Source of the DNA: Zygnema circumcarinatum SAG 698-1b
Taxonomy: Eukaryota > Plantae > Zygnematophyceae
Assembly (NCBI GenBank): GCA_037447605.1
Contig: CM074812.1
Location: 496,001-560,000, forward strand
Direction of reading: 5' to 3'
DNA: 64,000 nucleotides
Part shown: piece by piece, positions 1 through 64,000 of the stretch
How positions within the stretch are numbered: position 1 is the first letter of the stretch
How the letters are laid out: every line of letters starts with the position of its first letter
Notes under the pieces: model-generated
Database searches by the model: none
What the model saw: the letters and a program-made list of their open reading frames with translations, nothing else
Told to the model about the DNA's origin: nothing
Position numbers and translations under genes: made by a program

Positions 1-180
1 TCGGTGCCGCCCAACATCACATCAGGGACCGGCGTCGCATGCACCCCCGGGAGGCTCCATGCATCCTGTTCAGTTTTCAGTTACGCTTAGTCACATATTG
101 TAAGTAGTTCACAAAGTCTGTCTCACATTCTATTGAAGGTTTGAAGAATGTTAGTCAAACACCTCTCCCTCCTGGTCTCT

Positions 181-239
<59 letters not shown>

Positions 240-3200
240 CTGCACTCGATAGTAGCTTCCCCTCGCATAGCCGATCGTCATATCCTGAGCGAACATGGGC
301 GACATTGGACCGTTTTTGGCAGTTGGGAGAATGTTGGGCATTTGTTCGACATCTGACTCCGGAAAATTTGAACTTTCAGTTGCGGAAGTTTTAGGGTTTT
401 TCTGAAGAGGGAGAGAATCCGGCGACGGAGCTTCACCCTCGGAAGGTATAGTTGAGAGGGGCGGAGAGAGAGGGGGGGCTCTAGGGAGAGGGGAGGTTGG
501 GGAGTGACGGAGGGGTGGGGAGAGAGACGGAGGGGGGGAGAGAGGGCGGGATGTAGAGAGAGAGTTGGGTGGAGAGAGGGAGGGAGGGGCGGAGAGTGGG
601 TCAAGTGTGGAGGGAGAGGTGGGTGGAGAGAGGGAGGGAGGTTGAGTGGGAGGAGACTTTGGTTGTGGAGGGAGAGAGGAATCAGTGAGAGAGGAAGGAG
701 ATGGTGGGGCTTCAACGGCTTGAAGACGATGTCGGAAACGGAACGGTGGAACGGAGAGTTCACCTAAACACATAGAACAAGAAGGAAAAAAATTCCATAG
801 GCTTTTCCGTATTTGTAGGATTTCTAGGTTTTTCTAGTCTTTATAAACTTTTTCTATAGAATTTTTAATGCTAGTCCAACTCCGACAGTTTTCCCCCTGC
901 GAATCTTAAAAGAACAGGGAAAAAAAATCATAAAAAAAGGCAAAGCTTCTCACCAGGCCTTGAATTACCGTGCGGAAAAAAATTAACATTTTTGCCCTCA
1001 ATTTCACCCAATTCTCTCCCTTGAGCCACGCCCCTTGACGTCATCGCAGGGCTTTCCGGCTCATTTTCCGTTACTGACGGTGACAGAGGTGGAGGTTGTA
1101 CGGAACCCCCCCTAGGAGGAGGCGCCATTTCTGAGACTGGCCCCTTAGAACTCAAAGTAGGAGCAGGAGAAAAAATTCTATTAATTAAGGGAGGTGGGTA
1201 TTCAAAGGAACCACTAGGAGCCTTAGGAGGAGGGTAACCTCTTTGGGTTGGAAGACGTTGGCTTGGATTTGATGTAGAGGGAGGGGAGAGGGAGGGAGGA
1301 GAGAGGGAGGGATGAGAGAGAGAGGAGCGAGGGAGAGTGGGAGGGGAGCGGGAGGGAGGAGGGTGAGAGGGTGGAGGAGGGAAGGTGGGAGGAACAGAGG
1401 GTAGTTTTGGAGCTGTTGTATTGAGAGGAGTGGCAGAGGAAGGGTCTGAATCAGAGAGGGGTATGTACGGAAGCTCCGCAGGTCGCCAACCGACTGCCAC
1501 GTAGCTCGTGGTTTTCGCTGCGATGGCGACTTCGATCTGGGAAAGAAAGAATCAAACACAAACAAAAAAAGCCACGAAATGTTACTAAAGCAAAGCCTGT
1601 AAGGGCACAAGCAATCGGTGTGAAGAGGGGGGGTGGAGAATGATTGGAAAAACATCGAATTTTGTCTCTCCCTCTCACTCCACCACTCCCCCTCTCCCCC
1701 TCCTCTCACACTCACTCGCACCCCTACTCTCACTCTCTCTCCCCCACTCTCCCTTCACCTCTCCACCCCCCTCCCAGCCCGTCCTCTCTCTCGCCCCTCC
1801 TCTCTCTCTCCCCCCACTCTCTCTCTACCTCTCCACCCCCCTCCCAGCCCGTCGTCTCTCTCGCCCCTCCCTCTCTCTCTCCCCCCACTCTCTCTCCACT
1901 CTCCACTCCCCTCCCAGCCCGTCCTCCCTCCCACTCTCTCTTCCTCGCCTTCCTCTTCTGTCCCCCTTTTCACTCCTTTCCTTGCCTTCCTTACAATACC
2001 ATTACAATACCTATTCCCATTTTTCAGAAGTGTGTCCGCTTCCTTTGCCCTCCTACCTGTCTCCCGTCGGCCGCAAGTGACCCCCCCGGAGGGGGAGGAA
2101 GGATGGTCCAAAAGAGAGTGAAATTTTCCGAAGTGAAGTTGAAGGGATACTTTCGACTCCAAGACGCTAAGTCGACCTCTGCGTCGATCGTAATGTTGGA
2201 CCGAGATTGGCAGCCCCGGCCCGTCCATCCTTCCAGGCAGTAGCATTGCCTGGAGAGAGGGAGGGAGGTGGGAGAGGGAGAGGGGAGAAGGAGAAGGAGA
2301 GGGAGAGGGAGGGGGGAGCGGGAGAGCAGAGAGGTGGGGGGAGCGGGAGAGGGGGAGGGGAGAGGGAGAAGGGAAGGGGAGATGGAGGGCGGAGGGGGAG
2401 AGCGAGTGGGAGAGGGAAGGGGGAGCGGGAGAGCAGAGAGGTGGGGGGAGCGGGAGAGGGGAGGGAGGGAGAGGGGAGGGAGAGGGGAGGGAGAGGGGAG
2501 GGAGATGGAGGGCGGAGAGGGAGAGGGAGGGGGAGCGGGAGAGGGGAGGGAGAGGGAGAAGGGAAGGGGAGATGGAGGGCGGAGAGGGAGAGGGAGAGGG
2601 AGTGGGGAAGGGGAGATGGAGGGCGGAGAGGGAGAGGGAGAGGGGGAGGGAGAGGGAGAGGGAGGGGGGTGCGGGAGAGCAGAGGGGTGGAGGGAGCGGG
2701 AGTGGGTGGAGGGAGAGGGAGAGGGGAAGGGGAGATGAGGGCGGAAGGGGAGAGGGAGAGGGAGCGGGAAGGGGGAGGGGAGAAGAATGAGGTGGATTGG
2801 CTTGGATTTGAGTGGTTTGCAATGCCTGAAATCAGCCGACGTTCTTAACCAAAAACTTCCTTCACTTCGGTTTACTGACTTCCTCTATGAAAAGGCCAAC
2901 ACTTGCATGCGCATGCTATTGTCCGGCGGTCACCTCGACGGAGCATTCGACGACATGATGTCGATGCATTTCGCGTTGCTCGGGCCGCAATCTATGTCCA
3001 CTGCGCACTCCTCCTTCCGTTCGCAATACGTTCCACTGAGAGGTAACTGCCAAGCGCATGGAACATGCGCCTCAGTAATAGAATTTCAATGGGACAGCCC
3101 ATAGACCCATAGACCCATAGACCCGTAGACCCATCGACACATAGACCCATAGACCCATAGACCCGTAGACCCATCGACACATAGACCCATAGACCCATAG

Positions 3201-3771
3201 ACCCGTAGACCCATCGACACATAGACCCATAGACCCATAGACCCGTAGACCCATCGACACATAGACCCATAGACCCATAAACCCATAGACCTATAGACCC
3301 AAAACCCTAAACCCTAAAATGTGCGACGGATGGGAGAAGGCGGAAGGACTGTACGGCCGGGTCGCAGGCGCACTCCCACCGGCCGGCGGCGTTGTCGTAT
3401 GCGCACGGCGCGCTGTGGCCGTTGCAGCCGTGACAGGCGTTGACGCCGAACGTCGCGATGTTCACATCGGCGCAGCTCCAAAGCTGCGAATCGCCGGAGG
3501 GGTCCAGATCGAAGGCCTGCCAGGGGAAGGTTTTAGGTTTAGAGGGAGGATATACGAGGAGGAATGGTTTCTTATATTTCGGCAAAGTTGTAGCTAACAT
3601 TAGAGAGAAAGTGGGGGAGGGAGGGGGGGAGAGAGAGAGAAAGAAAGAGAGAGAGAGGGAGAGAGGGAGATAGAAAGAGAGGGAGAGAGATGGAGAAAGA
3701 GGGAGGGGCGAGAGAGAGATAGAGAGGAGAAAGAGAGAGGGGGGCGATTGAGAGGGGCGAGAGAGAGAGGG

Positions 3772-3812
<41 letters not shown>

Positions 3813-4458
3813 CACATACTTGCCGAACAAGTCGAAGTGTGCAGCCATAGCAGTCTTCATTGGGCAGGCGGACTTGGGCCCACTGAGCGGTAGGATTCGC
3901 CAACAGCCCCCAGGAAATGTCCGTTTCCTCCGTCAGCGCCGTCTTCTCATAGACCTCTTGAATGGACCCGTTTTGGGCTTCCACCCATAGAAAAGTCTTC
4001 ACAAGTTCGGTCTCATTTAATGAATTTGCGCTGCCAAACATGAAGTATAAATGACCATTGTGAGTGGCTAACACTCACAATGGATTGGATTCATTTCTTA
4101 TGTTTCCTATAACCGAGTCAAAATTTTGTTAAGGATATGGTTTGTTTAGATTCTTTGTATTTGGTTTGATTTTTTTCTACCTGTAAGGACGGAGAAGCTC
4201 CAGGCGGAAGCCTCCCATGTTGGCGTACGTGAGACTCCATGTCACGTTCAGCAAGTTTCCTGCGGAGAGTGTGGTCAAGGGGCTCTTCGCCGTGTGGTAG
4301 ACGCCGCATGGAACTATGGAGTCGGAGGAGTTTAAGAAGTCGTTGAAGTCACGAGCTGGAGGATAGACCAAACGCAGACTATGAACTTTCCCAAATAGAA
4401 TAAGAATGAGAATGTAGAAAGTTAAGTTGGCCACCATGGCTATCGTTCTTGTCGCCAT
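1..4458 (-). CDS. Secreted protein: signal peptide + His-brace/LPMO-like N-terminal domain + 2 EGF-like repeats + DOMON domain interrupted by a Ser/Pro-rich insert; 3'-truncated by the window edge
   Basis: Hand-spliced GT-AG exons keep one frame: 4458-4181, 4030-3820, 3516-3355, 3046-2934, 2249-2057, 1536-1008, 763-240, 65-<1 (~690 aa visible). Hydrophobic N-terminus (LTFYILILILFG); motifs LRLVYPPAR, PCG, NVTW..Y..GGFRLELL, CYGCTLRLVRQ, LWSCADVNI; two 6-Cys EGF units (CHGC..C..CAC..C and C..C..C..CYC..GC); DOMON-type FTLFWT, IEVAIAAKTTSYVAVGWRP, DMTIGYARG, TPVPDVMLGG. Confidence 0.85.
3101..3300. repeat. Intronic minisatellite: 40-bp higher-order unit built from five 8-mers, 4 perfect copies plus 1 degenerate
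   Basis: ATAGACCCATAGACCCATAGACCCGTAGACCCATCGACAC repeats exactly at 3101, 3141, 3181 and 3221; followed directly by AAAACCCTAAACCCTAAAA. Confidence 0.95.
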
Positions 4459-6433
4459 GAAGTCCTCACGATGTCGATGAGAGCCTCTCATTTATGCGAA
4501 TGCATTTCCCAAAAGAGAGGAAGATTGTATGAAGTAATGATCTTTTACACGCTAAATAAAAACGAAATTTAGTAGAAAGAGGAGGTTAAAAAGGAGAGGC
4601 GAGCGCGCTGAAAGGTCGTCTTCTAAAAGGGCTCGTCTTTAGGGGCGGCTTGTGGAGGTCATAGCTCGCCGGAAGGCTGTGCAAGGCCGTGCAAGGTCGC
4701 CGGTCGACACGTCCAACGCAGCCTTTCGTTCTCGACCGTTGGATGAAAGCCATTTCGATGGCAGATCGGACGGTAGCGTCAGCGGGAAGTCAGTTGATTC
4801 GAGTCGACCGATGAAGGGGATTCAGGGCCGAGCGTCGATGAGATCAACGCTGGCAGAATCAAAACCTGCGGTGGAACATCCACAAATTCTGGACCGTCCA
4901 GATCTCCACTTGGCAACGTTTGAACCGCTCGATCGCTGCAGAAATTCGGCAACCATGGGATCATCTAAAATTTGGGTTGTTCCGATCCGAGCGACCCAAT
5001 ATTCTGGCAACCAAATTTTGAGCTTTCCGAGGGAGGGCGCGACCTGTGGCTAGTATGGGGGGGGGGGGGGGGGGATGCCAGACCGTGGCCCAACCCTGCC
5101 TGTGGCAGGCCCACCCTTCATACTAATTAATTTTTCGGTTTGTCCCAACGACCAGAGGTACAGTCCGCTTAGGAAAATCAGAGCCGAAGAAAATTCTCTC
5201 CATTCGTCGCCATCGCGGGTTCAATGCCAATTTTTACTAAGCTGGCACTGTAGCTGTACTAGACACCGATCTTTATTTGTCATTGGCTTCTTTGGGGGGG
5301 CTGCTTCTAGTCTCGCTGGCTGCGTTTTCATAAGCTTAGAAGGAGAGTTCTTCTCATAGCCTTTCTTTTTGTTCTTGGGCCATTTGTGGCCAGTTGAGAA
5401 ATACATGTATACATGTAATTCTAGGAACCCTAAAATCCCCATAATTCCAACAGTCCCAAGTCCCAACACAGAATACGAACGGCACCGCAGATTTTCACAC
5501 CATACATCTGTGTCTCACACAGGCGGAGGTTATCGAGTTTTTATTCAAAGAATTGAGGTCGCAATCAGCATGGACCAACTAAACTATATAATCGTTAACC
5601 ATATTGTGTCTTTCTTAAGGCGTTTGCAATGTACTGACAAAGTTATAAACCGAGTATACACCTCCAGAGGGGAGAAGGGAGGGAGGCCGAGGGGGGGCGA
5701 GAGAGAGTATGAGCTTCATACAACCTTCAAAACCCCCCTTTTCTCACCGCTTCAAATTAGTTTCACGCAACTTCACCTGGACGAGACTCAAGTGGGCGGA
5801 CATGGAACTGCACTGGACTGGAAAACAGCGGTCAGCAACTTAGAGCGGAAAGGGAGAGGGAGAAGTGGTTGGGGAGGGGAGAGAAGGGTAAAGGAAAGTG
5901 AGAGCTTCATGCAGGAGAGACGGAAGACAGCAGCAGCAGGAGAAGAGGGGGAGGGGGAGGGGCGGGGTATCGTGATAACAAGGTCCTCTTTTATGACCCG
6001 GACCATAGATTTAACAGTTCCTACCCTCCCTCAGTACCTACCCTCCCTCATTCCCTGCCCCCATACATTTTCAACAAAGGTGAGTTCAAAGGGGAGCACC
6101 AGAGTATGCCTGACGAGCTATGTTCCACAATGCTCTAAGCTTCCTTCACTTATCAGACCCATGTGGGGTTGTGGGCATATTGCCACTGCTAGGACCCTAG
6201 AACCCTTCAACTTCCATGTGCCTGGAGAGGACATGTCCCTCTCTCTCTCTCTCTCTCGCTCTCTCTAGAAAATCCTCGGTATATGCATGCACGCATTGGG
6301 AGTGCATAAGGCGAAGACTGTACAAACAGAGGGCGGTAATTATGTCTGCATTGAGCGGAGACTTCTGCAGCTTGGCTACACAAATAAGTCAATTGAAGGA
6401 TGATAACATAACAGCAGTTTATTGTAGCTCCCT

Positions 6434-8666
6434 TCATTCCTGACTGTCCCATTCCTTCCGAATGTCGAACGTGTAGTTGTACTCCAAGTGGACCTTTCCA
6501 TCATCATCAGAGAACTGCAACCGCCCATGCAGCGAAAGCAGTAGGTGAGGGGTTCTCATATTGCATTTCAGATCATAAAAGCCCAAAAACTCTAAAATAC
6601 CTGTAGTCTAACTACCTGGCGTAAAAAACCCTAAACACATGTAAAGTAGTAGTCTAGCACAATTTTCGTTCCAGAATGCATTTTCAAAGCTTAACTCTAA
6701 TCCTGTACATCTTCTTTTGGCTCTTGCCTATATCAATAGCCCCTGGGCCCTGATCAGACTGATTCAAAAGTCCTTCAAAGTAACAAGTTCAAGTCACGCA
6801 TTGTCTGACAACTCAGAACTCTACATAGGGATGCTGCTTGAATAGGAATTTCGTGAACACATTGATTCGTTTTCTAAATTTCGTGAGTTCCTATTTGGTT
6901 TCACACAGAAACCCTAACATTCCTGGCTGCATACCACTGTTTTGGCTGTATAGTGCCCTCTCGCCATCATTCCATGGGGGGTGGTCTCCTCCTCCGTCAC
7001 AAACTTGTACGGTTCTTGTTGAGGAGCATATACTCCAAGCATCACTCTCGCTTTGTCCACTGTCAAATCGAGGAAATCAAGCCAAATTATGACGAGCATG
7101 TTAGGCTTTTGTGCAAGGAATATTCACAAAGATAGGAAAGAAATGGGCGCATTCCACATGGTCCTATTGAGACCAGTTGCAGCATCTAAAAGATTCACAT
7201 TGCTAAGATCAGAGACAACGATTAACTTATATGCATACTATCATAAAAAACCTAAAGGTGACCCTTCCTTTGCCAACCAATCACGAGAGTAATCAACACA
7301 ACACCCTGCAAGCATACAGTTCAACAGACTTGCTGTTGTATCCTGCCAGAAAATATGATTGAACAGATCGGCTTTACTGGCGCTAAATTCCCCATCATGC
7401 AAAGAAGTGCTTGCTGCTATTCTAGCCCTTACCTTGCCGCCCAATCCTCCAAACTTTGTTGGAGTACATCAGGCCAACAACTAGCTCGTTCTTCACCATG
7501 AACTCAAACTCAAGTCGGTACTTGCTGCGTTCCTTGAGAACAAAATGCGCTAAAGTTTCATCAGCGACAACTCCTGACTTAGGAATTGGCAGGAGAATAT
7601 CTTCCCGCCCAGCAACGAGAATTCGAAGCTCCCGAAACTCCACTTCTGCCTCTGCTTTGTTGGCTGCTTTGTACGCACATGCAAATAAAGCAGGCAAAGT
7701 AGCAAGGAAAATAGTGAACAGCTCGTCATTAGACAGATATTCACGTCAAGCAATCTAATTCAAAAAAGAACCGCATCCAAGATGCGATGCACAATGTTAT
7801 CCTGTGCATAATGACATGAAAAAACAATGTAGCTGGGGAAGGAAACCTGGAAACAAGTGCAGCAGAAAAAGCAATGACAGGATCCTATGATTAGTAGAAG
7901 TAGATATTATTGAGTTCAACACTCAAGCAAGAGGGTACAATGGAGCATGAAAAACAGAAAGGTGTTATAACAGGCAGTCCAACTTTTACTTGGGTGATTC
8001 AACTTTGGTGAAATTACAATAGCATTACAGACTGCAGTTTTTGGAAGGGGAGATATTGCCGATTGAAACTACGATCTCTCGTTTTAATTTTAAGGTTAAC
8101 TGGCGACATGTATGCCAACATAAGTTCGTCGATGCTATAAAACAGATAACTGAAACTGCAAGAAGGTGCATCTCAAATACATGTACATTATGATTTGCCA
8201 GTCTAGGAAAACCTCACTCGGGGAAGGCGAACATATCAGGTTCCAAAATGCCCAATACTGCTACCATAGTCCTGCATGCAAATATCTAACTATGCGAATG
8301 GCCTCCAAATACATAGATATATAAGATCGGCTTCGCAAAAGGTAACTATGTAGTCAGTACATGGAAACATGATAAACTGAAAAGCCAAAGCAAAGAAGAA
8401 AAAGCAAACAAGAAAAAGCAAAGCAAAAATACACGAGCAGTGCCTACCTTCTCCGGGAATGCTTGCATTGCCAAGCAGCTGCTCCTTCCATCTGCGCAAG
8501 CTCTCGTCGTCCTGACAAGCCCAAGTACCCTAAAACGCGTCAGCTATACCTGCCGTACATTAAAGCGGGGCAGATCAAAAGGTAGGCAAATGTCAGAAGA
8601 ATTGGAAGCGCCAAGCTGCGAGACTTCCTTGTTTCAAGGAGAGCGAAAGTGTGAGTGTGTGTGTGA

Positions 8667-8750
<84 letters not shown>

Positions 8751-9268
8751 CATATATATGTGATCCGAAGGACAACAAAATAGACAGGTAATAAAAATGA
8801 CGCATCTCGGCTCCCCTTTCTGTAAATAGATTAAGGAGCATACAAAGTGAAGGAGACGACAAATTAGGGCAAACACTCACTCCTCATACCAATAACTCAC
8901 TTCTATTGTAACTGGTATGCATGGAAACCCTGAATCCGTTGTTCTGGATTCTGGAATACTGACTCAGAGACGGAGAGAGGAAGAGACGAGAGAGAGAGAG
9001 AAAGAGAGACACCATGTTCAAAGCTGCGACCAGCACAAACACGTACAGAATGACGACAAAATGGCAAATTACACGCAAATGCAGCCATCACCTTATCAAG
9101 CTCTAGCTGCTCCTTGAGAGCAATCTTCTCCCCGGGGTTGTATTGATCATCATCATCGTCATCCAGAGCTCCCTCCTCCCCTCCCTGCTCTTCCTCCTCC
9201 TCCTCATCATCATCCTCCGGCTCCTCCTGTCGTCTTGGCTGGTCCAGTGACGGCACCGCAGAAGCCAT
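6434..9268 (-). CDS. RhoGDI: Rho GDP-dissociation inhibitor (plant RopGDI/SCN1-like)
   Basis: Exons 9268-9092, 8511-8448, 7654-7433, 7059-6935, 6514-6434. Acidic N-terminus, then ALKEQLELDKDDESLRRWKEQLLG, FVLKERSKYRLEF, MLGVYAPQQEPY, EETTPHGMMARGHYTAKT, FSDDDGKVHLEYNYTFDIRKEW*. The exon 3 acceptor could be an adjacent AG. Confidence 0.95.
8670..8759. repeat. (TA)n microsatellite in RhoGDI intron 1
   Basis: About 90 bp of TA repeats with TAC interruptions. Confidence 0.95.
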
Positions 9269-9622
9269 ACTCACTTGCTTCAAATATTTAACAATAAAAA
9301 CCTAAAAAATAAAATAAAAAGCTCAAATACTTAAAAGAAATACGACTTAAAGCTCTAACCGTCTAAAAAGGCAGGAAACCCTAAAAATCGCACTTGCCAG
9401 CAGCATCCACCAAGCTCAGAGGACGCCCATAGAACGCCTTCTCAACCAGATTCACGTCCTGAACAAGCTCCCCGCTCTCATACTCCCGTCAAATGCTCCC
9501 TCCGAAAGCCATGGCTGCCTTCTCCAGGAAATGTAGGAAAGCCTTCGGCGCCAGCCCCAGCACTAGCTCAGCAACGGCTCTCTCTTCTCCTGCCCAGCAG
9601 GACCTGCGAGAGCCAGACTGTA

Positions 9623-9880
9623 CAGTATCGCAGGATATTGCGATATATGGCAGATGTTTGCAGGATATCGCAATATATCGCAGGTGTCGCAGAATATCGC
9701 AAGATTATCGCAATATTACAGATGGTCGCAGGATATCGCAAATATATTGCAGTTGGTCGAAGGATATCGCAATATATCGCAGGTTTTGCAGAATATCGCA
9801 ATATCGCAGACGGTTGCAGGATATCGCAATATATCGCAGATGGTCGCAATATATCGCAATATATCGCAATATATCGCATT
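9623..9880. repeat. Degenerate tandem repeat of a GATATCGCAATATATCGCAG-type unit
   Basis: About 8-10 imperfect copies of CAGGATATCGCAATATATCGCAG; translations in several frames show only the repeating AIYCDILR/RISQYIA pattern. Confidence 0.85.
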
Positions 9881-10158
9881 CGCTAACAGAGCAGTAACAT
9901 CGTACGCTACATGCCATGGGCAGGTACCGGTACATGGACAATTGCCACTTGGGGAACCACGAGGAGCCACTCACAAAGCACCGAAGGACCCCAAGAAATA
10001 AACTATGAATTGAACAGATAAGATAGTGACTAAAGTAAATTTAGCATCACGGAGGAGTTCGGCTCAATAGCCATTAGAGCCACCATTATGGCCATCCTAG
10101 TCACGTAGTCAACCGCGAGCCAATAGGGGGAGTCAGACTTAGCCCGGAGCGTACTAAG

Positions 10159-10531
10159 TTCCCGAATTTAGTATACTAAAAATCAAAGTTTCGTGTACGA
10201 ATTCCGGATCGGGATTCGCGGCTCCGCCGAGCCCAGCCGTACTGAAATGCGCACCTAGCCAATGCTTAGTTTGCCCGACAGGCTTACGAAATTGATTTGG
10301 CGATGGTCAAGGTCTGACTCTCCCTAATTTTAAGGGCATTTTAGGGGAAATTTAGGGGAAATTTAAGGGAGTCAGACCTTGACCATCGCCAAATCAATTT
10401 CGTAAGCCTGTCGGGCGAATTAAACATTGGCTAGGTACGCATTTCGGTACTGCTGGGCTCGGCGGAGCCGCGGATCCCGACCCGGAAATCGTACACGAAA
10501 GAAGCGACTTTTAGTATAAGGAATTCGGGAA
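10159..10531. repeat. Long imperfect inverted repeat (foldback): arms 10159-10320 and 10369-10531, 48-nt loop
   Basis: Manual reverse complement shows the arms ~90% identical; the innermost 48 bp (10273-10320 vs 10369-10416) are perfectly complementary. Confidence 0.93.
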
Positions 10532-10778
10532 TTTCGTAAGCGAATGTGAAGAATCGCAGACTCGCAACGTGTTGATTTGGCATTGGATATCAATTGGATC
10601 ATAGGTCGTTCTATGCTCTGCTGTAGTAGTAACACACAAAACTGGAGGGAATGAAACTGCGTTCCGTCACTGTGAACGTACAGAAAATCAGCGATCGGTC
10701 GGCCATTGGGGTCGTTCGCATTTTGCAAAAAAAGGCAAAGTGTGAGAACCAACTAAAAGGGTCCGTGATTCTCGGCAA

Positions 10779-10797
10779 CCAATTGCAATATGCCACG
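10779..10797 (+). promoter_or_regulatory. Perfect ERSE-type element CCAAT-N9-CCACG
   Basis: CCAAT tgcaatatg CCACG(TG) in the RhoGDI/SAHH divergent intergenic region. Confidence 0.45.
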
Positions 10798-10931
10798 TGA
10801 CCATGTATTGGAGGTGTCGAAATGTGATTGGCCCAATCTTGACACAAAAACAGTTTCTTTCAAAATGAAATGGTTAAATCAAAAAAAAAAAAAAAAAATG
10901 AAATGGAGTCCCACTCAAATTTTACTGCCCT

Positions 10932-11610
10932 GTACTTACAGTACAGTCAGCAGTCCTCATATTTTCCACCTTGTACAGTGCGTCCTCAAGAAATTCGCCC
11001 CGATTTTACCACCTTTTTGTACGGTAACTCTGTGTTAGCCGGACTATCCGTACTATTCGTACCCCTAAAACCCCTAGAAACCCTAAAAACCGTACTAGCC
11101 GTACTAGCCGTACTAGCCGTACTTGCTGTACTAGCCGTTACGGGCTTCAGCAAAACTCACCGAATCTTCCCGCCCGTGCCGCCGTAAGCGGCGCTCGCTC
11201 CACTTTCCTCCTTCTTGGCTTCGATACGACACGATACGATACGATACGCGCTACGATACGCTACGACGTGATACGGCACGATACGTACGGTCCAACATGA
11301 ACTCTAACATAGTACCGCCCGTCTATTGGTAACACGAATCTTCTATTTGCAAAAATCAATATTTTCGCCTCATATTTGCCAAAACCATGGCGAAAATATG
11401 AGGACTGTTCACTGGATGGGAACGTTCAGTACGGAAGCATACTGTACGGTACAGTACCGCCTGCTCATGTCCGTACTATACCGTACATCGACCTCATTTC
11501 TGCGAAAAAACATGCAACATAGGCGGCGGGCATTACAAAACATTTTTCATTCTGCCCGAAATATAATCAACAGTCCAGATCCTCCTTACTGATTATCCAA
11601 CGGTTGGTAC
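10932..11610. promoter_or_regulatory. Dense GTAC/CCGTAC cluster (SBP-domain-type cores) upstream of SAHH
   Basis: 20 GTAC tetramers counted in ~680 bp (about 2.7 expected at uniform composition); 5 of them lie in a 9-bp tandem repeat. Confidence 0.5.
11090..11138. repeat. 9-bp tandem repeat (CCGTACTAG)n, about 5 copies
   Basis: CCGTACTAG CCGTACTAG CCGTACTAG CCGTACTTG CTGTACTAG. Confidence 0.9.
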
Positions 11611-12045
11611 CCAGCCAGGGTTTTAGGATTCGCGTTCCGAGGGTTGAGAAGAGGCCCAAAAAATTTCAAGAGGCAGGCAGGACCCCACGTCGGCGTGCCG
11701 GCCTGGCCCATTTCTGCGAAGCCTGCGAGCCGTCCCGGGGCAGGAGAAAGGATCTCCCTCCACCTGACCGGAAAAGCCTCTAACAGTCAGCGACGTCCCA
11801 CGTGGAATTTTTGTCTCATCGAACGGCTCTTATCGATTCGGTCAGTCGTTGAAATGTTTTCAACGATCTTGGCAGACCGGTTCCAGGCAGGAGGTTCCTA
11901 CTCTTGCAGTCCCCACCAAACGTTCAAATACTTGGCAGCACTGGAGAGGAAGTGTTTTGCAGAGAGAAAGAGAGCGAGAGAGAGAGGGAGAAAGAGAGAG
12001 AGAGAGGAAAGAGGTAGAGAGAGCGGGAGAGAAGGCGGAGCCGCC

Positions 12046-16286
<4,241 letters not shown>

Positions 16287-17328
16287 GGGGCGGGGAGGGG
16301 TAGAGTGTGAGTGAGAGAGAGGAGGCCCTTTTTCTCTGTAGGGAGAAAGGGATGTGCTCCCATTTTTGTTGTCAACTAATCTGAAAGGTACTTCTCAATC
16401 GTTTGTGTTTAGAATGGGAGAGAGGGAGATGGTCAGGGTTAGGGTTAGTACTATCTCCATGTTAAGTATTGGCTACTTGAATTTTTTCCTTCGAAACGAA
16501 AAGGAGCGAGAAAATGAGACAGGTGTTACTGTGGAAGCTCTGCTGCGTAATGGGAGCCCAATAATTTAAAGGGATGGAGGAATTAAAGGCATGTGGAGTC
16601 TGAATGGAAAACCAGGAGAATCTGTTGATGGGAGTACTGATGAGATGGGAATGCGCCAAAATTTGATCGTAAGGCGAAAACTGTCATTCTCCATAACTGA
16701 AATATGAAAGTTCCTAAAAGCTGAAAACTTTAAAAAAATTGAAGGGTAAAAATCGCCAGATAGACTCTGACAAGCTGGGAACAATTCAGGTTTGTATACT
16801 ACATTCTTAAATTATAGAACATTTTGCACATACTAAATTTTTCACACGATGTGAGAAAAGTCAACCAAACACAAGCTTCAAGTTGTTTTTCACGCTCTCT
16901 TCCCTCTCCCTCCCCCTCTCCCTTCCCCACTCCTTCTCCCTCTCCCACTCCCTCCCCCTCTCCTCCCTCTCCCTCTCCCTCCCCCTCTCTTCCCTCTCCC
17001 TCCCCCTCTCTTCCCTCTCCCTCTCCCTCTCCTCGATTATAAGACAAGGTAAATTAGGCAATTGTAAAGCAGGTCTTCTTCCCACGCACTATTGTCCAAC
17101 ACCCACTCCTATGACTTAAAATGCGACCGGGGAAATCTGCCCATTTTCCCGTTTTAAGATTTTTATTTTTTTTAAACCTTTTTAACCAATACCAATCATC
17201 TCTGTCACTCTCAATTTAGAAAATTTCAAAACAGACCAAACAAACAAACAAACAGTTAGTTAAAACGATCCGGTTGAGACCCATTTGGCCTCTTTCACAC
17301 GGAGCCCAAAAAACCCTCCTGGAATCTT

Positions 17329-18481
17329 TCATCTGTTGGCGGCCGCCGGCTCTTGCAGGTCGAAGCAGAGGGCCATCGGAGACCACCACTCATCGGGACT
17401 CTCTGAAGCGGCCGGAACTTTCTGTTGGTAAGTTCGCATGAGCTCGTCCCATTCGCGTGCTTTCGCACTGTCAAGAGGTAAAAAAAAAAAAAAAAAAAAA
17501 AAAAAGAAAAAAAAACGCATAATGGGAGAAAGAAAAAAGATTGATATGGGAGAGAGACAAGAGAGAGAGAGAGAGGAGAGACAAGAGAGAGGAGGACAAT
17601 AAGGGAGGGTGTGGGAGACAAGTTTTAGGAGGAGACCAGAGTGCAGGCACAGAGAGTTCGGGGTTAGGGTTAGCCTAAATATAACTAAAGCTCAAAGGGT
17701 AGAGGGGTTCAGGAGGAGGAGGGAAGTTGGGAAAGAGAGAATATGAATGATTAATCAATTTCATTAAACGCAAAAGAGGAAGGTGCGAAATCTGCTGTAA
17801 ATACTGTAGACCTAATTCTAAGCATTTCGTTGAAACATTAGGTCCCATCAGTTTGAGATGTTTTTTACCTCTCTGTATACTTCTGATAATCTTTCGCCGG
17901 ATCAAAATCATCATTGGCTTCCGCATACATGAAGAGTCGATTTCCGTGAATGAAAATTTTCATGCTGACAACGCCCATAGACTTTATGGCTTCCAACACC
18001 TGCCAAGCCATTGATACAAAAATATCGACTGTAAAACTTCTCAGCTAAATATTAAAGCTCTAGGACTCACTCTAGCTTCACATAATGGCCCTTACGTTTG
18101 GTATGTTCAGCAGTGATGAAAAATTAACCCCAGTATTGCTTGCTACTTAGTGAAAGATGACTCCCCGGAAGCCCACTACTGCATGCTGCCATGTGGTCCT
18201 ACCCTTTAAGTAACCATCACATGTATGCCATCATCATACATGCCATGCCGCCCTCCCTCCGTGCATGCCTCCTCACCCCAATGTGCCATGTGGCATTGCC
18301 CCATTCGTGGCCCTTGCGTGCTATGCCATGTACATCACAATGCCATGCCATGCCATGCCATGCATGCATGCGTCCATGGCTCCCGACCGACCTCGGGCCA
18401 AACGGCCTCATGGTAGCGGAGGTACTCGCGCACGAGGTCGGGATCGTCCTTCAGCTCCAGCGTCTGCGCGAAGCTCTTCAT
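17329..18481 (-). CDS. rhaM: L-rhamnose mutarotase family protein (RhaM/YiiL-like), 119 aa
   Basis: Exons 18481-18392, 17999-17869, 17467-17329 give MKSFAQTLELKDDPDLVREYLRYHEAVWPEVLEAIKSMGVVSMKIFIHGNRLFMYAEANDDFDPAKDYQKYTESAKAREWDELMRTYQQKVPAASESPDEWWSPMALCFDLQ.. with the family motifs Y..YH..VWPE, RLF and EW..LM. Confidence 0.88.
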
Positions 18482-19042
18482 CGCGGCTCGCCCTCCCTCC
18501 CTCTCTCCCGCTCTCCCTCCCACTCTCGCTCTCTCCCTCTCCCTCTCTCCTCCCTCGGCCCTCCCTTTCTCCCGCTTGACCTCCCTCTCTCCCTTTCCCT
18601 CTCCCTCTCCCTCTCTCCTCCCTCGGCCCTCCCTTTCTCTCGCTCGTCCTCCCTCTCTCGCTCTCTCCCTCTCCCTCTACTCGGCCCTCCCTTTCTCCCG
18701 CTGTCCCCCTCTCCCTCTCTCCGGTCCTCCCTTTCAGAAAGAAATATCGTTCGGTATATCTCATACCAACAAACGGATAATATCGGAATAATCTCCATAC
18801 GATACAGTACCAAAGGTTTAAATCTAGCCAAAAAGATATGTATCTAGCCGGAAAAGGTGTGGAAATAATTTCAAAATTAGGGGATACCAGATTGTTAATA
18901 TTTCAGCGATTTCAAGTTTATTAGCATTTTTTCAGACTTGGTGACATATAGATACATCGATATACCGTGTGTTGGCGCTTTTTTATCCGTATATTCCGTA
19001 CAGTTCAAAAAGGCAGCTGCGCCCTGCGCGTCTGCCCTTTTC

Positions 19043-19240
19043 TGCCACGTGGCACCAAAAGGCCGCTCGCGCTGCCACGTGGCATTCTTCTCAGCTCCCG
19101 CTGCCTGACACGTGGTGAATTGTCCCTTGAGAGTAAGTGACAGGCTTACGTGGAAGGATTACGTGACTGCCACGTGGCAACTAAACCCTGCTCTCCTCAT
19201 TGGCTGAGATCCTCGTCTTGACAGGGGTCCGCAACGTGGC
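19043..19240. promoter_or_regulatory. G-box/ABRE cluster in the rhaM/BRICK1 divergent promoter
   Basis: Perfect palindrome TGCCACGTGGCA at 19043, 19073 and 19168, plus GACACGTGG, TTACGTGGA, TTACGTGAC and CAACGTGGC. Confidence 0.7.
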
Positions 19241-19606
19241 ACTTCAAGGTTGAGGGTTTAGGGTTCAGGAGGTCAGCAGGTGAAGCATATGTGGAGATTT
19301 GGGTTTCTGGTTTTTTGGTTTTTGGTTTTGGATTTTTGGTTTTTAATTGGCAGGTGGTACTAAGGGTGGCAAAACTTGAAGGTTTGTACAATTGCTATTT
19401 TTTTTCATTATATATAGATATTTTTTATGGCTGCCAAGTCGTTCAATGTAATCGAATTCACTTTTTTTTTTCTATTTCCTTAAATTTCATGGACTGTGGT
19501 TCATTTTTAGAATTTTAGGTTTATCTAAAAATCTTAATCCTCAAACCCATTTTCGGAATTGTGCTGCTGCGCATTCCATGGCTGCAGTTCCGCGAGAGAC
19601 GGCGCA

Positions 19607-20500
19607 ATGAGCGGCGCGAAAGGCGCAGCGCTTGGGCGGGCCGTGCAGGCCGACTGGGACAACCGCGAATTTTCGGAGTCGGTTAAACTAAATATACGGC
19701 GGATATATGATTTTGTTCTTGAATTTGGTGAGCTCTCCCCTTCCCTTCCCCTCCCCCTCCCCCTCCCCTCCCCTCCCCCTCCCCCTCCCCCTCCCCCTCC
19801 CCCTCCCCCTCCCCCTCCCCTCCTCCCCCCTCCCCCTCCCCCTCCCCCTCCCCTCCTCCCCCTCCCCCTCCCCCTCCCCTCCCTCCCCTCCCCTCCCCCT
19901 CCCCTCCCCTCCCCCTCCTCCTCCCCTCCCCCTCCCCCTCCCCCTCCCCCTCCCAACCCTTCCCTCCTTCCCCTACCCCCGCCACCCCCTCCCCTCCGCC
20001 CTCCCCCTACCCCCTCCCCCTCTCCGGCCTCCCCCCTCCCCCCTCCCACCCCCTTCCCCACCCTTCCCCGCTTCCCCCTAACCCCTCCCCCCCATCCCCC
20101 CCATCTCCCTCCCCCCTACCCCCTCCCCCTCCCCCTCCCCCTCCGCACTCCCCCCTCCCCCCTCCCCCCTCCCCCTCCCCCTGTGACATAAATTTTGCAT
20201 GCTTTACTTCACCTATGCAGCTACACAAGGAGGAATCTGAAACATAGAGATAAATGAGTTGCAAAACTTAGGGTTTGATCATACACACGAAGGGACTACA
20301 CTTCAGGGTCTAAGACCTATGGTTTAGGCTTTAGTACGCCACTGCTTCTCCTAAAGCAGATACCTTTGAAATTCTTCCTGGCAGAAAATGGCATGCGCGG
20401 AAAATTGGAACAGCTGAACGAGAAATTAACAATTTTGGAGCGTACCATGGACCGGCTGGAAGCTCAAGTTCACCATGCAGCGTCCATGGAGAAGGATTAG
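19607..20500 (+). CDS. BRK1: BRICK1/HSPC300, SCAR/WAVE complex subunit, 78 aa
   Basis: Exons 19607-19727 and 20385-20500: MSGAKGAALGRAVQADWDNREFSESVKLNIRRIYDFVLEFENGMRGKLEQLNEKLTILERTMDRLEAQV. Confidence 0.95.
19737..20182. repeat. (CCCCT/CCCCCT)n C-rich tract in the BRK1 intron
   Basis: About 445 bp of near-continuous C-runs separated by single T. Confidence 0.9.
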
Positions 20501-21270
20501 AGTTAGGGTTGATGTGTATTTTTATCTTTTTGAATGGAGGAAAATTAGGGTTTGGTTGATATTTGGGGTCCAAATCTTAGGAAGAAACCAGGATATTTTT
20601 GTGGTTTTAGGGTTTTTGGATTCGTTTCAGGGTTCAAGGCTGTACAGAAGGTGTTCAACAGAGGAAAAACCATAAAATGTGCTGCATTAGGGTTTTTTCT
20701 AGGGTAAACCCTGATCTTGAACCTGAACCCCAAACCTCAAACCCTAAAGCCTCCCCTGAACCCTTCACCTTACGCTTGGGCATCAACAGCGTTTTAGGAC
20801 GATGTGGACAAGTTTTTCTCTTGTTTTTCTGAACCCCAGTTTTGAGGTTTAGAGGTTCCTTCTTTCTGAAGGAGGAAGCTTATCGAAGAACAGTCCCAGT
20901 CTTCTCGGGGAAAACGAAGCCTTTTTTCAGCAACCTTTGGATGTACATTAAAGGAAATTATGAGGTTGAGGAAATTTGAATCACCCTTGCTCTTCAGTGC
21001 AAGACTTTTTTTCCAAGGTTTTCTCCTTTTTCTTTGCTCTACGTGATGAGATTCAGCGCCCTGCTCACGATGCTTCTCTCAACAGCATTGAGATCCCTCC
21101 ACTTTAAGAATTGGGCTTAAGGACAAGCAAATCATTGTTTGATGTCGACTCTATTGCCACTAAAGGGCCATGTCTCGTGCTGCTCTTAGGTGAAGGGCTT
21201 TGCCTTAACATAGTGAGATTAGGCTGACCAATGGAAGCGGACTTGAGAGTTTCTTTCAGTCCTTTGGCAC

Positions 21271-21563
21271 TCAAATTGAATTGTTGCACTTGTGGTATTG
21301 CTTTGACTGCAGCCGCTGGGCAGACCGTAGTGAGTTGAAGCGCCTAAAGAAGGGAGCGTCTTCGCCAGCCTTCAAAGCATCCCCTTTTTCAGCAAGCAAT
21401 GAGTTGAGCAGGAATTTTTTGCTGTTTGAAATGTACGACTGAAAGTATGGAGTTAGGGCCACTTTCGTCGGTCATACCGTTCCTTTGCGCATTCAAGTAA
21501 TGCAAACGACAAATATGTTGAGGGGAAACACGGGAGAGGAGGAAAGGGGGGGTGGGTAGGGTG

Positions 21564-21629
<66 letters not shown>

Positions 21630-24600
21630 CTCGACTCTAAATACCATTATTCAGGCTTCCACATGGAGTCCTTCAGAAATAAAGGTCACGTCATTACCTT
21701 CAAACCTTCCTCTTTACAATACCAACAATTACTATTCCCATGGCCCTAAAAGACCCTAGAAACCCTAAAAAACTCTAAACTTCATCTAACCTTAGGACCT
21801 TAAAAGACCCTTTTCCTAACTGAGCTTCAAACGAGCAATGAAAACGAACTGGTTTCCTGCACAGAGCCTCCAAAAAGTGCCAACTGACGAGCACCGTCCG
21901 TCTCAAAAAGGATGTCAAGTTTTCAGAGGCAATAGGACCCCTCTTCACCAGGAAGCCTTTGCACTCCCGTTGGTCCTCCCTCTGCCTCTCCCTTCTCTCC
22001 CTCCTCTCGCTTCTCCCCACCCACTCAACGCAAACTCATCTCCCACTACCACTCCCATCCCTTTCTCTCCTCCACTCCCTACTCTCTCCCTCCTCCACGA
22101 GCCTGCGAATTCCCGATCTCCAACAGCACTCCCATCTCTCCCTTCTCTCTCCTCTCTTTCCTCCCCTCTTCTCCTCTCACTCTCCCCCCCCTCTCCACCT
22201 AGTCGCAAGCCGTTAAGGTCTCTTCCTTCACTCTCTACCTCAGTCCCCTCCGCCCTAAAAGTGAGAATGGGGGCCTCTCCCCTCTCAGAAATAGTCTTAT
22301 ACTTGAGCGCTTGCTGAGCCCTCTCCCACTCCTCCTCCATCCCTAGCCTCTCATAGGCTCGGCAAACCATGTGAAGACACTTGGCGCTCACTGATTCGAT
22401 GAAAAATTCCATTTCGGCAACGAGTTCAATTACGAGTCTGAACTGACTGCAGTGCAGTAGAGTCTCCATCACCGTCTCGAATCCGCTCTGTACAACGGTA
22501 AAACCGTCACATGCGAAAGACGTTATGAAGCTTAAACAGTGAACATGCGATATGCAAATGCATGTATGTACATGTATATACGGTGGCTAGTTCCCCCCCC
22601 CCCCCCCCCCCGCCCAAAAATAAAGAAAAAATCTCCGAAGCTTACCACTGTTCGCACAGTCGGAAAGGGTCGCAACATGGTGAAGATGTCTAAGGAAGAC
22701 CTCCACATTCTCTTCTCCTTCAGACCAAAAAGTAGATCCATTAGAAGCTCCAATTTCGGAGCTTCCTCCGGAAAAGCTCCCACCATTCTTCTCATCCATG
22801 ATACTGCCTGCAAGCTCCCTCCACAAGCCACCGACTAACTTACTTTCTGCAGAAGTTTAGCCATATATTGATATGTAGGAACCCCAAAAAGGCTTAAGAA
22901 GATAAGGATACAGAACCAAGGGTAGGAACATCTCTCACCTTCACATACTCCTTACCCTTCACTAGGGCTTGGAGGGATGCTTCATAGGTCTCTTTACTAA
23001 GTTCAATTCCCTCCTCCTCTGCCTCCTCCAGAAGGGCCTTCAACTCCTTCACATTCCCTTTCTTACCCGCAGCATGAAGCAGAGCGGCATATTCCAACTT
23101 CCCTGGCTGAACCCCAAACCCTCTCATATCCAACAGGAGGCTTCTCGCCTGCACGATTGAAGAGGGAGAGTTAGTGAGCGAGAGAGAAGATAGAGAGACA
23201 GAGAGGGGGAGAGAGAGGGGGAGAGAGAGGGGGAGAGAGAGGGAGAGAGAGAGAGTGAGACCTCTTTGCGCGAATGCGTGCTTCTCAAAAAACTCACAGC
23301 TGTTTGAGCTCCGCTACACCTAGGTTTCCGCTCTAACTTACGAGATGACTTTAAAAATCCTTATACATTTACGATTATTATACATTTCTATGTGAGGTAA
23401 GGCAGTCTTTTCCTCACCTGTCCGAACTCTTCTCTCCTCAAATAGACCTCCATTAAAGCCTTAAACCCAGCCCTAGAATTCAGCCACCTCCCCTCTCCCA
23501 TCTCCTCCACGAGCTCCCTCCCCTTCTCCACCATGTCTGCCTCTCCATGTGCCAAAATCAGTCTCTCACAACTGAAAGCTGAGGGCTCCTGCCCTCCTCT
23601 CCTTAGCACTCTCACTGCGCTCGCCGCAAAGAGCACTCTCTCTTTCTCTACGGGCGCTTCCAAGCAGATCTGGACCGTCCATTCGATCGCCTGCGATCTG
23701 GACGGTAGGCCTGCCTTGGACATGAGAGTGAGGGCTTCTGCGGGAGAGAGTGCGCTTTCCTCATCGGAATTTCGGCCAATCACATATTGAAGAGTTTCCT
23801 GCATAAGGGACCAACCTCAGGAAACATCAAAAACGAAACAGTAAAAAAAAAAAAAAAAAAATTGCTCACTTCACTCATTTCTCTTCTTTCATTCTTCTCC
23901 TTGATCCACTCTCTCCTGCTCTCCCTCTCTCTCTCCACTCCCTCGCTCTCGCTCGCCTTCATCCCCTGACTCTTCGCCTTGCGTACTCCGTCCTCTCGCC
24001 TCTCTACCTCCACTTTCACTCCTTCCCTCCCTCTCCCCCCTTTTCCCTACCTCCCCACCTTTCTTGCCCCTCCCTCTCTCCGCCCTCCTCACTCACCTTG
24101 TTCGGTGCCACTCCCTTCTTCAGCATCCTCTCAAAGAGCTCTTCCATTCTCCCTCCTCCCACTTCACGCCCTATACTAAGGGCCGCATTGTATGCTCTCA
24201 CAGGCGGAGGACAGGAGGCCTCTCCCTCCATGGCAGAGAGAACCTCCAGAAGCTTCTCAAACTCTTGTGCTTCCTTATAAGCATCAATGATAGACTGCCA
24301 CGTGTCACTATCAGGCTGCATGCCTCTCCTCTGAAAGAAAAGAAGTAAGAAAAGCGATTCAGAAGCTTGCAATGAATCGTTCTTTAGTGATTTAAAAAAA
24401 AAAAAAAAATCTAGATACAAGATGATAAACCATCTTGACGGCCTTCCAGAACCGCTTTACCTCAAAAATCATTTGAAGATAAACATGTTATGAAAAAGAT
24501 AGAAAAAAACCCACCAAAGATATTTGCAAAGATGCCCATTTTTCGTCTGTTTCCGTACAAACAGTTGAAGAATTTTGAGCTTCCCATTCCCCTCCAAAAG

Positions 24601-27600
24601 CCTTTGTCTTTTTCCAAATCTTCTCCTCCAAACTCGGTTTCCAGGTGGCATTTCTAACCAATACTTGTTCGCCACCTGTCACGACATCTTTGTCCTTTCT
24701 CCCTCCCCTCCCATTCACCTCTCCCAACACGTCCTCCCTCATCCTCCCCTGCTCCATCTCCCTTTCCTGCTCGGCTTCGACTCTGTTCTCTCCTGCATGC
24801 CCTGCCACAAATTCCATCTCTCCCTCCCTCTCACCCTCCAAGTCTCTCTTCTCTCCGGCAATTATACTTCTCTCACTCTCCTTATCAGCATGTGAAATCT
24901 CCCATTCCCTTTCAAAAGTTTTTTCGTTCAAACTCGACTGCAAGTTGTCATAGCTGATCAATATCCTTTCGACACCTGTCACCACATCTTTCTCCTCTGC
25001 TCCACTCCCACAATTTACCTCTCCAAAAGTAACTTCTCCCCCACTCTCCTTGGTCTGCTCCCCAACACTTACGACCTCAGCTTCCTTTCCTTTTGTTAAT
25101 GCTGCTGCAAGACCCTCTCTCTCCTCTTCCTCCCTGTCTCCACTCTCTCCTTTTCTAATCTCCTCCATCTTGGGTTCATGACTAAGTTTTTCATCCTCTC
25201 CCTCTGCCTCTCTTCCACAGCTATCAGAAATGGACGATTCTACGGTCACACTATCAGTCACACGGTCATCTCCAAAATGCACCCCTTCGGAACTCTTCTC
25301 TTTCTCTCTACTCCCTCCCTCACCTTCAGAACTCTGGATTTCTCCAACATATGCATAGCCATTAATTATCTCCTTTTCTTCTCCAATTTCACCACTCGCC
25401 TGAAAGTCACCTACAGTTTCATCTATCCTCCTATCTTCATCCTTCCTCTCCTGTTCCTCTCGCCTTCCCCCTATAGCCACAGCGTCCCCTTCGCCGTTGA
25501 CGTTACTCTTGTCCACTCCTCTCAACTTCGAGAGCGTCTCCCTCCTTATTACTCTCACTCTTCTCCCTCCTACACTCTCTTTCTCTCCCTGTTTCCTTGC
25601 ACTGAATTCAACCATAGACATGTCCCCCTTTACATCCTTTACATCACTTACACCCGTTACATCCTTTGTAGGCTTTCTATCCTCTATATCCTCTCCACCT
25701 TTACCATCCTCTTCACTCAAAACAACTTCTCCCTCCATTTCTCCTTCCCCATCGCTTACCACCAATGGCCCCTGTAATCCTGAACCCAGAATAATCCATC
25801 CCACTCCAAGTTCATCTGTCCTCACTCCCTCTCCCTCTCCCACCCTCTCATCCATATCACTTCCTCCCCATCCCACAACTGCCAATGACTCCATGGACAC
25901 TCCTGTACTTGCTGTATTCACTTCCTTTCTCACTACTCCGACATTCATATAATCTTTACCACTCACTTCGCCTGCCTTTGTCGTTTTCCCTCCATCTATA
26001 GTCGCCGAGATACTATCTCTACTCCCCCTCACTACTCCGACATTCATATAATCTTTACCACCCACTTCCCTTGCCTTTTTCTTTTTCCCTCCTACCTCTA
26101 TAGTCGCCGAGATACTATCTCTACTCCCCCTCGCTCCCTTCTCCTTGTTTTCCTCCACCCTTTCCACCTGCACCTCTCCCTCCACCTTCCTTACTCCTGG
26201 TACTCTCGCCCATCCCCTTCTCAACGCTCCCGCTTCCATCCTCCCTATCTCCACATTCGCTTCCTCTCCTCCCCTCAAGAACTCTCCTACCACCCCTCGC
26301 ACTGGCACACTTTCCCCTCTCATATCCAAGCCTCGCCCAGTCTGCTTTCTCTCGACCTTCTCAAACCCCCACTCTGAAAGTTTATCCCCTCCCAGTTTCG
26401 CTGTGGCCCCTCCTCTCTCTCCCTTTTGCTCTTCACTACCACCTTCAACTTCTCCATAGCCCCCGCTCTCTTTCTCACTTATCCTCTTCTTCCCTCCCGC
26501 ATCCTCCTCCACTCTATTCATACCACTCTCAGCTTCTCCAGGCCCTCTTAAATGAGCTTCATCTCTACCTCCATGGCTCCTCCAACCTCCCTCTCCTCTC
26601 GAGTTAGAAGATACCTCTCTCTCCTCCTCGACCCGTCCTACCACAGTCTCAACCTTCGGTTTCCTCAATCCTAGAGCTCCATCCTTCACCGTCTCCCTCC
26701 TCTCTTCCCTACCTCCGTTCCTACTCTCTTCTCTCTCCCACCCACCCATTCCTGCTCTCTCCTCCACAACCTTAAAACCCCATTCTTCATCCGTCTGTAA
26801 GTTATCACTTGAGCTCTCATAACTGAACACATTCCGTCTCCCGTGCTCCATTTCCGCTTCCTCTCCTTCACTTACATTCTCTACCAATTCACTCTCCTCT
26901 AGTACTCCTTCCATCTCTGCCCTCCTCTCCAACAGAGCTTTATACAGACTAGGATCCTTCCTTTTCACATGTTCTAAATGTGCAGGCAGTTCCGTTGCGC
27001 AGCCAAATTTGGCGGCCATAGCTGCCACCTTTGTCAAAACAGCTCCTTTCACCACCCTACCCTCCTGCACAAAAACCCAAAACACGTTCAAGCATCAGAA
27101 CAGGTGTTATAGTGTGAGCAAAATAAAAACAAAAAAATAGTTTTGCCTTCAGCGTTGTACCTTTACAAGCTTCAAAGCTGCATAGACATCCTTCACTTCT
27201 ACTGCCTGGAGCACAAAAAGTTGGTACAATCGCAGGCTTGGCAGAATTGATGCAGCTTTCATGTCCTCATAGAGCGCCAAAGCTTCATTACTCCTCCTTT
27301 CCTTGGACAAAATGTCTGCTAAATGAGCATAGAAAGTGACATTCCCAGTCACTCCCTTTTGCTTCATATCTCCATACACGGCAAGCGCTTGTTTCCCCGA
27401 ATCGGGAACGGATCGACAGCTTCTAAGTAAAGCGGTGAATGTGCCAACATCAGGTTCAACTCGATCACAAACCATAGAGTGAAGAATACTTCTCACTTCG
27501 AGAGGAGATTGAGCTCGAGCATAGGCAGACATGACTTCATTGTATGGAAGCTACACCCACCAACAGAGAATCTCTTAGAAATTGTGAAGCAAAAAACTGC

Positions 27601-30600
27601 TTGCATGGAAAGGGGTTTTAGACGAGTGGTGTCCTTGGCAGAGACTGACGGAAACGAGGAGAGGAAAGGAGAGGGGGAAAGAGATGGAGAAAGGGGCTCG
27701 AGGAGTTCCTGGCAGTAACTTTATGGAGTGAGAAAGGCGGGGTCGGAGGGGGGAAGGGAGCGAAGGGGGTGTGGGTAGAGGGGTGCAAGGAGTTGTTTTG
27801 ACAGTAGCTATGGAGAGAGAGAAAGAGAAAGAGAGAGAGAGTGGATTGGGGGAGAAGAGAGAAAGGGAAGAGGCAAAGGAGAACAAAAAGGTGAGTGGAG
27901 AGTGAGAAAAAAATCCTCACATTTCCGCTTTTCCTTTCTACAGCAATCATAAACAGTGTAAAAAGGGTAAGCATGTACCGGAGTCGGCTTCACCCCGAGT
28001 TCTCTAAGCTCGAGGAGTAGCTTGTGTGCCTCCTCCACTCTTTCCTCTCGACAAAGGGCAGCAATAAGAGCACCATAGATTTGAGGTGCTACTCTTCTTT
28101 CCTTCATATCTACCTTCGTCAGCATTTCCTTTGCTAGGTCCACTTCTCCCCCTCTAGCCAACCCCATTAACTGCATCACTTGCACATTATGTGATAAAGG
28201 GATATTTCTCTCCTCCATATCCACCAAAGCTTCCATAAGCTTTTTGTTCCTTCCCATACTTCCAAGAGCTTCAATGTACATCTTTCGACATTTTGGGCTC
28301 ACTTCTGCCCCTATTCTAACCATCATTTCATACATCTCTTCTACAGAAGAATGTAGTTTTCGTGCTGCCAAGCCGTGGAGCAGAATTTCATAGGATTCAG
28401 TGTCTAAGGGAAGGCCACTTTGTTCCATAGTAGAAATGAGGGAGTGAAGCCATGTGAAAGGGGAGGTTCTGACGGAAGTCAAGAGCAGGACCCTGGTAAA
28501 GGAAGGATAATCAGCGAAAAAAAGGGTTGGATGGATTAATACCAACTTTGAACCATTGCTTATAACAGAGGAGAGTGGACTGCAGGTGAAGCAGACAATA
28601 TAAAAAACAGAGAACTTTCCTAAGAATCATCATTCTTATATGCATGACTGCAGTGAAAATCCTAAAACGGTTGTAAAACCCACAAATAAGGACGAGGGAA
28701 GGAAAGAGACAGAGATAGACTGCACCAGAGAAAATGTAGACTACCGTACTTACTATCTACACCACAAATAGCACTGCATAAGTGTGCGTCAGCGTGAAAA
28801 CCCACTTGAAGAGATCAGATAACTTTGCATCTCCAGCAGTCTGTCGAGCCAGAAGCACTTCCATGGCCTCGTCGTGCCTTTCCGTTGTTGACAATGAAAC
28901 TATAACGGCCGCATAGGAATAGGAATCCGGCTGTAATCTCCCTACTGTCTGCATCTCTTCAAAAAGCTCCATCACATATGAGGGCTCTCCCCTCATAGCT
29001 GCTGCTCCCATCACGCGGTTGTACACAACAAGGCGCGGCTGGAACCATCTTCTCTCCTTCATCCACGCGAATATGGGTCGAGCAGCTGTCGCTACGGCTT
29101 TGTGGAACTGAAGCTCTGAGATCTGTGGGTAAGAGAGAGTCGTTGGGAGAGTGGGACAGCTGTGTGAGGGAGAGAATGAAACTCAAGCTTTGAAATCTGT
29201 TAAGGAGAGCGAATGGGTGGGAGTCGGGAACAGCTGTGTGAGGGAAAAAAAGGTACTGAAGCTCTGAAATTTGCTATGGAGAGAAAGGGTGAAAGAGAGG
29301 GAAAGGTGACAGATACAGAGAGAAAGAGAAGGAGGGGGAGAGAGACAGCTGTGTGAGGGAGGGCAAGAAACCGAAGCATTGAAATCGGTTCGGGAGAGAG
29401 CGTAAGTGAAAAAGGCGGAAGGGTGAGAAGATGAGAGAGAAAGTGAGAGGGAAGGAAAAGCGAGAGGGACAGGGAGGAAGGGGAAAAGGAAAGGGACGCG
29501 GTGGGGAAGGAGGAGAGGAGACAGAGTGAGGGCTGTGACAAGGGAATCGTAGAGGACGGCAGAAAAGGAGGGAACGAGCTGTGATGGAGACGGGCGAGGC
29601 GGGAGAGAAAGTTGGGGATGAGTAGGAAGTAGGGCGAGGTGGGAGAGGGAGTGAAGAGTAAAAAGGGATGTCGTACCAAAATCAGTATCTCGCTTGCTGA
29701 ACCCTCCCATTTGTCCAGAGCTGCCTCAATCTCCTTCTCCCTCTCGCTCTCCATCATGCCCTCCCTCCCCCTCCATATCTCCGCCACCTCGTGTGCCATT
29801 TCATGCACACGTGGCGGACACCATGGCTTCTGCATGTTGCCTCGACGGAACACTTTCCAGTTCCATGGCGCTCCCACAGTTCTCTCCCTCTTTCCTCCCT
29901 CTCTCACACGACCTTTCCCCTCCCTCCCCTCCCTCCCTCCCGTACCCCCTTCCTCTCTCTCTCTACCACCACGCCTCTCTCTCGTCCACCTCTGAATAAT
30001 TGACACTCCAGGCCTTCCTAAAAGATCCAAATTCTTCGAATTTTCCAAATTCTTCGAATTTTCCAAATTATTCGAATTTTCAGAATTAGTCGCATTGGTT
30101 ACGTCCTCCTCAAATTCGCAATTTGTCTGACTTACATTTCCCGCAATACTACTTGAAATTTCGTTTCCATTAACTGCGCCGCTTTCATTCTCCTCGATTC
30201 CAATAGGCTGGAAAATTCCCGGGGCCAACGAGGACTTGCCACCTGGCAGCTCGTGAAAACTCGCCACGTCAGCGGTTAGGTCTTCGATGGCCTGAACGGC
30301 CAGTAACTTTGCGCCACTTGGCACCTCTTCAGCAGAAGGTAACCCTAACCCTAATTTTGAAGCCTTGACATTCATGCTTAAGGTTGCTCCCCATCGAAAC
30401 TGAGTCGCATGGAACGCCACCCGCCCACGAACCGAATCGCCAAAAAAAGAGGAATTTCTGCGACAATCACAGAACGGTTTTTTGCAATTGAAAGGAAATT
30501 CTGAAATTGAGTTAATCGATGTGAAATTTCCCGGTTCAGAAATGAAATTTAAAACCCGAAATGAAAAATTCTTCCTGAATTTTGATAGAGAGAAATAGTC

Positions 30601-30846
30601 TGAATTATCCTGCCTGTGGCTGTGCCGGCTGGCACGCTCTCCGCGCGCTGCGGAGGAGTGCCACGTGGCGCCGCCATTCATCTGGGAAGAGCCTAGAACC
30701 TTCGTCGCAGGTAATGAAAGCTCCATGGTGCTGAAGGGAATAGGGCTCGGAAAGTGACACGTGGCAGCACTATAAGCAGCCACGTCATGAGAGCAGAGGG
30801 AGAGAGGGAGAGGAGAAGAACGAAGAAGCAGCGCTGACTGCAACAT
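21271..30846 (-). CDS. Large P-type pentatricopeptide-repeat protein (~2100 aa), probably organelle-targeted, with an 850-codon low-complexity insertion exon
   Basis: Exons 30846-29677, 29122-28806, 28492-27979, 27550-27161, 27064-24515, 24330-24097, 23798-23418, 23148-22939, 22834-22646, 22487-22239 and a probable last exon 21438-21271 keep frame. PPR motifs: VVYNRVMGAA..M..GRLQPDSYSYAAVI, LDTESYEILL, IYGALIAALCRE.RVEEA..LL.EL...GVKP, VEPDVGTFTALL, MQPDSDTWQSII. Ser-rich N-terminus. Start codon and last exon are less certain. Confidence 0.85.
29083..29400 (-). repeat. Four tandem degenerate copies of the PPR exon-2 splice acceptor and exon start
   Basis: Minus-strand cag|ATCTCAGAGCTTCAGTTC (real, exon start 29122) recurs as cag|ATTTCAAAGCTTGAGTTT (29196), caa|ATTTCAGAGCTTCAGTAC (29270) and ccg|ATTTCAATGCTTCGGTTT (29385); each is linked to a CAGCTGT motif; spacing 74, 74, 115 bp. 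Confidence 0.8.
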
Positions 30847-31803
30847 GGCTGCTCCCACAAGGATTAAGGGTTCAGACCTCGAGAAATGAGGAGAAAGAGC
30901 AAGCCAGGGTTCAGAGACTTTCTAAAGAAATCCTATAAGAGGTTCACCCCTGGCAGCCATGGCGGCGGCAACGTTCCAAAACCCTAGAACCATACTGCAA
31001 CTCTGAGGCCCTCAACCGTCCTCCGGAGCCCCAGAGGCCGCCGCGGTCCTCCTGAAGAAGAAGAAGCGGCTCTCGTCCAAAACCCTTTCAGGGTGTTCAA
31101 GTACAATTTGGAGGTTCAAGGGTCACCCTTCCGAGATCGGCACTGAACCTTCGAAACCGCCAGGTGGCGAGTGTCAGCGTCCACGTAGGCCGCCACGTGG
31201 CACAAGCGCCGACGGGTGGAGTGGCGGCGACCAGATATTTGAAACTTTTTTCGTCAGATCGGGCTGCCCGGAATAGGAAGAAAAAAAATTGATAGCTGAT
31301 TCGTTTTTTTCGGGCAATTTGTTTAGGCTTCTGATTGGATGGACGTCCTGAAGATGCTCAATTTGATGACCCGGCAAAAACAGTACGGGCAGAAAAAAAT
31401 AGTATTTATCTGGCCGTACCTGCTACGTGGCATGTCGGTTGGAACCTGGTGGAAAGTCGGTGCCCGAAAATTCTGGGCTGTTCGTGGCCGTCGATCAGAG
31501 ATTGAAATGGACGGTTGAGATTTCCTGACGGATGGAATTCCTCTGATGAGTCACGCCAGAGGGAAGATTTGAGAGATTTGATTCGGGATTGTAAATCCTG
31601 ATTTCAACCATGGGGACCAAAAAGTGGATCTTATTTCCTAGCATGGGGAGTTAATCAGAGTGGATTTTCTCTTGAACCCTTCAAACTTCTCAACGTGAGG
31701 TCTTGCTTGAAGGCGGCCAAATATTTAGGGCTTACGTGGCGCTGCAGCAGTTGCCCTCATGCCGCCATCCACTTTACGTTCACTCCACCATGAAGTGATT
31801 CAT

Positions 31804-33033
31804 TCACAGATCCCAAGGGCAAAAAAAATTGACATGAGGAAACGACCTTCGTAGCTTGTGAATCTCTTTCATGAAGTCCGAATACTCGTCAGGAAATATC
31901 TGCGACTGAGCCAGAGTCAGATGGAGCTCCTTCAAAGTCGAGCAGGACTTCAGCCATTCATCCAAATGAGCATACACGTTGGCTCCCCTGAAAGTATCAA
32001 ACTTCCTCGGAATCTTGATCTCATTCAGTTTCAGTTTGCGAAGACAAGGGAACGCATTGCTTCCTCTTGGCACTCCAAATCTGCACTTCCACTCAAGCAA
32101 GGAAACCGTGGCATGTACAGAAAGCGTTTGAACACTGTTCTCTGCAAGAGAGAGAAGGGCTTCGAGGACATTGCTGCGTATGAAGGGTCCAAATTCGCAG
32201 TGTAAGATGTTTAACATGTGCGGCTTGACCTGTTCCTCCTCTAAAGCTACTACTGCCTTGCACTGTTGTCCAGAAAACTTGAGACTTTCCAACAAGGGCA
32301 TCGTGGGTTTCAGGACAAGGGATCGCACTATGTTCGGGACGTCCAAAGATAAAAGGTTTTTACATCTGACTGTGAGAATGTTTGTCACTTCTATGTTGAC
32401 TTTCAAATGCTTCAAGTTTGGATGTCCAACGACCACATCGCTGACCGCGGCCGAAGTCTCCAAATCCAAAGCAATGAGGTTGGGAAAAAAGAGTAAGAAA
32501 TCTTGTAGTAGAACGAAGTCGCTCTCGCTGATCACATACAAAGTGAGGGACCTCACTCCTCCCAAACAGAGGGAGCCAATCATTAAGTCTTGGCGAAGTG
32601 TCACTGTAACATTTAGGGTTTCCAAGCAGGGGAGCTCTGACAGTGCACGTAATTGGAGATGATGATCAATACGACTGATGTCCAATTCTCTGAGGGTTTC
32701 TCCAACCTCTTTCCGCCATATGCATAAAGTCTGAGGGCCAACCATGGTACGCCGGTCTTTGATGAACAACTTCTCCAATCTTGACGTCAAACGAACAAGA
32801 GAATTGAAGTGATCCACGTCTCGGAACAGCATGGTGTTGTTAACCGTTATGGAGGTTACAGCGCTAACTGCTTCCCGAAATGATGTGCAGACGGTGCAGT
32901 ATTTTACCAGCAATATGTATTCGCCTTGAGTGGCACGAAAGATTATGTCTGTCAATATGACGATCGGAAGGTCGGTGATTGTCGCAGCATCAGATGATGT
33001 GTGCTCTGCATTCTCCCCGTCTGGATAGGCCAT
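31804..33033 (-). CDS. Intronless F-box/LRR (FBD-like) protein, 409 aa
   Basis: Uninterrupted ORF from ATG 33033; F-box-like ITDLPIVILTDIIFR..LVKYCTVCTSFREAV followed by LRR-like LxxLxL repeats (LEKLFI, LRELDI, LETLNV, LIALDL, LKHLKV, FPCLRKLKL, LKELHL). Confidence 0.8.
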   Translation of the reverse strand: MAYPDGENAEHTSSDAATITDLPIVILTDIIFRATQGEYILLVKYCTVCTSFREAVSAVTSITVNNTMLFRDVDHFNSLVRLTSRLEKLFIKDRRTMVGPQTLCIWRKEVGETLRELDISRIDHHLQLRALSELPCLETLNVTVTLRQDLMIGSLCLGGVRSLTLYVISESDFVLLQDFLLFFPNLIALDLETSAAVSDVVVGHPNLKHLKVNIEVTNILTVRCKNLLSLDVPNIVRSLVLKPTMPLLESLKFSGQQCKAVVALEEEQVKPHMLNILHCEFGPFIRSNVLEALLSLAENSVQTLSVHATVSLLEWKCRFGVPRGSNAFPCLRKLKLNEIKIPRKFDTFRGANVYAHLDEWLKSCSTLKELHLTLAQSQIFPDEYSDFMKEIHKLRRSFPHVNFFCPWDL

Positions 33034-33038
33034 GGCTT

Positions 33039-33077
<39 letters not shown>

Positions 33078-33492
33078 CCTTTCTGTCTTTCAATAGAAAA
33101 TCTTCATCTCTTTATACTTATCATCAAGCAAAAGCATCGGAAAAAAAGTGCCTGAATGCAATGCATGCAAATTCGGCGTTCCCCGTGACGAGCACATCGG
33201 CCGTCGACGGCGGAGCGGGGCCGCGTCGAGGCGTTCTATGTCCCCCAGTTCGTTCGCTGATGTCGGCTTGAAGGGAACCCCCGCTAGCTGGCTGGCTAGC
33301 TGCGTAAAGTTAATAACTAATTCTCTCCTTTGCGGCCAGTTTCTCGTGGTTCCCCATGATGATGTTGTCCATGCACATTTGATGAGATCAATGCCACATC
33401 CTTGTCATTATATTCTCTACAAAGCGAGAGGGTTGATGCATGAACCAAGCTGAACCAGTGAAGGCTCATGGCCATGAATGCAAATGTGCTGG

Positions 33493-34414
33493 CGTGGTAG
33501 CCTGCGATTGGTCGAGTTTCCAGCCAAAAGTTCGTAGGTTGAATCACGTTCGTTGCTAGGCCAACCACCGATGGGTTGCCACTTGCCACACTGCCAAAAG
33601 TGATGACGTGTCATAGTGCGCTTGGCTAACTGTCGCATTTTTTTTTCCCAGCTGCCTGTTAGCCTCAACCAATGATGGCTCGCCACGCTGGCTTTATGAT
33701 GACGTGGCAGTCAACCATTGGTCCATTCTCAGCAGTTTTTGGCGTCCAAGAGAGCTCGGCCCTATTTTTAACTAGTGAGTCTAAACCAATAATGGGTCGC
33801 CACGTGTTCAAAATATGCTGACATGGCACGTTACCATTGGTTCATTCTTCACCCTACGCGTTCTATAGAGCTCGGCCCCATTTCACGAGTCTTTATGATG
33901 TCGCGGCTGCTTCTAGTGCCGTGTTGTTGAGCCTAGAAGTAGATTTCCGTTTCGAGGCTTTCTCTTTGTCCTTCTGTCCCTTGTGACCGCTTCTTCTGGT
34001 TCCCTATGTCGATTTTATCCATGTACATTTGATGGCCTTGCCATCGTGAGTTCAATCAAACCTCTCTCTTGTTAATGATGGCTCGCGACATGTGCGAATT
34101 GCTAGCGTGGTAGACTGCCATTGGCCCACACTCCACCCCAATTACGTTCAATGGAGCTCGGCCCCATTTCACTAGTGAGCCTTAACCAATGATGGCTCGT
34201 CACTTGTGCTAATGTGCTGACGTGACAGGCTGCCATTGGCCCACTCTCCACCCCGAAAAAAAAACAGTACGTTCAATGGAGCTCGGCCCCATTTTATACG
34301 AGTAACCCACCCTAAGCCTTAACCAATATGGATCGTCACGTGTGACGATTTGCTAGCGTGGCAGGCTGCCATTAGTTTAGAATTCACCCCGTACGTTCAA
34401 TGCAGCTCGGCCCC
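33493..34414. promoter_or_regulatory. Tandem array of ~115-135-bp degenerate units carrying paired ERSE (CCAAT-N9-CCACG) and UPRE-like elements
   Basis: Units start near 33661, 33778, 34071, 34178 and 34315 (older copies at 33480-33660). Perfect ERSE at 33493-33511(-), 33669-33687(+), 33703-33721(-), 33786-33804(+), 34106-34124(-); TGACGTGG at 33700, TGACGTGA at 34218; the units end in GAGCTCGGCCC or a close variant. Confidence 0.75.
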
Positions 34415-35696
34415 AGTTCGCACGTGCGCGTACCGCCATCAGCGACAAGATTTTCACGCGGATCCTCCCACGAGGCCGACGGCCAATCGGGTCCTTCAAT
34501 CGCGCTCGTGCGGTGCGCTCTGCACGACACGTGCCGAACTCTGCGGCAAAGATTCATCGGAAACGCCACGTGTCAGGCTCTCCGTCAATCTGGGAGTCTT
34601 AGGAGTACACCAACGACCGTTCAGTACGGTATTGGACAAAATCGCCTGCACAGAATCGCGCATTAAAGAAACGGATCTTGACTTCTGTCTAAAGGATTTG
34701 GCCAAACACACGGACGTCTGCAGGTTTTGTCGTTTAATGGTTGGTCCCAATCAGCAACGGCTCGCTGTCAAGTCTAACTGTCAACTTTGAAAAGGCGGAA
34801 GCATTTTTTTCTTGAATCAAGGGAGCATTTTGAACAGAAAATAAATAACAAAACTAGCTATGTTCTAATCCAAACCGACCGATGTACCAGCGTGGACAGT
34901 TGACAGCCGTCAGATTTATGTTCTCCCAGTAGAAAGCAATTTTATTATGATTGAATCTTTTCTTCGTCACTTACCGTAGAATTTTGCGGGGTTGTAGAGA
35001 AAAATGTCTTACCTGCATTTTTTTTTTTCCCGTTTTCGAGTCAGAACCGCCCGCCAAACGCGGCCGTACGGCCAAGCTTTGCATTTCCAACCGTTGGGAC
35101 CCTCCAACTGCCGTTTCCATGATCACAGTTTCCGATTAAAATCAGGAACGTGTATTTCGCCCGATCGATCACATAGAAAGGTTTAGATATCGGCCACTCA
35201 GAACCTGACACGTGTTCCGTCCACTGTCACATAAAGCGACAAAATAGTACGAAAGCCCTGGCAGGTTGCAGGTGCAGGAGGGGTCGAAGGGGCAGACAGG
35301 CGGTCGTGCAGGGATGGGAGAGCTCCATGTTTAGGGCAAATTTTCGCCTCAGATAACTTGCATAATCTTGCTGCAAACTGACTATTTGGAGCGCATTCTC
35401 AGGATATTGACCTTCCTTGTTCATTTCAAGAAGGTTCAATGTTTCAGTTTGGCACAATATTGCTTAAAGTTAGGGCACATGTACGCACTTGTGCTGCAGT
35501 TGAGTGTGCTTCTGCAGGAATGCAGGGAAGAGGAGGTCTTGGGAGCCCCTAAGGTCTATGTTTTTTGGACCTCTTAAAAATTTAGGGTTTCGGAGGGGCT
35601 TGAGCCTGTGAGGCGTCCTGGAAGGCGGCATTTTGGGCAGATTTGAAGGAAATTAGGGTTTGAAAGCTTGTTTGATTGGCGGGCTAGAACTGGAAA

Positions 35697-47810
<12,114 letters not shown>

Positions 47811-48367
47811 GTGAGAGAGGGGGAGGGAGGGGGGGCGGAGAAGGAGAGGGAGGGAGGGCGTGGGAGGGAGGGCAGGGGAGAGGGAGAGGGATGGGAAGGG
47901 AGGGGGGAGAGGAGGGAGGGGGAGATAGGGGGGTTGGAAGGGGGGGAGTGGAAGTGGGAGGGGGAGGGAGAGGAAGAGGAAGAGGGAGGGAGGGGAAGGG
48001 AGGGGGGAGGGTGAGGGAGTGGTGGAGGAGAGTGGTGGGAGGGCGAGGGAGAGGGGGAGAGGGAAGAGGAAAGGGAGGAGGGAAGAGGGAGGGAGAGGGA
48101 GGGGGGGTGGATGGGGGAAGACAGGGGGAGAGGGGGGGGAGGGGGAGGAGAGGGGGACGGGTGAGCGAGGGAGAAGGGGAGAGAGAGAGAGCGGGGGAGG
48201 GGGGGAGGGATGAGGTGAGAGGGGAGCTTGCATCAAAAGCAGCAAGACAGTGTTTCTCTTACCTCTCATCAGTTTGGAATTCAGGGCTTTGAAGGGAAGA
48301 CATCGACTCTCCCCCCCTCTCCCTCTCCCCCTCTCTCTCCCTCTTTCTCTCTCGCACAATCTCTCGC

Positions 48368-48435
<68 letters not shown>

Positions 48436-49329
48436 ACCTTTTGGACTGTTGCATAGCCTCCAGTTTGAAGGGAAGACATCGACTCTCCCCTCTCTCCCTC
48501 TCTCTCTCTCTCCCACCTTTTGGACTGTTGCATAGCCTCCAGTTTGAAGGAAGACATCGACTCTCCCCTCTCTCCCTCTCTCTCTCTCTCCCACCTTTTG
48601 GACTGTTGCATAGCCTCCAGTTTGAAGGGAAGACATCGACTCTCCCCCTCTCTCCCTCTCTCCCTCTCTCTCTCTCTTTCTCTCTCGCACAATCTCTCGC
48701 TCACTCTCTCTCTCTCCCACCTTTTGGACTGTTGCATAGCCTCCAGTTTGAAGGAAGACATCGACTCTCCCCTCTCTCCCTCTCTCTCTCTCTCCCACCT
48801 TTTGGACTGTTGCATAGCCTCCAGTTTGAAGGAAGACATCGACTCTCCCCTCTCTCCCTCTCTCTCTCTCTCCCACCTTTTGGACTGTTGCATAGCCTCC
48901 AGTTTGAAGGAAGACATCGACTCTCCCCTCTCTCCCTCTCTCTCTCTCTCTCCCACCTTTTGGACTGTTGCATAGCCTCCAGTTTGAAGGAAGACATCGA
49001 CTCTCCCCTCTCTCCCTCTCTCCCTCTCTCTCTCTCTCCCACCTTTTGGACTGTTGCATAGCCTCCAGTTTGAAGGGAAGACATCGACTCTCCCCTCTCT
49101 CCCTCTCTCTCTCTCTCCCACCTTTTGGACTGTTGCATAGCCTCCAGTTTGAAGGAAGACATCGACTCTCCCCTCTCTCCCTCTCTCTCTCTCTCCCACC
49201 TTTTGGACTGTTGCATAGCCTCCAGTTTGAAGGAAGACATCGACTCTCCCCTCTCTCCCTCTCTCTCTCTCTCCCACCTTTTGGACTGTTGCATAGCCTC
49301 CCGTTTGATGGGAAGACATCGACTCTCCC

Positions 49330-49370
<41 letters not shown>

Positions 49371-50554
49371 ACCTTTTGGACTGTTGCATAGCCTCCAGTT
49401 TGAAGGAAGACATCGACTCTCCCCTCTCTCCCTCTCTCCCTCTCTCCCTCTCTCTCTCTCTCTCTCCCACCTTTTTGAGTGTTGCATAGCCTCCAGTTTT
49501 ATGTGAAGACATCGACTCTCCCCTCTCTCCCTCTCTCCCTCTCTCCCTCTCTCCCTCTCTCCCTCTCTCTCTCTCTCCCACCTTTTGGACTGTTGCATAG
49601 CCTCCAGTTTGAAGGAAGACATCGACTCTCCCCTCTCTCCCTCTCTCCCTCTCTCCCTCTCTCTCTCTCTCCCACCTTTTGGACTGTTGCATAGCCTCCA
49701 GTTTGAAGGAAGACATCGACTCTCCCCTCTCTCCCTCTCTCCCTCTCTCTCTCTCTCCCACCTTTTGGACTGTTGCATAGCCTCCAGTTTGAAGGAAGAC
49801 ATCGACTCTCCCCTCTCTCCCTCTCTCCCTCTCTCCCTCTCTCCCTCTCTCCCTCTCTCCCTCTCTCCCTCTCTCCCTCTCTCCCTCTCTCCCTCTCTCC
49901 CTCTCTCCCTCTAATTAAACCTTTCGTTAGGGCAGGGAGAGTCAGGGAGGGGGTTCCGGGGTGGAATTTGGCTCTCCCAAAGGATCAACTTTGTCCAGGT
50001 GCGACGAACCTGGGGATTCTTGAACCAGCGGAAATTTCCCGAAGGGAATTTGAAGGGAAGAGTGGAAGCACCTTCCTCCCTTCAGAGATGCGTCTTTGGT
50101 GAGAGAAGAAGTGCAGTGGGGCAGTGTAGCGCAGCTCCATAGTCTAGTTCCCTAGGAACGTAGCTTGCGAGAGAGGAGGGGAGAGAGGAGGGGTCCATAC
50201 AACTTGGGTTTGGAGAGGAGAGAACGACTAAGGGAGTAGAAGTAGGTCCGTGGTGGGCAGGTTTTGTGGCTCATGGATGCTCAACGAAGGCAACTGCTTC
50301 CAGAACAAGTACTCTGCCAGTGGGTTATGCACTTATATGTGTTCTTTGCACGGTACTGGTTCAGGATGAGTGCCTTATAAACTGTTTCGAATTATAAAAA
50401 TCTTGTGAAGTATTAACAAGAAAACTTGATTTCTTGAGCCCGGGAAGTGCCAATGTCCATCCACGTTCTCACATAAGGAGCTGGCAACAAGACGCTTTGG
50501 CGATGTCATGATTAACCATTGATCATTGGCCAATGCCACAAGTCATGCCCTAGC

Positions 50555-50692
50555 GGTCATGACCTCCTGCATCCAACGGTCATGACCTCCTGCATCCAAC
50601 GGTCATGACCTCCTGCATCCAACGGCCATGACCTCCTGCATCCAACGGCCATGACCTCCTGCATCCAACGGTCACGACCTCCTGCATCCAAC
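50555..50692. repeat. 23-bp tandem repeat x6 upstream of VTA1
   Basis: GGTCATGACCTCCTGCATCCAAC; units 4-6 carry single substitutions in the palindromic GGTCATGACC part. Confidence 0.95.
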
Positions 50693-51061
50693 GGTTCGCG
50701 CTCAGCGAATTGGAGTTGAAAAGAACAACTCCATGTAAGTATGGTAACTGGAACGGAACAGCGACGCTATTTATCACATGGACCAGGAGCGTCCCTTCAC
50801 TGGGCGATGCGCGGAACGGCTGTTGACCGCGCGCTCTCCCTCAGCCGGAGGCAACTTCCCTCGCTCTCCCCCTCTCGCTCCCCTCTCCTGTCCCTTACTG
50901 TACCTCTGGGCCCCTCTCTCGCCTCCATTTCTCCCTCCCTCCCTTCCCCTCCCTTCCTCTCTCCCTCCATCGCCCTTTCTGTCTCTCCCTCTCTCTCTCT
51001 CTCTTTCTTTCTCTCTGCCGCGCCTCTCTTTCATAGGGTTCGACGAAGCGGTCTCTTTCGC

Positions 51062-51073
51062 TTGAAACCCTAA
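51062..51073 (+). promoter_or_regulatory. Telo-box (AAACCCTA) upstream of VTA1; similar motifs near 9377 (RhoGDI), 11078 (SAHH) and 30977 (PPR)
   Basis: AAACCCTA in 5' regions of housekeeping-type genes, as known for plant telo-boxes. Confidence 0.5.
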
Positions 51074-51153
51074 TTCCGTGCGGCTGACCTGTCTTTCGTC
51101 CTTTCCAACCTTAACAGTCCTTTGCTTAGAGCGGGGGAGGGGAGAAGAAGACG

Positions 51154-51185
<32 letters not shown>

Positions 51186-51207
51186 GAGAGAGAGAGAGGG
51201 AGCAGCC

Positions 51208-52141
51208 ATGGCGGGCAGCGAGGAGCCTGCGAAGCAACTGCTTCCCTTTCTGCAGCGCGCGGACGAACTGCAGCGCCACGACCGCCTCATGGCCTACTAC
51301 TGTAATATTCACAACCTCACAATTTTATCTCTAGCAATTAGATTAAATATATTTTTAACCTTGCTCGCAATTTTTCTGACAAAAACAAGGTATCATACAC
51401 CATTTTTTGCGTTTTTCCTTGGTCCCTTTTTCCTTATTTGAAACATGAATGAACGTATCAATTCTTTTTTCCTTCGCTTTTGGATGCTGGGGGAAATTTT
51501 TTTATTAGGTTTGCTTCCTAATTAAGAAAGAGTGGCAGCTTTTGTTGTCGAGGACAGAGTACGAGTTGACTCGGTGGCCCTGTATGGCTCAAAGCTTGAA
51601 CCACACAGAGCCGTCCTCACAGCCATGTATATATTTTCCGTTTACTAAGTTGTATCCATTGTTTACATTTTTCAGTCTCAATAACTAGGTACTGTTTGGA
51701 GTACAAGGGGAACAAGAGTAGTAAAGAATCTGAAAGTATCAAAAGATGACACCTCCTCTCCTTCCTCCCTCTCTTTCTCTCTCCCTCTCTCTCTGTTTCT
51801 CTCCCTCTCTCTCTCTCTTTCTCTCTCTCTCTCCCCCCCCTCTCTCTCTCTCTCTCGCGCGTGTGTGCAGGCCGTTTATATGCGATGGATCGCGGTCTGA
51901 AAATTCCTGCCAATGAGCGCACAAAGGACACAAAGGCTCTCCTGCTCTCGCTCATGAGCCAGCTCGAAAAAGTGAAACCACACCCCCCCAAATTAATAAC
52001 AACATTTCTGGGAACTATTTAGGCCTGATTTGACTTATTGTGAAGGTTTTTTTCAGTAGAAGGGCATTCAAGGCTTACAAATCTAGAAATTGTGGGGTTT
52101 CAGTGGTTCCTAGAGTTTTAAGTCTTGATGTTTGCGGGATA

Positions 52142-52195
<54 letters not shown>

Positions 52196-54881
52196 CCTCC
52201 CTCCCTCCCACCCTTCACCCTATTAAGGGTCAGTGTGTGGGTACAAATGGAGGGTTCAGGACAAAAAGGTAATTCAGTTAAGTCCGGACGACAATCTCTA
52301 TGTGGAGGGCTTCGCACAAAACGTTTTTGCGAAGGCGGACAAAATTGACCGAGCGGGGCGGGCAGACATGTGAGTCTAAAGAAGGGATAAAGAAATGGAG
52401 GATAGGTGGGTGTGAGGGAAGGCGAGGAGGGGGTGAGAGTGAGAGAGAAAGGGTCGAGTTGCAGGAAAATGTAACAATCATGCACTGGACCTGCTCAGAA
52501 AAATCTCGGCTCCTTTCTTCTCCCTCGCTCCCTCTCCTCCCTCTCCCTCTCCCTCTCCCTCCCTCTCCCTCCCTCTCCCTCCCTCCCTCTCTCCTTCCCA
52601 CTTCCCCTGTTCTCCATGTCCTTCTTGCCGTTTCCTTGTCTCCATCTCTCTCTCCGCCCACCTCCTCCCTCTCTCCCTCCCTCGTTTCTCTCTCGCACTC
52701 TCTCTCCTCCCTCCTCCCCCTCCCCCTCCATCATAAACGAAAGGGGACGAAAACTTAACCGCCGCACAGTTCTTGTCTATATTTCAAACTACAATATTCA
52801 GAATTGTAATTTCTGAATGTACATATTCATAACTCATCCCTCCCTTTTTTTCTCCTTTTTCTTTTTCCCTTTTCCCACATGTTTCAGAAGTACGGCAAAA
52901 ACATTTTACGCGGCAAGTATTTTTATTGAAGTTCTTCGACAATTTGCGGAACTTCCACCTGACGTAAGCTCAACCCTTTAAAACCTAAAACCTAAAACCT
53001 GCTGCTTTTCTCGTAACTGAAACATAGAACTTATAAGCACTTTTTGCAACTTTTTTCCTTCGACTTTCTTCCCCTTGAAGCAGACGAAAACTTCATTTCC
53101 TCTGTAACTCTCTCTTCCTCACTTTTTTCACTTTGTGAACATTTTTTCCACTCACTTTTTCACAATCCTCTTTGCGATGATCAAATGTCCAACGCTGTCA
53201 CGTCACTTCCTCTCTTGCTGGAGGCCATAAAGGGTGGCAAGACTGTCAATTTGCACAGTTTGTCAGTTTCTTTGTTACCTCCTGTTCCGTTGTAACCTGT
53301 TGAACGGAAACGGAATGTGCATGTATCCTCAGTTGGAGCAGAAGCAGAAATACGCGATATGGAAAGCGGCCGATATTCGGAAAGCACTTGCGGAGGGTCG
53401 CAAACCAACTGCCGGTCCGCCGGGGGGAGAGCCTGAACCCTACGCCTCTAGCATGGGAGAGAGACAGGTCTCTCCCTCTCTCTCCTCTCTCCCTCTCTCC
53501 CCCGTCTCCCTTTTTCTCTATCTCGTCCTCCCCCCGTCTCTCTTTCTCTCTCCCCCCGCCCCTCGCTTGCCTGCGCTCTCCCTCGCCCCTCTTATGTTTC
53601 GCCGTCTTTCCCGCTCTTCTCTCCTCTCTCTTTTCCCCCTCCCCCTCTCTATCTCCCCGTCTCTCTCCCTCTATCCCTCTCTCTCGTCCCCCTCACTCTC
53701 CCCCCTCCCTCCTATCTCCCCGCCTCTCCTTGTCTTCCCCCTTTTTTGTCCCTTTCCCTCTCGTCCCCCCGTCTCAATCTCTATCGCCCTCCCTCTCCCT
53801 CTCCCTCTCCACTTTTTTTGGCTTTTCATGTGTTTGGGTATACCTCTTGTTGATTTCCAATCACTGATTTGTTTATTTTTTTGCTTTTCTTTCTCGGCAG
53901 CTTTTTCCTTCCGAGCAGCCGCCCCTTTCCCAAGACATAGCGGACGAGTTCCCCTCTGTTCCTGGGGGAGGGAGAGGAGTGGGAGGAGGGGGAGGGGGAG
54001 GGGGAATGGGAGGGGGAGGGGGAATGGGAGTAGGAGGGGGAGTGGGAGGGGGAGTGGGAGGTGGCCCTTCCTCCAATGACCCTTCCCTCTACTCTGACGA
54101 CATCGATCTCCCATCTGCTCCCTCTGCCCCCCTCCGTCTCACTCCTTCTCAGAGCTTCTCTCAGTACACCTCTACTTCAAGAGAGAGACAAAGTGGGAGT
54201 TTCCCTCCTACCCCCCACTATCCTCCTCCTGGCTACGCACCATCTCAGTCTTCCCCTCCCAACCCCTCCCTCTCCCTCCATGGCATGCCTCTACCTCCTC
54301 CTTCGGAGCCGCAGCTTCCAGGAAGCTTCAACCAATACGACCCCAACACACTTGCAGGTTACCCTACTGGTCCTGCCGCTTACTCTCACAACCCAAACCC
54401 TCCAAACCCATCAGGAGGAAATGCTTATATGGGCCATCCCACCCCCTCAAGGAGTGAGAGTCTACCACAGTACACTTCACCGTCACCTTCAACGGAAAAT
54501 TTCTCTCAGTTTTCCGGATACCAACCGAATGCCCCTCCCTCATGGAACCCTCCTCCTGGAGGATACTCCCTTGGAATGCCTTCCTCTGCTCCTCCCACAG
54601 CTTCTCCCTCTCCCACTCCCGCTCCTGCTCCCTCTCCCACTCCCACTCGCACTCCCTCTCTCTCTCCCGCTCCCTCTGTCTCTCTCTCTCGCTCTCCTCC
54701 TTCGAAGGAGGTGGCCCTAGCCTCCAACGGCGGGTACGAGCCCCCCCCTGAGAGGTGTGCGGAGGCCCATAAAGCTGCGCGCTTTGCAGTTAGCGCCCTC
54801 GCCTTCGACGATGTGCCCACAGCCGTATCGTACCTGCAGAGGGCGCTGCAGCTGCTCACCTCTGCCAAGGCGCTCATATAA
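51208..54881 (+). CDS. VTA1: VTA1/LIP5 (Vps4/SKD1 activator, ESCRT), ~498 aa
   Basis: Exons 51208-51301, 51871-51971, 52260-52369, 52888-52963, 53333-53467, 53901-54881. MIT-domain motifs LLPFLQRADEL..AYYCRLYAM, FAKADKIDRAGRAD..TAKTFYAAS, QKYAIWKAADIRKALAEGRKP; Pro/Ser linker; C-terminal VSL motif EAHKAARFAVSALAFDDVPTAVSYLQRAL. Confidence 0.96.
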
Positions 54882-54935
54882 GGAGAGAGGGAGAGAGGGA
54901 GGGGGAGGGGGGAGGAGGGAGGGAGNNNNNNNNNN

Positions 54936-56852
54936 CTCGTAACTGAAACATAGAACTTATAAGCACTTTTTGCAACTTTTTTCCTTCGACTTTCTTCCCC
55001 TTGAAGCAGACGAAAACTTCATTTCCTCTGTAACTCTCTCTTCCTCACTTTTTTCACTTTGTGAACATTTTTTCCACTCACTTTTTCACAATCCTCTTTG
55101 CGATGATCAAATGTCCAACGCTGTCACGTCACTTCCTCTCTTGCTGGAGGCCATAAAGGGTGGCAAGACTGTCAATTTGCACAGTTTGTCAGTTTCTTTG
55201 TTACCTCCTGTTCCGTTGTAACCTGTTGAACGGAAACGGAATGTGCATGTATCCTCAGTTGGAGCAGAAGCAGAAATACGCGATATGGAAAGCGGCCGAT
55301 ATTCGGAAAGCACTTGCGGAGGGTCGCAAACCAACTGCCGGTCCGCCGGGGGGAGAGCCTGAACCCTACGCCTCTAGCATGGGAGAGAGACAGGTCTCTC
55401 CCTCTCTCTCCCTCTCTCCCTCTCTCCCCCGTCTCCCTTTTTCTCTATCTCGTCCTCCCCCCGTCTCTCTTTCTCTCTCCCCCCGCCCCTCGCTTGCCTG
55501 CGCTCTCCCTCGCCCCTCTTATGTTTCGCCGTCTTTCCCGCTCTTCTCTCCTCTCTCTTTTCCCCCTCCCCCTCTCTATCTCCCCGTCTCTCTCCCTCTA
55601 TCCCTCTCTCTCGTCCCCCTCACTCTCCCCCCTCCCTCCTATCTCCCCGCCTCTCCTTGTCTTCCCCCTTTTTTGTCCCTTTCCCTCTCGTCCCCCCGTC
55701 TCAATCTCTATCGCCCTCCCTCTCCCTCTCCCTCTCCACTTTTTTTGGCTTTTCATGTGTTTGGGTATACCTCTTGTTGATTTCCAATCACTGATTTGTT
55801 TATTTTTTTGCTTTTCTTTCTCGGCAGCTTTTTCCTTCCGAGCAGCCGCCCCTTTCCCAAGACATAGCGGACGAGTTCCCCTCTGTTCCTGGGGGAGGGA
55901 GAGGAGTGGGAGGAGGGGGAGGGGGAGGGGGAATGGGAGGGGGAGGGGGAATGGGAGTAGGAGGGGGAGTGGGAGGGGGAGTGGGAGGTGGCCCTTCCTC
56001 CAATGACCCTTCCCTCTACTCTGACGACATCGATCTCCCATCTGCTCCCTCTGCCCCCCTCCGTCTCACTCCTTCTCAGAGCTTCTCTCAGTACACCTCT
56101 ACTTCAAGAGAGAGACAAAGTGGGAGTTTCCCTCCTACCCCCCACTATCCTCCTCCTGGCTACGCACCATCTCAGTCTTCCCCTCCCAACCCCTCCCTCT
56201 CCCTCCATGGCATGCCTCTACCTCCTCCTTCGGAGCCGCAGCTTCCAGGAAGCTTCAACCAATACGACCCCAACACACTTGCAGGTTACCCTACTGGTCC
56301 TGCCGCTTACTCTCACAACCCAAACCCTCCAAACCCATCAGGAGGAAATGCTTATATGGGCCATCCCACCCCCTCAAGGAGTGAGAGTCTACCACAGTAC
56401 ACTTCACCGTCACCTTCAACGGAAAATTTCTCTCAGTTTTCCGGATACCAACCGAATGCCCCTCCCTCATGGAACCCTCCTCCTGGAGGATACTCCCTTG
56501 GAATGCCTTCCTCTGCTCCTCCCACAGCTTCTCCCTCTCCCACTCCCGCTCCTGCTCCCTCTCCCACTCCCACTCGCACTCCCTCTCTCTCTCCCGCTCC
56601 CTCTGTCTCTCTCTCTCGCTCTCCTCCTTCGAAGGAGGTGGCCCTAGCCTCCAACGGCGGGTACGAGCCCCCCCCTGAGAGGTGTGCGGAGGCCCATAAA
56701 GCTGCGCGCTTTGCAGTTAGCGCCCTCGCCTTCGACGATGTGCCCACAGCCGTATCGTACCTGCAGAGGGCGCTGCAGCTGCTCACCTCTGCCAAGGCGC
56801 TCATATAAGGAGAGAGGGAGAGAGGGAGGGGGAGGGGGGAGGAGGGAGGGAG
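54936..56852 (+). other. Near-identical direct duplicate of 53010-54925 (VTA1 intron 4 to 3' end), bounded by N-gaps; probable assembly artefact
   Basis: Offset is 1926 at the start and 1927 after one indel in a CT tract; coding parts identical; gaps at 54926-54935 and 56884-56893; lacks exons 1-4. Confidence 0.85.
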
Positions 56853-59074
56853 GGAGGGAGGGGGGGTAGGGGGGGGAGGAGGGNNNNNNNNNNAGGGAGA
56901 GAGGGAGGGGGGGGAGGAGGGAGAGAGGGAGGAGGGAGAGAGGGAAGGGGGGAGAGAGAGAGGGAGAGAGAGGGTGAGGGAGGGGGGGAGGAGGGAGAGA
57001 GTGAGAGAGGGAGAGAGGGTGAGAGGGAGAGAGGGAAGGGGAGGAGGGAGAGAGGGAGGAGGGGGAGGAGGGAGAGAGGGAGAGAGGGAGAGAGGGAAGG
57101 GGGGGGAAGAGCGGAGAGGAAGAGAGAGGGGAAGAGGGGGGCTCGTTCTGAATTGGGGCGCTTGATACAGGGTCGGTATTTGGAGAGCGCTCAGTTTCTG
57201 AACTGGAGTCGATATTCTACTCCAATCGGATTTTTTTTGGAGGTGGTTCATGGGGGTGAGAGAAATGCCTGCGGGGAAGTGGGTAGGGTTGAGGGCTGAG
57301 GGTATAGGGGTCAGGATGGAGGGCTGAGGGTTGAGGATGTAGTTGGGTTTTGCGGTTCTTGTATAGTTATCTCTAATCGCTTTTCTATTTAGTATGCAAA
57401 GTTTGAGCACGCTTGTGCTTGTACAACAGGTTTCCCGTTTCGCAGTCATTTCCGCTTGTGCAACGAAAGTTTTGGAGCTTCATTATGTCACGCTTTTTCT
57501 TTCTTTCCTCTGTAAATCTTGAAAATTTCGGAAATGAAATCATTGGCTCTAGCTTTTCTAAAGTCAGCGTGTGCCATCTTTAATGGACTGGCAAACTTCT
57601 TTTCGGTTTTTTTCACTCTCAACGTCTCCAATTACAGAACGGTTTCAGTGCTGTGAGGGCAAGAAAGTGCACTGGTTAGACGTCTGATGGTGTTGGGCTT
57701 TACGCTGCGATTGTTCTCTGACAAAATGAGTGCAGCACAGAATTCTCTCTTTGGAAGTGCTCAAAATGCTGAAAGTAAAGGATGTGGCATTGATCTCTGA
57801 AAGCAGCACAATGCGAGGCCTGTTGTCACATGTAAAGAGGAGCTTATTGCACATAATACGTAACATAAAGCATGGCAATGTTCCAGCTTTGTAAGCCACC
57901 ATCCAACCTTCAAGACAGACACTGGGAGTTGCCGGTGTTTTCAAGCCTGGATTGACATCGGTTTCAAGTCTTTTTGAAGTTAAAAACGCGCGCAACGTGA
58001 CCGCATGGTCTAAAAAGGGCCTGCTTTCAAAAACCTCAAAAGGCTACACATTTCGAGAGGCTGCCGACGCTGAAACTTCTGAATCTGCCGCAGCCTCCCT
58101 GAACCCTCAAGCCTAAAGACCCTATAATGCCTTTAGGCTGGGCAATGCAGTACCGCAAAAATTGCAGACTCCAGACTGAAGACTAGAAACCGGAAATTGG
58201 AAAATTGCATCCTCTTCCACTATCAAGCCATCCTTGAAGACTCGCTGTGAACGGGAGGACTGGCGGCTACAGTAGGATAAAGAGGAGGTCAAGAAGAAGA
58301 ATAACCCCTTCCAATATCTCCCACCAAAAAGGACGTGAAGCCGCATGGAACCCTAACTAACGTACACTTAGCATACAAACACTGAGCACAAGGGCGTGCT
58401 TCACAGCTGAGAACGCACCCTTTCTCTCTCTCGCCTCCCCTCCCCTCCTCTCTCTCGCTCCTTTTCTCTCTCTCCTCCCCCCCCCCCTTATCTCTGCTAT
58501 GGCAGAAGAACTATTTACCTTTCAAACAACGGCCCTTTGGCCATTATTCCAATGTAGCCATTTACTACTACCATTGGTGCCTTGGGGGCATACTGCTAAG
58601 AAGGGAAAGCTCCCGCTCCTTCCTTCCCTTCCTCCCTCCCCAACCTCCTATTACAAAGTTCCACACTCCCGCTTCCTCTATTTGTACTTTGAAGAAGAGG
58701 ATTGGAGTTTCCCAGACGCGAGGGGCAGCTATAATATTTTGGGAGAGTGAGGGAGAGAAGGACGAAGTGCGGGAGAGAAGGGATGGACAGACAATTAAAG
58801 CCCTACCCCTTAGGGGAAGGGAGACGGCGGACGGAAGCGAGCGGGAGTGGCAGGGAGGGAAAGAGGAAGGAGCAATCTTCTGAAGGAAAACTCTCCTGTC
58901 CACTTCAAGGGAAAGTAGAAATACGGAAATTGCTGATAGTGATTTTTGCTGGTAAGCAGTTACGTTGAAAGGTTAGATAGAAGGGAAGATAGACGACGAA
59001 GCTGAAGAAGAGGAGAGAGAATATAGGAGGTTACTGGAAGAATGAAGAATATGCTTGCTTGCTTGTCCCAGAGG

Positions 59075-62003
<2,929 letters not shown>

Positions 62004-64000
62004 CGCCTTTCCTTTCTTACAGTTCAAACTCTGCTGCTCTTTAAAAATAAGCTTCCACAACACTCCTCTTATGAGGTATCAGGAACGCGCACTCTGAATA
62101 GTTTCGCATTCCTGCACATGAACCACGAAAGCAATCAGATAAGAGCCTATGTTATGCTACAAGCAGCCACTTGCAGAAATATTGTTAAGGATGTCCCTTA
62201 TCATCGCACCACGGCAGTTTGTAAGAACCGCTGAACAGAATCAAGCTATCTTTAACCAACTTAATCGGCCACATTAGACCAATTAAAACCAAACAAAATA
62301 AGCCCTTGTTCAGCTGCAACCTAATAAGTCAGACCAACATCACCTCCCTCTGCATCGCCGCATCCAGCCCTATTTAAACTCACTCACGCTCAGAGGGTTT
62401 GCCAGAAGTTACTTCCTGGCCGCCTCCTTTCAGCATGCATGCATCTGATTGGCAAGGACAAGACATGCCAGTTCTAAGACCTTAAACTTAAGTTCAGGCG
62501 TGAGTTTGAAGAAGCGCACGAGCTGCAGCAACAGTTGCAGGATTTGCAAGAGATGAACTTCAGGCCCTCTTCACGCCGTCAAAAATCATCAACTTAAGCC
62601 ATTACTTACCGCTTCCAAATACTTCAGATATTCCAGAAAACTTGGAAACGAATCTTGAATTGTGAGCTTTCACATACATACACACGTCCTCCTCCTGCAG
62701 GCTATGCAGGTGCGGAAGTGTTCCAAGACCGACTGGCTGCCTCCGTTGCAGGGCTGCACTGCATTCTGGCAAAATCAGAAAAAGGGATGGGAAGCTCCAG
62801 AAAAAGGAAGGCGCCAGTTTTGGACCAAGGGTTGGATCGACGGTCCGCGTTGCAGATCGCAAACCCGGACGGTTCAGATTTAGTCACGCCCGACCAATAT
62901 AGCTTTTGTGAAAGGACTGGGATCCACTTTCCCTTTTCGTTTTTATTTACTGGGATCAAGGGAGCACATTTGCAACGCCAGATTTCAGAAGCGTGTAATC
63001 GACGGCTGATATTGCAGTTTTGAGAATCGGACGGACGTACAATTGACGCGTCAAATCGGATTTTTAGACTAATGGGCAAAGATCCACTTTGCCACGGAAA
63101 TGGATGTGGAGGTGGACCTTGACGGTTGAGATTCGTCAAGGTGGGGGACTCACGATATTGGAGAACCATGTTTTTGAACTATCCAATGCTTATTCGACAC
63201 GTGTAATAGTTTATGCACGTTTCGTAATACTATTGGTGGAAATTTGAGAGGTTGACCCTCGGGCCTGGCCAACCGAGGGACTTGGACTTTCAGTTGATCT
63301 GATCCATTTCTTAAGTTTCGTATATCGGAGGGTCCAAAATGCACTTGGCGTTTTCCCATTGGTTTAATTCACTACCGTAACTTGGAGTGGCCCCTGGGTG
63401 CTGTACAGAGGGATACAAAACTGTACGGTATTGTACAATTCTGTGCGCAAAAATTGTTTTTTTCCAAACACGCCAAAAATGTGTCCCGCTAACGACGCAC
63501 GATTGGTCGGCCGCACATGCGACGCATTTAAATTTTAGCCCAACCGAAAAAGTCAAACAAGGAGGCTCATCTGATTGGCCCAAAATGCAGTTACACTTGT
63601 CGTTTTGAAAGAAATCGGTGCACTAGCAGCCAGAATGCATTTAATCCATATTTTTTGTCGTTTCTTGAATCTAGACGAAAAGTATCTGTGAGGAACTTTC
63701 AAACAAACTTGGGGCCGCGGCACCGTACGGACCGCTATAGACAATCGTGTGGCTGAGAGCAGTCAAAAACGACAAATAAAATTTCTATCGGTGTCGGCAG
63801 ATACGTCCAAATCGTAATCAGATACGATCTCCAAAAATCCGGCCTTTCGATACTTCCAAATCTTGAATCATGCTTATTGCCGTACTATAGTACGGTCTGA
63901 CTCCTGTAGGAATCGGTCCGATGAAATACAGCGGGACAGTGGGACTCCTTCACGGTCCAGATTTCCGCCAATTAGAGCGTACCACGTCAGATACGTACAC

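Follow-up and report, generated by a model that had tools for sequence, protein, structure and literature searches.

Between two divergent genes of this alga lies a stretch in which sites of the form CCAAT-N9-CCACG, the ER stress element (ERSE), are repeated in both orientations. The locus raises the question of whether such an array is a dedicated enhancer of the unfolded protein response (UPR), or whether it has multiplied a promoter part of more general use. A first-pass annotation made from the sequence had taken the former view, and described a tandem-amplified, head-to-head ERSE enhancer that would make an F-box gene, or the NT-C2 gene on the other side, a strong target of ER stress. The window referred to below is the whole 64-kb stretch of DNA that was analysed.

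Seven diverged tandem units in the array

The units of the array were defined by a repeat finder, a MAFFT alignment (designated A1) and a profile search. Seven head-to-tail copies with significant mutual similarity were found, each 105–137 bp long, in a stretch of about 1 kb between the divergent genes. An nhmmer profile built from the units recovered all seven (E from 6e-15 to 5e-34). Any two units shared 41–76% identity. TRF, at a minimum score of 30, reported no array, as the units were too diverged and too old for it.

The core of the unit is an imperfect, mirror-image palindrome, with CCAAT-N9-CCACG on the left, a gap of 15–17 nt, and CGTGG-N9-ATTGG on the right. The outer span of the mirror pair was 53–61 bp across the units. 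In U2 to U6 it was 53, 55, 53, 54 and 53 bp, respectively, and in the decayed U0 and U1 it was longer (57 and 61 bp). The core is followed by a tail of about 60 bp, in which the block AGCTCGGCCC was invariant in U2–U6. The 9-nt spacer was intact in all seven right arms, and indels were frequent in the tails. The earlier description of tandemly amplified, head-to-head sites of the ERSE type was thus borne out. The units and the insert between them are as follows.

33440–33552, plus strand: U0, degenerate (nhmmer E 3.5e-20). The left arm (33455–33473) is decayed and the right arm (33493–33511, minus strand) is perfect; AGCTCGGCCC is absent.
33553–33657, plus strand: U1, the most degenerate unit (nhmmer E 5.9e-15). 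The left (33565–33583) and right (33607–33625) arms have two mismatches each; the unit includes GATGACGTGT, and a T-run replaces the tail.
33658–33774, plus strand: U2, with both arms perfect (33669–33687, plus; 33703–33721, minus) and a span of 53 bp; TGACGTGG is at 33700 and AGCTCGGCCC at 33753–33762.
33775–33890, plus strand: U3, span 55 bp. The left arm (33786–33804) is perfect and contains a CACGTG G-box; the right arm (33822–33840) has one mismatch, CATGG, of the CpG-to-TpG type; AGCTCGGCCC is at 33869–33878.
33891–34060, no strand assigned: insert X', 170 bp, which separates the two blocks of units.
34061–34174, plus strand: U4, span 53 bp. The left arm (34072–34090) is decayed (TTAAT...CGACA) and the right arm (34106–34124) is perfect; AGCTCGGCCC is at 34155–34164.
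34175–34311, plus strand: U5, span 54 bp. The left arm (34186–34204) has two mismatches and the right arm (34221–34239) has one (CGTGA); TGACGTGA is at 34218, and the tail contains AGCTCGGCCC at 34280–34289 and an inserted A-run.
34312–34430, plus strand: U6, span 53 bp. The left arm (34323–34340) has an 8-nt spacer, from a 1-nt deletion, and TCACGTG; the right arm (34357–34375) has one mismatch (ATTAG); AGCTCGGCCC is at 34404–34413, preceded by C instead of G.

The units thus fall into two blocks, U0–U3 and U4–U6. Part of the insert (33972–34034) duplicates a sequence to the left of the array (33321–33384) with 78% identity. Duplication of U0–U3 as a single block to give U4–U6 was considered and rejected, because the identities between units did not pair accordingly. 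This suggested a complex history of the array.

The palindromic cores raised the possibility that the units encode small structured RNAs or hairpin precursors, with a stem formed by pairing between the two arms. The arms were 72.7% complementary if G-U pairs were included, and one unit (U5) had matching changes on both arms. On the other hand, double-change pairs numbered 1 against 1.1 expected from shuffles, and thus showed no covariation; the stem is short and imperfect; and the region 33000–35000 gave no Rfam match at E≤1. This reading was rejected on the covariation and Rfam results, and we regard it as barely plausible.

Outside the array, a search of the 64-kb window with the unit profile gave only a weak match to the palindromic core at 10777–10832 (E 0.002–0.012), and no copy of the unit tail. 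The confinement of the tail to the array within the window suggested that amplification had been local. A likeness of the tail to 63344–63400 was rejected, being out of register and not significant with the profile.

Flanking genes and the CpG island

The array lies in a divergent intergenic region of 2.66 kb, between a minus-strand open reading frame (ORF) and an NT-C2 gene. The features of this region are listed below.

31807–33033, minus strand: orphan ORF of 409 codons, its ATG 407 bp from the array.
35697–37012, plus strand: start of the NT-C2 gene, with exon 1 at 35697–35771, a CT-rich intron, and exon 2 from 36767.
34201–35300, no strand assigned: CpG island with an observed/expected CpG ratio of 1.17–1.3, eight GTAC words and several CACGTG G-boxes.

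The ORF had been called an F-box gene, with its ATG about 460 bp away. The distance was correct, 460 bp separating the ATG at 33033 from the nearest perfect site, the first of the array. The label fared less well. By eye, the N-terminus is F-box-like and the body LRR-like, and a (GA)17 run (33041–33075) lies just upstream of the ATG. Pfam gave no F-box match to the ORF at E≤0.1, and its LRR matches (E 0.003–0.005) were below threshold. A word-index protein search found no relative at E≤0.001 within 0.55–1.75 times the length of the ORF, comparison with PDB sequences gave nothing at E≤1, and no exact copy of the product is on record in public assemblies. Its neighbors in a protein language model (Atlas) were F-box clusters, at 0.93–0.96, which we treat as a lead only. 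Lacking a significant F-box profile match, the ORF is an orphan, at best F-box-like.

The GT/AG exon borders of the NT-C2 gene were read by eye and its exons were searched separately; exon 2 matched the Pfam NT-C2 family with an E value of 6e-9. Between its ATG and the right-hand edge of the array lie 1267 bp.

The CpG island abuts the right end of the array, and probably serves the two divergent genes as their promoter island. Base composition was compared along the region.

Whole window: CpG observed/expected 0.58, TpG/CpA 0.92.
34431–35100: CpG observed/expected 1.30, TpG/CpA 0.99.
Array overall: CpG observed/expected 0.86, TpG/CpA 1.3.
U0–U1: CpG observed/expected 0.71, TpG/CpA 1.54.

The TpG/CpA ratio of 1.54 in U0–U1, together with a CpG ratio of 0.86 in the array against 1.3 in the island, suggested past methylation and decay. 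The deaminated appearance was strongest in the units furthest from the island, adjoining the ORF.

An excess of TpG/CpA that peaks beside the ORF is what might be left by a repeat derived from a mobile element, or by an epigenetic tandem-repeat switch, resembling those of FWA and SDC, that silences the orphan gene by methylation. We consider this very improbable. When the 2.66-kb intergenic region was compared with the window by BLASTN, it matched only itself and, over 20 nt, position 57778, which gave no sign of a transposon; neither terminal repeats nor target-site duplications were seen at the array. With no second copy of the tail or of the intergenic region in the 64-kb window, both marks of a dispersed mobile element, further whole-unit copies and terminal repeats, were lacking there.

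ERSE-type sites in the array

In ERSE-I, NF-Y binds CCAAT and ATF6 or, in Arabidopsis, bZIP28 binds CCACG at a fixed spacing; the element is conserved in Arabidopsis, and the ERSEs of Arabidopsis BiP3 have been functionally confirmed (PMC5499772). Plant variants include pERSE (CCAAT-N10-CACG) and the pUPREs (PMC3645738).

Perfect matches to CCAAT-N9-CCACG numbered seven in the 64-kb window; in 100 shuffles the average was 0.05 and the highest count 1. A pattern scan placed five perfect sites in the array (starting at 33493, minus; 33669, plus; 33703, minus; 33786, plus; and 34106, minus) and three with one mismatch (33822, 34221 and 34357, all minus). These are the positions that had been annotated. 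CCAAT and CCACG exactly 9 nt apart, the spacing of ERSE-I, therefore occur in five perfect and three one-mismatch copies between 33493 and 34375. The ACGT core was absent from three of the five perfect array sites, and present in all four instances outside the array.

The two UPRE (XBP1-type) sequences reported earlier, TGACGTGG at 33700 and TGACGTGA at 34218, were also seen, and both fit TGACGTG(G/A). They are the ACGT ends of right arms, and thus are not independent UPRE elements. Alongside them, GATGACGTG(T/G) was found in the array. Four exact copies of GAGCTCGGCCC and one with a single mismatch were present; in the whole window, this sequence was confined to the array.

These sites are among the arguments for a dedicated UPR enhancer, in which inverted ERSE pairs, bound by NF-Y and a homolog of bZIP17/28/60, would turn either the F-box-like gene or NT-C2 into a strong target of ER stress. 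The motif and its spacing equal those of ERSE-I, which is functional in Arabidopsis and mammals (PMC5499772, PMC3645738), and UPRE-like TGACGTG(G/A) and GATGACGTG(T/G) are present. Classical UPR genes are driven by multi-copy ERSEs, which activate them fully (PMC5890977). ERSE matches number in the hundreds in the human genome (PMC5890977).

Conservation of the half-sites

The half-sites and their spacing had been said to persist in the units as the spacer bases vary, and a formal alignment had been proposed as the check. The consensus was matched by 88% of half-site cells and by 77% of the cells in the remaining core columns (Fisher P=0.014). In alignment A1 the 20 half-site columns had a mean pairwise identity of 0.78; sets of 20 core columns drawn at random gave 0.685 (permutation P 0.03). 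Five of the 14 arms were perfect, where 1.07 were expected at the background rate of decay (P about 0.003). None of these statistics takes account of the common descent of the units, which are not independent of one another.

The first part of the claim thus stood, in that the half-sites were modestly better preserved than the remainder of the core. The second part did not stand for the left spacer, GATGGCTCG, whose mean pairwise identity (0.80–0.84) was as high as that of the half-sites (0.78–0.82). In U2–U6, AGCTCGGCCC was the most conserved block, above the half-sites. Some of the conservation may therefore be due simply to the units having a recent common ancestor. No perfect site is present in U5 or U6, which lie closest to the CpG island. 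We take these results as modest evidence, short of proof, that some half-sites are maintained.

The same comparisons bear on whether the array is a functionless, decaying minisatellite. Slippage or unequal exchange, to which the palindromic core may have been conducive, would have duplicated a segment at the edge of the promoter; the perfect sites would be leftovers, and the array would have no function or simply be tolerated. The low identity between units (41–76%), the array's position below the detection limit of TRF, the heavy decay of U0 and U1 with changes of the CpG-to-TpG type, the lack of perfect sites in U5 and U6, and a left spacer and tail block conserved at or above the level of the half-sites are all consistent with this. 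Such neutral decay would not by itself be expected to spare the half-sites over other core columns (P 0.014), to leave five perfect arms instead of 1.07, or to keep the spacing exact in all seven right arms despite the indel-rich tails; and the CpG ratio of the array (0.86) is well over the window mean of 0.58. We consider this reading unlikely, though less so than the other alternatives.

An inverted pair upstream of animal GRP94

Metagenome contigs were scanned for the mirrored pattern. The strict pattern with CCACGT/ACGTGG matched no metagenome contig. A looser scan gave 26 loci, of which 22 were of one locus type, in 16 distinct versions. In these, the gap between the arms was 15 nt and the span 53 bp (52 bp in one). 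The inverted pair lies 250–320 bp upstream of exon 1, which encodes a signal peptide. Additional exons matched endoplasmin (GRP94), with E values of 4e-43 for Pfam HSP90 and 4e-19 for endoplasmin in PDB. The contigs contain introns, have a GC content of about 40%, and are animal; none was judged to be human. The remaining contigs, L004, L009, L025 and L026, were unrelated and were taken as chance matches to the pattern.

The presence of a 53-bp inverted pair upstream of GRP94 suggested that the pair is likely an ER-stress module elsewhere, which provides a precedent for the UPR reading of the array. The way in which two NF-Y/bZIP complexes fit together may also be what underlies the 53-bp architecture.

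The mirrored module elsewhere in the window

Sites of the form CCAAT-Nk-CACG outside the array were counted for every k from 0 to 25. There were four at k=10, which is the ERSE spacing, compared with zero to two at any other k. Two of these four belong to mirrored pairs of matching length.

10779–10831, no strand assigned: separate mirrored module of 53 bp, with a perfect left arm containing CCACGTG and a decayed ACGT on the right.
63183–63236, no strand assigned: separate mirrored module of 54 bp, with CCAAT-N10-CACG on the left and, on the right, an ACGT equally distant from ATTGG.

Both lie inside CpG/GTAC islands. The first precedes the ATG of an S-adenosylhomocysteine (AdoHcy) hydrolase gene (Pfam E 2e-21 and 3e-44) by about 1.2 kb, and the second precedes a PP2C phosphatase gene (E 1e-17), again by about 1.2 kb. 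All three of the GTAC-rich CpG islands in the window therefore carry a mirrored module. Inverted sites with an outer span of 52–55 bp at a promoter island were also found in U2–U6 of the array; the pairs of U0 and U1 are longer.

The array resembles these single modules in the span of U2–U6 and in adjoining a CpG/GTAC island. It differs from them in its seven diverged tandem copies, in the conserved tail block AGCTCGGCCC, and in having several copies without the ACGT core.

The earlier claim of specificity for ER stress was weakened by this result. A module of 53–54 bp beside the genes for AdoHcy hydrolase and PP2C indicates that, in this genome, the motif alone does not predict control by ER stress. 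ERSE-I elements would be expected in the promoters of ER chaperone, ER quality-control (ERQC) and ERAD genes; the neighbors here are the F-box-like ORF, NT-C2, AdoHcy hydrolase and PP2C. The absence of an ER quality-control gene on either side of the array, the weak F-box label and the decay of the units also speak against a dedicated UPR enhancer. The pair upstream of GRP94 (22 contigs) and the modestly better preservation of the half-sites relative to the remaining core bases count in its favor. Taken together, we consider a dedicated UPR enhancer distinctly improbable.

Proposed origin and role of the array

We think it probable, if only just, that the array arose by old, local tandem amplification of a general mirrored NF-Y/bZIP promoter module of the alga, along with a tail of about 60 bp, and that it is now partly maintained and partly decaying, adding sites to a bidirectional promoter. 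The generality of the module rests here on two loci beyond the array. What was observed directly comprises the repeat and its geometry, the enrichment of the sites, the surroundings in which they lie, and the modestly higher conservation of the half-sites.

The array runs outward from the margin of the CpG/GTAC-rich island at 34.2–35.3 kb, and each unit has one CCAAT-N9-CCACG(T) / (A)CGTGG-N9-ATTGG module and a tail with AGCTCGGCCC(C). From the analogy with ERSE, we infer that NF-Y would occupy the CCAAT boxes, and that a bZIP or G-box factor binding ACGT/CCACG would sit ten bases away. The amplified copies would then form a homotypic cluster and offer extra binding sites to the bidirectional promoter, with a presumed effect on transcription. 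Judged by their sequence, several copies still appear competent for binding, and others appear to be decaying.

Since the module seems to be general in this genome, the array most likely modulates the strength or robustness of an ordinary promoter, and would not be a dedicated UPR enhancer.

Selection could also have acted on the amplification itself. The array would then be a working 'super-promoter', in which seven-fold multiplication of a complete promoter cassette, made up of the mirror-image NF-Y/bZIP module and a TCP-like GGCCCC element, has made the output of the divergent F-box-like/NT-C2 gene pair unusually strong or gated by stress. The head-to-head arrangement over 53 bp, which GRP94 promoters of animals have as well, would in that case reflect an ancient and fixed way of arranging two NF-Y/bZIP complexes, older than the split of plants and animals. 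We consider this extended proposal quite unlikely.

If the copies of the favored module amplification are active, the locus would be a natural experiment in copy number, from one to fourteen NF-Y/bZIP composite sites with fixed geometry at a single promoter. The lineage of the alga is close to the land plants, and cis-regulatory logic there is almost untested. The textbook 'ER-stress element' would be an everyday promoter part in this alga, and the identical 53-bp pair marks an ER chaperone gene in animals. With ERSE-type pairs at ordinary algal genes on the one hand and at animal GRP94 on the other, a motif match alone is unfit for annotating UPR targets across lineages.

Comparison with known systems

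The array shares with ERSE-I the identical half-sites, the fixed 9-nt spacer, and the presence of several copies in both orientations. Several ERSE copies in both orientations are found in single promoters of GRP78, GRP94, calreticulin and BiP3 (PMC5499772, PMC5890977). A literature search for an ERSE element in algae found nothing relevant. Unlike ERSE-I, the array is flanked by genes without a role in the ER, its module recurs beside housekeeping genes in the window, and its mirror pair of 53–55 bp is multiplied within a tandem unit of roughly 117 bp.

The pair upstream of animal GRP94 (among L001–L024) has the same structure as the pair in the array, namely CCAAT-N9-CCACG, a gap of 15 nt, and CGTGG-N9-ATTGG, in 53 bp. 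It is present as a single copy before a bona fide ER chaperone gene, where it was kept in 16 versions; unlike the pair in the array, it is not multiplied in tandem, nor is it a general part.

FWA and SDC of Arabidopsis have tandem repeats in their promoters that serve as a target for methylation, which silences the gene. Like them, the array consists of direct repeats, roughly 100 bp long, just upstream of a gene, and it bears signs of earlier methylation of cytosines. It is unlike them in that its units contain recognizable activator sites and did not originate from a SINE. Relative to the single module, what is new here is the tandem amplification.

The module and GTAC-rich CpG islands

The CCAAT-N10-CACG module was present in exactly the three GTAC-rich CpG islands of the window:

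window:9501-11700, GTAC-rich CpG island, 31 GTAC copies
window:34201-35300, GTAC-rich CpG island, 8 GTAC copies
window:62801-63900, GTAC-rich CpG island, 7 GTAC copies

Between the single module at 10779 and the start of the S-adenosylhomocysteine hydrolase gene, telo-box-like AAACCCTAA words were found (window:11055-11090), on the 3' side of a densely packed group of GTAC words. Such a layout is consistent with this gene having a 5' UTR of considerable length or an intron in its UTR.

The word ATTGGCCCA was repeated at window:10838-10846, 34120-34128, 34235-34243 and 63574-63582. We take it to resemble a CCAAT box that overlaps TGGGCC, the site II word of plants, as read from the opposite strand. 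The GGCCCCAT that is invariant in the tail of the array units is presumably similar to a class I TCP site.

Surroundings of the array

The array is adjoined by an ORF:

window:31807-33033, minus strand, ORF of 409 codons

A homologue was not detected in an index of 5.8 billion proteins, searched within the length band of the ORF, and no relative was found in the PDB. The CpG observed/expected ratio in its gene body was 0.74. The ORF could represent an F-box/LRR-like gene specific to its lineage, or else a gene in decay.

Directly left of the array, window:33384-33403 matched the distant 57778-57797 exactly in inverted orientation over 20 nt, either by chance or possibly because both sites have a very small repeat in common. 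At window:38678-39768, a (GA)n / (AGAGAG) microsatellite of great length (>900 bp) was interrupted by a short (TA)n; in ORF lists it reads as Glu-Arg repeats. Similar CT/GA tracts filled the first intron of the NT-C2 gene (35800-36700).

Inverted ERSE pairs at animal GRP94 loci

Among L001-L024, the metagenome contigs from a scan for the mirrored ERSE pattern, 22 carried a 53-bp inverted ERSE pair, in 16 distinct versions. Examples are:

L005:5549-5601, 53-bp inverted ERSE pair
L022:1986-2038, 53-bp inverted ERSE pair

The layout was CCAAT-N9-CCACG, a 15-nt gap and CGTGG-N9-ATTGG, bordered by TGATGAC-like words and GGTCACGT. These GRP94 contigs came from an animal host, not human, and the pair lay 250-320 bp 5' of the signal-peptide exon of an animal endoplasmin (GRP94) gene.
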